Source of the DNA: Thermoproteota archaeon
GTDB lineage: Archaea > Korarchaeota > Korarchaeia > Korarchaeales > Korarchaeaceae
Direction of reading: 5' to 3'
Assembly: GCA_027491915.1 (NCBI GenBank)
Contig: JAOZGC010000002.1
Location: 256,001 to 320,000, forward strand
DNA: 64,000 bases
The position numbers were made by a program, and so were the translations under genes. Shown here in pieces: positions 1-64,000 of the stretch (within the stretch, counting starts at the first letter, position 1; the number at the start of each line of letters is the position of its first letter). The notes under the pieces are model-generated. The model made no database searches. It was not told where the DNA came from and saw nothing but the letters and a program-made list of their open reading frames with translations.

Positions 1-1
1 C

Positions 2-367
2 GGCGCGTCGACCCACGAGCAGTGCCCGAGGGCCGGGTTCTACGCCGCCGGGGACTTCAGGGAGCACGCCGGGGACGGCGACCTCAGGTGCCTGTTCAAC
101 GTCGGGTGCAAGGGCCCCGTGAGCAACTGCCCGTGGAACAGGGTGGGCTGGATACAGGGGATAGGGGGGCCCACCAGGACCGGAGGGGTCTGCATAGGGT
201 GCACCATGCCGGGATTCCCCGACGCCTTCGAGCCCTTCTACAAGCCGCTCCAGGCCCCGCTGCCTCCTGACATCGTCACGGTCGGCGGGCTGACGGCGGC
301 CGCCGCGGTGGCCGGCGCGGCCGTCGGGTACCTGTCCACGAGAGAGGCCAGGAAGGGGGGTGAGTGA
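2..367 (+). CDS. [NiFe]-hydrogenase small subunit, C-terminal part (5' truncated by window)
   Basis: Frame from nt 2 reads [14 protein letters not shown]...[17 protein letters not shown]...[14 protein letters not shown]. These are distal/medial Fe-S ligands, followed by a hydrophobic C-terminal anchor. Overlaps the large-subunit start. Confidence 0.93.
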
Positions 368-2142
368 GCGTGGGAGAGAAGGTAATGTTCATAGATCCCA
401 TAACCAGGATAGAGGGTCACCTGGGCCTGAGGGCCGTGGTGGACACCGACACCAGGCAGGTCAGCGACGCGTGGGCCTTTGCGGCCATGTTCAGGGGATT
501 CGAGGTCTTCCTCCGAGGCAGGGAGCCGCCCGACGCCATACACATAACCAGCCGGATCTGCGGGGTGTGCGCGGCCAGCCACTCGAACGCGTCCGTGATA
601 GCCAACGACATGGCCCTCGGCGCGGTCCCGTATCCCTTCGGCGTGGCCATCAGGAACCTGGCCTGGGCGGCCACCGACCACATGTACGACCACCCCACCC
701 ACCTGAACATCCTGGCCGGACCGGACTACAGCGCGGCGATCGTGGGCAGGTTCACGCCCAGCGTGCTGGACGAGGCCAGACAGACCCACGCCGAGAGGAG
801 CGACATCCACGGATTCTCCACCATAGGAGACCTGCTGGAGGGGCTCAACCCGCTCCAGGGTAAGATATACATAACCGCCCTCAAGATGCAGAAGGTGGCC
901 AGGCAGGCGGGGGTCCTGCTCTACGGCAGGCACCCGCACCCGTCCACACTCGTCCCGGGAGGAATAGGGACCACGGTCACCCCGGACACCCTGATAGAAT
1001 ACTCCTACAGGCTCACCAAGCTCACCGCCTGGATGAAGATGGTCGTCGCCATATGGGACGACATAGCTGATTTCTTCAACGAGAACGGGTATGAGAGGCA
1101 GGGTCTAACCTACGAGAGGCCCAATCTGCTCTCGGTCGGTCTGTTCGAGGATCCAGAGACTTACTCCTCCATGGGAGAGAGCTACGAGGAGATATACCAC
1201 AACATGGACGAGGCCGCTGAGAAGAGGTGGGTGAAGCCCGGGCTCATACTGGACGGGGAGCTGGTCTCCACCAAGCACAGCGACATGAACGTTGGGACCA
1301 TAGAGGTCGTCGACTACGGGTTCTACAGGGACTGGGAGTCCCACTTCGTGGACGCCGATCCCAACGGGACCCCCGTCGTCTGGGGCAACTCCGACCTGGC
1401 CAAGTATCATCCCTGGAACAAGACCACCATACCTAATCCGGTCGCCCAGGACTGGGCCTCCAAGTACACCTGGGCCGGGACCGTCAGGTACGTCAAGAGG
1501 AACGGCGAGATAAGGCCGCTCGAGGTCGGCCCGATAGCGAGGATGTGGGCGACGGCGCTGGCCATGGGGGGCAGCGTGAGGTTCGAGCTGCCCAGGACCA
1601 ACGGCGTGCTGGAGCTCCCCGAGGGGACTTGGGGAGAGATGGAGTTCGAGTGGCGTCCGCCGAGGGTCGGGGCCTCCACCACCGTAGAGAGGATGAGGGC
1701 GAGGGCCTACAACGTAGCGTACGACGCCGCCGGCGCCTGGAACTCCCTGGTCTTGGCCCTCGGTCTCGTGAAGAGCGGGAACACCGCCCAGTCCAGACCG
1801 TGGAAGCAGCCCTCCCACGCCGTGGCCATAGGGTTCAACGAGGCTCCCAGGGGCAGCGTGAGGCACTGGATGGTGGTGGACAACTACAAGATAACCAACT
1901 ACCAGATACACGCCCCGACGACCGCTAACCTTTCCCCCAGGGACAGGTGGGGGATCCAGGGACCCTACGAGATGTCCGTCATCCACAGTGTCGTGACGGA
2001 GGAGGGCGGTCCGGACGAGTGGTCCGGCCTCGACTTCGTCAGGGCCATAAGGAGCTTCGACCCGTGCCTCGCCTGCACCGTCCACATATTCGCCGGCTCC
2101 AGGAAGATAGAGAGGCTGATCAACCCCGCCTGCGGGCTGTGA
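364..2142 (+). CDS. Group 1 [NiFe]-hydrogenase large subunit
   Basis: [10 protein letters not shown]1 motif RICGVC, EAPRG, L2 motif [11 protein letters not shown] followed by a cleavable C-terminal extension. Confidence 0.97.
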
Positions 2143-2153
2143 GGCGATAGGAT

Positions 2154-2963
2154 ATGCAGCCCGTACCGGCGACTGATCTCTACAACCTGGCCGTCTACAG
2201 CCTGCTCCCCGTGACCATATTCGTGTTCGTGGCCGGCATGTTCTACAGGATATCCAGGTACGTCTCCACCTGGAAGAGGCCTAGGGCGTCCTCCCCCAAG
2301 AGGGGGAAGGGATTCGGGGGCGCCGTGGTCGGCCTGATAATGACCTTCCTCCACCCAATAATCTTCAGCCTGAAGAAGGAGAGATCCATGTTCACCACGG
2401 GGCTGCTGGCAATGCACGTCCTGGGGGTGATACCCCTGCTCTTCCTCCTCGCCCACCACGTCGTGTGGTGGGCCTACTTCTTCCCACCCTACGCGGCCCT
2501 GAAACCCCTGGCCATACCGACCAGCTCCGTCAGCTCCTACCTGTCGCTCTCCGCCCCCGTCCACCCGGCCTCCTCCATGTCCTTTGACTTCGTCAACACG
2601 GTGTGGGGACCCCTAACCGCGGTCCTCAACGGGGACGTCCTGGCCGTCATCGCGACGGTGGCCGTAGGCTACAAGGTACTCGAGAGGATACCCAAGATCT
2701 CCGGCGGGAGGAGGTACATCAGGATAGGGGACTTCGTCGCCCTCCTGCTGCTCTTCGCAATAATAGTCTCCGGATACGTGGCCACCCACCACATGCTCGG
2801 CCCCGACATGAGCGACTACAGGACGGCCCTCGGATTCCACATACTGACGGCCGAGATCCTGGTGATGATACTGCCCTTCACCAAGTTCTTCCACTTCGTC
2901 TTCGGGTACTGGTACGGGAAGCTGCACGAGTGGTACGACCTAGTGTTGAGGAGGGGAGTGTGA
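2154..2963 (+). CDS. Membrane b-type cytochrome, NarI/DsrM/Isp1-like
   Basis: About 5 hydrophobic helices with spaced His (MHVLG..LAHH; GFHIL..LPFTKFFHF, the typical NarI/DsrM P-F-T-K-x-x-H motif). Lies in the hydrogenase operon. Confidence 0.82.
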   Translation: MQPVPATDLYNLAVYSLLPVTIFVFVAGMFYRISRYVSTWKRPRASSPKRGKGFGGAVVGLIMTFLHPIIFSLKKERSMFTTGLLAMHVLGVIPLLFLLAHHVVWWAYFFPPYAALKPLAIPTSSVSSYLSLSAPVHPASSMSFDFVNTVWGPLTAVLNGDVLAVIATVAVGYKVLERIPKISGGRRYIRIGDFVALLLLFAIIVSGYVATHHMLGPDMSDYRTALGFHILTAEILVMILPFTKFFHFVFGYWYGKLHEWYDLVLRRGV

Positions 2964-4285
2964 TGGCCGCAGAGACGGTCGAGATCAAGAGGGCGGCGGG
3001 CGCCGCCCTGAGGAGGATATCCTCAGCCGAGCTCCACTTCCTGGAGAACTGCGTTGGGTGCGCCCTCTGCGAGTCCGTGTGCCCCTATACGGAGGTTGAT
3101 CCCGGATACGGTCCCGTCAGCAAGGCCGAGCTCCTCAGGAGGATATACAGGAAGGAGATGACCATCTCCGGGATGATACTGGGCCCCCTGGTCCACGCCT
3201 GGATGCCGGGCGCCGGTGACCTGGGGCTGGTCAGGGAGGTCGCCTACAGGTGTACCAACTGCTGGCACTGTTACACGGTCTGCGCGTTCGGCATAAACAG
3301 CGGGACCCTGGTCAACATGCTCCGCACGGTGGTCGACGGGGTCGGCATGACCCCGGCCGTCCTGGCCGAGATGAGGAAGCTGGAGCTCGAGGGGGCGGGC
3401 GGCAAGGCCTCGGCCACCTTGGCCGAGGTCCTGAACAGGGCCGCCAAGGAGATAGGGAAGGACCTGCCCTTCGACAAGAAGGGAGCCAACGTTCTCTACG
3501 TGCCGTGGCCCGTCGAGGCGGCGCTGGACCCCGACTCGGTGGTGGCCACCATAAAGATACTCGACGCCCTGGGTGAGGACTGGAGCATACCCAAAGACCC
3601 TCTCGGACTCAGGGTGCCCGTGGGAAGCCTGGTGGGAGACGTCAAGGCGGCGGAGGAGGCCATGAAATCCTTCAACGATAGGGTCTCCGACCTCTCACCG
3701 AAGATCGTGCTCCTGAGCGACGGCGGATACCCGTACTCCTCGCTCAGGTTCGAGCTGGCCGAGGCCGTGGGCTCGACCCCGTCCTACCGGGTTGTTCACG
3801 TCTCCGAGTACCTCGCCGAGAAGCTCAGGGAGGGTAAGCTCAAGCTCCGCTCCGGATCGGAGAGGGTCACCTGGCACGATCCCTGCAAGCTGGGCAGGTC
3901 GGCCGGGGTCTTCGACGAGCCCAGGGAGGTCCTCAAGGCGGCGACCTCCGGATTTAGGGAGCTGCCCCACAACAGGAAGGACAGCTACTGCGTGGGCGGT
4001 GGCGGCGGCATGGGGTGGCTCTCCGACGAGCTGAGGAAGGTGGCCGAGGAGAAGCTGGGGGTGAAATCCTCCTCCGACGGGGAATCGGAATTCCTCTCGA
4101 AGGCGGATTCCGATCTTAAGAAGGCCATGAAGAGGAAGATGGAAGACGTGAAGAAGTCGGAGGCCGAGATAATCGTCACCGCCTGTCCCATGTGCGTGAA
4201 GACCCTCGTGATGGGATCTCAGATCCACGGACCGGAGATAAAGGTCGAGCACATATCCACCTTCGTGGCTGAGAGGCTGGGCTGA
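2963..4285 (+). CDS. Fe-S oxidoreductase, HdrD/DsrK/Isp2-like (2x[4Fe-4S] + CCG domains)
   Basis: ATG at 2963 overlaps the upstream TGA. Motifs CVGCALCESVCP, CTNCWHCYTVC, VTWHDPCKLGR, YCVGGGGG and TACPMC. Confidence 0.88.
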   Translation: MAAETVEIKRAAGAALRRISSAELHFLENCVGCALCESVCPYTEVDPGYGPVSKAELLRRIYRKEMTISGMILGPLVHAWMPGAGDLGLVREVAYRCTNCWHCYTVCAFGINSGTLVNMLRTVVDGVGMTPAVLAEMRKLELEGAGGKASATLAEVLNRAAKEIGKDLPFDKKGANVLYVPWPVEAALDPDSVVATIKILDALGEDWSIPKDPLGLRVPVGSLVGDVKAAEEAMKSFNDRVSDLSPKIVLLSDGGYPYSSLRFELAEAVGSTPSYRVVHVSEYLAEKLREGKLKLRSGSERVTWHDPCKLGRSAGVFDEPREVLKAATSGFRELPHNRKDSYCVGGGGGMGWLSDELRKVAEEKLGVKSSSDGESEFLSKADSDLKKAMKRKMEDVKKSEAEIIVTACPMCVKTLVMGSQIHGPEIKVEHISTFVAERLG

Positions 4286-4319
4286 GGGGCCAGCCTCTCC
4301 CTCTCTCCTCTTTTTCTTC
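4271..4319 (+). terminator. Stem-loop plus pyrimidine/U tract ending the hydrogenase operon
   Basis: GAGAGGCTGG (4271-4280) pairs with CCAGCCTCTC (4290-4299), followed by CCTCTCTCCTCTTTTTCTTC. Confidence 0.6.
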
Positions 4320-4368
4320 AATCCACCTCGCGGGGCGGCACGAACATTTATCCCTGGTCCCCCCGCCG

Positions 4369-5709
4369 GTGGTCGAGGTGCGTCCCTTGGATCCGAGGGA
4401 GTCTTACGACAGAGTTTTTGAGCTCCTCCGGGAGCACCACTCTTGGTTTGACTCCTCTATTCCCCTGATAGCCAGCGAGAACGTCACCAGCCCGGCGGTC
4501 AGGGAGGCCCTGATAAGCGACTTCGAGCACAGGTACGCCGAGGGATGGGTCGGCGAGAGGGTCTACGCAGGGTGCAGGTACATAGACGAGGTGGAGAGGG
4601 TGGCGATGGACCTCGCCAAGGATCTCTTCAGGGCGGACCACGCTGACGTCAGGCCGATAAGCGGCGTGGTTGCCAACCTCGCCGTCTACACCGCCTTCAC
4701 CAAACCTGGGGACGTCATGATGGCCCTCCCCATCACGAAGGGAGGTCACATAAGCGCCGGCCCCCTCTACGGCAGCAAGGGAAACAGGATAGGGGGGACC
4801 GCCGGGGCGGTCCACGGCCTCGACGTCAAGTACATGGCGTTCGACGACGAGGAGTTCAACATAGACGTGGACAGGACCCTCAAGAGGATGGAGAAGTATC
4901 GCCCGAAGCTCCTGATGTTTGGGGCCTCCGAGATACTGTTCCCACAGCCTGTGAGGGAGATAGCCGACGAGGCGCACGCCATGGGCGCGGTGGTCAACTA
5001 CGACGCGGCCCACGTGGCGGGCCTCATAGCCGCGGGGAGGTTCCAGGATCCCCTCAGGGAGGGGGCCGACACCATGACGGCCAGCACTCACAAGACGCTC
5101 CCGGGTCCGCAGCACGGCATGGTGCTGACCAACGACGGGGAGAAGTTCGAGCTGATAAAGCAGGCCTGCTTTCCCGGCCTCCTGAGCAACCACCACCCCA
5201 ACGCGGTGGCGGCCCTGGCCGTTGCCCTGGCGGAGCTGAAGGCCTTCGGCAGGGATTACGCCGATCAGATAATCAGGAACGCCAAGGCCCTGGCTGAAGC
5301 CCTGTACAACGCTGGATTTAAGGTCCTCGGAGAGAGGAGGGGTTTCACCGAGTCTCACCAGGTGATCTTCGACGTGGCCGACATCGGGGGAGGAATGTGG
5401 GCCGAGAAGGCGCTGGAGGAGGCCAACATAATAGTGAACAGGAACCTGCTCCCCTACGACATAAAGAGGGGGAGGCACTTCCGGGATCCGGGCGGGATAA
5501 GGCTGGGAACCCTGGAGGTCACCAGGCTTGGGATGAGGGAATCTGAGATGGAGGAGATAGCCTCTTTCTTCAAGAGGGTTCTCTTGGACAGGGAAGAGCC
5601 CTCAAGGGTCGCCGCCGACGTTCGGGAATTCAGGAGGAGGTTCAGACACGTCCACTACTGCTTCGACTGTCCTGCCGAGGCCTACGCCTACAGGAGACTC
5701 AGAGGGTAA
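4369..5709 (+). CDS. glyA: Serine hydroxymethyltransferase (archaeal type)
   Basis: LIASEN, RYAEG..YAGC, YDAAHVAGLIA and the PLP lysine motif STHKTLPGPQHG; GIRLGT. Confidence 0.97.
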   Translation: MVEVRPLDPRESYDRVFELLREHHSWFDSSIPLIASENVTSPAVREALISDFEHRYAEGWVGERVYAGCRYIDEVERVAMDLAKDLFRADHADVRPISGVVANLAVYTAFTKPGDVMMALPITKGGHISAGPLYGSKGNRIGGTAGAVHGLDVKYMAFDDEEFNIDVDRTLKRMEKYRPKLLMFGASEILFPQPVREIADEAHAMGAVVNYDAAHVAGLIAAGRFQDPLREGADTMTASTHKTLPGPQHGMVLTNDGEKFELIKQACFPGLLSNHHPNAVAALAVALAELKAFGRDYADQIIRNAKALAEALYNAGFKVLGERRGFTESHQVIFDVADIGGGMWAEKALEEANIIVNRNLLPYDIKRGRHFRDPGGIRLGTLEVTRLGMRESEMEEIASFFKRVLLDREEPSRVAADVREFRRRFRHVHYCFDCPAEAYAYRRLRG

Positions 5710-5714
5710 CTGCG

Positions 5715-6533
5715 ATGGGCGCGAGGAGGAGGGACCTCCTGAGGCTGACGGGCGCGCTGGTCTTGGCGTCGGGCGCTGGGGGCGCGCTGGAGGTCTTCAG
5801 GGAGGTGGACTCTCCCGTCGTGGAGATCGTGAGGCTCCCTCCTCCCTCGCCCCACCTGGAGGGCGAGAGGATCCTGCTCATCTCAGACGTCCACTCCAAG
5901 GGGTGGGGACCTAGGGAGGCCTTCGCGCTGGCGGCGGCCGCCGCGGCGCGGCCAAGCCTGATAGCCCTGACCGGCGACCTGATAGACTCCGGTGGGGAGG
6001 GAATCGAGGCGGCCCTGAGGCTGGTCGAGGGCCTCTCTTCGATTGCCCCCACCTTCTTCGTGCCGGGGAACTGGGACTACTGGGCCCTGGGGAGGGGCGG
6101 TCCCCCGCCCGAGGAGTGGTTTGGGGAAATCTCCTCCGCCGGGGCAATGGTCCTCAGGAATGATTCGGTGGAGCTCCCGGGAGGGGGTTCCCTCGTGGGG
6201 CTCGACGACCCGCACACCTGGAGGCACGACGTCCCGGCCGCCTTCTCCGGTGTTGAGGGGCGACCCCTGGTTTTGGCCCACTCGCCCGAGGCCTTCGAGG
6301 AGGCGGCGCGCGCGGGGGCCGGCGCGATCCTGGCAGGGCACACGCACGGAGGGCAGGTCAGACTCCCCCTGATCCCGCCGATATGGATCCCGGCCAGGAC
6401 CGGCGCCAAGTACGTGTCGGGACTCTACGAGGTTGGGGGGTCGGTCGCGTACGTCAGCAGGGGTCTCGGGTGGTCCGGTCTCCCGGTCAGGTTCATGTGT
6501 CCCCCGGAGGTCACCCTCCTGATCCTCGACTGA
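5715..6533 (+). CDS. Calcineurin-like metallophosphoesterase (YkuE-like), possible Tat substrate
   Basis: SDVH, TGDLID, PGNWD, LAHSP, AGHTHGGQ, SRGLG; N-terminal RRRDLL followed by a hydrophobic stretch. Confidence 0.9.
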   Translation: MGARRRDLLRLTGALVLASGAGGALEVFREVDSPVVEIVRLPPPSPHLEGERILLISDVHSKGWGPREAFALAAAAAARPSLIALTGDLIDSGGEGIEAALRLVEGLSSIAPTFFVPGNWDYWALGRGGPPPEEWFGEISSAGAMVLRNDSVELPGGGSLVGLDDPHTWRHDVPAAFSGVEGRPLVLAHSPEAFEEAARAGAGAILAGHTHGGQVRLPLIPPIWIPARTGAKYVSGLYEVGGSVAYVSRGLGWSGLPVRFMCPPEVTLLILD

Positions 6534-6534
6534 C

Positions 6535-6756
6535 CTATCGATCACCCTCTCGCCCGCCCCGAGGGGAATTTTCCCCTCCCCCTCCCAGCTCACTGGGATC
6601 GACCTCTATCTCTCCGTAGACGGGGCCCCTGTAACCACAATCCGGGCAGAACCAGACCTCCGGGGTGAGCCAGCCGGAGAAGACGCTCGCCCTCTCCAGT
6701 CTTCTGCTCCCGCAGACGGGGCAGATCCTCATCTTCATCTTCACCTTCTTACCCAT
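6535..6756 (-). CDS. Small Zn-ribbon protein
   Basis: CPVCGS...WFCPDCGYRGP; divergent from tldD across an AT-rich TATA-like patch (about 6780-6790). Confidence 0.75.
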   Translation of the reverse strand: MGKKVKMKMRICPVCGSRRLERASVFSGWLTPEVWFCPDCGYRGPVYGEIEVDPSELGGGGENSPRGGREGDR

Positions 6757-6813
6757 CCCCTTCCTGGACCCCGGGCGGCAAAGTTATTTTTCGCTTGCCC
6801 TCCGGCGGGCCCG

Positions 6814-8205
6814 ATGTCGGAAGGAGGCCTCGACTTGGATTGGCTCCTCTCCTTCGCCTCCGACCTGGATCCGGAGTTCGTTGAGGTCAGGTACGGGTCT
6901 GAGGAGAGTTTCTCCCTGGCGCTCATGGACGGGACCGTCAGGGAGATGTCTAAGGGGATCTCCATGGGGGTCGGGGTGAGGGCCTTCTACCGTGGGGCTT
7001 GGGGCTTCTCCTCGACCCAGGACCTCTCCAGGGACTCCCTGAAGACGGCTGCCGTGGAGGCGGTGGATCTGGCCAAGAGGTCTTCCGCCTCCAGGAAGAC
7101 CAGGTTCAGCGTAGGGGGGAGACCCTTCTCCGGCGAGTGGCTCTCCCCAGTAGGCAGGGATCCCAGAGACGTGAGCCCAGAGGAGAAGGTCTCGCTGGTC
7201 AGAGAAGCCGAATCGGCCGCCAGATCCCTGGGGGAGAGAGTCAAGAACGTGAACGTTATGTACGCCGACTCCAGGGTTGTGGAGCTGACCCTGAACAGCC
7301 TGGGGACGGAGGTCCGACAGGAGATTTTCAGGACCAGGGCCGCCGTCCAGGTGTTCGCCCACGAGGCCGGCGTCACCGAGAGGGCCTACGAGTCGCTCGG
7401 CGGGGTGGGCGGGGTTGACCTTGTTTCGGACCTGCCCTCCTCGGGAGAGGAGGCCGCCAGGAGGGCGATCGACCTCCTTGGGGCAAAACCGGCCCCGGCC
7501 GGACCTTACCGCGCCGTGCTCGACGGCAAGCTCGCCGGCCTCTTCATACACGAGGCCTTCGGTCACGCGACGGAGGCAGACTCGGTCCTGGAGAGGATGA
7601 GCGTCCTGGAAGGGAGGGTCGGTACCAGCGTGGGCTCCCCGGAGGTCAACGTGCTGGACGATCCGACGATACCGGGGCTCTACGGATCCTACGCCTACGA
7701 CTCCGAGGGGACTCCGGCCAGGAGGAAGTACCTCGTCAGGGAGGGAGTCCTGGTCGGTTTCCTCCACAACCTCGAGACCTCGTCCAGGATGGGGGAGGAG
7801 CCGAGCGGCAACGGGCGCGCCCAGGGTTACGGTTCCCCTCCCCAGGTGAGGATGAGCAACACGTTCATAGAGGCCGGCGATTGGAGCCTGGAGGAGATGA
7901 TATCAGAGATGAGGGAGGGAATATACGCCAAGGGCGGTCTCTACGGTTACACCGAGCCGGCCAAGGGACAGTTCATGTTCAAGGCGGAGGAAGGGTGGTG
8001 GGTTGAGGGGGGAGAGCTGAGAGAGAGGCTAAGGGAGGTGGCCATAGCCGGAATGACCCTGGACGTCCTCCACGGAGTGGACGCGGTCGGGAGGGACCTT
8101 AGCCACGATCCGGGCATGTGCGGGAAGAACGGCCAGTGGGTCCCCGTCACGACCGGCGCCCCGCACATACGCGTGGAGAGGGTGGTCTTCGGGGGGTTGA
8201 GGTGA
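6814..8205 (+). CDS. tldD: TldD metalloprotease subunit
   Basis: HEAFGHATEAD metal motif, YDSEG, GNGRA..RMSNT and C-terminal CGKNGQ. Confidence 0.95.
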   Translation: MSEGGLDLDWLLSFASDLDPEFVEVRYGSEESFSLALMDGTVREMSKGISMGVGVRAFYRGAWGFSSTQDLSRDSLKTAAVEAVDLAKRSSASRKTRFSVGGRPFSGEWLSPVGRDPRDVSPEEKVSLVREAESAARSLGERVKNVNVMYADSRVVELTLNSLGTEVRQEIFRTRAAVQVFAHEAGVTERAYESLGGVGGVDLVSDLPSSGEEAARRAIDLLGAKPAPAGPYRAVLDGKLAGLFIHEAFGHATEADSVLERMSVLEGRVGTSVGSPEVNVLDDPTIPGLYGSYAYDSEGTPARRKYLVREGVLVGFLHNLETSSRMGEEPSGNGRAQGYGSPPQVRMSNTFIEAGDWSLEEMISEMREGIYAKGGLYGYTEPAKGQFMFKAEEGWWVEGGELRERLREVAIAGMTLDVLHGVDAVGRDLSHDPGMCGKNGQWVPVTTGAPHIRVERVVFGGLR

Positions 8206-8206
8206 C

Positions 8207-9544
8207 ATGGACGCGGGGCTCCTTTCTCTGGGAGAGGAGATGGTGGGAAGGGCCCTGTCGGAGGGGGCAGATTCCGCCGAGGCCTTCCTCGTCCGCTCCA
8301 GGATCGTCAGCGTTGAGGTCAAGGGAGGGGAGATAAAGGCGGCATCGTCCAGAGTGAGGGAGGAGGTCGGAATAAGGGCCGTCTCCGGTGGGAAGCTGGG
8401 CTTCGCCCACGCGTCCGGCTCTTCCAACGCCCTCAGGATCGTCAAGGCCGCGATCGAGAACATGGCCGCAAGCCCGCCGGATCCGAACCTCAGGGGGCTG
8501 CCGGCGGGCCGGAGGCCCACGGACGTCGCCGGCCTCTACGACCCGAAGCTGGCCGACCTACCCGTCTCGGACGCTGTGGAGCTGATGACGTCGGCGGTCG
8601 AGTCCGCCTCGGTGGGACCCAAGATAAGGTCCATCTCCGGAGAGCTGTCGGCCTCCAGGATGGAGGTCGCAGTCGTCAACTCCGAGGGGGTCTCGGCCTC
8701 GGAGGAGAGGACCTCCTCCTACCTGGAGGTTTACGTCGCGGCCTCCGACGGGACCGAGTCCAGCACCGGATATGAGTTCAACGAGGGGAGGAGGCTGGAC
8801 GAGATAGATCCCGAGTGGGTCGGCTCGAAGTCGGCCGAGCTGGCCCTGGCCTCCCTCTCTCAGGTGCGGCCCGAGACCGGCGACTACCCAGTGGTGATCG
8901 ACCCGACCGCGGCTCCGATGTTCCTCGGCTTCATGGTCTCCTCCGCTGCCAACGCGGAGAACGTCCAGTACGGGCGGAGCTTCCTCTGCGGGAAGCTAGG
9001 CGAGAGGATAGGTAGGGAAGGATTGAGTTTGATCGACGACGGGACCTTGGAGGGGGGGCTGAAGAGCGCCGGCTTCGACGATGAGGGTGTCCCAACCAGG
9101 AGGACGGAGGTGATAAGGGACGGCGTCCTCTCAAGCTACATACACAATCACTACACGGCCTCCAAGGAGGGGATCGAGAGCACGGGGAACGCCGTCAGGT
9201 CCCCCAGCAGCCTGCCCCGGGTGGGATCCCACAACGTGATATTCGAGGCTTCCCAGAACTTGAGGTTCGGGGAAGACGAATTGTTGGATCTGGACCGGGG
9301 AATCTACCTCAAGTTCACGGGAGACGTTCCGAACCTGGCCAACGGGGAGTTCAGCGGGCTCATACAGCTGGGATTCCTCATAGAGAGGGGAGAGATAACC
9401 AGGGGCCTCAAGGAGGCCAACTTCGGTCTGTCCTTGCTGGACCTCTTGAGGAACGTGGACGCTGTCGGTCGAGAGCCCAGGAGCGTCATGGGAACGGTAT
9501 CCCCGAGTTTCAGGGTCAGGTCTGTTCGCGTGGCGGGCGGCTAG
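8207..9544 (+). CDS. pmbA: PmbA/TldE protease partner subunit
   Basis: TldD paralogue lacking HExxxH; FDDEGVPT, STGNA, GEFS; directly follows tldD. Confidence 0.92.
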   Translation: MDAGLLSLGEEMVGRALSEGADSAEAFLVRSRIVSVEVKGGEIKAASSRVREEVGIRAVSGGKLGFAHASGSSNALRIVKAAIENMAASPPDPNLRGLPAGRRPTDVAGLYDPKLADLPVSDAVELMTSAVESASVGPKIRSISGELSASRMEVAVVNSEGVSASEERTSSYLEVYVAASDGTESSTGYEFNEGRRLDEIDPEWVGSKSAELALASLSQVRPETGDYPVVIDPTAAPMFLGFMVSSAANAENVQYGRSFLCGKLGERIGREGLSLIDDGTLEGGLKSAGFDDEGVPTRRTEVIRDGVLSSYIHNHYTASKEGIESTGNAVRSPSSLPRVGSHNVIFEASQNLRFGEDELLDLDRGIYLKFTGDVPNLANGEFSGLIQLGFLIERGEITRGLKEANFGLSLLDLLRNVDAVGREPRSVMGTVSPSFRVRSVRVAGG

Positions 9545-9551
9545 CCGCCCG
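9534..9551. repeat. Perfect 18-bp palindrome centred on the pmbA stop codon
   Basis: CGGGCGGCTAGCCGCCCG equals its own reverse complement. Confidence 0.85.
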
Positions 9552-9586
9552 TGGTAACAAATTTATAGGCGGGCGCCGGATATAAC

Positions 9587-9820
9587 ATGTGTGATACCAT
9601 GCTCCTCGGTTCCCACTTCCGGATGCTGAGACAGGTCGCCGAGAGGGGAGAGCGGGGTATGCCAGCCAGCGAGCTGGTCCCGAAGAGGGAGTACAGGGAT
9701 TTCGTCATAGAATATCTATCCAAGGAGGGACTCATACAGGTCAGGCGCCAGGGGGCTGGCGGGAGGGTCTACATAACCGAGAAGGGGCTGAGGCTCCTGA
9801 GGGATCAGGACATGTCCTGA
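9587..9820 (+). CDS. Small winged-helix DNA-binding protein
   Basis: YLSKEGLI..RVYITEKG wing motif; upstream BRE/TATA AACAAATTTATA (about 9556-9567). Confidence 0.72.
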   Translation: MCDTMLLGSHFRMLRQVAERGERGMPASELVPKREYRDFVIEYLSKEGLIQVRRQGAGGRVYITEKGLRLLRDQDMS

Positions 9821-9824
9821 TCCC
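9801..9824. repeat. Perfect 24-bp palindrome at the convergent overlap of the wHTH gene and moaC
   Basis: GGGATCAGGACATGTCCTGATCCC is self-complementary; both ORFs end RDQDMS-stop. Confidence 0.9.
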
Positions 9825-10281
9825 GGGCCTCCCCTCCTGCCCCCAGCTTGACCTTCTCCAGAACCCTTATCTCCTCTATCTCCGTGTGCGGGTACTGGCC
9901 GGCTTCGTCCTTCTCGTACTTCTTCAACATGTCCCACACGTTCAGGAGGGCGACCGCGACCCCGGTCAGGGCCTCCATCTCCACTCCAGTCTTGGCCACG
10001 GCGCTGACCTCAACCTCCGCCACGACCCCGTCTTCCTCCACCCTGAGGTCGACTGACACGTGGGTTATCGGGATCGGGTGGCAGAGGGGGACTATTTCTG
10101 GCGTCCTCTTCACGGCCAGTATGGCCGCGGTGCGGGCCACTGAGAAGACGTCTCCCTTCTCCACCCTCCCGGATCTCAACCTCTCGACGGACTCCGCCCC
10201 TAGCCTTATCTTGCCGACCGCCCGGGCGGACCTAAACACCTCCGGCTTGCCGCCGACGTCGACCATCCTCACCTCTCCCAA
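9805..10281 (-). CDS. moaC: Cyclic pyranopterin monophosphate synthase MoaC
   Basis: MVDVGGK, IVPLCHPI, KTGVEMEAL, WDMLK; start at TTG 10281 or ATG 10266. Confidence 0.96.
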   Translation of the reverse strand: MGEVRMVDVGGKPEVFRSARAVGKIRLGAESVERLRSGRVEKGDVFSVARTAAILAVKRTPEIVPLCHPIPITHVSVDLRVEEDGVVAEVEVSAVAKTGVEMEALTGVAVALLNVWDMLKKYEKDEAGQYPHTEIEEIRVLEKVKLGAGGEARDQDMS

Positions 10282-10285
10282 CCCC

Positions 10286-11230
10286 TCACACCTCCGCTGG
10301 CCCTCCAACGATCCACCCAAAATAGGGTATCCTCAGAGAGACGGCCCTGATGAAGGCCGCCGCCAGCACGTCGTCCGACGCCCCCTCTCTCATCATGGAT
10401 AGGAAGTCTACGTAGCCGTCGTCCCTGAAGAGGCACGGCTTGAACCTCCCGTCGTGGGTTATCCTGATCCTGGTGCAGTGAAAGCAGAAGTCGGAGTTTC
10501 CCATCGGACCCACCACCTCCACCCTCACCCCGCCCACGTCATACACAGGCCTGTTGTGCATCCCCTCCCTCCTGTAGATCAGCCTCCCCTGGAGATCCAA
10601 TTCCGAGGTTATATCCTCCAGGCCCACGCCGTACCTCCTGACCAAGTCGGAATTCGGGTCGGGATCCTCCAACTGAATCAACTGGACGATCGCACCCACT
10701 TTGCGGGCGAAATCTATCAGATCGTCTATTTCATCATCGTTTATACCTCTAAGGACGACCCTGTTTATCTTCACCTGTCTGAAGCCCGCCCTCGAGGCCT
10801 CCCTTATCCCCGCCAACACCCTGTCCAGGGCGTCCACCCCGGTGATTAGCCTGAACCTCTCCCTCCTGAGGGAGGGGAGAGACACATTTATCCTGTCCAG
10901 GCCGGCGTCCGCCAGCCTCCCAACCCTGCCGACGAGGAGGGATCCATTGGTCACCAGGCTCAGATCCCTCACAGAGTTGATCGACGCCACCTCTCGGATG
11001 ATCTCCTCAAGATCCGGCCTGAGGGTTGGTTCCCCCCCCGTGAACTTGACGGCCGACACCCCGAATCTGCCCATGACTTCGACGATCCTCCTGATCTCCC
11101 CGGGGGTCATAAGCCCCGGATCCCTTGGAGAGTACCCTTCCCTGTGGCAGTAGAAACACGAGAAGTTGCAGGCCGGCGTGAGGGAGATCCTGACGTTGGT
11201 CACCGCCCTGTCGAAGGCGTCCCTGAGCAT
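10286..11230 (-). CDS. moaA: GTP 3',8-cyclase MoaA (radical SAM)
   Basis: RISLTPACNFSCFYCHREG, FTGGEP, C-terminal FCFHCTRIRITHDG..PCL. Confidence 0.96.
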   Translation of the reverse strand: MLRDAFDRAVTNVRISLTPACNFSCFYCHREGYSPRDPGLMTPGEIRRIVEVMGRFGVSAVKFTGGEPTLRPDLEEIIREVASINSVRDLSLVTNGSLLVGRVGRLADAGLDRINVSLPSLRRERFRLITGVDALDRVLAGIREASRAGFRQVKINRVVLRGINDDEIDDLIDFARKVGAIVQLIQLEDPDPNSDLVRRYGVGLEDITSELDLQGRLIYRREGMHNRPVYDVGGVRVEVVGPMGNSDFCFHCTRIRITHDGRFKPCLFRDDGYVDFLSMMREGASDDVLAAAFIRAVSLRIPYFGWIVGGPAEV

Positions 11231-11264
11231 CTTCGACCCTCCGTCCTCCGCCGCCGTCTAGAGC

Positions 11265-11288
11265 CGATATACTCAATTGAGTATATCG
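11265..11288. promoter_or_regulatory. Perfect 24-bp palindromic operator (ModE-box-like) just downstream of the moaA TATA box
   Basis: CGATATACTCAATTGAGTATATCG; the minus-strand TTTATAT box lies at about 11293-11300. Confidence 0.7.
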
Positions 11289-11346
11289 ATTTGATATAAA
11301 GAATTGCCGCCCGACCGGGCCTGCCCCCTGCCCTCCACCCACCTAC

Positions 11347-12045
11347 CTACTCCGCTCCCTTCCCCTCCTCAACCTCCCCGGAAACCCATCTCCCCTCGCC
11401 GGAGGGGGAGATCTCCTTCTTCCATATGGGCACCCTTTCCTTTATCCTGTCTACGATCCACCTCAGGGCATCGAAGGCCTCTCCCCTGTGTTCCGAGGCC
11501 ACCCCGACTATCATGACCTCATCGCCGGGTCTCAGGATCCCTACCCTGTGGTGGGCCTCAGCGGCCATCAGCCCCCACCTCTCCTCGGCCTCGGAGACTA
11601 TATCCTCCATCTCACGCACCGCCATCTCACCGTAGGACTCGTATAACATCTCTCTAACTTGAAAATCGCCGGAGTGCTCCCTGACCCTACCGACAAACAG
11701 CGCTATAGCCCCTACATCCCTGGACGAGGATCCCAGGCTGATCGCGACGTCTTCCAGGCGAGGGATTTCCTCCCCGACGCTCACCCTGCCCCCACCGGCC
11801 ACGGGCGGGAAGAAGGCCACCTCGTCGCCGTCGGTCAGCTCCTCTTCCCAGCCGCAGAATCTCCCGTTTCTGGCGGCCAAGATCCTAATTTTTCCGGCAG
11901 AAGAGATCTCTTTGAGATTAGGATGCCTGTCGGCGAGAGCCGAGAACAGATCGCCGACCGTCGCCCCCTCCCCTATCTCCAGGACCTCCTCTCCCACGCC
12001 AGAGAGCTCCCTCACCGTGGCGAACATCCTGACTGTAACCCTCAA
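11347..12045 (-). CDS. Fused molybdopterin synthase MoaD-MoaE (MoaX-like)
   Basis: TTG start 12045. Ubiquitin-like MoaD (FATVRE...GDEVAFFPPVAGG) runs straight into MoaE (GAIALFVGRVRE, HRVG, HRGEAF, KERVPIWKKE). Confidence 0.92.
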   Translation of the reverse strand: MRVTVRMFATVRELSGVGEEVLEIGEGATVGDLFSALADRHPNLKEISSAGKIRILAARNGRFCGWEEELTDGDEVAFFPPVAGGGRVSVGEEIPRLEDVAISLGSSSRDVGAIALFVGRVREHSGDFQVREMLYESYGEMAVREMEDIVSEAEERWGLMAAEAHHRVGILRPGDEVMIVGVASEHRGEAFDALRWIVDRIKERVPIWKKEISPSGEGRWVSGEVEEGKGAE

Positions 12046-12132
12046 TTCTGGGCCCGGTTCACCCGGGACGGGTGGGCCCCTAATAAGGTGCCGCGGCCCC
12101 GCGCGGCGGTGTCCGCGACGCGCCTGAGGCCC

Positions 12133-13062
12133 ATGGAGTCCGAGATAATTAGGGCCGTGGAGTCCATTCCCAGGGGGAGGGTCACCACCTACAGGGAGAT
12201 AGCCGCGGCCCTTGGGGATCCGAGGGCATCCAGGGCGGTGGCCGAGATCGTCAGGAGGCTGGGCCCAGCCCTGGGGATCCCCTGGCACAGGGTCGTCGGG
12301 AGGGACGGCCGGGTGGCCGACCGGCGGGCGGCCGTCGAGCTGTCCGGTGAGGGGGTCCCGGTCGAGGGGGGTTTCGTCCCCCTATCTGACAGGGTGATCG
12401 GCGCGGACGAGTTGGGGGTGATCCCCATCCTGTCTCGGATGAGGAGGGTCCAAGAGAGGATGGCCGAGGAGATATCTCTTGAGGACGGTTTCTCCGAGGT
12501 AGATCTGGCGGCGGGGGTGGACGTGTCCTACGCCTGGGTAGAAGACGGCGGGGTTCCTAGGGAGGTCGCCAGGGCGGCCTGCGTCGTGTTAAACAGGGAG
12601 ATGAGGGTCGTGGACGGCGGGACCCTGGAGGGGGAGCCCCCCATGCCCTACGTGCCGACCTACCTCGGGTTCCGGGAGGTGCCTCTCCTGGCCCCCCTGG
12701 CCAGGAAATTCGACTTCGACGTGCTCATAGCGGACGGCCACGGCCTGGCCCATCCCCGCATGATGGGTGAGGCGTCCCACCTGGGGCTCGTCCTGGGGAG
12801 GCCAACCCTTGGGGCCGCCAAGCGCAGGCTCGTGGGGTGGGTGAGGGGCGACGAGCTGGTCTACCTCGGCAGGGTCGTCGGGTGGGTCCTGCTCCCGCCC
12901 GGCGGGAAGAGGCCGATATACGCATCCCCCGGACACCTAATCTCCATGGAATCCACCCGAGAGGTGGTATACTCCTTCAGGGGGAGGCACAGGATACCGG
13001 AGCCCGTGAGGCTGGCACACAGGCTGTCCAGGTTCGGTCCATCCGGCCGCCGGAGCTCTTAG
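12133..13062 (+). CDS. Alkyltransferase-like (ATL) domain fused to endonuclease V
   Basis: ATG 12133. IPRGRVTTY..IPWHRVV (Trp in place of the AGT Cys), then the EndoV motifs GVDVSY, PYVPTYLGFRE, DGHGLAHPR, GAAK, RIPEPVRLAH. Confidence 0.92.
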   Translation: MESEIIRAVESIPRGRVTTYREIAAALGDPRASRAVAEIVRRLGPALGIPWHRVVGRDGRVADRRAAVELSGEGVPVEGGFVPLSDRVIGADELGVIPILSRMRRVQERMAEEISLEDGFSEVDLAAGVDVSYAWVEDGGVPREVARAACVVLNREMRVVDGGTLEGEPPMPYVPTYLGFREVPLLAPLARKFDFDVLIADGHGLAHPRMMGEASHLGLVLGRPTLGAAKRRLVGWVRGDELVYLGRVVGWVLLPPGGKRPIYASPGHLISMESTREVVYSFRGRHRIPEPVRLAHRLSRFGPSGRRSS

Positions 13063-13153
13063 ACCTTCCCTCTGATGCACGCCTGTAGACGGCTTCACCC
13101 CTCCCGCGCTTGATTTTTACGGTTGGCGGCCCGGACCGATCGGGTGCCCGCCC

Positions 13154-14593
13154 TTGGCCAGGAGGATCTGGGATCACCCGATACTGGACTTCGAGAGGGG
13201 GGAGCCGCTGAAGCTCATTTTCGAGGGTAGGGAGATAACCGCCTATCCGGGGGAGAGCGTCGCGGCCGCCCTAGTCGCCGAGGGGGTGGACATCCTCGGC
13301 TGGAGCAAGTTGAGAGGGAGGCCGAGGGGGTTCTTCTGCGGGATAGGGAAGTGCTCGTCCTGCCTGATGGTGGTGGACGGCATTCCCAACACCAGAACGT
13401 GCGTGACGCCCGTTTCTCCGGGCATGAGGGTCTCCAGGCAGAGGGGACCCCCTCCCATCCCGGACGTGGTTCCGGAGTTCGACCTCGAGAGGGAGGAGGT
13501 CGACCTGGCCATACTCGGGGGCGGACCGGCCGGGCTGTCGGCCGCGATCGCGGCTGCGGACCTGGGCGCCTCCGTCCTGTTGGTGGACGAGAACTTCAGG
13601 CCCGGGGGTCAGCTGATAAAGCAAACCCACAAGTTCTTCGGATCCAGGGAGAACTACGCCGGGGTCAGGGGAATAGAGATAGCCAGGAGGCTCCTCTCGG
13701 AGGTGGGCGGGCTGGGGGCCAGGTGGGTGCTCCGGTCCAGCGCGGTGGCCGATTACCCCACCGGATCCGGGCACAGAATAGTGGTCAGGCGTCCCGGAGG
13801 GGCTACGCTGGTGGACGCGCGGGCCGTGATAGTCGGGACGGGCGCCTCGGAGAACATGCTCGCCTTCCCGAACAACGACCTCCCCGGGGTGTACGGGGCC
13901 GGAGGATTGCAGACCCTGATGAACGTGTTCGGCGTTCTCCCGGGAGAGAGGGCCCTGGTCATCGGCGCCGGCAACGTCGGCCTCATAGTGGCCTACCAGC
14001 TCCTGCAGGCCGGGGCCCGGGTGGAGGCAGTCGTGGAGATAATGCCGAGGATAGGCGGGTACTTCGTCCACGCGGCCAAGATCAGGAGGATGGGGGTCCC
14101 CATACTGCTGAGGCACACCATCTCCAGGGTGCTCGGCAGGGAAAGGGTTGAGGGGGCCGAGGTGGTGGCCGTGGACGATTCTTGGCGGGCGGTGGAGGGG
14201 TCAGAGAGGACGTTCGACGTTGACATGGTGGTGTTGGCCGTCGGCCTCACCCCCTCCGTCAGGATACCGGCCCAGGCCGGCGCCGATATGATCTACGTCC
14301 CCCAACTCGGGGGGCACGTGCCCGTCCACACACCCAGACTCCTGACCACCCTGGATGGGATGTACGTGGCGGGCGACTCGTCGGGCATAGAGGAGGCGAC
14401 GACGGCCATGCTGGAGGGGAGGATCGCTGGGGCCGCGGCGGCCTCCGATCTGGGATACGCCCCGGATCGGGCGGAGAGGGTGATATCCGAGGCCCAGAGA
14501 CAACTGGAATCGTTTAGATCTGGTCCGTTCAGCTCCAGGGTTTTGGAGGGGAAGGAGATGGTCTGGGAGAAGGCCCGGGAGGTGATAGGATGA
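13154..14593 (+). CDS. Dye-linked L-proline dehydrogenase / sarcosine-oxidase-like alpha subunit (2Fe-2S + FAD/NADH domain)
   Basis: RPRGFFCGIGKCSSC..RTC, GGGPAG, GGQLIKQTHKFFG, GAGNVG, AGD. Confidence 0.88.
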   Translation: MARRIWDHPILDFERGEPLKLIFEGREITAYPGESVAAALVAEGVDILGWSKLRGRPRGFFCGIGKCSSCLMVVDGIPNTRTCVTPVSPGMRVSRQRGPPPIPDVVPEFDLEREEVDLAILGGGPAGLSAAIAAADLGASVLLVDENFRPGGQLIKQTHKFFGSRENYAGVRGIEIARRLLSEVGGLGARWVLRSSAVADYPTGSGHRIVVRRPGGATLVDARAVIVGTGASENMLAFPNNDLPGVYGAGGLQTLMNVFGVLPGERALVIGAGNVGLIVAYQLLQAGARVEAVVEIMPRIGGYFVHAAKIRRMGVPILLRHTISRVLGRERVEGAEVVAVDDSWRAVEGSERTFDVDMVVLAVGLTPSVRIPAQAGADMIYVPQLGGHVPVHTPRLLTTLDGMYVAGDSSGIEEATTAMLEGRIAGAAAASDLGYAPDRAERVISEAQRQLESFRSGPFSSRVLEGKEMVWEKAREVIG

Positions 14594-15066
14594 GCGAGCC
14601 GGGCGTGATGCCGGAAGACGTCCTGGGGGGCCTATTGCCACCGGATCGGGCTGCCGAGCGCCACCCGGTGGCCGTCATAGAGTGCCACGAGGAGATACCG
14701 TGCGACACCTGCCGCTGGGTGTGTCCCGTCGGGGCGGTGATCAAGCCGTCGATCACGACCCCCCCGAGGGTGGACTGGGACAGGTGCACCGGGTGCGGCA
14801 CGTGCCTCATGTCCTGCCCAGGCCTGGCCATCTTCATGGTCCGCCTCCGGGGTGAGTGGGCCGACGTCTACGTCCCCTATGAGTTTTCCCCCCTCCCCCG
14901 CAGGGGGGAGGTGGTGGCCGCCCTGGATCGGATGGGCGAGAAGATCGCGGAGGCGGAGGTTGTGCTCTCCGTCAGGTCCAGGGACGGGACCGGGATGGTG
15001 GCGGTCAGGGTTCCCAGAGAGGCGGCCCACGTCGTCAGGGCCGTCAGGGCTGGTGGGTCGAGATGA
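14590..15066 (+). CDS. 2x[4Fe-4S] ferredoxin-like subunit of the same complex
   Basis: CHEEIPCDTCRWVCP and CTGCGTCLMSCPG; ATGA overlap. Confidence 0.88.
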   Translation: MSEPGVMPEDVLGGLLPPDRAAERHPVAVIECHEEIPCDTCRWVCPVGAVIKPSITTPPRVDWDRCTGCGTCLMSCPGLAIFMVRLRGEWADVYVPYEFSPLPRRGEVVAALDRMGEKIAEAEVVLSVRSRDGTGMVAVRVPREAAHVVRAVRAGGSR

Positions 15067-15359
15067 GCTCGGAGATCACCATATGCAGGTGCGAGGACGT
15101 GACGGAGGAGGACGTGGTTAGGGCCGTGAGGGAGTACGGCCTGACCACCCTGGACGAGCTCAAGAGGGTCCTGAGGATAGGTATGGGCCCCTGCCAGGGC
15201 AGAACGTGCCTCAGACTCGCGGCCAGAATCCTGGCCAGGGAGACCGGGAGGTCGACCTCCGAGGTGATGAGCCTCTACCCGAGGGTGCGCCCCCCCATAA
15301 TACCCCTGGAGCTGGGCCTGGCCGCGCTGCTGGAGGGGGGTGACGGCGGAGGTGACTGA
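15063..15359 (+). CDS. BFD-like [2Fe-2S] small subunit
   Basis: ICRCEDV...LKR..GMGPCQGRTC...RPP. Confidence 0.88.
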   Translation: MSSEITICRCEDVTEEDVVRAVREYGLTTLDELKRVLRIGMGPCQGRTCLRLAARILARETGRSTSEVMSLYPRVRPPIIPLELGLAALLEGGDGGGD

Positions 15360-16500
15360 GAGGCTCGACGTCGCCGTGGTGGGCGCCGGGATAATAGGGT
15401 CGGCGACGGCCTACTACCTGGCCGCCAGGGGGCTGTCGGTCGCGGTCTTCGACAGGGAGTACGTGACGGCCGGGGCCACCGGAAGGTGCCCGGGCGGGAT
15501 AAGGCAGCAGTGGAGCACAGAAGACAACGTCCGCCTGATGATGAAGAGCGTGGAGATCTACGAGGGGCTGTCCGAGGAGCTGGGGGCGGAGATCGACTTC
15601 CACCAGGGGGGCTACCTGATAGTGGCCAAGACGGAGGAGGAGAGGAGGAGGTTCGAGGACCAGATGAGGATGCAGAGGTCCCTCGGCCTCCCTGTCAGGT
15701 GGCTAGAACCCGGCGAGATCAAGGAGATGGTCCCCCAGCTGGACGTCGAGGGGATCGGGGCCATCGGCGCGGCGTGGAACCCGACCGACGGTTATGCCAA
15801 CCCGTTTAAGGTCACATACGCCTTCGCGTCGGCCGCCAGGAGGCTCGGGGCGGAGTTTCACCTCTTCACCCCCGTGAGGAGGGTGGTGGTGGAGGGGGGA
15901 TCCGTCTCCGGCGTTGAGACCGACAAGGGTTTCTTCGGGGCGGAGTTCGTGGTCAACAGCGCCGGAGCCTGGTCCAGGGAGATCGCGGAGACCGCCGGGG
16001 TATCGCTCCCCAACAGACCTTATAGGCACGAGATACTGGCCACCGAGCCCGTGCGCCGCTTCTTGGAGCCCATGGTGATATCCTTCCACGACAACGTTTA
16101 CTTCAGGCAGTCCCACGCCGGGGCCATACTCGGGGGCTGGGGGGACCCCAACGAGCCGCCGGGATACAACCTCTCCTCGAGCCCCAAGTTCCTGGGCAGG
16201 TTCTCTCGACTCCTGATCAGCTACGTCCCCGGGCTCAGGTCCGTCAGGGTGGTGAGGCAGTGGGCCGGGCTCTACGACGTGACCCCCGACGCCAAGCAGA
16301 TAGTGGGAGAGGTCCCGGAGGTGGCCGGGTTCATACAGGCCAACGGCTTCAGCGGACACGGCTTCATGGCCGGCCCGATAACGGCGAAGCTCGTCGCTCA
16401 GCTGATATCCGGGGAGCCCCTCGACCTGCCGATAGAGGGCTTCTCCATAGAGAGGTTCAGGAGGGGAGAGACCGGGAGGGAGGCGTCGGTCGTCGGGTAG
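15340..16500 (+). CDS. FAD-dependent D-amino-acid-oxidase-family beta subunit (proline/sarcosine dehydrogenase)
   Basis: VVGAGIIG, GATGRCPGGIRQQW, WAGLYDVTPD, GFSGHGFM; start may be GTG 15352. Confidence 0.9.
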   Translation: MTAEVTERLDVAVVGAGIIGSATAYYLAARGLSVAVFDREYVTAGATGRCPGGIRQQWSTEDNVRLMMKSVEIYEGLSEELGAEIDFHQGGYLIVAKTEEERRRFEDQMRMQRSLGLPVRWLEPGEIKEMVPQLDVEGIGAIGAAWNPTDGYANPFKVTYAFASAARRLGAEFHLFTPVRRVVVEGGSVSGVETDKGFFGAEFVVNSAGAWSREIAETAGVSLPNRPYRHEILATEPVRRFLEPMVISFHDNVYFRQSHAGAILGGWGDPNEPPGYNLSSSPKFLGRFSRLLISYVPGLRSVRVVRQWAGLYDVTPDAKQIVGEVPEVAGFIQANGFSGHGFMAGPITAKLVAQLISGEPLDLPIEGFSIERFRRGETGREASVVG

Positions 16501-17342
16501 GATGGGAACCTCCACAGCTCCCCCTCGGGAACCGCGCAGCACGCCCCGACGACCCTCATGCCGAACCTCGATATGGTCTCCCTCCTGGGGTTGGCCACCC
16601 TGTCGACCCCAGCCCCGACGGCGGCCTCGTCGTACCGGACCTTCAGCCGGGGCGACCTCATGCACCCGAGGTACACCTCCCTGAAGATGCCCCGCGCCGC
16701 CCCGACGGCCGCCGCCACCTCCCCGGGGGTGGGCGGAGGGTGCCCCGCCAGCGGAGTGCCCGCCGTGGGGACGAAGGCCAGGACCACGAGCCTGTCCGCC
16801 CCGGCCGCCCTGATCTGGCGGGCGGCCTCCACCCACTCGTCCAGCCCGGAACCCGGTAGGCCAACGGTCAGGTGGGGGGCCACGTGCGGGGGACCGAACT
16901 CCAGGAGGATCTCGAGCGCCCTGAGGTAGTCCTCCAGCCCGTATCTCAACCCCTTCGACCTCTCGGCGGTCCTCCTGCTGGGCAGGACCTCAAAGTCCAC
17001 CATGTCTATCCCTGCGTCGGCCATCTCCTCGGCGGTCTCCCTGTCCACCATCCCCGGGTGGACGCTCACGAACATGTCAACCTCCCTCTTGACCTCCCTC
17101 ACCGCCCGGAGGAAGGGCCTGAGCGGCAGCCTCCCCCCGGCGTCGAAACCCCCGCTCAGCAGGATGCCCCTGGAGCCCGTCGACCAGAGCCTCCTCATCA
17201 GCGCCGAGAGGTCCTCCGGGGTGGTGGCCCACGCCATCCCCCTCAGCCACCTCCCCATGCACATGGGGCACATGAGCCCGCACGCCCCCCCCGTCAGGCT
17301 GACGCTGGGGTACGCCCTGCCCGGAACGAACGCCGCCGTCAA
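16398..17342 (-). CDS. lipS1: Radical SAM lipoyl synthase component LipS1
   Basis: TTG start overlapping the upstream TGA. CGLMCPMC plus the LipS1-type GCMR and CC motifs; adjacent to LipS2 and the ligase genes. Confidence 0.8.
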   Translation of the reverse strand: MTAAFVPGRAYPSVSLTGGACGLMCPMCMGRWLRGMAWATTPEDLSALMRRLWSTGSRGILLSGGFDAGGRLPLRPFLRAVREVKREVDMFVSVHPGMVDRETAEEMADAGIDMVDFEVLPSRRTAERSKGLRYGLEDYLRALEILLEFGPPHVAPHLTVGLPGSGLDEWVEAARQIRAAGADRLVVLAFVPTAGTPLAGHPPPTPGEVAAAVGAARGIFREVYLGCMRSPRLKVRYDEAAVGAGVDRVANPRRETISRFGMRVVGACCAVPEGELWRFPSYPTTDASLPVSPLLNLSMEKPSIGRSRGSPDIS

Positions 17343-18226
17343 GGTGGGATCGCCTCCGCGGCCGGGTAGTTGTAGATGGGGCCGGAGGGGGACTCGTTGT
17401 AGAATGGCCTGTTGCACCCGGGACACCCGCTGGTGAGGAGGGCCCTCCTGTCCTCTGGCAGCCTCCCCCTCTCGTACATCTCCCTGGCTTCCCCGGGCGG
17501 CACCCCAGCTGAGAGGGCGTATCTGAGCCTCTGCATCCTCCTGTAACCCGCCAGGTCCGGGCTCGGTCTGCCCCACATGGGCGTGCCCCTAACTGGGGTG
17601 AAGGCGAAGAGGGCCACCTGGAGCCCCCTCGAGTAGAGGTAGATCATGGCATCGGCGAACTCCCTCTCGCTCTCCCCCAACCCGAATATCAGGTGGACGA
17701 AGACCGAGCCGGGGCCGAAAACCTCCAGGGCCTCCTCGGCGAACCGGAGGTAATCCTCCCACCGGAAGGGCTTGCCAACGGCCTCGGCGATCTCCGGCGT
17801 CGCGGCGTCCATTCCCACTCCTAGGTGGGTCACCCCCAGCCTCCTCATCTCCCTGAGGAGGTCGACGTCGACGGGCGTCGTGGCGACCGACGCGGGCAGG
17901 TCGATCCCCGCCCCGCGGATCTCCCTCAGTATATCGATGACCTCCCTCTCGAAGCCCTCCTTGATAATCGTCTGGACGCATATCCTGACCAACCGGGAGG
18001 ATCTCATCCCCTCCACCAGTTCTCTCAGCTCGACCTCGGGCCACCTTATCCTGGAGAGGAGATCCCCCCCGCCCCCGGCCGAGGACGACTGAGGGCAGAA
18101 GGCGCAGGTCCCGGCGCACCCGCCCTCCGAACTCTGCAGGAGATAGGCCGTGGTTGGGGGCCAGTCCATCTTGATCCTGACCAGCCCCGAGACGGCCAGA
18201 GTCCCTAGGGAGGCCCTCACCCTCAT
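17339..18226 (-). CDS. lipS2: Radical SAM lipoyl synthase component LipS2
   Basis: ATG 18226; PTTAYL..CAGTCAFCPQ, LSRIRWP and C-terminal TSGCPGCNRPFYNE. Confidence 0.82.
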   Translation of the reverse strand: MRVRASLGTLAVSGLVRIKMDWPPTTAYLLQSSEGGCAGTCAFCPQSSSAGGGGDLLSRIRWPEVELRELVEGMRSSRLVRICVQTIIKEGFEREVIDILREIRGAGIDLPASVATTPVDVDLLREMRRLGVTHLGVGMDAATPEIAEAVGKPFRWEDYLRFAEEALEVFGPGSVFVHLIFGLGESEREFADAMIYLYSRGLQVALFAFTPVRGTPMWGRPSPDLAGYRRMQRLRYALSAGVPPGEAREMYERGRLPEDRRALLTSGCPGCNRPFYNESPSGPIYNYPAAEAIPP

Positions 18227-18296
18227 GGTATCCTCGCATCCTCCTCCACGCGCCCCCCGGCGATCGGTTATATTGGATGCCGCCGCTTCCCAGCCG

Positions 18297-19055
18297 ATGC
18301 CCCGGAGCTGGAGGCTCTTGGTGGACGAGGGAGACGGGCGGTGGAACATGGCTCTGGACGAGGCCATCGCCCTGGAGAGACCGAGGATCGGGAGGAACAC
18401 CCTTAGGGTCTACAGGTTCTCCGAGGGGACCGTCACGATAGGGAGGTTTCAGCGGGCGGCGGAGGCGGTGAACCTGGGAGAGGCGGCGCGCCTCGGGATA
18501 CCCGTGATAAGGAGGGTAACGGGAGGGGGCGCGGTTTACCACGACCCCCGGGGGGAGGTGACCTACTCGGTGGTGATCCCTGAGAGGGAGCTCCCGTCGA
18601 GCGTGCTGGATAGCTACAGGACGCTGTGCTCGGGAGTGGTCAGGGCGGCCGAGATCCTGGGAGCCGAGGCCTCCTTCTCGCCGATAAACGACGTGATCGC
18701 CTGCGGGAGGAAGGTGTCCGGCAGCGCCCAGGCCAGACTCTCGGGCGCGGTGCTCCAGCACGGCACCCTGATGTACGCGTCGGACCTGGACCTCCTGGCG
18801 GCCCTCCTAAGGCCTCCCAGGGAGAAGCTCGCCGCCCACGGGGCCTCCGACATAAGGGAGAGGGTGACCACGATATCCGAATGCGTCGGGAGGGCTGTCG
18901 ACTGGAGGGAGGCCTCCGAGGCGGTGATCTCCGGGTTCTCCGAGGCGCTGGACCTTGATCTGAGGGAGGAGGATCCGACCGAGGCGGAGATAAGGACGGC
19001 CGAGAGGCTCGTGGAGGAGCGATACTCGAGGGACGGGTGGAACCTGTCGAGGTGA
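18297..19055 (+). CDS. lplA: Lipoate/octanoate-protein ligase catalytic subunit
   Basis: NMALDEA, RRVTGGGAVYHD, ND..RKVSGSAQ, LQHGT; ATG 18297. Confidence 0.92.
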   Translation: MPRSWRLLVDEGDGRWNMALDEAIALERPRIGRNTLRVYRFSEGTVTIGRFQRAAEAVNLGEAARLGIPVIRRVTGGGAVYHDPRGEVTYSVVIPERELPSSVLDSYRTLCSGVVRAAEILGAEASFSPINDVIACGRKVSGSAQARLSGAVLQHGTLMYASDLDLLAALLRPPREKLAAHGASDIRERVTTISECVGRAVDWREASEAVISGFSEALDLDLREEDPTEAEIRTAERLVEERYSRDGWNLSR

Positions 19056-19360
19056 TCCCCTTGGGGATCGGCAGGCGCAGAATCAGGTCGAGCCTCGGCA
19101 AGACCGTTGAGGTGGAGGTGGCGGTCTCCCGGGGCAGAATATCCAGGGCCCTGATATCCGGAGACTTCTTCGCATTCCCGGCCGACGTCGTATACCGGCT
19201 GGAAGAAGCCATGACCGGACTGCCAGCCGACCCTGAGGCCATATCCCGCCTGGAAGAGTTGGAGCTGGGAGGGGAGCTGGTCGGGGTATCGCTGTCGGAC
19301 GTGATCGACGCTGCGAGGTCAGCCCTGTCCAGGGCCCTCTCTCACGAGGGAGAGGAGTAG
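19037..19360 (+). CDS. Lipoate-protein ligase accessory (LplB-like C-terminal domain) subunit
   Basis: GKTVEVEV..ISGDFFAFP..LEEAM motif; overlaps the lplA end. Confidence 0.8.
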   Translation: MEPVEVIPLGIGRRRIRSSLGKTVEVEVAVSRGRISRALISGDFFAFPADVVYRLEEAMTGLPADPEAISRLEELELGGELVGVSLSDVIDAARSALSRALSHEGEE

Positions 19361-20143
19361 GTCCCTCTCGGTTATGATGCCCACCACCCTCCTCCTCTTT
19401 GTGACCGGCAGGCACCCGACGTTCTCCCTCGCCATGAGCTCGGCGGCGGCCGCAACCCCTATCAGGGGGCTCACCGTGATGACCGGGGAGGTCATTATCG
19501 TCCTGACCGGCGCCGAGAGTGCCGCCGCCGGGTCGGCCGCCGTCCCCTCCTCCACCATGAACCTCATGAGGTCCATCGCCGTGACGATGCCCACCAGCTC
19601 CCCGCCGTCTACTATCGGAGTCCTCCTGAATCCCCCCGAGGCCATCTCCCTGAAGGCCGAGATTATCGGGGCGTCGGGCGGCAGGGTCCTAACCTTCTCC
19701 GTCATGACCTCGCCTACGGTAAGCCTAACTTCCCCCTTGGGGTAGTGCCTCACCACGTCCCTCTCGGATATTATGCCGGCGAGCCTGTCCCCCCTCACGA
19801 CCAGCAGGGCGCCGGACTCGTCCTCCGCCATCAACCTGGCGACCGTCCAGAGGTCGGAGTCCGGATCCACCGAGGGCGGGGGCCTGCCCATTACCCCCCT
19901 CAACGGGCTCTCGAGGAAGGAGGAGTATCTCTCGGCGTCGCACCTGGGGGAACACGTCTTGACCAGGCCGGATACCAGGTTCCTGGCCGTCAATATCCCT
20001 AGTACCCTTCCAGACTCCACCACGGGGAGCCTGCGGAACCAACCCCTCATCATCACCCGGGCGGCCTTGCCGACGGACTCGTCCGGCCGAGCGGTCACCA
20101 CGGAGGCCGTGGCTATGTCCATGGCCCTGATAACTTGATCCAT
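19319..20143 (-). CDS. Tandem CBS-domain protein (4 CBS)
   Basis: Repeated RRLPVV..GILT, GALLVV..GIISERD, RRTPIV..GIVT, GCLPV..GIITERD. Confidence 0.92.
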   Translation of the reverse strand: MDQVIRAMDIATASVVTARPDESVGKAARVMMRGWFRRLPVVESGRVLGILTARNLVSGLVKTCSPRCDAERYSSFLESPLRGVMGRPPPSVDPDSDLWTVARLMAEDESGALLVVRGDRLAGIISERDVVRHYPKGEVRLTVGEVMTEKVRTLPPDAPIISAFREMASGGFRRTPIVDGGELVGIVTAMDLMRFMVEEGTAADPAAALSAPVRTIMTSPVITVSPLIGVAAAAELMARENVGCLPVTKRRRVVGIITERDLLLSLVREGPGQG

Positions 20144-20223
20144 ATGACCCACCGTCCAGCCCTTCCTTCCCGTGATGTACCCCAAATCTTTTTGAATTTT
20201 TCTACCAAGCGTCGGGAAGAACC

Positions 20224-20520
20224 CTACGGAATGGCGGGCTCGGCCTCACCCGTCTCGGGATTGAGGACCATTATCCTGTCCCCTTTCTTGACCTTGGGCT
20301 CTATCATTAGCCTCCGACCGCCTCCCTTGATGGGTATTAGGAAGTACTCGTCCACCCGACCGTCCCCGTGTCTCAGTATCAGCTTGACCTTGTCCTCCGT
20401 CCTCTCCATGGTATTCGGGTCGACGTACTCGACTATCGCGAATTCCCCCCTGGAGACCAGCCTCCTGGCCTCCACCTTCCCCCTCTTGCTCACCGTCAAC
20501 ACCTCTTCCGGCAGGCTCAC
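20224..20520 (-). CDS. Hypothetical protein (about 98 aa)
   Basis: GTG start overlapping the pfpI-like stop. Fills the gap, with host-like codon use and a beta-rich charged composition. Confidence 0.62.
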   Translation of the reverse strand: MSLPEEVLTVSKRGKVEARRLVSRGEFAIVEYVDPNTMERTEDKVKLILRHGDGRVDEYFLIPIKGGGRRLMIEPKVKKGDRIMVLNPETGEAEPAIP

Positions 20521-21035
20521 CCTCCAGACCCCCCGGCCAGCTCCACGACCGCCGACATGAACTCCGGCAGATCCTGGGGCCCCCTGGCGGTGACCACCCT
20601 GCCGTCGACCACCACCGGTCCCCCCTCCAGGATTGCCCCGGCGTTCTCCAGGTCGTCCAGTATAGAGGAGGCCCCGGTCATCCTCCTGCCCCTGACGAGG
20701 CCCGCGCTTATCAGGACCTGGGGCCCGTGGCATATGGCCGCCACGATACCCCCGGCCCCATGCACCTCCCTAACGAGCCTCAACACGTTCGGATCCCTCC
20801 TGAGCCTGTCTGGGCCCCACCCACCGGGTATGAGGATCAAATCCACATCCTCACCGCTCAGCCCCCTGGCCTCCCTCTCGGCCCTCCAGGTCAGACACCC
20901 CCTCTTGCTCCTGACCTGCCCGATCTTTGAGGAACACACCTCTACCTCGAAGCCGGCCTCCAGCAGTCGGTAGTAGGGATAGATGAACTCCGACTCCTCG
21001 AAGCCGTCCCCGAGCAGTATGACCGCCCTCAACAT
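20517..21035 (-). CDS. pfpI: PfpI/DJ-1 family protease/deglycase
   Basis: GFEESEFIYPY, LIPGG, nucleophile elbow AICHGP, DGRVVTAR. Confidence 0.92.
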   Translation of the reverse strand: MLRAVILLGDGFEESEFIYPYYRLLEAGFEVEVCSSKIGQVRSKRGCLTWRAEREARGLSGEDVDLILIPGGWGPDRLRRDPNVLRLVREVHGAGGIVAAICHGPQVLISAGLVRGRRMTGASSILDDLENAGAILEGGPVVVDGRVVTARGPQDLPEFMSAVVELAGGSGG

Positions 21036-21087
21036 CCCCCCAAGCCCGGGGTATGGGGGAGGATAATTATCTATCCCCCCTCGGGGG

Positions 21088-21471
21088 ATGAGGGAGGGAA
21101 AGATGAGCAAACTCGCGGTGGTGGCGATATGGCTGGTCGCCTCCTCGGCGGCCTTCCTGTTCGCCAGCGCGTCGGTCAACAGCTTTCTCCCTCCGACGAA
21201 GGGAGAGGGGCCCGCTTGGGGGATCTGCTTTTTGGTCGAGCCTTCGGCCGGTTTTTACGGGTGTGCTGGGGCCCTGGCCGGACTTGGGGTGGGTCTCCTC
21301 CTGCCGATCCTCCTGGCTGAGACCCAGAGAGAGCTGAAGAGGATCCTCTCGGTGGGCATACTCCTGATCGTTGTGGGAGGGCCGGCCTCCAGCCTTGGGT
21401 GGTTGGGTCCACCTCTGGCCTTCCTCGGGGTCGGCCTGACGGTCACCTCAACGCTGGGCCTCCTCATGTGA
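21088..21471 (+). CDS. Hypothetical 4-TM membrane protein
   Basis: Four hydrophobic segments; upstream TATA-like GATAATTAT. Confidence 0.6.
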   Translation: MREGKMSKLAVVAIWLVASSAAFLFASASVNSFLPPTKGEGPAWGICFLVEPSAGFYGCAGALAGLGVGLLLPILLAETQRELKRILSVGILLIVVGGPASSLGWLGPPLAFLGVGLTVTSTLGLLM

Positions 21472-21541
21472 TCGGCTGCTCCGTTAAAATAGGTCGGACC
21501 GGAGGCGCTCCGCCGCCGCGCGGAGTCTATCGAAGCCAGGG

Positions 21542-22915
21542 ATGATCGGGATGGCCTCGACCCCCCTGAAGATGCATGCCGGCTTGGCCGATCTCCTGCT
21601 GACCAGGAAGAACGTTCTCTTGTCGGCGTGGCTCGTCTTCCTACTGAGCCTTGGATTCAATTCCGTCACTCAGATAATCCCATACTACATCATGTACCTC
21701 GAGGGAACCCTCTCCGATCTGCCGGAGAACCTCGGAAAGCTGTCAGGGGCCTCCGGGGTGGCCCTGGAGGTGGGCCTGGTGGTGTCCCTCTTCAACCTCT
21801 CGAGGGCCTCCCTGGCCAGGTTCTTCGGGGGGCTCAGCGACAGGAGGGGGAGGAAGAGGCTAATCTCAATTGGATCAATCTTGTACGCGATTATCTCATC
21901 CCTGTTCCCACTCGTAAAGTCTCTCCCGGAGATATACGCCCTGAGAGCTGCCCAGGGGGCGGTCTCGGCCATGGTCTGGCCGGCCGTCCTGGCCCTGATA
22001 ATGGACACGACCGAGAGGGAATGGAGGGGTAGGGCCATGGCCGTGTTCACGCTCGCCAACAACTCCGCCATGGTCCTCGGCCCGGCGATAGCGGCCGGTA
22101 TATACAAGCTTGGGGTAATCTTCCTGAAGCTGAGGGACGTCCGCGCGGCCCTGATCTTCCCCTTCGTCGGCCTGGCCGCCCTGTCCTACCTGGCAGTCCC
22201 CCCGGCCATCCTGCTGAGCGAGCCGCCGAGGGTCGATGCGGGGAGGGGGAACCGCCCGCGGGGAGGGGGGCCGGTGGACCGCTCCCTCCGGAGGAGCCTG
22301 CTGGCCCTGTACACCATGGGACTGGCGAACGGGTTCTCCATGGGTTTCGCCGCCCCCCTGGTCACCCTCTACGTCGCCGAGTACATCAACGCCGACCCGG
22401 CGGTGGTGGCCTCCGTCCCGCTGGCGGCCGGCGCGCTGGCCTTCCTCGCGACGTATCCGGCCGGCCGGGTGTCGGACTCGGTGGGGCGCAGGCCGCTCAT
22501 AATATGGGGGTCGCTCGTCAGCAGGGTGTCGACCGCGGCGATGCCCTTTGTCAGGAACCTGTTCTCATTCACCGGACTCTATTCCATAAGGGCCGTCTCC
22601 TTCAGCTTCGCCTCCCCCTCATTCAGGGCCATACAGGGGGACATAGCCCCGAGCGAGATAAGGGGAAGGGTGATAGGGACCATACAGACGATGTACAACG
22701 TCGGCGCCGTCGTGGGCCCGGTCGTGGGCGGTCAGGTCTACTCCTCGCTGGCCGGGGGGCGCGTGGGAGGGGGAGGCCTCCCGGAGATCCCCGGCGAGGC
22801 GGTTCCCTTCCTCATAAGCTCGGCGATAGGCCTGTTCAGCATAGCCGTATTCGCCGCGTTCGTCCGGGAGCCGGGGGATCACGACCCCGGCTCCTCCCCC
22901 CCGCCCGACTCCTGA
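21542..22915 (+). CDS. MFS transporter (DHA1/MdtG-like)
   Basis: Motif A GGLSDRRGRK and its repeat GRVSDSVGRR; about 12 TM. Confidence 0.93.
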   Translation: MIGMASTPLKMHAGLADLLLTRKNVLLSAWLVFLLSLGFNSVTQIIPYYIMYLEGTLSDLPENLGKLSGASGVALEVGLVVSLFNLSRASLARFFGGLSDRRGRKRLISIGSILYAIISSLFPLVKSLPEIYALRAAQGAVSAMVWPAVLALIMDTTEREWRGRAMAVFTLANNSAMVLGPAIAAGIYKLGVIFLKLRDVRAALIFPFVGLAALSYLAVPPAILLSEPPRVDAGRGNRPRGGGPVDRSLRRSLLALYTMGLANGFSMGFAAPLVTLYVAEYINADPAVVASVPLAAGALAFLATYPAGRVSDSVGRRPLIIWGSLVSRVSTAAMPFVRNLFSFTGLYSIRAVSFSFASPSFRAIQGDIAPSEIRGRVIGTIQTMYNVGAVVGPVVGGQVYSSLAGGRVGGGGLPEIPGEAVPFLISSAIGLFSIAVFAAFVREPGDHDPGSSPPPDS

Positions 22916-23883
22916 GGCCGAGGCCTGGGTCTAACCCTCCTGTAGATCAGGTAGGCCACCCCGACCACGGCCGCTATCGGGATCAGCCCGAAGAACAGGA
23001 TCACGATCAGGTAGACTGCGCCGTAGAGCGATCTGAGGGCGGCGGCCGCCAGGGCCCACCAGTCCAGGCTTGGCAGGTTCTCGGTGGGCTCCCTCCTCCG
23101 CTCGAGATAGACCGTGAGCGTCGCGTAAGTTACGGACGACTCGAGGTTCTGCAGCTCGGCCTGAAGGACCTCTATCCTCTCCCTCACGTCCGAGAGGGCC
23201 CTCTCTATCTCCAACAGATCTGACACGTCGGTGGCCATCGAGTAGAGCTCCAGGAGCCTCTCTTCTTCGGCCCTCGCGTTGTCCAGCCTGGCCTGCAGGT
23301 CGACTATCTGATCCGTCACGTCGTTCGCGTTGATCCTCTCCTCCCTAACCTCCCCCAGTCCCCTGACCTGGCTCAGCAGGTTCCCGAAGGAGTCCGCCGG
23401 AACCTTGACGCTCACGCTGCCGGAATCCTCCTCCACCGACGAGGAGGCCACGTAACCGCCCAGGGCCTGGGCCCTCGACGCAATCTCCCTCGCCGCCGAG
23501 GGAACGTCCTCGACCTCCAGGCTCATCCACCCCGTATAGGATATCTGCCTCCTGACCTCGCCCCCCACCAGGTATCCGGTCGACCCGGGCTGCCCGGGGG
23601 ACCCCCCTCCCATCTCGGTCCCCTGCCCCCCGCCATATCCGGACTTGGGGGGCGCGGCCGGGATCGGCGGGGGACCTCCTCCCCGCCCCAGCCCCCCGAC
23701 ACCCACCTCCTCTGCGCCCGGGGCCATGTAGCCTCCGACCCCGACGGCCGGCGCCGGGACGGGGATCGGGGCCCACGGGCGCCACCCCTCCTCACCCGTG
23801 ATTATCGGGTACGTGAGGTATCCGGCCAGGAGCAGGCCCCCGACGACGAGGATCGCCAGCAGCTCCCTCTTCCCCAATATCAT
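22879..23883 (-). CDS. DUF4349-family membrane-anchored coiled-coil protein
   Basis: N-terminal TM and Gly/Pro linker, then RQISYTG..LGGYV..DVTDQIVDLQARL..IERALS..YATLTV and a C-terminal TM. Start at ATG 23883, below the TATA box. Confidence 0.85.
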   Translation of the reverse strand: MILGKRELLAILVVGGLLLAGYLTYPIITGEEGWRPWAPIPVPAPAVGVGGYMAPGAEEVGVGGLGRGGGPPPIPAAPPKSGYGGGQGTEMGGGSPGQPGSTGYLVGGEVRRQISYTGWMSLEVEDVPSAAREIASRAQALGGYVASSSVEEDSGSVSVKVPADSFGNLLSQVRGLGEVREERINANDVTDQIVDLQARLDNARAEEERLLELYSMATDVSDLLEIERALSDVRERIEVLQAELQNLESSVTYATLTVYLERRREPTENLPSLDWWALAAAALRSLYGAVYLIVILFFGLIPIAAVVGVAYLIYRRVRPRPRPQESGGGEEPGS

Positions 23884-24016
23884 CCCCGGAGGTACCCGGG
23901 CAGGCGATTTTAACTCCATATCATTTGCTTCGATCCCGGTCGAACCAAATGGTCCGGCCGGGGGGGGGACCGGACGACCGAGATCCTATTATCTTCCCGG
24001 ATCTCCCCCCACCCGG

Positions 24017-25507
24017 TTGGACTTCAGGGGACCGGCGGCGATCCTGATGGTCGCCGCCATAATAGCCTCCGTTGAGCTGGTGGGGATGAGGCTCCCCCAG
24101 CTGACCGACTCCGACGGGGACGGCCTGGTGGACCTCAGGGAGGTCTCCATGGGGACCGATCCGACCAGGATCGACACCGACATGGACGGGCTCTCCGACG
24201 GCCTGGAGGTCGAGCTGAGGTCCAACCCACTGCTGCCGAGCCCGGCCATGGTCAGCATCCTGTCCCTCGGCATGGACCCCGCCCTATACAGGTCGGGCCT
24301 ATCTGTAATGGACCTCGACGGGCGCCTGTCTCCGGAGGAGGCCGAGTTCCTCCGCGCTCTCGCACGGGCGATCTCGATGATCTCCAACTCCTCCGTCTAC
24401 CCGTACCTCACCGACGAGATGAGAGGGGAGGCCGTCAGGTCGGTGATCTCTGCGGCGACCCGAGACGGTCGGATCTCGGGGAGCGAGGCCCGAGCCCTCG
24501 CGGCCCTGAAAGATCTCCCTCCGGACGTGAGACTCGCGGCCTACGCCTTCGGGCTCCCCTCCGACGAGAACCTCCCCCTCGACTGGGACCTCGACGGGGC
24601 GTCGAACCTGGAGGAGGTCCTGTCTGGGTCCAACCCTTTTACGGACCTGGAGGGGCCCGACTCGGAGAACCGCTCGGACCTCTACCTGATCGCGATCCAG
24701 GGCAGGGGCCCCCCGGCGTCAAACATCTTCCTGATCTACCACATGGCGGCCCTCTGGGGACTCAGGCCGGAGAACTCGAGGATCATCATATCTAGGAACT
24801 CCACCTCGACCGCGGGGGTGGACAGCACCTGGATCCTCTGGCAGCAGATCTCCAGGCCGGAGGTCGGGCCGTTCCGAGTCGGCGAGTACACCACCTCTGA
24901 GGTCTACGGCAGGAGGTTCGGGGCGGACTCCCTCGGCCCGGTCCCGGTGTGGCAGTACCTCGAGGACCTGGAGGGGGATCCCCTCCGAGACGTGGACGTG
25001 ACCCCTGACGCCAACGACAGGATCCTCATCGTGCTGGACGGTCACCACGCCCCGGGATCCGGGTGCCTCTCCCTCTCCGGCCGGATCTCCGTGTCCCCCC
25101 GGGAAGTGTCGGAATTCCTGTCCCGGCTGAGGTTCGGGATCGCATACGTGATAATAAACGCGTGCCAGGGATCCGACCTGCTGGACGAGTTCCCGCCCAC
25201 CTCCGGGGGGAGGGTTGTGGTGGTGACCACGAGCTCGATCGGCCAGCTAGTTGACGGCGAGTACACCAGGATATTCGAGTCCCTCTCCCTCTCCCCATTC
25301 AGCCCGAACTACTACTCGTCCGTGACGTCGCGCGCGCCGTGGACGCTCATAGGCGCCCTGGAATTCTTCTCATCCACCTTCGGCTCGGATTCCGGGATCG
25401 AGATCACCCCGAGCTGGAGGCTCCTAGGGTCAGCCGACCCCGAGGACCTACTTGGGAATCCCATGGCCTGGTCCCCGGCAGGTTGGGTCTGGGCGTCCGA
25501 CGGGTAG
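24017..25507 (+). CDS. Membrane-anchored protein with TSP3-like Ca-binding repeats and a C-terminal caspase/legumain-like domain
   Basis: N-terminal hydrophobic helix; DSDGDGLVD..DTDMDGLSD..DWDLDG; ILIVLDGHH and YVIINACQG. Start uncertain. Confidence 0.62.
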   Translation: MDFRGPAAILMVAAIIASVELVGMRLPQLTDSDGDGLVDLREVSMGTDPTRIDTDMDGLSDGLEVELRSNPLLPSPAMVSILSLGMDPALYRSGLSVMDLDGRLSPEEAEFLRALARAISMISNSSVYPYLTDEMRGEAVRSVISAATRDGRISGSEARALAALKDLPPDVRLAAYAFGLPSDENLPLDWDLDGASNLEEVLSGSNPFTDLEGPDSENRSDLYLIAIQGRGPPASNIFLIYHMAALWGLRPENSRIIISRNSTSTAGVDSTWILWQQISRPEVGPFRVGEYTTSEVYGRRFGADSLGPVPVWQYLEDLEGDPLRDVDVTPDANDRILIVLDGHHAPGSGCLSLSGRISVSPREVSEFLSRLRFGIAYVIINACQGSDLLDEFPPTSGGRVVVVTTSSIGQLVDGEYTRIFESLSLSPFSPNYYSSVTSRAPWTLIGALEFFSSTFGSDSGIEITPSWRLLGSADPEDLLGNPMAWSPAGWVWASDG

Positions 25508-25522
25508 CGGAGGCGGTCCCAA

Positions 25523-26584
25523 TTGGGGAAAGTTGAGAAGGCTTTCCTGGCCGTGGCCTCTCTCCTCCTCTCCCTCTACTGGCCCGCGGATCTTCTGCCG
25601 CTTGGAGCAGCCTCGGCCTCTATACTGACATTCGCTGTGGGGGCTTGGGTGATCTTCAGGGCCTCGGAGGTGGCAGTCTCCGGGATAGACGGACTGTCTT
25701 CGGCCCTCGGGGTACCCGGGTACGTCGCCGGCGTTGGGGCAGCCCTGGTGTCCTCGCTCCCGGAGCTGACGATAACCCTCGTGGCCGTGTCTTCCGGGTT
25801 CCCGACCCTGGTCGAGGCGGCGGTCCTCTCCGTAATAGCCAGCGTCGGCTTCGGACTCATAATGCTGGCCGCCCTGGTCCTGCTCCACGCCGTCAAGTTC
25901 GGCGGTCCGATGAGGCTGCCGCGGGAGGTCCTCACCCTGGAGCTGGACGCCTTCGCCTTCACCGCATCCTCATACTCCGTCCTGGCCACCCTCGCCCTGA
26001 TCCTCTTTGTAGAGTCGGGGGGGTCGGGCGCCTCCCTCCCGAGGAGCGCGGGCGCGATCCTGGTCGCGGTCTACCTCTCCTACCTGATCCACATGCTCTC
26101 CTCGCGCGAGGCCGGAGGGGGACAGACCGGCCGGTCCGGGGCGGGACCGACCTCGGTCGCGATCGAGGCGGTCGCGGGGATCGCGGCCGTGGTGCTGGCT
26201 GGCGGGGCCGTGGTGCACGCCACCGAGGCCCTGTTGAATCAGGCCCACCTGGGCAGGGTGCAGGCCGCCCTCGCCCTCGCCCTAGTGGGGACCGTGCCCG
26301 AGCACGCCGTGGCCTTCACGGCTGCCTCCGCCGGGAGGGGAGATATAGGCCTGGGGAACCTGCTGGGCGGGTTCACCCAGCTGTCCCTGCTGGTGGTCGG
26401 GCTCATAGCCGCGACGGCAGACGTCCCCGCCGACCCCTACGTCATAGTTCAGCTAGCCGTGGCCTCCGCTTCGATGGCCATGCTGAAGCTCTTCTCCAGG
26501 GACGATGGGGCCATAGACGCCGGGGAGGCCGGGCTGATGGCGGCCCTCCAGCTGCTCGCCTTCGACCTACTCCTTTCCCTCTGA
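25523..26584 (+). CDS. Cation/Ca2+ exchanger (CaCA, Na_Ca_ex)
   Basis: Two alpha repeats, SSLPEL and GTVPEH..GNLLG; about 10 TM. Confidence 0.88.
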   Translation: MGKVEKAFLAVASLLLSLYWPADLLPLGAASASILTFAVGAWVIFRASEVAVSGIDGLSSALGVPGYVAGVGAALVSSLPELTITLVAVSSGFPTLVEAAVLSVIASVGFGLIMLAALVLLHAVKFGGPMRLPREVLTLELDAFAFTASSYSVLATLALILFVESGGSGASLPRSAGAILVAVYLSYLIHMLSSREAGGGQTGRSGAGPTSVAIEAVAGIAAVVLAGGAVVHATEALLNQAHLGRVQAALALALVGTVPEHAVAFTAASAGRGDIGLGNLLGGFTQLSLLVVGLIAATADVPADPYVIVQLAVASASMAMLKLFSRDDGAIDAGEAGLMAALQLLAFDLLLSL

Positions 26585-27388
26585 CCCGGCGCCAGCCCCT
26601 CCCAACAGGATCCTCCCGCCGATCCTCTCCAACCCCTCCCTCAGCCTCGAGGAGGCCCTGGCCACCCTGCCCTTGGCCCCTCTGCCCCTGGACTGCACGT
26701 GGATCTCCAAGATGGGGAATCCCAGCTCGGATCCCATGGGGTGGCTCTTCACGTAGATCCCGGGGATCTCGGCCATGACCCCCTCTATTATCGGGGCGGC
26801 CGCCGACTCCGGGATTCCCTCGCACCTGAAGATATCCTGAGCGGTCTCCTCCCGGTTCAACCTCTCCCTGAGATCTGGGAGGACCGACCCTTCGAACATG
26901 GCCCTCATCTCCGACGGAACCCCGGGCAATGAGAAGATTATGGTCCCTCCCTCCTCGACCTCCAGCGCGCAGCCCGGGGCGGTCCCCACGGGGTTAGGCA
27001 GCGGCCTCCCGCCGACCGGCATGAGGGCCATCTTCCTCCTGGCATCGTTGAGTTCCATTCCCGCCGACCTGTACTTCCTCCTGATCATCTCCAGGGCGGT
27101 CCTGTTCAGTTCTATCCCCAGCCCCAGCGCCTCGGCGACGCACTCCAGGGTCTTGTCGTCGAATGTCGGCCCCAGGCCTCCGGTGGTTATGACCGCCCCG
27201 GCGCCCATCCCCAGGGCCTGCCTCAGGGCCCAAGAGACGTCTCCGCAGTCGTCCCTCACCGTGATTGCCGCCCTTACGAAGAACCCCTCCTCGGTCAGCC
27301 TGCCGCCCAACCAAGAGAGGTTCGTGTTGACGGTCTTCCCTATCAGGAGCTCGTTCCCCACAGACAATATCCAGATCTCGTCGGTCAT
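26567..27388 (-). CDS. CinA N-terminal/MoCF_biosynth family protein (COG1058)
   Basis: VGNELLIGKTVNTN, TTGGLGPTFDDKT, NPVGTAPG, LPGVPSEM, ES. Confidence 0.92.
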   Translation of the reverse strand: MTDEIWILSVGNELLIGKTVNTNLSWLGGRLTEEGFFVRAAITVRDDCGDVSWALRQALGMGAGAVITTGGLGPTFDDKTLECVAEALGLGIELNRTALEMIRRKYRSAGMELNDARRKMALMPVGGRPLPNPVGTAPGCALEVEEGGTIIFSLPGVPSEMRAMFEGSVLPDLRERLNREETAQDIFRCEGIPESAAAPIIEGVMAEIPGIYVKSHPMGSELGFPILEIHVQSRGRGAKGRVARASSRLREGLERIGGRILLGGAGAGSEGKE

Positions 27389-27411
27389 TCGCCGCCGTAT
27401 GCCTGGGGGAT

Positions 27412-28032
27412 ATGCCTAAATCCTTGACCCCCCGGGAACCCCGAATGAGGGGGACAACCGGGGGAATCGCGGCGGCGGAAGTTAGTGGGCGGGGCGCCGC
27501 CCTCCACGCCGTGAGGGACCTCCTGACGTCCGGAGAGGCCGTCCTTCTGGACTTCAGGTTCGACGTCAGATACGGCGAGGTGCTGTCCGCGATACTGCGG
27601 CCCAGGGATGAGGTGGGGGTCCCAGTGATCCTCCAGAATCCGGCCGCCGATCCCCCATCTTACGTCGATCAGGGCGCCATGCTCGTGGGCTTCTCGGAGC
27701 TCCGGGGGGACGGCCGCCCCGCGGCGGACCGGCCGCGGGACCCCGTCGGGAGAACTCTGCTGAGGCCGGAACACTACGAGGTGCTGTCCCTCCTGGAATC
27801 GCGGCGCGGACCGACCGTCCTGGTGCACGACAGCGCGTCTGGATTCCTCAGCGAGTTCGGCCTGAGGAGATCTTACAGATTCTTCCGAGGCATCTTGGAC
27901 GAGCTGGACTGCCCCGGGATCTTCGTGTGGTTCTCCTGGATCCACGACCGCATCGTCAACTCAATAATGAGGGACCTCTTCAGCCACGTAGTCTCGGTCT
28001 ACGGCGGGGGGATCTTGGTCGGCCCCCGGTGA
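27412..28032 (+). CDS. Hypothetical protein, possibly a degenerate RecA/KaiC-fold domain
   Basis: C-terminal VLVHDSASGFLSEFG..HD..LFSHVV resembles inactive KaiC-like domains; no Walker A. Confidence 0.45.
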   Translation: MPKSLTPREPRMRGTTGGIAAAEVSGRGAALHAVRDLLTSGEAVLLDFRFDVRYGEVLSAILRPRDEVGVPVILQNPAADPPSYVDQGAMLVGFSELRGDGRPAADRPRDPVGRTLLRPEHYEVLSLLESRRGPTVLVHDSASGFLSEFGLRRSYRFFRGILDELDCPGIFVWFSWIHDRIVNSIMRDLFSHVVSVYGGGILVGPR

Positions 28033-29578
28033 CGTTCGGGACTCCAAGGATCTCGAGGATCCACCAAAGCCGCTTGGGCAGCGCCCCCCTCAGGATGCCC
28101 GAGTCCTCCTCTGTCAGCGCTCCCAGCAGCCTGCTGAGGGCCGCGTAGGTGAGAGATCCCGCCAGCGCGCCGATTATCAGAGAGGCGACTGGATCTAGGG
28201 CGGCCGACGCGCACGCGGCCGGGACCGCCGCGGCCGCGGAGAGCAGCACGGAGTGTGCCATGGTTCTCGCCCTCACCGGCACGTCGGTCCTGCCTCCGAG
28301 CGCGGCCAGGCCCAGGGCGAGGCCCAGGCCCAGGCTCACCCCCTGGGCCGCGGCCCCCCCCGCCAACCCCAGGGCCGGAACCATGACGGCCACCGCTGCC
28401 CCCTCGACCATCACCTGTATCGACTGTATTCCGAGAACCGCCCAGGTCATATCGAAAGCCATCAGTCCGGCGAACGTAGTCTCCACCAGGGGGAGCATCG
28501 AATAAGAGGCCGCGAACGTCGCCATAACGGGCGCGGCGGCGGAGTAATCTCGGGTGGTCACTATCCCTATGAGGGGTCCCGCCAGGGCCGCCAACATGGC
28601 GCAGACCGGTAGGTACAGTAGGAGGACGTACCTGAAGACCCTTCCAATCCCCCTGCCGACCGAGCGTCCCCCGGCCCCCTCCCTGACCCTCACCAGCCCC
28701 GGGAACGTAATGGAGCTGACCACGTTTGATAACCCCACGAGGAAGTGGGTCAGGGTCTCTGCCACCGAGTAGACTCCGAGGGCGCCCGGACCGGCCAGCC
28801 ACTGGACCAGGACCTTGTCTATCACGTTGGCCCTGGCGTAGTTGAGGAGAACCCTGCCGTGCAGGGGGATGGAGAAGGAGACCATCCTCAGGATCAACCC
28901 GCGATCCAGACCGGCCGGCCTGGCTCCCCTGAGGGAGGATGCCAGGCCGTAGGATCCCATCCCGGCGGCGGCGGCCGCCATGCCCAAGACCACCCCCGGC
29001 ACCCCCATGGGGAGGCCCGCCATCCTGGCCAGGGAGTTGATCGCCGGATACCCTCCCATGACCCTGGAGGCCCCCCCGTAGTCCCCGGAGCCCGAGAGGT
29101 AGCCGAACGAGTTGTAGACCCAGACGTTCCCGGCGGCGATCGCCGCCGCCGCCGCGGCCTCGAGCGGGCCGACGGGCGCGCCGACGAATCTCTCCCCCCC
29201 GAGCCAGATCGCGGCCGCGGCCGAGACCCCGGCCGCCGCAGAGAGCAGGAGGGTGACCGCCAGGTAGGATCCCAGAACCGGCCCCAGGTCTTCCCCCCTC
29301 TCCCTCGCCTCCGCGGCTAATTTGGCTATCCCGCTGTTGAGGCTGAGGGTGAAGATCTTCGCGAACAGGAAGGAGTACACCCCGAGCATGACTATGACGC
29401 CTATCTCCTCCTTGGTGAGCACCCTGGTGGCCGCCACGTAGTACAGCAGGCCGAGGACGTAGCCGAGAGAGGTCTGGGCCCCGGTCGATACTATCCCCCT
29501 GGCGGTCTCCACCCCGAGGCCCCCCGGCCCGGACCAGATTTCGGGACCGACCCGCCTGCCGCCGGATGGAACTCTCAA
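27980..29578 (-). CDS. Wzx/MATE-type oligosaccharide flippase
   Basis: About 12-14 TM; RVLTKEEIG, IDKVLV..LGVYSVA, FPGL; follows the phosphodiesterase gene with a 4-nt overlap. Confidence 0.85.
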   Translation of the reverse strand: MRVPSGGRRVGPEIWSGPGGLGVETARGIVSTGAQTSLGYVLGLLYYVAATRVLTKEEIGVIVMLGVYSFLFAKIFTLSLNSGIAKLAAEARERGEDLGPVLGSYLAVTLLLSAAAGVSAAAAIWLGGERFVGAPVGPLEAAAAAAIAAGNVWVYNSFGYLSGSGDYGGASRVMGGYPAINSLARMAGLPMGVPGVVLGMAAAAAGMGSYGLASSLRGARPAGLDRGLILRMVSFSIPLHGRVLLNYARANVIDKVLVQWLAGPGALGVYSVAETLTHFLVGLSNVVSSITFPGLVRVREGAGGRSVGRGIGRVFRYVLLLYLPVCAMLAALAGPLIGIVTTRDYSAAAPVMATFAASYSMLPLVETTFAGLMAFDMTWAVLGIQSIQVMVEGAAVAVMVPALGLAGGAAAQGVSLGLGLALGLAALGGRTDVPVRARTMAHSVLLSAAAAVPAACASAALDPVASLIIGALAGSLTYAALSRLLGALTEEDSGILRGALPKRLWWILEILGVPNVTGGRPRSPRRRPRLRG

Positions 29579-31188
29579 TCCGGGCCCCCCATCTCCCCTC
29601 CCGGTCTCTCATCACCCCTCCTTCTCTCCCTCAGCCTTCTCCTGAGGGATTCGATGGTCCCGCGCAGGGCGGAGGTGGTCGGCCCGAACCTGACCCTCCT
29701 GGGACCGCCGAGCGTGATCCCCCCTCCCTCGAAGCACCAGAGGTCCACGTCCCCGTCCATGTAGGATGGGACGGCCAGGTTCAGGGCGTGGAGCGCCGTC
29801 GGCATGACGTTCACGAGCCTCCTAACCCCCCCGACAACTCCCCTCCTGACTCCCGGTCCGGAACACAGGTATATCCCGACGAACTCGTGCTTTCCGGCGT
29901 ACACCCCGCCCGGCCGCTCGAACATCCTGTCCGGGTTCAGCATTATCCTGTTGGACATGCACGTCACGTCCCTCTCGAATCGCACCACGAGGTCCGGCGC
30001 CCTCTGCGCCTCCGGTCCCCGGTAGATCGATCTCCCGTCCAGGACCTCCTCAACCCCCTGGAGCCCGGAGAAGGCCTCCCTCAGGGCCTCCAGCCAGGCC
30101 TCCCTGTCGATCCCGTCCGCCAGGTAGATGGGGGCGAACTCGGTCATGTTGCTCCCGAAGGCGTACGCTATGGATCCCCCGAGATCCACGTCCCTGACCC
30201 CGAGTACCATGGACCTGGCCGCGATCTCCGAGATCCTCCTCCTGACCGAGAAGCGGCCCACCCTGTGGACCTCCGCCTCAACCCCGGCGAACCTCCTGCG
30301 GGCGTCCTCCAGGAGCCCTGTCACCGCGGCCCTGAAGACCGTGGCCGGCGACGTCCGCAGCCTCATGAACCCCTCCCTCCTCAGGAAGGAGTTCGGGTAG
30401 AACAGCCTCCTCCTGGCGGTGAACCCGTGGTCGCTGACCACCTGGACGAACCAATCCCGCCCGTACTCCTCGACGAACTCGCCGACGACCCTGTCGGCCG
30501 CCTCGTAAACCTTCATGACGAGATCCGGCCGGTGCCACAGCACGTGGGCCACGTGATCGGTCTCCTTGAACCAGGCGACCAGCAGGGTTATGTCGTCCAC
30601 CTTCCTGTCCAAGATGGCCTTGAGCCCCTCCCAGCAGCCCAACAGCTGCGCGGCCTCCTCCTCCGCGGTCTTCTCCTCATCCTCCACGAGGGCCAGGACC
30701 CTGCCGCTGGGGGTGTAGCCCCTGCCCCTGAGGGATTCGTAGGCCCACCTGGGCCAGGCCCAGACCACGTCGTCCGGAACCCCGAACCCGGAGACCGCGA
30801 ATCCCCCGCTGGGTCGCGGCAGGGGGTACATCAGGGGTATCCCGAAGAGCCCCACCGCCAGGCCGAGGCTCTCGAGGTAGTCGACGACTGTAGGCGCCCT
30901 CACGTCCCTGTATGTGTTCACCTTGATCTCCATGGTCTCTCTGTCAAGCGTGTAGAACCCGTAGAGCCCGTGCTTACCGCCCTGAGTGCCCGTGAGTAGG
31001 TCGGCCATGGCGGGGGCGGTCTCCGGCGGTATGGAGGAGTTCATCTCCCCCCTCACCCCACCCTCGGCCATCCTCGCCAGGTTGGGGAGCCTGCCGGATC
31101 TAATGCCCTCCCACAGCAGGTCCCTAGACGCCCCGTCGAGCACTATCACGGCGGCCTTCTCGGCGCGCCGGTCGCCTGGGTGAGCCAT
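29575..31188 (-). CDS. Alkaline-phosphatase-superfamily (type I phosphodiesterase/nucleotide pyrophosphatase) protein
   Basis: VIVLDGA, PPETAPA..TG..HG, TDHVAH, VSDHGF, APDL, GKH..G, PTALH. Confidence 0.88.
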   Translation of the reverse strand: MAHPGDRRAEKAAVIVLDGASRDLLWEGIRSGRLPNLARMAEGGVRGEMNSSIPPETAPAMADLLTGTQGGKHGLYGFYTLDRETMEIKVNTYRDVRAPTVVDYLESLGLAVGLFGIPLMYPLPRPSGGFAVSGFGVPDDVVWAWPRWAYESLRGRGYTPSGRVLALVEDEEKTAEEEAAQLLGCWEGLKAILDRKVDDITLLVAWFKETDHVAHVLWHRPDLVMKVYEAADRVVGEFVEEYGRDWFVQVVSDHGFTARRRLFYPNSFLRREGFMRLRTSPATVFRAAVTGLLEDARRRFAGVEAEVHRVGRFSVRRRISEIAARSMVLGVRDVDLGGSIAYAFGSNMTEFAPIYLADGIDREAWLEALREAFSGLQGVEEVLDGRSIYRGPEAQRAPDLVVRFERDVTCMSNRIMLNPDRMFERPGGVYAGKHEFVGIYLCSGPGVRRGVVGGVRRLVNVMPTALHALNLAVPSYMDGDVDLWCFEGGGITLGGPRRVRFGPTTSALRGTIESLRRRLRERRRGDERPGGEMGGPD

Positions 31189-31282
31189 ACGGTCCTTGGG
31201 CCCAGCCGCCCCCATTAAAACGGGTCGGTCTCCCCCGCGCGAATCCATTTTTTAAGACCCCCGAGCGGGGCGTGGGGTGCCC

Positions 31283-31504
31283 ATGGAAGAGCGGACGTTC
31301 GGGGCCGTCCTGATATCCCTGTCGCTGATACTACCGGTGGCCTACGCCTACCTTCTGTTCTTCAGCCCCTGGTACCTGGAGACCATAAAGCTGACCGTCG
31401 AGGCTGCCGTCTTGGCGCTCTCCCTCATAGCCCTCTGGATAGGGAGATCCATGATCCGGGTGGCCCCGGTGAGGGAGATCCGGGGGCGCGGGGAACAAAA
31501 ATAG
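31283..31504 (+). CDS. Small 2-TM conserved archaeal membrane protein
   Basis: Two TM helices, YAYLLFF..KLT..LWIG..P; upstream TTTTTAA TATA box. Confidence 0.7.
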   Translation: MEERTFGAVLISLSLILPVAYAYLLFFSPWYLETIKLTVEAAVLALSLIALWIGRSMIRVAPVREIRGRGEQK

Positions 31505-31524
31505 GGGTCGGGGGTTCCTCCAGA

Positions 31525-31743
31525 TCATAACCCCCTGACGACTCGGACCGCCATGTCCACGTCGTCGGCGGTCACGGTCTTCCTGCCGGCGTGCCTGGCG
31601 AACTCCACGGCCACGCTCGCGACCTCCGAGGCGAACCTCTCCAGATGGTACGCCATCGCCTCGGTCGCCCCGTCGCTGACCCTATCGGCCCCGGCCTCCC
31701 TTATTATCCTGGAGATGGGGGCCCTGGGGAGCACCCCTGCCAT
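31525..31743 (-). CDS. Archaeal histone (HMf family)
   Basis: LPRAPISRIIREAGADRVSDGA...ARHAGRKTVTADD. Confidence 0.96.
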   Translation of the reverse strand: MAGVLPRAPISRIIREAGADRVSDGATEAMAYHLERFASEVASVAVEFARHAGRKTVTADDVDMAVRVVRGL

Positions 31744-31893
31744 GAGTCCTCACCTGATTCGAGGGGTCGGGATATATCAAATAAAAATTGCTGTTCATTC
31801 GGATTTACCCCACCTTAATTGACCTATATATATCCTATTTGGGCATAAATGTCTCACCAATCGCTTTTTATACAAACATTTCGCTTTATCCGG
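31744..31893. promoter_or_regulatory. AT-rich divergent promoter region (histone / RDD gene)
   Basis: Several TATA-like boxes (GATATATC, ATAAAAAT, CTATATATAT, TTTTTATA) in an otherwise GC-rich window. Confidence 0.6.
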
Positions 31894-33456
31894 ATGCCGC
31901 CAGAGGGATCGGGGGAGACCCGGCGGGCCGCCGACCTGAGGGGCCTGATGGGGGGGAGGGCCAAGAGGCTGCTGGCGTACCTGCTGGACACGCTCCTGCT
32001 CTCCCCCCTGCTGATAGCCGCCGTCGTCCTCCTCCAGAGGAACGCCGTCTTGGGAATGATATCGATGAGCCTGGCCTACCTCGCCTACCTGGTCTACTTC
32101 TCATACATGGAGTGGAGGTACGGATCTACCATCGGAAAGAGGGCCCTCGGCCTGGTGGTCCTGAGGGCGGACGATCTGGGTCCCATATCCATGGAGCAGG
32201 CCGTCCTGAGGAACCTCTTCAGGCAGGCCGACGGGGCCCTCCTGGCCCTCCCCCTCCTGACCAGGGACGGGAGGAGGATCGGGGACGGGGCGGCCGGGAC
32301 CTTCGTGGCCGACGCCTCAAAGGCCGAGCTGAGGGTCCCAACCCTCAGGGCGTACGAGGGCATGGTCGGCACCCCTCCCTTCCACCGCTCGGAGGACAAG
32401 GCCGTGGTGAGGGCGCTCGCCGAGGAGCTCTCCGAGCACCCACCCGGGCTCGGCGACGAGGTCATCAGATCCCTGGCCGTGAGGCTGGCCCGGGGGGGAG
32501 ACCCAGAGTCCGTCGTCCGCAGGGCGGTGGACCTCTTCGGCTGGCCCAGGGTCGACGAGAGGGCGGCCCTCCTCACGTACGCCGCCCTCTCCGGGGCCAT
32601 AAGATTCAGGAGGGAGACCAGGTGGGAGAGGACTGAGAGGATCTACAGGAGGGCCGCCGAGCTGGCCTACGACCTGGACGCCAGGAGGTCCCTCTCGGCC
32701 AGGGCCTCACTGGTCGGCGGGATGAGGGCCTACCGGGGAGATCGGCGCCTGTCCCTGGGAGGGGCGGCGCGGTACCTGAGGGGGGCGCCCCGGGCCTTCA
32801 GGAGATTCTCAATCGACTTCGGGCTGGCGGCGCTTGTCCTCCTGATGTCCGCGGCCGCGGGAACCTCCGGATTGGGCGCCGGATTCGTAGACCTCCTGAG
32901 GGATATACTCGGACCCCTAGGGGAGGTCGAAGCCCCCCCTCCGGTCCTGGCCTTCCTGATCTACCTGAACAACCTGAGGGTGTCTCTGACGTCCCTGTCC
33001 ATGGGTCCGGCGGTCTACCCCATCCTCCTGCTGCTCGGGGTGAACGGGTTCGTGATCGGGGCGTTCGCCGCCCACTTCGCCGTCGGCGGGGCGTCGGCCG
33101 TGCCCTACCTGGCTCCTCACGGGTTCTTGGAGGTTTCATCCATCCTCCTAGCCTCCGCGGGGTCGATCAGGATGGCCAGACATGCCCTAATGCCGCCGAG
33201 GGGTTCGTCTCGATACGAGGCCCTCAGGCGCGACGCCCCGGACGCCCTCAGCCTGGCCGTCGCCGCCGCCGCGTGGCTCGCGCCTGCCGCCCTAGTAGAG
33301 GCCTTCGTCACAGAGGGGCTGGCCTCGTCCAACCCGACGGCGGCGGTGACCCTCGGGCTCATTCTAACAATTCCATTCTACGCCTGGCTCGCGTTGGGCG
33401 GGAGGTCGAAGTCCGATGAGACCGTGGGAGAGGGTGCTCAGGGATCCCAGGTCTGA
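31894..33456 (+). CDS. RDD domain + SpoIIM/DUF95 fusion membrane protein
   Basis: RLLAYLLD..GSTIGKRALGL..RN..RRIGD..AGT (RDD); IYLNNLRV..NG..PHGFLE..ALVEAFVT (SpoIIM). Confidence 0.85.
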   Translation: MPPEGSGETRRAADLRGLMGGRAKRLLAYLLDTLLLSPLLIAAVVLLQRNAVLGMISMSLAYLAYLVYFSYMEWRYGSTIGKRALGLVVLRADDLGPISMEQAVLRNLFRQADGALLALPLLTRDGRRIGDGAAGTFVADASKAELRVPTLRAYEGMVGTPPFHRSEDKAVVRALAEELSEHPPGLGDEVIRSLAVRLARGGDPESVVRRAVDLFGWPRVDERAALLTYAALSGAIRFRRETRWERTERIYRRAAELAYDLDARRSLSARASLVGGMRAYRGDRRLSLGGAARYLRGAPRAFRRFSIDFGLAALVLLMSAAAGTSGLGAGFVDLLRDILGPLGEVEAPPPVLAFLIYLNNLRVSLTSLSMGPAVYPILLLLGVNGFVIGAFAAHFAVGGASAVPYLAPHGFLEVSSILLASAGSIRMARHALMPPRGSSRYEALRRDAPDALSLAVAAAAWLAPAALVEAFVTEGLASSNPTAAVTLGLILTIPFYAWLALGGRSKSDETVGEGAQGSQV

Positions 33457-34261
33457 GCTCTCTCCGGACGACGTGAGCTCCATACTGGATGAGGCGAGGG
33501 GCGTCCTGTCCGGGGATCCCGCGCACCTGGAGCTCGAATCTGAGATCCTCGTCGTGGGGGACACCCACGGGGACCTGGCGTCGTCCCTCTCGGCCGCGAG
33601 GGTGGCCGAGGAGAGGGGTCTTCCCCTGCTCTTCCTGGGAGACTACATCGACAGGGGTCCGGAGCAGCTCGAGAACCTCGTGTACGTACTGTCCCTCAAG
33701 TTGAGCCGCCCGGACGGGGTGTTCCTGCTCAGGGGGAACCACGAGGCAGCCGAGCCCAACGCCTGGTACGGGTTCCTTTCCGTCGTCGAGGCCCGTCTCG
33801 GGGTGGAGGCCTACCGGGACTTCCTGGGCCTGTACTCCGAGCTGCCCCTGACGGCTGTGCTGGGAGGGGAGATCCTGGCCGTCCATGGGGGGATACCCGC
33901 CGGAGTCGAGAGCTACAACCGAGTACGAAAGCTGGATAAATTCGGTCCCGATCCTGAGGATCCCATGGAAATCCAGCTGCTGTGGAACGATCCCTCGGAG
34001 TCGGTCGATTGGTTCGCCCCCAGCCCGAGGGGACCGGGGATCTTCCTGTTCGGTCGGGCGGCGGCGGAAGAGTTCCTGTCGTCGTCCGGGCTCAAGATGT
34101 TGATCAGGGGGCACGAGTTCGTTGATTCCGGGATGAGGCTCTCCCTGGGCGGGTTGGTCGCGACCGTTTTCAGCTGCAGGTACTACGGGGGCGAGCCGGC
34201 CGCCGCCGAGATGTCCGAGGGCGGCCGGATCAGGGTCATCCCCCTGAACCTGCCTCAGTAG
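33416..34261 (+). CDS. PPP-family Ser/Thr protein phosphatase
   Basis: GDTHG, GDYIDRG, LRGNHE, VHGG, LWNDP, RGHE, TVFS. Confidence 0.95.
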   Translation: MRPWERVLRDPRSELSPDDVSSILDEARGVLSGDPAHLELESEILVVGDTHGDLASSLSAARVAEERGLPLLFLGDYIDRGPEQLENLVYVLSLKLSRPDGVFLLRGNHEAAEPNAWYGFLSVVEARLGVEAYRDFLGLYSELPLTAVLGGEILAVHGGIPAGVESYNRVRKLDKFGPDPEDPMEIQLLWNDPSESVDWFAPSPRGPGIFLFGRAAAEEFLSSSGLKMLIRGHEFVDSGMRLSLGGLVATVFSCRYYGGEPAAAEMSEGGRIRVIPLNLPQ

Positions 34262-34941
34262 TAGTAGAAGTCATACAGCCACTCCACCCTCCGGCGCCTC
34301 CTGGCCCTCCACCTGTACCTCCTGGATATCACCGCCCCGGCGACGAACCCCCCGACGTGGGCCCAGTACGCCACCCCCCCGGCCCCGCCGGATATCAGGC
34401 CCACTATGACCTGCCAGACGAACCAGAATCCTATGTAGTAGAGGGCCGACACCTTGACCACCTGCCAGATGTATCCCATCAGCACGACGGTCTCTATTCT
34501 CGCCTCCGGGTAGAATATCATGTAGGCCGCCAGCACGCCGCTTATCGCCCCGGAGGCCCCTATGGCGGGCACGGTCGATCCCCAGGAGAACGCCAGGTGG
34601 GTTAGGGATGCCCCGATCCCGGACACCAGGTAGAACGTCAGGTATCTGAGCCTTCCGAGGGCGGCCTCCACGTTGTCCCCGAATATGTACAGGTAGAGCA
34701 TGTTTCCCATTATGTGGGCCCACCCTCCGTGCAGGAACATGGAGGTGAACATCCTCAGGAGTCCGTCCGCCGGGTCGCTCACGAGGATCGCCGGGATGAA
34801 ACCGTAGTTGAGGACTATCCTCTCGAACCTCCCCGGGCTGCCGGCTATCTGCCAGAAGAACACCAGGAAGTTGATTCCTATGAGGGAATAGGTGACGACC
34901 GGAGTGATGCCGCTCGGGTTCTCGTCTCTTATCGGGAGCAC
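34255..34941 (-). CDS. Rhomboid intramembrane serine protease
   Basis: SMFLHGGWAHIMGNM, GASGAISG, AYWAHVGGF. Confidence 0.95.
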   Translation of the reverse strand: MLPIRDENPSGITPVVTYSLIGINFLVFFWQIAGSPGRFERIVLNYGFIPAILVSDPADGLLRMFTSMFLHGGWAHIMGNMLYLYIFGDNVEAALGRLRYLTFYLVSGIGASLTHLAFSWGSTVPAIGASGAISGVLAAYMIFYPEARIETVVLMGYIWQVVKVSALYYIGFWFVWQVIVGLISGGAGGVAYWAHVGGFVAGAVISRRYRWRARRRRRVEWLYDFYYY

Positions 34942-34945
34942 GCCG

Positions 34946-35446
34946 TCACCTCCCCCCTCTCCCCGTCAGGATCCTCCCCTCGGGGTCTATCTCCCCCATC
35001 CTTATCCTGGAGGAGGATATGGGCCTCCCGTCGTCGGCCAAGATCGTGGGGATGACCACTATCGGCAGCTGGGCCCTCCCGCTCTTCGCCCTCTCCTCGT
35101 TGACCAGCAGTGCCCCTGGGTACGTCTCCTCGGAGGCCACTATGGCCTCGGCCCGATCGTCCTCCGAGGCAGGACCTACCGGGTCGGTTATCCTCGCGAT
35201 CTCGAATCTCACCCCGAGCCCACTCAGGTAATCCCCCAGGATCTTCCTCCTCTCCTCGAAGGACGCGATCTTCTCCCTCCCCCTCTTACCCGCCAGCAGC
35301 GGACCGTCCGCCAGGCCGACGAATATCTCCTCTGATATGGCGGCGGCGGTCTTCAGCAGGATCTTGTGACCCTTGTGGAGCCTGTCGAAGGTCCCCCCAA
35401 CGATCACCCTCCTAAAAGGCTTAGAACAAGTTTTTTCAGTTCCCAC
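34946..35446 (-). CDS. coaD: Phosphopantetheine adenylyltransferase (archaeal/eukaryotic type)
   Basis: GGTFDRLHKGH, VASEET, N..R, ISSSRIR; start could be GTG 35407. Confidence 0.92.
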   Translation of the reverse strand: MGTEKTCSKPFRRVIVGGTFDRLHKGHKILLKTAAAISEEIFVGLADGPLLAGKRGREKIASFEERRKILGDYLSGLGVRFEIARITDPVGPASEDDRAEAIVASEETYPGALLVNEERAKSGRAQLPIVVIPTILADDGRPISSSRIRMGEIDPEGRILTGRGGR

Positions 35447-36072
35447 GCGTTAGACACCTCCCCGTCTGGGGCAGACCTCGACTTCCTCGGGGCGTTCCTG
35501 CCGGAGAGAAACCTGATAGCCTTAATTCCGACCTCCTTTGCCCCATCCACTCCCTCCGGCCTCGCCGACACATATATAACCCTGTCCGCGGGGACCCCGA
35601 GCTCGTCCACGATCCGGGCCAACCTCTCCGAATCCCCCCCGCCGAACCAGGCCATCTCAAATAGGTGATGGAGGCCCAGCCTGATTATCTTCTCCCAGTC
35701 CTTTATTGGGAGACCCGGGGTGGAGACCGCGGTCCCAACCCCCCTCTCCCTGAGCGATAGGAGTAGATCGAATATTCCCGGTTTTGGCCTCAGGAAGGCC
35801 CTCTTCGTATCGTGGTAGGCCACCACGCCGGCTGCTATCACCCTAGGATCCTCCCTGAGTCCGAGCCTGCTCAGGGTCACGTCCAGGTGCCTGGGATAAT
35901 CCTCTCCAAATTCCGAGACCACCTCGGTGAGCTTCCCCATCACCGTGTCAAAGTCCAGGGGCAGGCCAGCCTCTATCATGGCTAGGACAGCGTTCTCCCT
36001 GGCCGTCTCCTTGAGAGAGGTCGCGTCGTACAGGACGTCGTCCACGTCAAATATCGTCCACCAGCTCCTCAT
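35404..36072 (-). CDS. HAD-superfamily hydrolase-like protein (MJ1437-like) with degenerate motifs III/IV
   Basis: FDVDDVLYD, AMIEAGL, AAGVVAYH, WEKIIRLGL. Confidence 0.82.
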   Translation of the reverse strand: MRSWWTIFDVDDVLYDATSLKETARENAVLAMIEAGLPLDFDTVMGKLTEVVSEFGEDYPRHLDVTLSRLGLREDPRVIAAGVVAYHDTKRAFLRPKPGIFDLLLSLRERGVGTAVSTPGLPIKDWEKIIRLGLHHLFEMAWFGGGDSERLARIVDELGVPADRVIYVSARPEGVDGAKEVGIKAIRFLSGRNAPRKSRSAPDGEVSNAWELKKLVLSLLGG

Positions 36073-37084
36073 CCACCATCACCCTCAACCCCAGCGACGA
36101 GTCCGGATCGACTCCCCTCTCCAGCGCCAGGCGGATGGCGAGCTCCGCCAGGGGGATGTAGTGGACCACCCCGGCGATGAGGTCGTCCCCAACCCTGGGC
36201 GTCGGGATGTCTCCCCCGGGACCCACCCTGACCACCGGGGATCCGTACCTGTCGGCCGCCGACTGAACCTCCCCACCCACCTCTCCCACCAGTATCAAGG
36301 GGGTCTCGGGTCCGAGGAGCCTGTACGGGCCCGTCATGAACTCCCTCATCGAGTATCCCCTGAAGAAAACCCTCCCTGCCTGGGAGATGAGGTGGGACCC
36401 CTCCAGCGCGGCGGGGACGGTGGCCCCCCCTCCCACGACAAATCCCACGTGGTATGGCCTGAGCTCCCCGGCCCAATCCGCTGACGCGACCTCCGCCATG
36501 GAGACAGCCTCGTCCGCCGTCCGTGGAAACCTGGAGATCTCCCTCTCCAGACTCGGTATCGGGGGTTCTTCCCTGACCTCCCTCACCTTGTACGCGAGCA
36601 AGATGCCCACCAGAGACTCGGCCGGGAAATTGGAGGGGAAGCCGCCCCCGGGCGCGGCCGTGAGGAGCGCGGCGTCGGAGGACCTGTGCAGGGTGCTTCC
36701 CGGCGAGTCTATCACCGATATCACCGGAGACGAGGGCAGGCGCCTCCTGAACTCCATCACCGCGTCCATCTCATCCTCCCCGGTGGTGGAGAACACCACC
36801 AGCGCCGACGGCCTGGGCCTCTCCGGGAGCCAACCCGGGAGCTCCTCTATGGGGGAGGCCACCACCTCCCCCCCGGACAGCCTCACCATGCCCATCCTGA
36901 ACAGCAGGGAGGATCTGTACCCCGTCCCCATGCCGGCCGAGTAGACGAACCTCCCCACCAATCTCTCTGCGGCGTACCGGGCGGGCTCCTCCGCACCGCC
37001 GAGCGTCCTCTCGAGCGTCGACGGGAGGCGCCTCAGGTCCCTGACCGCCAGCTCGCCGGGCAACGAAAGATCCAGGCAGCCCAC
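36047..37084 (-). CDS. Double SIS-domain sugar-phosphate isomerase/deaminase-like protein (GlmS C-terminal-like)
   Basis: AGMGTG, STTGE, PGSTL, ALEG, EFMTGP, LA.ERGVDPD. Confidence 0.72.
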   Translation of the reverse strand: MGCLDLSLPGELAVRDLRRLPSTLERTLGGAEEPARYAAERLVGRFVYSAGMGTGYRSSLLFRMGMVRLSGGEVVASPIEELPGWLPERPRPSALVVFSTTGEDEMDAVMEFRRRLPSSPVISVIDSPGSTLHRSSDAALLTAAPGGGFPSNFPAESLVGILLAYKVREVREEPPIPSLEREISRFPRTADEAVSMAEVASADWAGELRPYHVGFVVGGGATVPAALEGSHLISQAGRVFFRGYSMREFMTGPYRLLGPETPLILVGEVGGEVQSAADRYGSPVVRVGPGGDIPTPRVGDDLIAGVVHYIPLAELAIRLALERGVDPDSSLGLRVMVDEELVDDI

Positions 37085-37161
37085 CCGCCCACCTAATTAA
37101 TGTGCCGGAGCGACACCGATTATAACGACCCGCCGCCCGCCCCTCCCAGGAGGTTCGCCGC

Positions 37162-38364
37162 TTGTCTGATGAGGGCCGTCCGAGGACCGTCAGGGACATC
37201 CTCCTCGAGATGAAGGACGCCTCGGAGACGGCGGTCAGCCTATCCTACGCGGCCCTCATGTTCAGCGACGAGGAGATAGCAGAAGAGGTGCTCGAGCTGG
37301 AGAACAGACTCGACGAGCTCAGGTACGAACTATCCGTCAGGACCATCCTGGCCGGGAGGACCCTGGAAGACGCTAGGGAGCTGGCCGCCGTGCTGGAGAT
37401 AGGGAGCGCCGCGGACGAGATAAGCGACGCGGTCGGCGACCTGGCGAAGCTCGTGAAGAGGGGGTACCCCCTCCACCCCTCGCTGCTGGAGGCCTTCTGG
37501 GAATCAGACGAGGTTCAGGGGATAGTCAAGGTCGTGGACGGCTCTCCGCTGGCCGGGATGAGAATCTCCGACCTCAGGGATCCCAGCGCGCTGGCCGGGT
37601 GCGATCTCCTGGGGATCAAGAGGGGCGGGAGGTGGATCTTCAACCCCCCGGAGGACGGGAGCCTGAGGCCCGGTGACGTGCTCCTCTTGGAGGGAACCAG
37701 GGAGGGGCTGATGGCCGTCAAGGGACTCTCGGGTAGGTCCGGACCAGTCCAGACAGTCCCCCCCCAGCGGGGGGCCGGGGAGGCCGCGAGGTTGGTGGAA
37801 CTGATAAAGGCCCTCAAGTCCCTCTCCGAGCTCATGGTCTACCTGGCGTACGCGGCCATCCTGCTGAACAACCAGGGCATGGCCTACGAGATATCGAAGC
37901 TGGAGGACGAGGTGGACGACCTGCACGAGATCTTCCAGGGGGAGGTCCTCTCCAGCCTGGTCGGTAGGGCGGAGATAAGGGAGATAATAGGGCTGCTGAG
38001 GGCCGGATCTTCGGCGGAGAGGATCGGGGACGCGGCCAACAGGATGGCGTCCGTGGTAGAGAGGGGCATCCCCACCCACCCCGTGCTGGCGGACGTCGTA
38101 GAGAGGAGCGGGGAGACCATAGTCAGGCTGGAGATACCCGAGGGGAGTCCGGCCGCAGACCGGCCCATAGGAGAGCTCAACCTAGAGGAATCGACCGGCA
38201 TGGAGGTTCTGGCTATAAAGAGGGGGATCAGGTGGATATACGATCCCAAGGACTCCGTCAGGCTGAGGGCGGGAGACGTGGTCCTGTTGCTGGGGTCTCC
38301 CTATGGGGAGAGGGCGGCCGAGGAGGTCCTGGGTATCGGGAGGAGAGGAGGTCGATCCGATTGA
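37162..38364 (+). CDS. Tandem PhoU + TrkA-C (RCK_C) domain protein
   Basis: Duplicated MKD.SE..LSYAA..LE..D / IKRG.RWI..P repeat. Confidence 0.88.
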   Translation: MSDEGRPRTVRDILLEMKDASETAVSLSYAALMFSDEEIAEEVLELENRLDELRYELSVRTILAGRTLEDARELAAVLEIGSAADEISDAVGDLAKLVKRGYPLHPSLLEAFWESDEVQGIVKVVDGSPLAGMRISDLRDPSALAGCDLLGIKRGGRWIFNPPEDGSLRPGDVLLLEGTREGLMAVKGLSGRSGPVQTVPPQRGAGEAARLVELIKALKSLSELMVYLAYAAILLNNQGMAYEISKLEDEVDDLHEIFQGEVLSSLVGRAEIREIIGLLRAGSSAERIGDAANRMASVVERGIPTHPVLADVVERSGETIVRLEIPEGSPAADRPIGELNLEESTGMEVLAIKRGIRWIYDPKDSVRLRAGDVVLLLGSPYGERAAEEVLGIGRRGGRSD

Positions 38365-39803
38365 CCGAGCTGAGGCTGACCGCCCCCCTGTCCTGGCTAG
38401 ACGGGGTGGACCCGAGGACCGGCAGGATAACCCAACCCGATCACCCCCAGAGGGGAGAGTCCATAGCCGGCCGGATCCTGAGGCTGCCCGGCTCCGTCGG
38501 GTCGACCGTGGGGGCCTACACCTTCTTCAAGCTGAGGAGGATGGGGACGGCCCCCTCGGCCATAGTGCTGGAGAGGCCGGACAGCATAACGGTGAGCGCC
38601 GAGATGGCCGGGATACCGGTCAAGGTGCTCGGAGCCCAGACCAATCCCGAACTGGACCTGGAGGGGGTCCCCGATCGTGTCAGGCGCTTCCTCGAGAGGG
38701 AGGCCTCCGCCTCCGGCGCGGAGGAATTCGCCCGGGTTCGCTCCGTCCACATATCCGGGATATCCTACTGGACAATAGGCGAGGCCGGACTGGACTTCCT
38801 GGAGGGGATGGCGCGGGAGGCCAGCTTCAGGGTCCCGGCCACCCTGAACCCAGCTGGCATGGACCTCTCCCGATGGGCGGACATGGGGGTTCCTGAGGGG
38901 TTCGCCGAGAGGCAGCTCAGGATAGTGGAGGCGCTGGTGAGGATGGGCGCGATACCGACGCTCACCTGCACCCCTTACCTGGCAGGGAACCTCCCTAGGT
39001 TCGGCGAGCACGTCTGCTGGGGCGAGTCCAGCGCGGTCGCCTTCGCCAACAGCGTCTTGGGCGCCCGGACCAACAGGGAGGGTGGGGTGAAGGCCGTGGC
39101 GGCCGCGGTGGCCGGGGTTACCCCCCTCTACGGCCTCCACCTGAGGGAGAACAGGTCGCCAGACCTCGAGGTGGAGGCGACTGCCCGGGTCTCCGGGAGA
39201 ACTAGGTTCTCAGAGCTGGGATACCTGGTGGGATCCCTTAGCCCCAGCGCCGTCCCGGTCTACAGGGGACTGGGATCTCCCTCCGCGGACGAGCTCAAGT
39301 CCCTCGGCGCCGGAGGGGCGGCCTCGGGGGGGATATCCATCTTCCACGTCCCGGGGGTGACGCCCGAGTCGCCTCGGCCCCGGGAGGGGGCGGACCGGGT
39401 GACGGTCGTTGACGACGATCTGGACGACGTCGAGGAGAGCCTGTCTACGACCGGATCTGAGCCGGACCTGGTCGCTATCGGCTGCCCCCACCTCTCGCCC
39501 CTGGAGATCCTCGAGGTGGCCACCCTCCTTGAGGGGAGGCGGGCGGCCGTCCCCTTCTGGCTGTTCACCTCCAGGGCCGCGCGGGCCCAGCTCCCTAATT
39601 GGGTGGAGCCCGCGCTCAGGAGGGCCGGGGCTGACCTGTTCGTGGACACCTGCATGGTGGTCGCCCCCCTGAGGGAGGCCGGCCACCGGGTCGTGGCCAC
39701 GGACTCGGCCAAGGCGGCCAAGTACCTGCGGACGCTCGGCGGACTGGAAGTCGTGCTGGCCCCCCTCGATAGGCTGATCTCCGAGTACACCTCACCCGCC
39801 TGA
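38361..39803 (+). CDS. Aconitase X, swivel + catalytic domains fused (probable phosphomevalonate dehydratase)
   Basis: TTG 38361. GVDPRTG..HPQRGESIAG..GSTVG, then HISG, TLNP, TCTPY, WGESSA, GCPH, DTCMVVAP, DSAK. Confidence 0.88.
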   Translation: MTELRLTAPLSWLDGVDPRTGRITQPDHPQRGESIAGRILRLPGSVGSTVGAYTFFKLRRMGTAPSAIVLERPDSITVSAEMAGIPVKVLGAQTNPELDLEGVPDRVRRFLEREASASGAEEFARVRSVHISGISYWTIGEAGLDFLEGMAREASFRVPATLNPAGMDLSRWADMGVPEGFAERQLRIVEALVRMGAIPTLTCTPYLAGNLPRFGEHVCWGESSAVAFANSVLGARTNREGGVKAVAAAVAGVTPLYGLHLRENRSPDLEVEATARVSGRTRFSELGYLVGSLSPSAVPVYRGLGSPSADELKSLGAGGAASGGISIFHVPGVTPESPRPREGADRVTVVDDDLDDVEESLSTTGSEPDLVAIGCPHLSPLEILEVATLLEGRRAAVPFWLFTSRAARAQLPNWVEPALRRAGADLFVDTCMVVAPLREAGHRVVATDSAKAAKYLRTLGGLEVVLAPLDRLISEYTSPA

Positions 39804-39805
39804 TC

Positions 39806-41089
39806 TCAGATTCCGAGGACCTGGGCGTACCCCTCAAGGTCGAGCAGCCCGTGTCCAGAGTAGTTGAACACTATGACCCTCTCCTCACCCTCCTCTTTGG
39901 CCCTCAGGGCCTCGTCTATGGCCGCCTTAACGGCGTGCGACGTCTCGGGGGCCGGTATTAAGCCCTCAGTCTCGGCGAACAGCCTGGCCGCCCGGAACAC
40001 CTCGTCCTGCGGGTAGGCCACCGACTCCACCACCCCCTTGGCCTTCAGCAGGGAGACCGTCGGCGCAGCCCCGTGGTACCTCAGCCCCCCGGCGTGTATC
40101 GGGGGTGGGACGAAGTCCGATCCCAGGGTGAACATCTTCAACAGGGGGGTGGTCTTGGCCGAGTCCCCGAAGTCGTACCTGTACTCCCCCCCGGTCATGG
40201 ACGGACAGGCCTCGGGCTCCGCCGCCAAGAACCTGACCCCCCTCATCTCCCCCCTCAACACCTTCCCCACGGCCGGGAAGGTGAAACCGGCGAAGTTGCT
40301 CCCTCCCCCGACGCACCCTATCATGACGTCCGGCTTCTCGCCCACCTCCTCCAGCTGGGCCAGCACCTCCTGGCCTATGACCGTCTGGTGCAGGAGGACG
40401 TGGTTGAGCACGCTTCCCAGGGCATATTTCGTCGATTCCCTGGTCACCGCCGCCTCGACCGCCTCGCTTATCGCTATCCCCAGGGATCCGGGGTGGTTTG
40501 GGTCCTCCTCCAGGAATCTCCTCCCAACGCGAGTCAGTTCGCTCGGCGACGGGACGACCTCCGCCCCGTAGAGCCTCATGACGTACTTCCTGTAGGGCTT
40601 CTGCTGATAGGAGACCCTGACCATGAAAACCAGCACCCTCCTGTCCGTCATCGCCCCCGCGTAGGACAGGGCGGATCCCCACTGCCCGGCGCCCGTCTCC
40701 GTCGTCAGGGTCTCGGTCCCCTCCTCGGCCGCGTAGTAGGCCTGGGCCAGGGCGGTGTTGAGCTTGTGGCTCCCGGTCGGCGTCACGTCCTCCCTCTTGT
40801 AGTAGATCCTGGCGGGGGTCTTGAGGTACCTCTCGAGCCTCTCGGCGCGGTAGAGCGGGGTGGGCCTCCCTATCCTCTCGTACATCTCCCTGACCTCTTC
40901 CGGGATCTCCACCCACCTCTCCCTAGAGAACTCCTGCCTTACGCACTCCCTGGCGAAGAGGGGTTCGAGATCCACCTCCCTCACCGGCTCTCCGGTCTCG
41001 GGATTCTTCATGGGCGGGAGATCGGGCAGGTCGGCCAGGATGTTGTACCACCGCCTCGGGATGGCGCTCACGTCCAGATCGATCCTCAA
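39806..41089 (-). CDS. trpB2: Tryptophan synthase beta chain 2
   Basis: [55 protein letters not shown]. Confidence 0.97.
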
Positions 41090-41589
41090 TCCGACTCACC
41101 TCCTCCAACACCAACCAGATCCGATATGCGGACCCTCACGTCCGGGGGATCGAAGTCCAGCACGTGCCTGGTGGTCTTCGGGGGGAACAGCTCCCCCCTG
41201 GCGGACCTCCTCAGCACCTCCCCCCTCGACACCGGGATCTCGCTGCGTCTCGGGTACAGCTCCAGCCTCTCCGACTCGTAAGGTATGAGCACCGCCGGTA
41301 TGAGCCTGGCCCCCATGGATCTCAGCGCGGCCAGCCTGTGATGTCCGTCGAGGACGGTTCCGGTGCTCCTCTCAACCAGTATCGGCCTGAACAGAACCCC
41401 GTCCTCCGCTATGCTCTCCCTCAACTTCTCCAGCCTGTCGATCGAGATCATCTCGTGGGGCCGCAGGAGATCCGCGTCGACGAAGGAGACGGAGATCCCA
41501 TCTCCGAGGTCGATCCTCCGGGGGAGAGGGTACCCGGATCCCACCCTCCGGGGGAAGACCGCCTCACGGGGAGAACCAAAGTAAACCAC
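41086..41589 (-). CDS. ParB/sulfiredoxin-fold protein, short SerK (free serine kinase)-like
   Basis: RPHE, VLDGHHR and C-terminal [12 protein letters not shown]; stop overlaps the trpB2 TTG start. Confidence 0.78.
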
Positions 41590-41836
41590 CCATGCCTGAT
41601 CCCTCCCCCCTCCCGTGCGTCCGCGCTGGGCGGGGGGCCCGCCCACCCATATAATCTTATCGGCCCACGCCCCCAGATTCGGGCCCTAATTTTAACAGAT
41701 CGACCCGATCTCTCCTCTGGGATAGCAGGGACGCCCGGTCGGGGACGATCTGGGATAATCCACTCGATCCCTCTGATACCGACCGAAACCGGGGCCACCC
41801 ATCGACGCTTTTTATCGCCCCCCCCGAGGGATCGAG

Positions 41837-42529
41837 GTGCCCGCGCCCAAGAGGCTGCTCAGGGAGATGGAGGCTCACCTGGTCGAGCTGATGGTGGGTG
41901 ACCCGAGCGGGCTCCCAGGGGACCTCTCCGACTACCTGTCCTCGGTGGGGGCCCTGAGGGGGGGAAGGTTAGATCCGGTCAGAACCGCGCTGGCGTGCGT
42001 CGAGGTCGGGATGCCCCCCGAGAGGGCCGCCGCCATGCTGGATTGGAGGGGGTTCGAATCTTTCGTGGCCGAGACCATGGCCGAGATCGGGCTCGCATCC
42101 TTCAGGGGGGTCTCTTTCTCCCTCGGGGCGAGGAGGTGGCAGGTGGACGTGCTGGCCGGGAGGCCGGGGATGACCCTGTCCGTGGAGGTCAAGATGTGGT
42201 CCCGCCGGCCCGCGATGTCCGGTCTCAGGGCGGCCGTCAGGACCCACTCCGAGAGGACGAGGGAGCTGGCCCTGGCCATGCCCTCCCTCCGGACGAGGCT
42301 CCCCGTGGTGGAGAGGCCCTCTCACGTCGTGCCCGTGGTTGTCACCTGGTTCTCCCCGGAGGAGATCATCGACGGAGTCCCGCTGGTGCCGCTCCGCTCG
42401 CTGTCGTCGTTCCTCTCGGAGGTAGACTCCATGCCAGACTCGGTCGTCGGGTTCCCCTCCCAAGCCTCTCTGTCCCCCTCCCCCCTCCCCGACAGCAGCT
42501 CCCTGGCCCCCCTGGAGAAGGTCAGGTAG
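41837..42529 (+). CDS. PD-(D/E)XK nuclease (NERD/Mrr-like)
   Basis: WRGFESFVA...QVDVLA...VEVKMW. Confidence 0.72.
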   Translation: MPAPKRLLREMEAHLVELMVGDPSGLPGDLSDYLSSVGALRGGRLDPVRTALACVEVGMPPERAAAMLDWRGFESFVAETMAEIGLASFRGVSFSLGARRWQVDVLAGRPGMTLSVEVKMWSRRPAMSGLRAAVRTHSERTRELALAMPSLRTRLPVVERPSHVVPVVVTWFSPEEIIDGVPLVPLRSLSSFLSEVDSMPDSVVGFPSQASLSPSPLPDSSSLAPLEKVR

Positions 42530-42843
42530 AGGCACACCGGAACGAATATCGCGGATACGGCCGCCAGTCCCTCCTCCACCCCAAGGTATCCCAGGGCGGC
42601 GACCGAGTACATTCCCGCGGCCACCGCGCCCGGCACCCTGGACCACGGTCTCCCGGACAGGAGGCCCAGCCCTATCGCGGCGTTAGCGGCGGCGGCCAAC
42701 ATCAAGAGCTGGGCCGCGACGGATCTGGTGACCGGGGGCATCGGGAAGTACAATCCGAGCCCGAAGGCCGCCAATTCCATGGCCAGCCCGAGAAAAGCCA
42801 CGCCAGACAGGACTAGGCCGAGCCTCGACGCGGATCCGGCCAC
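42322..42843 (-). CDS. Hypothetical 4-TM membrane protein
   Basis: GLLSGRPWSR flanked by hydrophobic helices; abuts the prs stop. The 3' tail overlaps the nuclease gene. Confidence 0.55.
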   Translation of the reverse strand: MAGSASRLGLVLSGVAFLGLAMELAAFGLGLYFPMPPVTRSVAAQLLMLAAAANAAIGLGLLSGRPWSRVPGAVAAGMYSVAALGYLGVEEGLAAVSAIFVPVCLYLTFSRGARELLSGRGEGDREAWEGNPTTESGMESTSERNDDSERSGTSGTPSMISSGENQVTTTGTT

Positions 42844-43755
42844 TCACATCACCCTGTCCACTGCGTCCGCCACCTCGGGGACCACGGTGGCCCTCGACCC
42901 AACCCACTCGATGGTGTCGGACGCCACAACGGCGTCGGCCCCGGCGCCTAATATCCTGTCCAGCGACCCGGGTACGAGTACCGGGTGGACGAACGCGGCC
43001 ACCACCGAGGAGGCCCCCATCCTCCTTGCCGCGGCGACGGCGTTGGCCATAGTCCCTCCGGTGGAGACTATGTCGTCCACCACGACAGCCGTCCTCCCCT
43101 CCAAGTCCAGGTCTACCTCCTCGGTGACTATCTCCCCGGTCTCCAGGTCTCGGGACTTCTTAAAGGACGCGTAATCCCGCCACCCGGCCTCGGATGCGAG
43201 CTCCTTGGCCCACTGGATCGCCTCGTCGTCCGGCCCCAGGGGGAAGGGGTCCCTCAACTCCATGGAGGAGAGGATCCTGGCCAGGCCGGCCACGCCCGAC
43301 ACGTTGATCCCCCTGATCTCCCCGAGCATCTCTCCCATACCCCCCATCCTGTGGAGGTGCACCGTGGCCGAGATGACCGCGTCCACGCCGGCGGCCTCCA
43401 TCATGCGCCCCAGGTACAGGGGGCTCAGGGGCTCTCCCGGTCTGAATATCGCATCCTGCCTGGCGTACGGGAGGTATGGCATGACGACCACCACCTCCTC
43501 GGCCCCCAGGTGGACCTTCAGGTTGAAAGCCGTGAAGAGCACCTCGGCCAGGTAGGCGTTCGGCCTCACCTCCCCCGCCCTCATCCTCATGGACAGGACG
43601 ACCTGCTCTCCCCTGAGATCCTCCTCCTCCCTGATCACGACCCTGGGGGAAACCTCCCCGTCCGGGAAGACTCTCCTATCCACCTCCACGAGCTCGGTCT
43701 CCAGCCTCTCTGCCAGGGCCATGTTGAATCCGTCCGCCGGACCCACCAGCTTCAT
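42844..43755 (-). CDS. prs: Ribose-phosphate pyrophosphokinase
   Basis: FPDGE, PYLPYARQD..GEP, PDD, VVDDIVSTGGT, SDTI. Confidence 0.96.
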   Translation of the reverse strand: MKLVGPADGFNMALAERLETELVEVDRRVFPDGEVSPRVVIREEEDLRGEQVVLSMRMRAGEVRPNAYLAEVLFTAFNLKVHLGAEEVVVVMPYLPYARQDAIFRPGEPLSPLYLGRMMEAAGVDAVISATVHLHRMGGMGEMLGEIRGINVSGVAGLARILSSMELRDPFPLGPDDEAIQWAKELASEAGWRDYASFKKSRDLETGEIVTEEVDLDLEGRTAVVVDDIVSTGGTMANAVAAARRMGASSVVAAFVHPVLVPGSLDRILGAGADAVVASDTIEWVGSRATVVPEVADAVDRVM

Positions 43756-43815
43756 GCTGCCTCCGGCCGGTCGCCGACTGTCACCATTATCTAGTTATCG
43801 CAGGTCGGACGCCGG

Positions 43816-44409
43816 ATGGGGCGCGGTCGCCTGATAGCCCTGGAGGGGATAGACGGCGCTGGTCTCTCGACCCAGTCCGCAGCGCTGGTCGACAGGCTGA
43901 AGTCCTCCGGCGTGGAGGCCGTCTTGACCAAGGAGCCGACTGAAGGGGCCGTGGGCAGGTTGATAAGGGACGTCCTCTCCGGGAGGGTCGCGATCCCCCC
44001 TCCCAGCCTGGCCCTCCTCTTCGCGGCCGACAGGATGGATCACGTCGAGTCGGTCATATCTCCGGCTCTCGACCGGGGGGAGGTGGTGGTGACGGACAGG
44101 TACCTGCTCTCCTCCCTGGCATATCAGGGGCTCGACCTGCCCACCGGGTGGGTCGAGGAGATAAACAGGTTCGCCCCCCGCCCGGACCTCTGGATCGTCT
44201 TGGACGCGGATCCGGAGGTCGCCCTCCGTAGGATAAGATCCAGGGGCGGGGACTTGGAGATGTACGAGAGCGCGAGGATCCTGGGGAGGATCAGGGAGAG
44301 GTTCCTCTCCCTGGCCGAGAGGTTCGGGGCCGTTGTGGTGGACGCCAACAGGCCCGTGGCCGAGGTGGCCCTGGACGTGTGGAGGTCGGTCTCCGGGATG
44401 CTGAGGTGA
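43816..44409 (+). CDS. tmk: Thymidylate kinase
   Basis: EGIDGAGLSTQ, KEP, LFAADR, DRYLLSSLAYQ, PDL. Confidence 0.95.
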   Translation: MGRGRLIALEGIDGAGLSTQSAALVDRLKSSGVEAVLTKEPTEGAVGRLIRDVLSGRVAIPPPSLALLFAADRMDHVESVISPALDRGEVVVTDRYLLSSLAYQGLDLPTGWVEEINRFAPRPDLWIVLDADPEVALRRIRSRGGDLEMYESARILGRIRERFLSLAERFGAVVVDANRPVAEVALDVWRSVSGMLR

Positions 44410-45326
44410 TCCCCTTGATAGCCTCTGTCGGCAACGCCAACGTCGACGTTACCCTCACCCTGGACTCGATCCCGGGGCCCGACGAGGAGGTCATCTCACG
44501 GGGGACCCTGGTGTCCGCGGGCGGGTCGGCCTCCAACTTCGCGATCGCGTGCTCCAGGTTGGGGTGGCCCGCGGCCGCGGCCGCTGTGGTGGGCCGGGAT
44601 CCCCTCGGCGATTTCTACCTCTCCGCTCTGAGGGAGGCCGGGGTGCTCACCAACCTGGTGTTCAGGGATCCGGACCTCCCGACCGGCCTGGTGATAGTCA
44701 TGAACGAGCCCGGCGAGCAGAGGAGGATGATACTATCCCCGGGAGCCAACCTCCGCCTCGGTAAGGATCTGATATCCTCCATCTCCCGGGAGCTGGGAAT
44801 GTCAGAGGTCGTCCACGTCGCCACGGGCAAATTCGAGAACGCCCTGGCCGTGGCCGAGTTGGTCGAGGGACCCGTCTCCTCCTGGGATCCGGGGTTCAGG
44901 GTACTATCTGAGGCCGGGAGGATGGCGCTGGATCTTCTCCCGGAGTACGACAGGATCTTCGTCAATCTCAAGGAGGCCAGGCTCCTGTCCGGGTGCTCCG
45001 GGCCGAGAGACTGTCTATCGTCTCTCGTCGGTCCGTCGGAGGTGATAATCAAGCTCGGGGAATTCGGGGCCATGGCGTCGATAGAGGGGGAGGTGTACGA
45101 GAGTCCCGGGTACGCCGTCGAGGTCGTCGACACCACCGGCGCGGGAGACGTGTTCGACGCCGCCTACACCGTGGCCAGGCTGCGGGGGGAGGATCCCGGC
45201 CCCGCCCTGGACTTGGCCAACGCCTGCGCCGCCCTGTCGATAGGGACGCCCGGGGCCTCCCGCGGCATACCGACCTGGGACGAGGCCGTCAGGTACGCTG
45301 AGACCGGGAGGAGAAATTCGCCGTGA
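44406..45326 (+). CDS. PfkB-family carbohydrate/nucleoside kinase
   Basis: GGSASN, VGRD, DPG, N..E, KLG..G, DTTGAGD. Confidence 0.93.
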   Translation: MIPLIASVGNANVDVTLTLDSIPGPDEEVISRGTLVSAGGSASNFAIACSRLGWPAAAAAVVGRDPLGDFYLSALREAGVLTNLVFRDPDLPTGLVIVMNEPGEQRRMILSPGANLRLGKDLISSISRELGMSEVVHVATGKFENALAVAELVEGPVSSWDPGFRVLSEAGRMALDLLPEYDRIFVNLKEARLLSGCSGPRDCLSSLVGPSEVIIKLGEFGAMASIEGEVYESPGYAVEVVDTTGAGDVFDAAYTVARLRGEDPGPALDLANACAALSIGTPGASRGIPTWDEAVRYAETGRRNSP

Positions 45327-45669
45327 TCCTCTCCCACCTCCTGACTGCCTCATCCTCGATCTCCCTCCTCAACCTCCTGTAGGCCCTCATCAGCCTTCTC
45401 CCCTCCCACGTCAGCGACGCGCCGCCGTGCTCCCTCCCACCCTTCCTTGCCTCGACCAACCTGAAGCCCAGCCTACCCTCCGCCCTCCTCAGCTTCCCCA
45501 GCAGCCAGGAGTAGGAGACCCCCAGCCTCCTGGCCGCGCCCTGCAGGGATCCCTCCCTCTCTATGGACTCCAGTATCTCGAGCAGCCCCAGGCCCATCAC
45601 GTAGGACCCGTCCACCTCCAGCCAGACCCTCACCTTGGGGGTCGGCCTCCCAGCCGCCCGGGGGGGCAC
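45289..45669 (-). CDS. Stand-alone ModE N-terminal winged-HTH regulator
   Basis: KVRVWL..MG.G..LLE.I..EGSL..AA..LGVSY..E.RLG..GG..GGA.LT; no molybdate-binding MOP domain. Confidence 0.88.
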   Translation of the reverse strand: MPPRAAGRPTPKVRVWLEVDGSYVMGLGLLEILESIEREGSLQGAARRLGVSYSWLLGKLRRAEGRLGFRLVEARKGGREHGGASLTWEGRRLMRAYRRLRREIEDEAVRRWERITANFSSRSQRT

Positions 45670-45719
45670 ATCCCCCGGGGCCGGGGACGATTAAAAATTG
45701 GGACCATCCCGCCGGCGCG

Positions 45720-46736
45720 ATGTCCGAGGGCGGACTGGACGCTAAGAGGGCCGCCGCGCTGTTGGCCCTGGGGCTGGCCATGCTGATACCCCTCGCGGGC
45801 GCCGTGGACCTGGGCGCCGTCTCCGAGTATCTCTGGGAGATAGGCCCAGGTCCCATAGCAATCTCCATCCTCTGCGTTCACGTCGGCGTCTTCTTCTACG
45901 CCCTCGGGTGGTACTTTCTGCTGGGCGGGAGGCTCGACCTGCTGGACTCCTTCCTGATAAGCTGGGCGAGCCTGTTCGTCAACCTCCTGATACCGACCGG
46001 ATCCACGTCGGGGGAGGCCCTGAGGGTCTACCTGGCCTCCAAGAGGGGGGTTAACGGGGCGGCGGCCCTGTCCAGCGTGGTCACCCACAGGGTGATAATG
46101 ATAATCCCCTTCGTGGTGAGCGTGGTGCTCGGCCTGTCATTCTTCGCCTCCGGCGGGGGGGTGCACGGGTCGGTCTCCTGGACCACGATCTGGTTTCTGA
46201 TGGCAGCCCTGGCCCTGGTCGTGGTGGCCCTGTTCTACGTGAGCGGCTCCGAGGGGACCATGCTCCGGATCGTCGGCCTGGCCGAGAGGGTCCTGCGCAG
46301 GAGGCTTGAGGGGGTAAGGTCGGCCGCCAGGGAGTACGTGTCTGCCTTCAGGGAGGCCACGAGAGACGGTCGGAAGATGCTGATGGTACTCTCGACCTCC
46401 TTCGCCAACTGGCTCTTCGACATGGCCCCCATCTTCATATTCTTCTGGTCCCTGGGGGAGGACCTATCCCCCCTGTACGGGGCTTTCGTCTACTCGGTGT
46501 CGATAATGCTGGTGCTCATCCCCGTCGGGATCCCCGGCAACACGGGGGTCAGGGAGTGGGCCCTCATAGCCCTGCTCTCGGCGACCGGGGTCAGCAGGGA
46601 GGTGGCCACGGTGGTCACGCTGATGGCGTCCACCGTCTCCGTCTTCCTCAACGAGCTGATCTCCGGGATGGTGGCCTACCTGCTCGCGCTCAGGAGGCTC
46701 AGGCGCCCGGGAAGTTCTCCGACACCCACCCCCTGA
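45720..46736 (+). CDS. UPF0104 / flippase-like (LPG synthase TM) membrane protein
   Basis: FVNLLIP..GEALR, HR, PGNTGVRE; multi-TM. Confidence 0.85.
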   Translation: MSEGGLDAKRAAALLALGLAMLIPLAGAVDLGAVSEYLWEIGPGPIAISILCVHVGVFFYALGWYFLLGGRLDLLDSFLISWASLFVNLLIPTGSTSGEALRVYLASKRGVNGAAALSSVVTHRVIMIIPFVVSVVLGLSFFASGGGVHGSVSWTTIWFLMAALALVVVALFYVSGSEGTMLRIVGLAERVLRRRLEGVRSAAREYVSAFREATRDGRKMLMVLSTSFANWLFDMAPIFIFFWSLGEDLSPLYGAFVYSVSIMLVLIPVGIPGNTGVREWALIALLSATGVSREVATVVTLMASTVSVFLNELISGMVAYLLALRRLRRPGSSPTPTP

Positions 46737-47889
46737 TGGCCTCCATGGCTCCCCTTATCACCTCCTTGGAGGTCGCGAAGCTGAACCTCAGGTACCCCTC
46801 GCCCGGCTCGCCGAAGTCGGTCCCCGGCAGCACCGCCACCCCGGCCTCCTCCAGGATCCTCCTGGCCAGCTCCTTGGATCCGACCCCCAGCCTCTTGACG
46901 TTCGGCCAGGCGTAGAAGGTAGCCTTCGGCTTTATCATGCTGAAACCCGGTATTGAGTTTATCTCCCTGTGGATCAGATCCCTCCTCTCCTGGTATTCCC
47001 TTACCATTGCGTTCACCTCGTCCCTCGGCCCCTTAAGGGCCGCGACGGCCGCCTTCTGGACGAAGGAGACCGGGCACGACGTGGTGTTGAGCTGTATCTT
47101 CATCATCTTGTCGGCCATGTCCCTGGGGGCCACGGCGTACCCGAGCCTCCAGCCCGTCATGGCGAAGGTCTTACTGAAGCCGCTGATCATGACGGCCCTG
47201 TCCTCGGCTCCCGGTATCGAGAGCACGCTCTCGTGCCTCCTTCCATCGAACACTATGTCCTCATATATTTCATCGGAGAATATCCACAGGTCTTTCTCCC
47301 TGGCGACCTCAACGACGGCCTCCAGGTCCTCCCTCCTGTAGACCCCCCCGGTGGGGTTGCAGGGCGAGTTTATCACGATGGCCCTGGTCTTCGGGGTCAC
47401 GGCCTCCACTATCTCCTCCCCGCTCGGGGAGAACTCCCGCTCCTCCCTGAGGACCACCGGCTTGACCGCGCCGCCGACGAAGTTGACGACGCTCTCGTAG
47501 GCCGGGTACGCTGGCATCGGGATTATGACCTCGTCCCCCGGGTTTACCGTCGCCATCAGGGCCGCGAAGATGGCCAGCTTGGCCCCCACGAAGACGACCA
47601 CCTGATCGGGGGAGACGTCCACCCCCCTGGACTCGGACACGCTCTCCGCTATGGCCTCTCTGAGCTCCGGTATGCCGGAGGACGGGGTGTAACCCGTGTA
47701 TCCCTCATCCAGCGCCCTCTTGGCCGCCTCCTTTATGTGGGCCGGCGTGTCGAAATCCGGTTGGCCTATCTCCATGTGGTATATCCTGCGCCCTTGGGCC
47801 TCCAGCGCCTTGGCCCTGGCCAGGACCAGGAAGGCCCCCTCAACACCCAGTCGATCCATCCTGTCGGAGTATCGGGGCAATCTCCCCAC
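46699..47889 (-). CDS. Class I PLP aminotransferase (aspartate/aromatic)
   Basis: IGQPDF, NSPCNPTG, SDEIY, SKTFAMTGWRLG, YLRFSF; start approximate. Confidence 0.95.
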   Translation of the reverse strand: MGRLPRYSDRMDRLGVEGAFLVLARAKALEAQGRRIYHMEIGQPDFDTPAHIKEAAKRALDEGYTGYTPSSGIPELREAIAESVSESRGVDVSPDQVVVFVGAKLAIFAALMATVNPGDEVIIPMPAYPAYESVVNFVGGAVKPVVLREEREFSPSGEEIVEAVTPKTRAIVINSPCNPTGGVYRREDLEAVVEVAREKDLWIFSDEIYEDIVFDGRRHESVLSIPGAEDRAVMISGFSKTFAMTGWRLGYAVAPRDMADKMMKIQLNTTSCPVSFVQKAAVAALKGPRDEVNAMVREYQERRDLIHREINSIPGFSMIKPKATFYAWPNVKRLGVGSKELARRILEEAGVAVLPGTDFGEPGEGYLRFSFATSKEVIRGAMEAIRGWVSENFPGA

Positions 47890-47937
47890 CTCCCTGCCCC
47901 CAAACTTCCTCAAAATCTTAAACTTTTGGAGGGGAGA

Positions 47938-48603
47938 TCACGGGGGCGACCTCTCCAGCAGGATCACCTCGCAGCAGTCGACCAGGGAGGCGAATCTCTC
48001 GGCGTCCTTTCTGCTCCCGACGATTTCCCCGTAATGCATGGGGATGACGATCCTGGGGGAGATCGCTCGGGCCGCTGCGGCCGCCTCCTCGGCGTCCATG
48101 ACGTAGGTCCCGCTGACGGGGAGGAGGGCCACGTCCACCTTCAATCCCTCCATCTCCGGTATAAGGTCCGTGTCCCCCGCGTGGTACACCCTCAATCCCC
48201 CCAGGGTCAGCACGTAGCCGACGTATCCCTTCTCCCTGGGGTGAAAACTCATCCTGTCCGGCCTCGTGTTGTACGCCGGAACCGCAACGACCTCTATTCC
48301 GGCCAGCCGGATCGAGTCCCCCGGCTTGACCTGGAAGAATTTGCCCCCGATCCCCCTGAGCTTCCTAGCGCAGGTCTTCGGCGCCACGATGGCGGTCTCC
48401 GGGCCAGATACCCATCTCACGTCCTCGGGGCTGCAGTGATCGTAGTGATCGTGGGTGATCAGGACCGCGTCGGCCGTCCTGCCCCGCCCCCCCAGCCTGA
48501 AGGGATCCACGTACACCACCGGCCTCCCCCCCGGGCCGATCAGCCTGAAGCAGTCGTGTCCCAGCCACTCCAGCTCTATCTCGCCCACCCTCAACTCCAT
48601 CAC
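47938..48603 (-). CDS. Metallo-beta-lactamase-fold hydrolase
   Basis: WLGH, DPF, THDHYDH, YHAGDT, IPMHYG. Confidence 0.93.
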   Translation of the reverse strand: MMELRVGEIELEWLGHDCFRLIGPGGRPVVYVDPFRLGGRGRTADAVLITHDHYDHCSPEDVRWVSGPETAIVAPKTCARKLRGIGGKFFQVKPGDSIRLAGIEVVAVPAYNTRPDRMSFHPREKGYVGYVLTLGGLRVYHAGDTDLIPEMEGLKVDVALLPVSGTYVMDAEEAAAAARAISPRIVIPMHYGEIVGSRKDAERFASLVDCCEVILLERSPP

Positions 48604-48606
48604 CCC

Positions 48607-49494
48607 TCACGAGTACTTCGTCACCCTGGTCATGGATATCTCGCTCGTCACCACGTCCACGAAAGTCTCCACCCCGACCAGCTTGGGGAGCCTCCTGACC
48701 ACGTCCCTCTCGGTGACTATCCCCTTCAGCTTCCCGTCCTCCATCACTAGGAGGCTCCCGACCCCCCTGAACCTCATCTCACCCAGGGCCTCCGAGACGT
48801 CGGCGTCCGGGGAGACGGAGGCCACCTCTCTGGATCCAAGGTCCCCTATCCTGGTCGAGAAGGCCGCCTCCCCCCCGCCCGACTCCACGGCCGCCTTGAC
48901 CTTCTGAGAGGCCGCCGCGGCTATCAGGTCCTTCATCGAGAAAACGCCAGTTATCTCGCCCCCTTCCTCCAGGGGGAGTCTCCTGATCCCCCGGAACACC
49001 ATGGTCTTGGCCGCGTCCATCATAGTCGAATCAGGGTTGGCGGTAATCACCGGGGAGCTCATGATCTCCCTCACCTTAACGAAGGTCCTGTGGCCAGCCA
49101 GGGCGTCCGCTACGTGCCTCTCCGATATTATGCCTATGACGTGCCCGTACCTGTTCAGCACCGGGATCGCCCCGACGTTTTTCTCCATGAACTTCGAGAT
49201 CACCTTGGCAAATCCGCCGACCATCTGGACGGTCACCGGGTTCTCCGTCATCACGTCCCCGGCCGTCGTCTCGAACAGCGCCCTCCTCAGCCCCTCCGAG
49301 GAGGGGTCCTCCACGACCCTCCTGAACAGGTCCCTGGCCGAGACGATTCCCACGATCTTCCTCCCGTCCAGGACCGGGGCGTGCCTCACCCTCCTGTTGG
49401 CGAACCCCCTCAGGATGGCCCACAGGGGTGTATCTCGCCTGGCCACGACGGCCGGCGGATACCTCCCTATGACCGCGGTCACCGGGTCCCCCAC
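48607..49494 (-). CDS. Tandem CBS-domain protein (4 CBS)
   Basis: RHAPV..GIVSARD, GAIPV..GIISER, RRLP, GSLLV..GIVTERD. Confidence 0.92.
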   Translation of the reverse strand: MGDPVTAVIGRYPPAVVARRDTPLWAILRGFANRRVRHAPVLDGRKIVGIVSARDLFRRVVEDPSSEGLRRALFETTAGDVMTENPVTVQMVGGFAKVISKFMEKNVGAIPVLNRYGHVIGIISERHVADALAGHRTFVKVREIMSSPVITANPDSTMMDAAKTMVFRGIRRLPLEEGGEITGVFSMKDLIAAAASQKVKAAVESGGGEAAFSTRIGDLGSREVASVSPDADVSEALGEMRFRGVGSLLVMEDGKLKGIVTERDVVRRLPKLVGVETFVDVVTSEISMTRVTKYS

Positions 49495-49562
49495 CTGAGA
49501 TCGACCCCGGTGGGAGGCCCGAGTTAAGATATAAGGAGAGGAGGGGAGGGGAAGAGGGGATG

Positions 49563-50171
49563 TCAGAGGATCCTGACGCCCATGGCCTCGGCCCCGTTAT
49601 CGTAGATTTCCCTTATCTTGAACAGGTAGGCGGGCGTCTTCTTCCAGTCCCTTGGTTTGGAAGGCCTGTGGAACAGGTCGTGGACGGAGTTGACGAACTC
49701 CCAGATCGGACCGGACTCGTGGATCTCCACATCGCACCTGAGCTCGTAGGACGTCTCGGGCGGCGTGAAGAACAGGATGGTGGCCCTCGCCGGCCCCCCG
49801 GAGGTCAAGTTCCTCCAGGTGTGCCCCTTCGCCAGCTCCAGGGTCGTCAGCTTCCCGAAATCTATTTTGTCCTCGACGTATATCTCCCCCAGGAGGAACT
49901 CGGCCGCCCTCCTTGGGTCGAACGGCCTGGCCAACTCCTCTCTCATCCTCTCCAGGGTCTCCTCCAGGACTTCCTCCCTGTGTATGAATCCTATCCCCTT
50001 TATGGACCCGTTGGGCCCGGCCGGGCCGCAGGTTATTATCGCCGGGTTGTGCCTGGTGAACCCCAGGAGGGTCCCGGGTCCCACGCGCCCCGAGGCCATC
50101 TCCCTGATGAGCCTCACCCTCTGCCTGAACGCGTACTCCACGAAGGCCTCCGGCATCTCCGGACCGCCCAC
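49563..50171 (-). CDS. Conserved protein, probable FMN-binding split-barrel (PNPOx-like)
   Basis: HNPAIIT..NGSIKG, HTWRNL..ATILF..SYELR, IREIYDN. Confidence 0.55.
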   Translation of the reverse strand: MGGPEMPEAFVEYAFRQRVRLIREMASGRVGPGTLLGFTRHNPAIITCGPAGPNGSIKGIGFIHREEVLEETLERMREELARPFDPRRAAEFLLGEIYVEDKIDFGKLTTLELAKGHTWRNLTSGGPARATILFFTPPETSYELRCDVEIHESGPIWEFVNSVHDLFHRPSKPRDWKKTPAYLFKIREIYDNGAEAMGVRIL

Positions 50172-50203
50172 GTCGAGTCACCGGCCCCCGGTCGTTCCGT
50201 TCC

Positions 50204-50842
50204 CTAATAACCGCGCCCTCCCAGACGCAGGGCCCGTGCGGCCTTCTTGAGGGTGGTCCTCAGCCTCAGGGACGCCCTCCTCAGGATTCCCGGGGGCCTC
50301 ACGTCTGGCGGGCTCAAGGCGATGCTCAGGGGTATCTCCCCCATGCCTACCATCATCATGAACGCGGAGAAGGTCCTGACCGCCTCCTCCTGTTCGTGGG
50401 TCTCCACGGCACCGGGCCTCAGCCTCCTGACCCTGTCTATGGCCGCCTGGGCGTTGAGCCCGTTGGAGTAAACCAGGTAGGCCGCCGCCAGGGTTCCGGA
50501 TCGGCCGACCCCGGCGAAGCAGTGGATCGCCACCGGTTTCCCGGACCTGGCCCTCCCGTCGATCCACCGGCAGGCCGCCAGCATGTCCCGCGGGTCGGGG
50601 GCCAGCCCCTTCTCCACGGGCATGAAGAGGATCTCCATTCCCTCCGCGAGGACGGCCGACTCGTAGAGGCCCTCGGACCCCCAGAATATGGACAGCTCGT
50701 GCTCGGTCGCCAGGCAGACTATGGCCCCTATCCCCAACCTACTGAGGGTCCTCAGGGTGTCCCTCCTGGTCGGGAGCCTGGACACCGCGATCTCGGACGG
50801 GACTATCCACGTCATCAGGGTCAAGGCGTCCCCTCCCCCCAC
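50204..50842 (-). CDS. Dual-specificity/tyrosine protein phosphatase
   Basis: CX5R motif HCFAGVGRSG; RRLRPGAVET..Q. Confidence 0.9.
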   Translation of the reverse strand: MGGGDALTLMTWIVPSEIAVSRLPTRRDTLRTLSRLGIGAIVCLATEHELSIFWGSEGLYESAVLAEGMEILFMPVEKGLAPDPRDMLAACRWIDGRARSGKPVAIHCFAGVGRSGTLAAAYLVYSNGLNAQAAIDRVRRLRPGAVETHEQEEAVRTFSAFMMMVGMGEIPLSIALSPPDVRPPGILRRASLRLRTTLKKAARALRLGGRGY

Positions 50843-50902
50843 GCGCGGCCCGATCCGACGACCACCCCGGGCCCGGACGCCCCGCCCCGCGCCGCTCTGG
50901 GG

Positions 50903-51820
50903 TCAGCCTCCCCCGACCAGCACGCCCGCCTCCACCCCCCCGCCCGGCCTTATGTAGGCGTAGGCCATCCTCGCCGTGGTGTGGGCCAGCCCGATCTCTC
51001 CCTCCCTGTCGAGGACTATCAGGCCGCCCCTCCCGCCGGTCCTCCTGAGCAGGATATCGAGGGCCCCCTCGGCGGCCGCACCCGGGTCCGCCCCGGCCGC
51101 CAGGGCGTCCACCGCGGCCTTGGCCATTAAGACCCTCATTATCCCCTCTCCCCACCCGGTGGACACCGCCGCCCCAACCTCCCCGTCGGCGTAGAGGCCG
51201 GCCCCCACTATCGGGGAGTCTCCCACCCTGCCCACCATTTTGAAGGGGGTTCCCCCCGTGGAGACGGCGGCCGCCAGGTTCCCCGAGTCGTCCAGAGCGG
51301 CGGCCCCCACGGTCCCGCCGGAGAATATGTCGGGCGGACGTCCTCCCCCTCCCGCCCTCTCCCTCTCCCTCTCCCTCCTCCAGCGCTCCAGCTCCCTCTC
51401 GACTATGAGGTCCCCCGGCGCGCACATCTCCAACCCCAACCGCTCGGCGAGCCTCTCGGCCCCCTCGCCGACCAGCATGACGTGCTCCGTCCTCTCCATA
51501 ACGGCCCTGGCCAGGGTAACCGGGTGTCTGACCCTTCTCACCGCCCCGACCGCCCCGGCCTTGAGGTCTCGCCCGTCCATTATCGCGGCGTCCAGCTCCA
51601 CGAACCCCTCCTCGTTGAGGAAGGAACCCACCCCGGCGTCGAACGTCGGGTCATCCTCCATGACCCTGACGGCGGCCTCCACCGCGTCCAGGGCGCTCCC
51701 CCCTCTGGACAACACCTTCCAACCCTCCCTGGCCGCCCTGGAGGTTCCCCTGACGTGATCCTCTACTAGGTCGTCCGGTATGTTCCAGGCCCCACCGTGG
51801 ACTACTATGGCCGTCCTCAA
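50903..51820 (-). CDS. Isoaspartyl peptidase / L-asparaginase (Ntn hydrolase)
   Basis: VHGGA, ELDAAIMDG, autocleavage site G-TVGA, STGG..GRVGD, TG.GE. Confidence 0.95.
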   Translation of the reverse strand: MRTAIVVHGGAWNIPDDLVEDHVRGTSRAAREGWKVLSRGGSALDAVEAAVRVMEDDPTFDAGVGSFLNEEGFVELDAAIMDGRDLKAGAVGAVRRVRHPVTLARAVMERTEHVMLVGEGAERLAERLGLEMCAPGDLIVERELERWRRERERERAGGGGRPPDIFSGGTVGAAALDDSGNLAAAVSTGGTPFKMVGRVGDSPIVGAGLYADGEVGAAVSTGWGEGIMRVLMAKAAVDALAAGADPGAAAEGALDILLRRTGGRGGLIVLDREGEIGLAHTTARMAYAYIRPGGGVEAGVLVGGG

Positions 51821-51891
51821 GTCTCCCCCTCGGAGAGGGGGGCGGCCATCGTATAAATCTTTGAACGGATCCGGCCGGCGCGGGGGGGAAC

Positions 51892-52410
51892 TTGGGGCCG
51901 ACGGGCGCAGGGCCTGGATGTAGCGGCGGGCCTCCAGGTAGGTGGGACGCGGCCGTCGGGGTCCTGATCAGGACCGGAGGCCGAGGGAGGCAGATCCTCC
52001 TGGTCAGGAGGGCCGACAGGGAGGGAGACCCATGGTCCGGCCAGGTGGCCCTCCCAGGAGGGATGAGGATGGAGGGCGAGGCCCACCCGGCGGAGACGGC
52101 GGCGAGGGAGGTCCGGGAGGAAGTGGGGATAGATCCGGCCGGATCCGCCCGCCGGTGCGAGGTCCTCCCTCCGGTCAGGTCGAGGGCCGCCGGCCTGGTG
52201 GTGGTCCCGGTACTCATGGAGGGGGACTTCGGGGATCCCTCGCCGGATGGGCGGGAGATATCCGAGGCGGCGTGGATCTCCCTGGAGGACCTAGAACACT
52301 GCTTCGCGTCGATCGGCGGTGCCCAGGTCCCGGCCCTCCGCGCCGGGACCATGGTGGTCTGGGGGCTAACTTATAGGGTGATCCTCCGGGTCCTTGAGAA
52401 GGTCGGCTGA
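51892..52410 (+). CDS. Nudix hydrolase, CoA-pyrophosphatase-like
   Basis: DPWSGQVALPGG..ETAAREVREEVG, VWGLTY. Confidence 0.88.
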   Translation: MGPTGAGPGCSGGPPGRWDAAVGVLIRTGGRGRQILLVRRADREGDPWSGQVALPGGMRMEGEAHPAETAAREVREEVGIDPAGSARRCEVLPPVRSRAAGLVVVPVLMEGDFGDPSPDGREISEAAWISLEDLEHCFASIGGAQVPALRAGTMVVWGLTYRVILRVLEKVG

Positions 52411-54948
52411 TTGGGGGTAGACTCGATGTCAGGCCGCCGCCCGAGATCCGACGACCTGTGGGATGCGTCTTACGTCCTGCTGGTAATTCTGATATCCCTG
52501 CTGGAGTTCAGGGGGATGCTGCCCGACGGCTATCCCCCGGGGGTCGGCGGGGACTCGCTGGGTCACCTGTTCAAGATCTGGGTCGTCCGGGACTACCTCG
52601 GGCGCGGGGACCTCCCGCCGCCCTGGATCAGGTGGTGGGGGGCCGGCTTTCCATTCCTGAGGTTCTACCCCCCGCTGACCTACCTGCTGGCCGGGGCCGC
52701 CGCCCTGATCCTGGGGGGCCCCTCCAGGGGGTACAGGTTCGTCGCCCTGGCGGCCCTCGTGCTCGGCCCCCTGGCGATGGACAGGGCCGCCAGGCCCCTG
52801 CTCAGGTCGGCCGCCGCGTCCCGCGCAGCGGGTCTGATATACGGATTCAGCTCCTGGCACCTCAGGATGATCTCGGCGGAGGGGAACCTCCCCATGTTCC
52901 TAGGCTTCTCGGCCGCCCCGGTGACCCTCCTGGCCGCCGAGAGGATCTTGGAGCCGGGGGCTGATTGGAGGTCCGTGCTGCCCTCCGCGGCCGGGTTCGG
53001 CCTGCTCGTCCTGATTCACCACACCTCCGCCCTCTCAGCCGTCGTCGCCGTCCTCCCCCTGGCGGCCGCCGCGGCTCCGGGCGTCGTCAGGGACGAGGGT
53101 ATCTCGCCGGTCGCCAAGAGGGCCGCGGCCGCCTTGGCAATCGCCTTCGGCGTCTCATCCGTGTGGCTGATTCCCGCGGTCGCGGAGGCCGGCAGGGCCA
53201 GGTTCCTCTCAGTAAGACAGTTCCCCGGCCAGCTCGAGTTCTGGAGCGTCAATCCGGGGGACGTTCTGACCTGGCCCCCCCGGGGGTACAGCCAGCACCT
53301 GGGTGTCGTGCTCTTGGCGGCGCCGGCGGTCGCGGCGGCGGCCGCCAGGCGCAGGGAGGCCATCGTCCTGGCCGCCACCGGATACGCGGCGCTGATCGCA
53401 TCCTTCGGATCCCACGGTCCCCTCGGTTGGCTCTTCCTGGTGGACCCCATATCTTCCTTTCCTCCAATCAGGCTCGTGCCCACCTTCGTCTTCTGCGCCT
53501 CCTTGGCGGCGGTCTACTGGTTCCCGGCGACGGGCGGCGGGTCGCTTCGGCGCGCCAGGCTGGCGGCCCTGGGACTTGCCGCGCTGACCGTCCTCTCCAT
53601 CGCGGAAGCCTATCCCAGGACCGCCGACATGTCCGTCGGCTGGATGCCGCCGGAGGACTACCTCGAGGCCGTGGTGTGGGCGGCGTCCGAGATACCCCCC
53701 TACGCGCGCATATACCAGCCCGGCCTCCCGGCGGTGGAGGGGTCCCTTCCATCCCTCCTCCCCTCCATCGTTCGCAGGCCCATCTTGGGCTCCTGGTATG
53801 CGGAGGCGACCCAGATCAGGTGGGATCTCGTGCTCCTGGATGAGAGGATGAGGCTACCGTCGGAGTCGGCATGGGTCAGGCGGGCCCTCAAGTCCTACGA
53901 CGTCTGGGCGGTCATCCTGAGCGACAGGATACCCCTCCGGGACGAGGTGGCCGAGACCCTGTCCGGCGCCGGATTCTCCGCCGCCTGGAGATCCGGCGAG
54001 TACACGGCGTGGATCGGCAGAGGCCGCCCGGCGGAGGCCGTCAGGGGGAGGGTGCTGGCCATCGGGAAGTCAGCCTGGGTGGTCGATCGGATACTCCAGG
54101 ACGCCTCGGTGGACCGGGGCGGCAGCGACTACCTGGACGACTACGACCCCTCAGAGCTCTCAGGGTATGACCTGGTGGTGCTCTGCGGCTACGGGTACAG
54201 GAACCCGGGGAGGGCCAGGGAGGTGCTGACCTCCTACCTGACGTCCGGGGGGAGGGTGGCCGTGAGCACCTTCGGCAGCCCGGATCAGGACTCCCCGAAC
54301 GTGCTGGGACTGGGATTCAGGTCCAAGACCTTCTCCCTGAACGGGACTGTCGGCGTCTCCGGCACGCTGGCCGGGATCCTCTCCCCTTTCTCCTACGAGG
54401 GCGGCCCTTGGATGGGGCCCCTCTACTCCGGACCGGGGGTAGAGCCGAACTCGTCGATCGGCGGGTGGACCCTGCTCGGCAGGGCGAGGTTCGGCCCCGG
54501 GGAGGTCCTGCTGATAGGGGGGAACCTGCTCTACCACGCCGTCTACAGCGGGAACGGGGACGAGGCGGCGGCGCTGGCGAACTTCATGCTCCCGCCGCCC
54601 CCCGAAGTCGAGGTCTCCGTCTCGCGGTGGGGGGACGGAGAGATCTCCCTCAGGGTCTCCTCACCCCGGGAGACCGCGATCCTGATATCCGAGGCCTGGT
54701 ATCCCAGGTGGGAGGCCCAGGTCGACGGCTCCCCAGTCCCAACCTGGGAGGACGGCCGGACGGGGCTGACCTGCGTCAGGATCCCTCCCGGGGTCAGCGA
54801 GGTGAACCTATCTTTCGCCGAGCCCTGGAGGCCCCTGTACCCGGCCAGCGCGGCCTCCGCGGCGGCCGCCCTCCTGGCGCCGCTCACCGCCGGAGGGAGA
54901 GGAGGATCAGGAGGCGGGCGTAGGAGAGGACGGTCCGCCAGACCCTGA
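52411..54948 (+). CDS. GT-C-fold membrane glycosyltransferase (PTPS-related/YfhO-like)
   Basis: GDSLGH, W..W..GFPFLRFYPPL, about 11 TM, extracellular domain with SEAWYPRW, C-terminal TM. Confidence 0.8.
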   Translation: MGVDSMSGRRPRSDDLWDASYVLLVILISLLEFRGMLPDGYPPGVGGDSLGHLFKIWVVRDYLGRGDLPPPWIRWWGAGFPFLRFYPPLTYLLAGAAALILGGPSRGYRFVALAALVLGPLAMDRAARPLLRSAAASRAAGLIYGFSSWHLRMISAEGNLPMFLGFSAAPVTLLAAERILEPGADWRSVLPSAAGFGLLVLIHHTSALSAVVAVLPLAAAAAPGVVRDEGISPVAKRAAAALAIAFGVSSVWLIPAVAEAGRARFLSVRQFPGQLEFWSVNPGDVLTWPPRGYSQHLGVVLLAAPAVAAAAARRREAIVLAATGYAALIASFGSHGPLGWLFLVDPISSFPPIRLVPTFVFCASLAAVYWFPATGGGSLRRARLAALGLAALTVLSIAEAYPRTADMSVGWMPPEDYLEAVVWAASEIPPYARIYQPGLPAVEGSLPSLLPSIVRRPILGSWYAEATQIRWDLVLLDERMRLPSESAWVRRALKSYDVWAVILSDRIPLRDEVAETLSGAGFSAAWRSGEYTAWIGRGRPAEAVRGRVLAIGKSAWVVDRILQDASVDRGGSDYLDDYDPSELSGYDLVVLCGYGYRNPGRAREVLTSYLTSGGRVAVSTFGSPDQDSPNVLGLGFRSKTFSLNGTVGVSGTLAGILSPFSYEGGPWMGPLYSGPGVEPNSSIGGWTLLGRARFGPGEVLLIGGNLLYHAVYSGNGDEAAALANFMLPPPPEVEVSVSRWGDGEISLRVSSPRETAILISEAWYPRWEAQVDGSPVPTWEDGRTGLTCVRIPPGVSEVNLSFAEPWRPLYPASAASAAAALLAPLTAGGRGGSGGGRRRGRSARP

Positions 54949-55597
54949 GCTTGCTCTTTCCCCTCTTCCTCTCGTAGTGCACCACCGCGGGGACCTCAAT
55001 CACCCTGCACCCGGCCCTGGAGAGCCTCGCCAGGATCTCAAGCTGGATCTCAAAGCCGCGCGACTCCGGGAAGTCTTCCTGGGACATCAGCAGCCTGACG
55101 CACCCGGCCCTGTAGCACCTGTACCCGCTCGACACGTCCCTGACCTCCAGCCCTAGGATCGCCCTGGCCAGGTGGGAGAGGCCCCGGCTGAGCGCCCTCC
55201 TGAGCGCCGGGACCCCCACCTGCCCTCCCCCCCGAACGTACCTGGACGCGATCGCCACGTCGGCCCCTCCCAGGCAGGCCTCGGCCAGCCCGGGGATCAG
55301 TCCCGGGTCGTGGGTTCCGTCGGCGTCCATGGTCACCAGCAGGTCGTCTTCCGCCGAGTTGTCCGCGGCCCACCCGAATAGCGTCAGGAGGGCGTCCCTC
55401 AGCCCGAGGTTCCTCGGGTGCCTGAGGACCACTATCCCCCACCGACGGGCGGCCTCCTCCAGTATGCCCGGGGTCCCGTCCTCGCTCCCGTCGTCGACCG
55501 CCACGACCGACACCCCCGGGCCGAGGGACCTTATCGCCCTCAGGAGGTCGGGTAGATTCTCCTCCTCATTGTAGCAGGGCAGCAGGACGAATATCAT
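54884..55597 (-). CDS. GT2 polyprenol-phosphate glycosyltransferase (DPM1-like)
   Basis: LPCYNEEEN, VDDGSEDGT, MDADGTH, ASRY, DVSSGYR, GKSK. Confidence 0.93.
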   Translation of the reverse strand: MIFVLLPCYNEEENLPDLLRAIRSLGPGVSVVAVDDGSEDGTPGILEEAARRWGIVVLRHPRNLGLRDALLTLFGWAADNSAEDDLLVTMDADGTHDPGLIPGLAEACLGGADVAIASRYVRGGGQVGVPALRRALSRGLSHLARAILGLEVRDVSSGYRCYRAGCVRLLMSQEDFPESRGFEIQLEILARLSRAGCRVIEVPAVVHYERKRGKSKLRVWRTVLSYARLLILLSLRR

Positions 55598-56535
55598 CTC
55601 CGGCGAACCTCCCTCCCCCGGCCGAGCAGAGCCCCCACGCCCACGGAGGAGCCGGCCAGCTCCGCCGCCCTGTCCAGGAGCAGGCTGCCCAGGGCCGCGT
55701 CCGGCGGGACCCCCAGCTCGGTCAGCAGGCCGACCCCGGCCGCCTCCACCACCCCCAGCCCGGCAGCCGACACCGGCAGGAAGGCGAAGGTGTAGACCAG
55801 GGGGTGGAGGAGGAAGAACGCCTCCGGCGGGGCGGAGGCCCCGGCCGCCAGGGCGGCGAAGAACCACCTGGTCGAGGTCAGCACCCAGGAGGCGGCCGTC
55901 AGGGCCGCCGCTGGCGGGAGGGCCCCGGCCGTCTCCCCCATGGCCTCTCCCACCCCCTCCAGCCACGCCCACAGGGACCTCGGCCTGCCGGAGGTGATCC
56001 TCCTGAGGGTCGACCTGATCCTACCGGAGGCCGCGGAGGCCAGGCCCGCCGCCATGGCGAAGGAGATCAGGGCCCCCACCACCGCCGACGAGGATCCCCT
56101 CCCCGCGAGGCCGAGGTACGCCGAGGCCGCCGCCAGGACGGCCGACCTCAGGGCGAAGTCCACAGACTGGGCCGCGAACACCGCCCCGGCCACGGCATCC
56201 CTGTCCGCCCCGTCGGCCGCGAGCGGTATGACCACCAGGTACCCGGCCCTCGCCGGGGTGACCGCCCCGGCCAGGTACCCGGCCAGGTGGGGGAGGAGCA
56301 CCGACCTGAATGGGGCCCTCCCGCCGGTCAGGATCGCCAGCCTGAGCCCGGTGACCGACGCGGCCGCCAGGTGGCAGATCACGGCCGCCAGGAAGGGGAG
56401 GGGGTCGGCCCCCTCGATCCTCCCCACAACGCGGCCGGCCCCGGCCCACCAGACCACTGCGGCCAGGGCGGACAGGCCCACCGCCAGCGAGGCGACCCTC
56501 CCGACGACGTCCGACCTCCCCCACCTCGGGGACAT
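55594..56535 (-). CDS. UPF0104 / flippase-like membrane protein
   Basis: VTPARAG, LP..AGLGVVE, LLDR; coupled to the GT2 gene by an ATGA overlap. Confidence 0.8.
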   Translation of the reverse strand: MSPRWGRSDVVGRVASLAVGLSALAAVVWWAGAGRVVGRIEGADPLPFLAAVICHLAAASVTGLRLAILTGGRAPFRSVLLPHLAGYLAGAVTPARAGYLVVIPLAADGADRDAVAGAVFAAQSVDFALRSAVLAAASAYLGLAGRGSSSAVVGALISFAMAAGLASAASGRIRSTLRRITSGRPRSLWAWLEGVGEAMGETAGALPPAAALTAASWVLTSTRWFFAALAAGASAPPEAFFLLHPLVYTFAFLPVSAAGLGVVEAAGVGLLTELGVPPDAALGSLLLDRAAELAGSSVGVGALLGRGREVRRR

Positions 56536-56588
56536 CCCGCCTCTCCCTCCCCCCACCCTTATTAACGTCCGCCGGGGATCCACATCAA

Positions 56589-57740
56589 TTGATGATATCC
56601 CACCAGCTGCTCCGGGTGGCCTTGCTGATATCCTCCAGGGACTTCAGGACCAGGAAGTTCAGGACAACCCTGACCCTGCTGGGGGTGGCCGTGGGCATAG
56701 GGACCATGGTGGCCCTGACCTCCGTGGCCATGGGGATAAGGGATCAGGCCGTCGGGATCCTGACCGAGACGACCGACTTCATGGTCACCCCAAAGGGGGC
56801 CTCGGAGTTCCAGGCCGAGATACCGGAGTCCCTGGCCACCCAGCTCAAGCTCTACCCCGAGGTGGAGGAGGTCGGCCCGGTCCTCTCCCAGATGGTCTTC
56901 ATAGAGGGCCAGCCCGGGTGGGCCATGGGGGTCACCGAGGAGACCGGCGGGGTGGTCGGGGTCACGCTGGAGGAGGGAAGGGACATAGAGAACCCGTCGG
57001 AGGAGGTCCTCGTCGGGCGCAGCATGGCCGACCAGCTGGGACTGAGCCTGGGGGACAACATAAGGATCAGCCCGTCGATGAACGAGCCCGGTAAGGTGTA
57101 CAGGGTCGTTGGGATCCTGCAGAACACGGGCAGCGTCGTCGACATGGGGTGCTACGTCGACTTGAGGGAGCTGCAGAGGATGATGGGAATGGAGGGGAGG
57201 CTATCCATGATATTCGTCAGGCTCACGGACCCCAGGCTCGGCGATAGGTTCAGGGAGCAGGTGGAATCCAGGTACCCGTGGCTGGAGGTCATAGAGCCCA
57301 AGCAGATAGCCAAGAACGTCGGCAGGGTGCTGGACATGATGAACAGCGTCCTGTTCTCGATAGGCTCTATATCCCTCCTGGTGGGAGCCCTGGGAGTCAT
57401 GAACACCACCATGGTCTCCGTCCTCGAGAAGACCAGGGAGATAGGGATCATGAAGGCCGTCGGCGCCAGGAGGTCCCACGTCCTCTTCATATTCCTGGTC
57501 GAGTCTGTCATGGTCGGGGCGGCCGGCGGCGCGGTGGGCGTGGTCCTTGGGGTCGGCCTGGCCAAGGCCGCCAGCGAGCTGATACCGAGGATGATAGGAA
57601 TACCGGCGCCGGTCAAGCTGACCCCCCTCCTGCTGGCCGGTCCCGTTGGCCTGGCGGCCCTCCTCGGCCTCGCGGCCGGCGCGTATCCCGCCTGGAAGGG
57701 GGCGAGCGTGAGGCCGCTGGAGGCGATAAGGTATGAGTGA
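56589..57740 (+). CDS. MacB/FtsX-family ABC permease
   Basis: RTTLTLLGVAVG, extracytoplasmic domain, NTTMVSVLEKTREIGIMKAVGA, YPAW..PLEAIRYE. Confidence 0.93.
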   Translation: MMISHQLLRVALLISSRDFRTRKFRTTLTLLGVAVGIGTMVALTSVAMGIRDQAVGILTETTDFMVTPKGASEFQAEIPESLATQLKLYPEVEEVGPVLSQMVFIEGQPGWAMGVTEETGGVVGVTLEEGRDIENPSEEVLVGRSMADQLGLSLGDNIRISPSMNEPGKVYRVVGILQNTGSVVDMGCYVDLRELQRMMGMEGRLSMIFVRLTDPRLGDRFREQVESRYPWLEVIEPKQIAKNVGRVLDMMNSVLFSIGSISLLVGALGVMNTTMVSVLEKTREIGIMKAVGARRSHVLFIFLVESVMVGAAGGAVGVVLGVGLAKAASELIPRMIGIPAPVKLTPLLLAGPVGLAALLGLAAGAYPAWKGASVRPLEAIRYE

Positions 57741-58608
57741 TCCGCCGGCCATAGAGCTCAGGGACGTCCGCGTCGTCTACAGGATGGGCCAGACGGAGAT
57801 TCAAGCCCTGGGCGGCGTGTCGCTCGCGATTGACAGGGGGGAATTCGTATCCGTGGTCGGGCCCTCCGGCAGCGGGAAGAGCACCCTGCTGAGCGTCATG
57901 GGGTGCCTCATGAGGCCCACCTCGGGCAGGGTGATTATAGACGGGGAGGACGTGACCGACCTGCCGGAATCGAGGCTCGCCGTCGTCAGGGCCAGGAAGA
58001 TAGGGTTCATCTTCCAGTTCTTCAACCTGATCTCGACGTTGACCGCCCTGGAGAACGTAATGCTTCCGATGATATTCGCCGGGGAGACCGACGAGGTGGA
58101 GATGAGGCACCGCGCGCTGGAGCTGCTCGACCTGGTCGGGCTGGCTGACAGGGCCGATCACCGCCCGGCCGAGCTATCCGGCGGTCAGCAGCAGAGGGTG
58201 GCCATAGCCCGGGCCCTGGCCAACGACCCGGCCATAATCCTGGCGGACGAGCCCACGGGGAACCTCGACTCTAAGACGAGCGCCGAGGTCATGGACCTGG
58301 TGGAGGACCTCAACGAGAGGCTCGGAAAGACCTTCGTCATAGTGACCCACGATCCCAAGGTTGCCGAGAGGGCCAGGAGGAGGATCTACATGCTCGACGG
58401 CATGGTCTACGACAGCCCCCCGAATAGGCTATCCACGGCGAGGTCCAGCGGGAGCGGGGTGGATCTCCGCGCCATCCTGGCCGAGCTGGAGGAGACCAGG
58501 CTGGCCCTGGAATCAGTGAGCCCCGACGACCCGATCTCCGACCTCAGGGAAAAGGTAATTACGCTGAGGATGAGGCTCTCTAGGATAAGGAGGCGCCTAC
58601 ACAGTTGA
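57733..58608 (+). CDS. LolD/MacB-type ABC ATPase with a C-terminal coiled-coil extension
   Basis: GPSGSGKST, LSGGQQQR, ADEPTGNLD, VTHD; about 55 extra C-terminal residues. Confidence 0.95.
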   Translation: MSDPPAIELRDVRVVYRMGQTEIQALGGVSLAIDRGEFVSVVGPSGSGKSTLLSVMGCLMRPTSGRVIIDGEDVTDLPESRLAVVRARKIGFIFQFFNLISTLTALENVMLPMIFAGETDEVEMRHRALELLDLVGLADRADHRPAELSGGQQQRVAIARALANDPAIILADEPTGNLDSKTSAEVMDLVEDLNERLGKTFVIVTHDPKVAERARRRIYMLDGMVYDSPPNRLSTARSSGSGVDLRAILAELEETRLALESVSPDDPISDLREKVITLRMRLSRIRRRLHS

Positions 58609-60785
58609 CGCCCAGCAGGAGGGCGCTCGCCCTGGCCGCGGCCGTCCTGATCGTCGGGGTCCGGACCGCGGCGGCCCAGCCGACCGGGACCAAGGAGGAG
58701 ACCGTGTACTACGAGATCCTCTGGAACGGCTCGGTGTCCGGGGGAGACGCGGAGGTCTCCCTGAGGTTGAGCAACCCCGGGGAGTCGAACGAGACCGTCT
58801 CGGTGTGCGACCGGCTGTGGTTCGGAGACGCCCGGGACGTGAGGCCGCTGCTCGGCTCCCGACCTCCGGATCTGACATTCGAGATCCCCGGGGGGTACTC
58901 TCTGTGCTGGCGCTCGATCCCCGTGGGCGCCGGGGGCGAGGTGGAGATAAGGTACGGGGCGAGGACGAACCTCAGCCTGCCCGCCGAGGTGTCCATCTCC
59001 ATCCTGATCAACGGCGAGCCCGCCGACCCCGAGGTGGTCGAGGGCCGCCCCTACCTGCCCGTCAGCCCGGGGGACGAGATAGAGGTGAGCGTGACCCTCT
59101 TGAACACCCTGCCGCGGCGGACCACCGATCTGGGGGTCGGGCGCCCGCCCCTGGGGTACAACCTCCAGCTGTCCATAAAGAGGGACTCCTTCACCGAGCC
59201 GGACTCCGACCCGGCGCCGGCCATGGTCCTCCCGTCCGGAGACAGCTGGATACTGAGCTGGTTCGGGGTCCTATGGGACGATCCAGAGACGATCTCCATG
59301 AGGTTCAGACTGAGGCCCTCGGTTCCCCTCGGGGTGGAGGACTTCCCGGATCTGACGGTCCAGCTCTCCACGGACACGTCCTCCGTGGCCGACCAGCTCG
59401 AGGAGGCGGCGGAGAGGTACAACGAGTCCCTCCGACTCCTGCTGAACATGAGCGATAGGCTCCAAGAAATGAGGGATTCCCTCTTCTGGCTTGCCTCCGG
59501 TCTGGAAGGAGCCAGAAGGGCCTTGACGGACTCCCGAAGCGGGCTGAGGGAGCTGGCAGACGGGCTCAGGCGGGCCGCCGTCGGTGAGGAGAGGGCGGCC
59601 GACGAGGTGGGTCGGGTCCGGGGGTACCTGGCCGACGTGCTGGACAGGATGGACTCCCTGGGGTCGACGGTCGACAGGGTGATCGAGGCCAATCGAGACC
59701 TCCTCTCCAAGCTCAAGGACCTCCTCTCCCAGTTTAACCTGTCCATAACCCTGCCCGGCGGCGGGATATCCGACCTGATCTCGTCGATGCGCTCCCAGCT
59801 GTCCGCCGCCAGGGGGAGGGCTGCCGCCACCATCTCCACCCTGGCCCGGATGGAGTCAACTCTGAGGAACGCCTCCGTCTCCCTGTCCGAGGCCGCGGAG
59901 GCGGCGGAGGCCGCCTTAGACAATCTAACGATATTGGACTCATCCCTCGAGTCGGCGGCCTCCGCCGCGAGATACGGAGCCTCGATCTCGGACGAGGCGA
60001 TCTCCAACATGACCGAGAGGATGGAAGACCTGAACTCCACCCTGTCGGACCTGAGGCTCAGGTCAGAGCTGGCGAGGCTGGGCGTCCCGTTCCTCGGCCC
60101 GGCCGAGGTGGACCCCCCAGATCCCGGGGTGGTGGAGGTCGTCCCGCGGCTCTCCAGGGAGGGTGGGTCGTGGGTCGTGGCCGACCTGATTCTTCCCAAC
60201 TCCACCGTGCCCGGGGGGGTGCTCTCCTCCCTGTCCATCCTCTCCGGTGATGGTGGAGGGATGTACCTGCAGGCCAACTGCTCCGGCTCCTGGACCCTGG
60301 CCGAGTTCCCGCCGTGGTGGAGCTCCCCCGGCGAGCTGATAGTCATTCCCCTGTGGAACCTGAGCGGCGCGGGCGGGGGGCTGCTGGGGGCCAGGGGATA
60401 CAGGGTGCTGATCCCCTCTTCAACCAGACCCTCCGTCAGGATCGAGGCCGATCTCGTCCGAGGACGCCCCATGGAGGTCAGGACGAGGATGGTCGTGTCG
60501 GTGGATTCCCCGGACCTGGCGGTCGGCCTGAACCTGTCCGAGCCGAAGCCCCCCGCCGCGGCCGCGGCGGAGGGGGACCGCGATGGGGAGGTGGAGGGGG
60601 GCCCCTCGGCCCCGGTTCTCCTCCTGACCTCCCTGGCCGCGGCTGGGGTCGCCGCGCTGGGTTACCGGAGGATCAGGGCGGGCAGGGAGAGGGAGAGGAC
60701 GAGGCTCCTGTCGGAACTCGAGAGGCTCAGGGTGGAGGTTGACCTGTTGATTGAGGAGGTCAGGGAGAAGCTGGGCGAGGGGTGA
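58605..60785 (+). CDS. Secreted, C-terminally anchored long coiled-coil glycoprotein (ABC system partner)
   Basis: Signal peptide, KEETVY start, heptad helical middle, many N-x-S/T sequons, C-terminal TM and basic tail; TTGA overlap with the ATPase gene. Confidence 0.75.
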   Translation: MTPSRRALALAAAVLIVGVRTAAAQPTGTKEETVYYEILWNGSVSGGDAEVSLRLSNPGESNETVSVCDRLWFGDARDVRPLLGSRPPDLTFEIPGGYSLCWRSIPVGAGGEVEIRYGARTNLSLPAEVSISILINGEPADPEVVEGRPYLPVSPGDEIEVSVTLLNTLPRRTTDLGVGRPPLGYNLQLSIKRDSFTEPDSDPAPAMVLPSGDSWILSWFGVLWDDPETISMRFRLRPSVPLGVEDFPDLTVQLSTDTSSVADQLEEAAERYNESLRLLLNMSDRLQEMRDSLFWLASGLEGARRALTDSRSGLRELADGLRRAAVGEERAADEVGRVRGYLADVLDRMDSLGSTVDRVIEANRDLLSKLKDLLSQFNLSITLPGGGISDLISSMRSQLSAARGRAAATISTLARMESTLRNASVSLSEAAEAAEAALDNLTILDSSLESAASAARYGASISDEAISNMTERMEDLNSTLSDLRLRSELARLGVPFLGPAEVDPPDPGVVEVVPRLSREGGSWVVADLILPNSTVPGGVLSSLSILSGDGGGMYLQANCSGSWTLAEFPPWWSSPGELIVIPLWNLSGAGGGLLGARGYRVLIPSSTRPSVRIEADLVRGRPMEVRTRMVVSVDSPDLAVGLNLSEPKPPAAAAAEGDRDGEVEGGPSAPVLLLTSLAAAGVAALGYRRIRAGRERERTRLLSELERLRVEVDLLIEEVREKLGEG

Positions 60786-60790
60786 GGGGA

Positions 60791-62053
60791 TCAGAGATAC
60801 CTCTCGAGCTCCCAGTCGGTTATCTTCCCTAGGGTCTCCTCCCACCCCCCGGCCGACTCCAGATAGGCCCTCCATTCGGCCTCCTGCCGCGCGGCCATCT
60901 CCTCCACCAGCCCCTCACCCAGTACCGACCTGGCCAGCTGGCTCGACCTGAGCTCCCGGGCGGCCTCCGCCAAGTTGGGCGGCAGGGTCTCCATTTCCCC
61001 GCCACCCTCGTACACGTTGAACCCGCTCTCCTCCGGCGGCTCCAGCCCGAGCTCTATCCCCTCGAGCCCGGCCGCCAGGGAGACTGCGGCGACCAGGTAA
61101 GGGTTGCAGGAAGCGTCTGGCGCCCTGAACTCGATTCTGCTGACCTTCCCCCCGTAGAAGGGCACCCTGACGAGGGCGGAGCGGTTCGACCTACCCCACG
61201 ACACGTAGACGGGGGCCTCGTGCCCGGGCACCAGCCTCTTGTAGGAGTTCACAGTAGGCGCGGCGACCGCCGTGATCTCCCTGGCCCTCCTCAGGAGCCC
61301 CGCCAGGAAGGCACTCCCGACCGGAGACAGTTCCCTGCCCCTCCCCATGACCGCCTCACCGCTAGAGGCGTCTCTCAGGCTCAGGTGCATGTGCATCCCA
61401 CTCCCGTTTATTCCCGAGAAGGGTTTGGGCATGAACGTGGCCCTCAACCCGAGGTCTGCCGCGGAGAGCCTCATCTCCTCCCTCATCAGGGAGACCAGAT
61501 CGCAGGTCCTCACCGGGTCGCCCCCCTCTATCACCAGCTCGTACTGTCCCGGGGCCACCTCGTGGTGGTACTTGACGGGCCTGCCCCCGGCCTCCTCAAT
61601 AGCGGCCGCGGCCCTCTCTATGACGGCCGAGGCCTCCCTGGGCGGGACCGAGAAGTACCCCCCGCGGTCAGCGGGCCTAATCCTCTTACCCTCACCGTCG
61701 TCCCTCACCAGGAAGAACTCCGGCTCCACCCCAAGTACAGGCTCAAACCCCATCTCCTTGGCTTTCTTGACGACCTTTCCCAGTATCAACCTGGGATCGC
61801 TCTCGAAGGGGCCTTCCGGCCCGGCCGAGTTGGCGAACACTATCCCCGGGGGGGATCTCAGGGTCTCGGGATCTGGGATCAGGGTCATGTCGCTCCTCTC
61901 TATCTTGGCGAACCAGGGTATCGAAGACCCGTCGAAGCCGGGGCTCGGGAGGTCGCCGCCGTCCCACCTGACCTGCAGTGATCTGAGGCGCCCCAAGTGG
62001 TCCGGGAAGAGCACCCTCAGGAAACTCGGACCGCTCTCCGCGCGCTCCGGCAT
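60791..62053 (-). CDS. glnA: Glutamine synthetase type I family
   Basis: FDGSSI, EPEFF, HHEVAPGQYE, ATFMPKP..NGSGMH.H, NSYKRL, NRS, RIEFR; start at ATG 62053. Confidence 0.9.
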   Translation of the reverse strand: MPERAESGPSFLRVLFPDHLGRLRSLQVRWDGGDLPSPGFDGSSIPWFAKIERSDMTLIPDPETLRSPPGIVFANSAGPEGPFESDPRLILGKVVKKAKEMGFEPVLGVEPEFFLVRDDGEGKRIRPADRGGYFSVPPREASAVIERAAAAIEEAGGRPVKYHHEVAPGQYELVIEGGDPVRTCDLVSLMREEMRLSAADLGLRATFMPKPFSGINGSGMHMHLSLRDASSGEAVMGRGRELSPVGSAFLAGLLRRAREITAVAAPTVNSYKRLVPGHEAPVYVSWGRSNRSALVRVPFYGGKVSRIEFRAPDASCNPYLVAAVSLAAGLEGIELGLEPPEESGFNVYEGGGEMETLPPNLAEAARELRSSQLARSVLGEGLVEEMAARQEAEWRAYLESAGGWEETLGKITDWELERYL

Positions 62054-62107
62054 GTAGCCCCAGTTTTTGGGGTCAAATTTATCATTTTCCCTCCAGGTGA
62101 AGAACAT

Positions 62108-62635
62108 ATGTCTAATTTTAAGGTGAGAAACGATACGATCGACCCAACGGAGGCGGCCGTCCTCAGGGCGCTGGCCAGATCCCCCAGGGCTTCCCTGAGG
62201 TCCCTGGCGGCCGCCGCGGGGGTCGCCGTGTCCACGGCGTCCAGGAAGATGGAGTCCCTCTCCTCACGCGGGATACTCAGGGGCTTCAGGGCGGTGATCG
62301 ACTGGGACATGCTCGGGTACGACCTCTTCGCCCTCATAGAGGTCACGGCCTCTCAGGGAAGGCTGACCGATTTGGAGAGGGAGATAGGGGAGGACCCGAG
62401 GGTCGTGGCCGTCTACGACGTGACCGGCGCCACTGACGTGATCGTGCTGGCCAGGTTCCCCTCCAGATCCGAGCTCAGCGATTTCGTAAAGGGGCTCCTA
62501 TCCGATCCGAGGGTGGAGAGGACGAACACCAGGATCATCCTCAACGTGGTGAAGGAGGACGACCGCGGGCTGGTGGATCTGATAGCCGGCGCCCCCCGCC
62601 GCGGTCGTTATATAGGCGCTAACAACAACGGCTAG
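62108..62635 (+). CDS. Lrp/AsnC-family transcriptional regulator
   Basis: HTH then GI..GFRAVID..LGY, VYDVTG..D, VERTNT; RBS GGTGA upstream. Confidence 0.92.
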   Translation: MSNFKVRNDTIDPTEAAVLRALARSPRASLRSLAAAAGVAVSTASRKMESLSSRGILRGFRAVIDWDMLGYDLFALIEVTASQGRLTDLEREIGEDPRVVAVYDVTGATDVIVLARFPSRSELSDFVKGLLSDPRVERTNTRIILNVVKEDDRGLVDLIAGAPRRGRYIGANNNG

Positions 62636-62647
62636 CCGCGACCGGAC

Positions 62648-63103
62648 ATGCTGAGGTCGATCGTCGAGGAGGCCAACCTGACCAGGGGGGAGGCCCGGTA
62701 CCTGAGGGCCCTGGCCGGGGAGTGCGCCAAGTCAGGCCGCCCGGTCGGCCCCCGGAGGCTCTCCTCTGTAGTGACCGTCAGCCCACCAACCGCCCTAAAC
62801 ATGCTCAGGCGGCTCGAGGAGAAGGATCTAGTGGAGTACAGACCGGGAGAGGGGGCCGTGCTCACCGACAGGGGTTGGGAGGCAGTCATGGAGCTGGACT
62901 GGAGGCACGGCGTGCTCGAGACCCTCCTGTACAGGTTGGGCGTTTCTCTGGAGGAGGCGTGCGACGCCGCGAGCTCGGGGGAGCTCTGCATACCGGCCCG
63001 AGCCCTGGCCAAGGTGTGCGAGTACCTCGGCCACCCTCCCCGATGCCCCCACGGGGATCCCATACCGCACCCGCCCTGGGCGCCGGGGGGTGACTCAAGG
63101 TGA
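62648..63103 (+). CDS. DtxR/MntR-family metal-dependent repressor
   Basis: YLRA..VSPPT..MLRRL..LT..G..RHGVLE..CPHGDPIP; TTATATA box at about 62608-62614. Confidence 0.9.
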   Translation: MLRSIVEEANLTRGEARYLRALAGECAKSGRPVGPRRLSSVVTVSPPTALNMLRRLEEKDLVEYRPGEGAVLTDRGWEAVMELDWRHGVLETLLYRLGVSLEEACDAASSGELCIPARALAKVCEYLGHPPRCPHGDPIPHPPWAPGGDSR

Positions 63104-64000
63104 GGTCGAGGGAGACCGCGCTGCTCCTGGCCGCCCTCGCGCTCTCCTGTTTCCCGGCGGCTGGGTTGAGCGCCTCCCCGCAGAGGCCCCTGGTCCTGGT
63201 CAGCGTGGAGCCGCTGGCGGCCATAGTCAGGGACGTGGCCGGAGACTTGGTGGACGTGGAGGTGGCTGTGCCCCCGGGTCAGGAGCCCCACTCCTTCCAG
63301 GCCACCCCAGATCTCGTCGACCTGGCTGGCAGGGCGTCGCTCTTCGTCACCGTCGCCCACCTGCCCGTGGAGGAGCAGCTGGCCGAGGTGGCCGACTGCC
63401 CAGTGATCGGCCTGGAAGACTACCGGGCCGAGGGGTTGAGGCTCCTCCAGATGCCGGGCGGGGAAGGAGAGGATATACACGGGTTCTGGCTCCTGCCGGA
63501 TAACGCCGTCGCCGTGGCCGCCGCCGTCTCCCGCTCCCTCGCGGAGATAGACCCGGAACACGCCTCCGAGTACGCCGCCGGATTGGAGAGATTCGGGGCC
63601 GAGGTGGGTGAGCTGAAATCAGAGATGGCCGAGCTATCTGCCTCCCTGAACCTGAGGGGCCAGGGGGTCTTGGTGTCCACCCCGGCCGAGGTCTACCTGG
63701 CCGCGGCCCTGGGGATGGTCCCGGCGTCCTCCATAGTCAGGGGCCCCAACGCCCTGATAGGTCCGGCGGAGGCGGCGGAGATCGGGTCGGCGATGGACAG
63801 GGGGGAAATAAGGTTCGTGATGGTCTCGGACGCGGTCATGGGGACCAAGGCAGCCGACTACGCCCTCCAGCTCTCCTCCGAGCACGGCGCCGCCCTCCTC
63901 AGGTCCTCGATCTTGAACGTCCCGGCCGGCGGCTACCTGGGATACATGGAGAGAAATCTGGGGATGATCGAGGGAAGCCTACGCTCGGGCTCTCCCGCCG
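63100..64000 (+). CDS. ZnuA/TroA-family metal ABC substrate-binding protein (3' truncated; absent from the ORF track)
   Basis: GTG 63100 reads MRSRETALLLAALALSC..LVSVEPLAAIVRDVAGD..PPGQEPHSF..DIHGFWLLP..IDPEH; open to the window end. Confidence 0.88.
   Translation, partial: MRSRETALLLAALALSCFPAAGLSASPQRPLVLVSVEPLAAIVRDVAGDLVDVEVAVPPGQEPHSFQATPDLVDLAGRASLFVTVAHLPVEEQLAEVADCPVIGLEDYRAEGLRLLQMPGGEGEDIHGFWLLPDNAVAVAAAVSRSLAEIDPEHASEYAAGLERFGAEVGELKSEMAELSASLNLRGQGVLVSTPAEVYLAAALGMVPASSIVRGPNALIGPAEAAEIGSAMDRGEIRFVMVSDAVMGTKAADYALQLSSEHGAALLRSSILNVPAGGYLGYMERNLGMIEGSLRSGSPA

What the first reader, a model, noticed from the sequence alone, without database searches (positions are those of the whole stretch)
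39806..41589. Minimal SerK-like kinase translationally coupled to TrpB2: candidate Ser -> O-phosphoserine -> Trp module
Seen: a ParB/Srx-fold gene with PHE, DGHHR and PKTTRH motifs whose TGA overlaps the trpB2 TTG (41086-41089). A TATA-like GATTATAT lies upstream, and no trpA is nearby. Known: these motifs are those of the ADP-dependent free serine kinase SerK of Thermococcus, and TrpB2 enzymes were shown to use O-phospho-L-serine with indole. This protein (about 165 aa) lacks the central insert of roughly 90-100 aa found in SerK. Inference: a dedicated two-gene indole-salvage route in which a stripped-down kinase supplies phosphoserine to TrpB2, possibly as a complex. I know of no description of this pairing.
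Basis: partly seen in the sequence, partly recalled or inferred. Interest (0 to 1): 0.75.

Follow-up and report, generated by a model that had tools for sequence, protein, structure and literature searches.

The report
Mini serine kinase coupled to TrpB2
A small, stripped-down relative of the rare free-serine kinases overlaps the start of a lone tryptophan synthase (TrpB2), and its relatives usually sit beside or are fused to phosphoserine-using enzymes, so it probably makes the phosphoserine that TrpB2 joins to scavenged indole.

Summary
A minus-strand gene (41086-41589; 167 aa) has the PHE, DGHHR and PKTTRH motifs. Its best sequence and fold matches are the free serine kinases SerK/PF0380 and SbnI, but it lacks about 95 central residues of SerK. 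Its TGA overlaps the TTG start of a bona fide TrpB2 (39806-41089).

The genome (91% complete) shows no TrpA, TrpB1, IGPS, anthranilate synthase, cysteine synthase, SepRS or clear SerA.

The pairing is not unique. It occurs in 14 of 37 TrpB2-bearing genomes of the phylum, and in reversed gene order in a Micrarchaeota MAG and a Bacillota MAG.

The short proteins form a large family. Of 77 distinct members examined, 43 lie within 400 bp of a fold-type-II PLP enzyme: TrpB2, CysK/M, A. pernix-type phosphoserine sulfhydrylase, or SbnA-like. Three are fused to cysteine synthases.

Best reading (about 0.6): a minimal serine kinase feeding O-phosphoserine to TrpB2 for indole salvage.

It is dispensable. 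All 21 genomes of one genus keep TrpB2 without it, and one genome has a decayed copy.

Kinase activity, phosphate donor and complex formation are untested; the complex job never ran.

No paper in the held library describes the pairing. This scan noted it before in at least 11 other genomes.

The parts
41086..41589 (-). Mini SerK-like gene: 167 aa from GTG 41589. Alternative in-frame starts are GTG 41544 (152 aa) and GTG 41646 (186 aa, unlikely).
   Evidence: ORF. NCBIfam SerK 74.7 bits in two stretches. PDB SerK/PF0380 E about 1e-19. AF2 model pLDDT 86.5. VIA-align Z 19.6 to 1vk1.
39806..41089 (-). trpB2: stand-alone TrpB-like PLP enzyme, 427 aa, TTG start.
   Evidence: NF009057 697.3 bits (cut-off 366) and TIGR01415 684 bits (cut-off 518.85). 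PDB TrpB2 chains 6hul_B, 6hte_B and 4qys_B at E 1e-142 to 1e-157. The start matches the N-termini of homologues.
41086..41089 (-). TTGA start/stop overlap: the kinase TGA and the trpB2 TTG.
   Evidence: Read. An xTGA overlap is available in 13 of 19 distinct kinase-to-trpB2 junctions.
41452..41460 (-). PHE motif (P44-H45-E46). The Glu aligns with SerK Glu30.
   Evidence: Alignment: the wild-type chain reads PHE and chains 5x0j/5x0k read PHQ. PDB titles 'E30A' and 'E30Q'. H45 and E46 are nearly invariant in A1.
41335..41349 (-). DGHHR motif (residues 81-85).
   Evidence: Read. Invariant in 20 of 20 sequences. Identical in SerK.
41164..41181 (-). PKTTRH motif (residues 137-142).
   Evidence: Read. 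P136-P137-K138-T139-T140 and H142 are invariant. It aligns with PKTTRH of SerK residues 204-241.
41649..41656 (-). TATA-like GATTATAT upstream of the pair.
   Evidence: Sequence. Assignment as a promoter is an inference only; the sigma-70 scan is not applicable to archaea.
41600..41612 (-). Purine-rich GGAGG-type run ahead of GTG 41589.
   Evidence: Sequence; inference only.

Best explanation
The upstream gene encodes a minimal member of the SerK/SbnI kind of free L-serine kinase. It keeps the ParB/Srx-like core and the C-terminal PKTTRH strand but lacks the roughly 95-residue middle domain of SerK. It phosphorylates free serine to O-phospho-L-serine. The donor may be ATP, ADP or another NTP and is open. 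TrpB2, made from the same transcript through a TTGA stop/start overlap, condenses the phosphoserine with scavenged indole to give tryptophan, in an organism with no other tryptophan-pathway gene.

Shown here:
- Homology, fold and retained catalytic-site motifs.
- A conserved coupled gene pair.
- Association of the family with phosphoserine-using PLP enzymes.

Inferred:
- Kinase activity without the middle domain.
- Phosphoserine preference of this TrpB2.
- That the indole comes from outside the cell.
For: Homology and fold
- SerK/PF0380 are the best sequence hits and the best fold hits: Foldseek TMq 0.69-0.70; VIA-align Z 19.6/18.3, rmsd 1.7-2.2, about 130 residues aligned; SbnI Z 13.9-17.2; ParB, Noc and Srx Z 7.9 or less.
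- Every invariant residue of the short family (HE, DGHHR, PPKTT.H) is identical in SerK.
- The Glu of PHE is SerK Glu30, the residue mutated in PDB entries titled E30A and E30Q.

Family size and motif retention (best 150)
- 328 cluster representatives at E <= 1e-30; 130 of the best 150 are 200 aa or shorter.
- 149 of 150 keep xHE and 132 of 150 keep DGHHR.

The pair is conserved
- 14 of 37 TrpB2-bearing genomes of the phylum have it.
- An xTGA overlap is available in 13 of 19 junctions.
- The order is reversed in a Micrarchaeota MAG, a Bacillota MAG and two metagenome contigs.

Partners across the family: 43 of 77 distinct short members lie within 400 bp of a PALP enzyme.
- TrpB2: 22
- CysK/M type: 9
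- A. pernix OPSS type: 8
- SbnA-like: 4
The partner types were classified.

Fusions
- To CysK/M: P0081, P0082.
- To an OPSS-like enzyme: P0089.

Paralogues
- Three genomes carry two paralogues, one beside TrpB2 and one beside CysK/M, in separate clades.

This genome (91% complete)
- No TrpA, TrpB1, IGPS, Chorismate_bind, CysK/M or SepRS.
- Its only PGDH-like gene scores as glyoxylate reductase, 560 bits against a cut-off of 455.

Literature
- TrpB2 enzymes are cited as O-phospho-L-serine dependent (Busch 2014, cited in PMC11917138; passages read).
- SerK feeds a phosphoserine-using CysK (PMC5120207; passages read).
Against: - The SerK family score is far below its cut-off (74.7 against 380), and a whole domain of the solved enzymes is missing. 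Whether that domain is needed for serine binding I could not check, because the structure paper is not held.
- TrpB2 does without the partner in 23 of 37 genomes of the phylum, including 21 of 21 genomes of genus g4.
- G004 has a decayed copy, with motifs lost, beside an intact TrpB2.
- There is no complementary distribution with a serA/serC-like pair. Genera g5 and g7 have both. Thirteen g4 genomes show neither the aminotransferase nor the TrpB2-linked partner, though three of them (G019, G042, G051) do have either a CysK-linked copy or the PGDH-like gene.
- 34 of 77 short members have no PALP gene within 400 bp: 30 had no partner detected and 4 sit beside SufS. Other contexts and fusions exist, including a PhoU-AbrB regulator, 4HBT+PCMT, GalU-like transferase and gamma-carbonic-anhydrase-like proteins.
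- One archaeal SerK-like protein bound CTP, not ATP, in a published screen (PMC12704722; passages read).
- No tryptophanase-family gene is present, so the source of indole is unknown.
Confidence: 0.6

Rival explanations
1. The short protein is a non-catalytic, nucleotide-binding regulatory or scaffolding subunit of fold-type-II PLP enzymes. It binds the partner enzyme and tunes it according to nucleotide state, and makes no phosphoserine.
For: - The domain that SerK and SbnI have in the middle is missing.
- A clearly degenerate copy of the same domain, with all three motifs lost, forms the N-terminal 150 residues of OPSS-like enzymes (hhalign probability 96.8%). This shows the fold can serve a structural role on these enzymes.
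- TrpB2 works without it in many relatives.
- A SerK-like archaeal protein bound CTP in a screen.
Against: - The catalytic Glu and the DGHHR and PKTTRH motifs are kept almost without exception in the free-standing proteins. Catalytic motifs are lost precisely where the domain is only structural.
- SbnA-like and OPSS-type partners call for a phosphoserine source.
Confidence: 0.17
2. It is an active kinase, but for another small hydroxy-amino acid or metabolite, or it runs mainly in the catabolic or reverse direction. The TrpB2 link would then reflect shared regulation only.
For: - Other contexts exist without PLP enzymes: GalU-like nucleotidyltransferase fusions; an NTP-transferase/aminotransferase fusion plus a methyltransferase as neighbours; a PhoU-type regulator with glutamine synthetase.
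- Substrate-binding residues could not be mapped.
Against: - TrpB2-linked members form their own clades and keep a start/stop overlap with trpB2.
- The three best-represented partner types share phosphoserine as their documented substrate.
Confidence: 0.12
3. It is a ParB-like DNA-binding protein or nuclease, unrelated to TrpB2 function. PF0380 was once reported to have nuclease activity.
For: - Weak Pfam ParB_N match, 24 bits.
- The nuclease report for PF0380 is mentioned in PMC5120207 (passage read).
Against: - No HTH or dimerisation domain fits in 167 aa.
- TIGR00180 scores 17.7 against a cut-off of 58.45.
- ParB and Noc structures score Z 7.9 or less, against 18-20 for SerK.
- Metabolic gene context recurs across phyla.
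Confidence: 0.03

Closest known systems
SerK, ADP-dependent free L-serine kinase of Thermococcus kodakarensis (TK0378; PDB 5x0b and related) and P. furiosus PF0380 (1vk1)
   Same: - The ParB/Srx-like core and the PHE (Glu30), DGHHR and PKTTRH motifs.
- It is the best sequence and fold match.
- SerK also supplies phosphoserine to a PLP beta-replacement enzyme, CysK (PMC5120207).
   Different: - About 95 central residues (SerK about 107-203) are absent.
- The family model scores 74.7 bits against a cut-off of 380.
- The partner is TrpB2, not CysK.
- Makino et al. state that clear homologues occur only in Thermococcales and Desulfurococcales. The short family is far wider.
SbnI-SbnA of Staphylococcus (staphyloferrin B pathway): a free serine kinase beside a phosphoserine-using PLP enzyme
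   Same: - The logic of a SerK-type kinase encoded next to the PALP-family enzyme that uses its product.
- Fold match Z 13.9-17.2.
- Short family members sit directly upstream of SbnA-like genes in two Xenorhabdus genomes, a Halovibrio genome and a metagenome contig.
   Different: - SbnI is 254 aa and carries an extra C-terminal part and a regulatory role, according to its NCBIfam name.
- Score 31.8 against a cut-off of 350.
- The SbnI paper itself was not held; what I say of its chemistry is recalled.
TrpB2, O-phospho-L-serine-dependent stand-alone tryptophan synthase beta (Busch et al. 2014; PDB 4qys)
   Same: The downstream gene is a full-length member, in a genome without other trp genes. 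This resembles the lone trpB2 of P. horikoshii discussed in PMC1854888.
   Different: A conserved partner gene has not been reported for TrpB2. Merkl 2007 found no conserved neighbourhood other than trp operons.
A. pernix O-phosphoserine sulfhydrylase (CysO; PDB 1wkv, 6l0q)
   Same: OPSS-type enzymes are the partner of 8 distinct short kinases and of one fusion.
   Different: The reaction differs (sulfide rather than indole as nucleophile). These enzymes carry their own degenerate SerK-like N-terminal domain; TrpB2 does not.

Membership tests
SerK (NCBIfam NF053625, ADP-dependent L-serine kinase) | Scores at or above the curated family cut-off over the full 244-position model | tested here: not met
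   74.7 bits against a cut-off of 380. Only positions 16-98 plus the C-terminal stretch match.
SerK (NCBIfam NF053625, ADP-dependent L-serine kinase) | ParB/Srx-like core fold closest to solved SerK | tested here: met
   VIA-align Z 19.6 (1vk1) and 18.3 (5x0e), rmsd 1.7-2.2, 128-131 residues aligned. The next unrelated families score Z 7.9 or less.
SerK (NCBIfam NF053625, ADP-dependent L-serine kinase) | Catalytic Glu30 in PHE, plus the DGHHR and PKTTRH motifs | tested here: met
   Aligned and identical. PDB titles give E30A and E30Q. Invariant or nearly invariant in A1.
SerK (NCBIfam NF053625, ADP-dependent L-serine kinase) | Central domain (SerK residues about 107-203) | tested here: not met
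   Unaligned. The model spans chain residues 13..242 with only about 130 residues aligned.
SerK (NCBIfam NF053625, ADP-dependent L-serine kinase) | Phosphorylates free L-serine with ADP as donor | not testable with these tools
   Needs an enzyme assay.
SbnI (NF033589) | Family cut-off and full-length architecture of 254 aa | tested here: not met
   31.8 bits against a cut-off of 350, N-terminal 70 residues only.
Canonical ParB (TIGR00180) | Family cut-off; HTH and C-terminal dimerisation domains | tested here: not met
   17.7 bits against a cut-off of 58.45. 167 aa leaves no room for the extra domains.
Short SerK-like family (unnamed; alignment A1) | 120-190 aa; xHE, DGHHR and PPKTT.H motifs, with 54-59 residues from D of DGHH to P of PKTT | tested here: met
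   The window protein has a spacing of 56. 58 of 80 homologues fall within 54-59. Invariant columns.
TrpB2 (NF009057 / TIGR01415) | Family cut-offs | tested here: met
   697.3 against 366, and 684 against 518.85.
TrpB2 (NF009057 / TIGR01415) | PLP-binding lysine region (GSHK) conserved | tested here: met
   G106, S107, H108 and K109 are invariant in 27 TrpB2 sequences.
TrpB2 (NF009057 / TIGR01415) | Prefers O-phospho-L-serine over L-serine | not testable with these tools
   Known for other TrpB2 enzymes only (citation seen).

The most novel reading that the evidence does not exclude
The short kinases are partner-dedicated subunits. Each docks on its own PLP enzyme (TrpB2, CysK/M, OPSS or SbnA), which replaces the missing lid domain and receives phosphoserine directly, so no free phosphoserine pool is needed. 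On this reading the natural fusions, the two partner-specific paralogues within single genomes, and the degenerate SerK-like domain at the N-terminus of OPSS-type cysteine synthases are all traces of this physical coupling.
Probability: 0.25. Interest if true: 0.8.

Novelty: new variant of a known kind. Interest (0 to 1): 0.66.

Why it matters
TrpB2 enzymes were shown a decade ago to prefer O-phosphoserine. However, no dedicated source of that substrate has been described, and no conserved gene partner either; a 2007 neighbourhood analysis found none.

A conserved, translationally coupled mini kinase gives a testable answer. It would also explain why organisms that have lost the whole tryptophan pathway keep a lone trpB2.

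The finding also:
- extends free serine kinases from a few Thermococcales, Desulfurococcales and staphylococci to a large, mostly unannotated family in archaea and bacteria;
- defines what may be the smallest working form of this kinase fold;
- suggests one general rule: a SerK-type kinase next to a phosphoserine-using PLP enzyme. This rule would cover tryptophan, cysteine and diaminopropionate-type chemistry.

Tried and rejected
Complex prediction (complex prediction: TrpB2 alignment A3 with kinase alignment A1)
- The queue was full, or the machine gave no usable answer, every time. No complex prediction exists.

The search for related loci
- With alignments A1 and A2 it failed because no stretch was conserved enough.
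- I used a degenerate DNA pattern instead. That pattern finds only members with one exact spacing, about half of the family.

Fold of the natural kinase::CysK fusion P0082
- pLDDT 88.5 but pTM 0.68, so the placement of the two domains is not confident and says nothing on an interface.

Other searches that gave nothing
- Rfam found nothing, including no T-box, in the four trpB2-then-kinase loci L059, L072, L095 and L120.
- The look-up of sequencing runs: none was listed and no RNA holder was listed.

Serine-pathway distribution
- PGDH family over the phylum: a short 2-hydroxyacid dehydrogenase in 38 of 43 genomes, which does not discriminate.
- SerC-like aminotransferase: its distribution is not complementary to the pair.

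Papers
- Not held: the SbnI paper and the SerK structure paper.
- One paper reading had too many terms and was repeated.

Considered and dropped
- GTG 41646 as the start, because it abuts the TATA-like box.
- L069 as a fusion, because a stop separates the two ORFs.
Full report
**What is there**

On the minus strand, an ORF at 41086..41646 is followed by one at 39806..41089. The + strand reads tcaa at 41086-41089. So the TGA of the first gene and the TTG of the second share the minus-strand quartet TTGA.

Upstream, AGATTATAT lies at 41656-41649 (minus strand). GTG 41646 directly abuts it and is an unlikely start. In-frame GTG 41589 (167 aa) follows a GGAGG-rich run, and GTG 41544 (152 aa) is also possible.

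The motifs are at these positions:
- PHE: 41452-41460
- DGHHR: 41335-41349
- PKTTRH: 41164-41181

The pair is convergent with an AcnX gene and divergent from a weakly Hjc-like gene.

**What the two proteins are**

The downstream protein is a full-length TrpB2:
- NF009057 scores 697 bits (cut-off 366) and TIGR01415 scores 684 (cut-off 518.85).
- Solved TrpB2 chains match at E 1e-142 to 1e-157.

The upstream protein only just misses Pfam ParB_N (24 bits against 26.3). Its best family is SerK, at 74.7 bits, far under the cut-off of 380 and in two pieces.

Against solved structures, the best hits are P. furiosus PF0380 (1vk1, E 5.6e-20) and T. kodakarensis free serine kinase (5x0b, E 1.8e-19). They align to SerK residues 16-114 and 204-241. 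SbnI follows at E 1.9e-6. So about 95 central residues of SerK have no counterpart.

An AlphaFold2 model built on 20 homologues has pLDDT 86.5 and pTM 0.81. It matches:
- SerK/PF0380 at Foldseek TMq 0.69-0.70.
- SerK/PF0380 at VIA-align Z 19.6 and 18.3, rmsd 1.7-2.2, 128-131 residues aligned.
- SbnI at Z 13.9-17.2.
- ParB, Noc and sulfiredoxin at Z 7.9 or less.

The Glu of PHE aligns with the residue that reads Q in chains 5x0j and 5x0k. Those entries are titled E30Q and E30A mutants.

**A family of short SerK-like proteins**

A word-indexed search gave 80 homologues. Most are 110-190 aa, come from archaeal MAGs, and are almost all unnamed; one is labelled 'L-serine kinase (ADP)' by its source.
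- The distance from DGHH to PKTT is 54-59 residues in 58 of 80. The longer spacings are insert-bearing forms.
- In 20 aligned members, DGHHR, P98, Y104, PPKTT and H142 are invariant, and H45 and E46 nearly so. All of these are identical in SerK.
- A profile search of 1.84 billion cluster representatives found 7421 proteins at E <= 0.001, 1867 at <= 1e-10 and 328 at <= 1e-30.
- Of the best 150, 130 are 200 aa or shorter, 149 have xHE and 132 have DGHHR. By a rough regular expression, 105 have P-x-K-[ST]-[ST]-[RKQH].

**The pairing with TrpB2 is conserved but not universal**

The window's genome is 1.12 Mb in 4 contigs and 91% complete. Its phylum holds 43 genomes in the collection. The closest named homologues and contigs carry Korarchaeota/'Kor' labels.

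TrpB2 is found in 37 of 43 genomes. A short SerK-like gene lies directly upstream, on the same strand, in 14 of these:

| Genus | Genomes with the pair |
|---|---|
| g1 | 1 of 1 |
| g2 | 5 of 5 |
| g3 | 2 of 2 with TrpB2 |
| g5 | 4 of 4 |
| g6 | 1 of 1 |
| g7 | 1 of 1 |

- In G004 (g5) the copy is decayed: it reads LNKHHR, with no PHE and no PKTT.
- Genus g4 has TrpB2 in 21 of 21 genomes and the partner beside it in none. Ten of its loci were read directly.
- G029 and G030 also lack the partner.
- G006 has only a TrpB2 remnant with four stops, and no kinase.
- Among 19 distinct kinase-to-trpB2 junctions, an xTGA start/stop overlap is available in 13.

**Outside the phylum**

A motif pattern with fixed spacing found 31 loci in species genomes and 47 in metagenome contigs. 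This pattern catches only about half of the family.

TrpB2 followed by the kinase (reversed order) occurs in a Micrarchaeota MAG (L059), a Bacillota MAG (L072) and two metagenome contigs, L095 and L120. L095 carries the same kinase sequence as L072.

**The wider theme**

Pooling all loci gave 78 distinct sequences: 77 short forms and one full-length SerK. Within 400 bp of the short forms lay:

| Neighbour | Distinct short forms |
|---|---|
| TrpB2 | 22 |
| CysK/M type | 9 |
| Divergent CysK type | 8 |
| SbnA-like | 4 |
| SufS | 4 |
| None detected | 30 |

These rows include close relatives and are not independent.

Further points on the partners:
- NCBIfam places the CysK/M partners at or near the cysKM cut-off, and the Xenorhabdus and Halovibrio partners nearest to SbnA, at about 300 bits against 350.
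- The divergent CysK type is closest to A. pernix O-phosphoserine sulfhydrylase (1wkv, 219 bits).
- Pfam on the 'none' loci found a PALP gene one gene away in L083, L090 and L117.
- The remaining 'none' loci show other recurring contexts: a PhoU-AbrB regulator with glutamine synthetase; 4HBT plus PCMT; an NTP-transferase/aminotransferase fusion.
- Fusions exist to CysK/M (P0081, P0082) and to an OPSS-like enzyme (P0089). Fusions also exist to unrelated domains.
- On a maximum-likelihood tree the kinases cluster by partner. The TrpB2 label needs 3 changes over 22 rows, and none of 500 shuffles was as low.
- Three genomes (G009, G012, G016) carry one TrpB2-linked and one CysK-linked paralogue, in separate clades.

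**Metabolic setting in this genome**

No match over cut-off, or no match at all, was found for:
- TrpA
- TrpB1
- IGPS
- anthranilate synthase component I
- tryptophanase-type lyases
- CysK/M
- SepRS

Other relevant genes:
- The only PGDH-like gene is a glyoxylate reductase by NCBIfam, 560 bits against a cut-off of 455.
- The SerB-like gene is a below-cut-off HAD-IB phosphatase.
- The only other PALP enzyme is threonine synthase, next to homoserine kinase.
- A serA/serC-like gene pair seen in some g4 genomes has no counterpart here.

So TrpB2 is the only evident phosphoserine user, and the kinase the only evident phosphoserine source.

Across the phylum the serC-like gene is not complementary to the pair. 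Genera g5 and g7 have both, and 13 g4 genomes show neither the serC-like gene nor a TrpB2-linked kinase.

TrpA is found in 1 of 24 family members, while TrpB2 is in 22 of 24.

**Mechanism**

Most likely, the short protein phosphorylates free serine and TrpB2 uses the product with scavenged indole.
- The homology, the retained catalytic-site residues, the conserved coupling and the phosphoserine theme are shown.
- Activity without the middle domain, the donor, and the substrate preference of this TrpB2 are inferred.
[quoted passage not shown] The donor is therefore open.
- The pairing is an accessory, not a requirement of TrpB2.

**Literature**

No paper in the held library contains both 'serine kinase' and 'TrpB2'. 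Further searches found no description of the pairing.
- Makino 2016: passages read. It places clear SerK homologues only in Thermococcales and Desulfurococcales and does not mention tryptophan.
- Merkl 2007: passages read. It found no conserved trpB2 neighbourhood besides trp operons.
- GapMind 2026: passages read. It proposes DUF1015 serine kinases and does not mention TrpB or ParB.
- Busch 2014: seen only as a citation.
- The SbnI and SerK structure papers were not held. Subscription journals and supplements were not searched.

**Earlier notes of this scan**

A word search returned 11 earlier notes on the same pairing in other genomes, some with Trp T-box control. One is marked 'part of it fell'. 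A sequence look-up found none for this protein. I formed my reading before seeing them. My four reversed-order loci showed no Rfam hit.

Noticed in passing
L057:2490-2951 (+); also the PALP genes in L055, L068 and L075: The 150-residue N-terminal extension of OPSS-like cysteine synthases, which sit divergently beside short SerK-like genes, is itself a degenerate SerK-like domain (hhalign probability 96.8%, E 3e-10, 127 columns). PHE, DGHHR and PKTTRH are all lost. The N-terminal residues 2-76 of solved A. pernix OPSS also align to the kinase model, at a middling Z of 6.3-6.6.
   Followed up: partly
G029:C16:1579-4875 and G030:C3:21374-24704: A longer SerK-like ORF (373-401 aa frames) is clustered with a class-V aminotransferase and a PGDH-like gene. 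This is the arrangement Makino 2016 describes for Desulfurococcales.
   Followed up: no
L054, L070, L084, L109, L115: The short SerK-like gene lies divergent from a SufS-type cysteine desulfurase. In L054 and L070 a second, weaker SerK-like ORF follows SufS.
   Followed up: partly
L079, L085, L087, L099, L101, L124, L130: A clade of short SerK-like genes sits beside a PhoU + AbrB/MazE-domain regulator. In L079, L087 and L124 glutamine synthetase is also there. No PLP enzyme is present.
   Followed up: no
P0194, P0211; L103, L105, L122: The short SerK-like domain is fused to a GalU-like nucleotidyltransferase (P0194, P0211). In the three loci it is encoded beside an NTP-transferase/aminotransferase fusion and a methyltransferase. 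This hints at nucleotidylation of a phospho-amino acid.
   Followed up: no
P0085-P0088, P0090, P0091: Proteins of 333-649 aa each match the short-family profile in two stretches. Their other parts have no NCBIfam family at E <= 1e-15.
   Followed up: no
L071, L076, L078, L092, L102: In Fraserbacteria and Acetothermia MAGs and related contigs, the short gene lies upstream of a PCMT methyltransferase. In L071, L076, L078 and L092 a 4HBT thioesterase precedes it; in L102 the upstream gene is an RNA methyltransferase.
   Followed up: no
window 41837-42529 (+): A 230-aa protein with only a weak Hjc-type nuclease match (19.6 bits). Similar N-termini appear in ORFs upstream of trpB2 in g4 loci, where no kinase lies between them. 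Synteny therefore suggests gain or loss of the kinase at this spot.
   Followed up: partly
G006:C14:16764-17216: A TrpB2 remnant with four in-frame stops, in a 93%-complete genome that also lacks the short kinase. This may be co-loss.
   Followed up: no
window 38232-39803 (+): A 523-aa AcnX protein with the swivel and catalytic domains in one chain. It is convergent with trpB2 and ends 2 bp from it.
   Followed up: no
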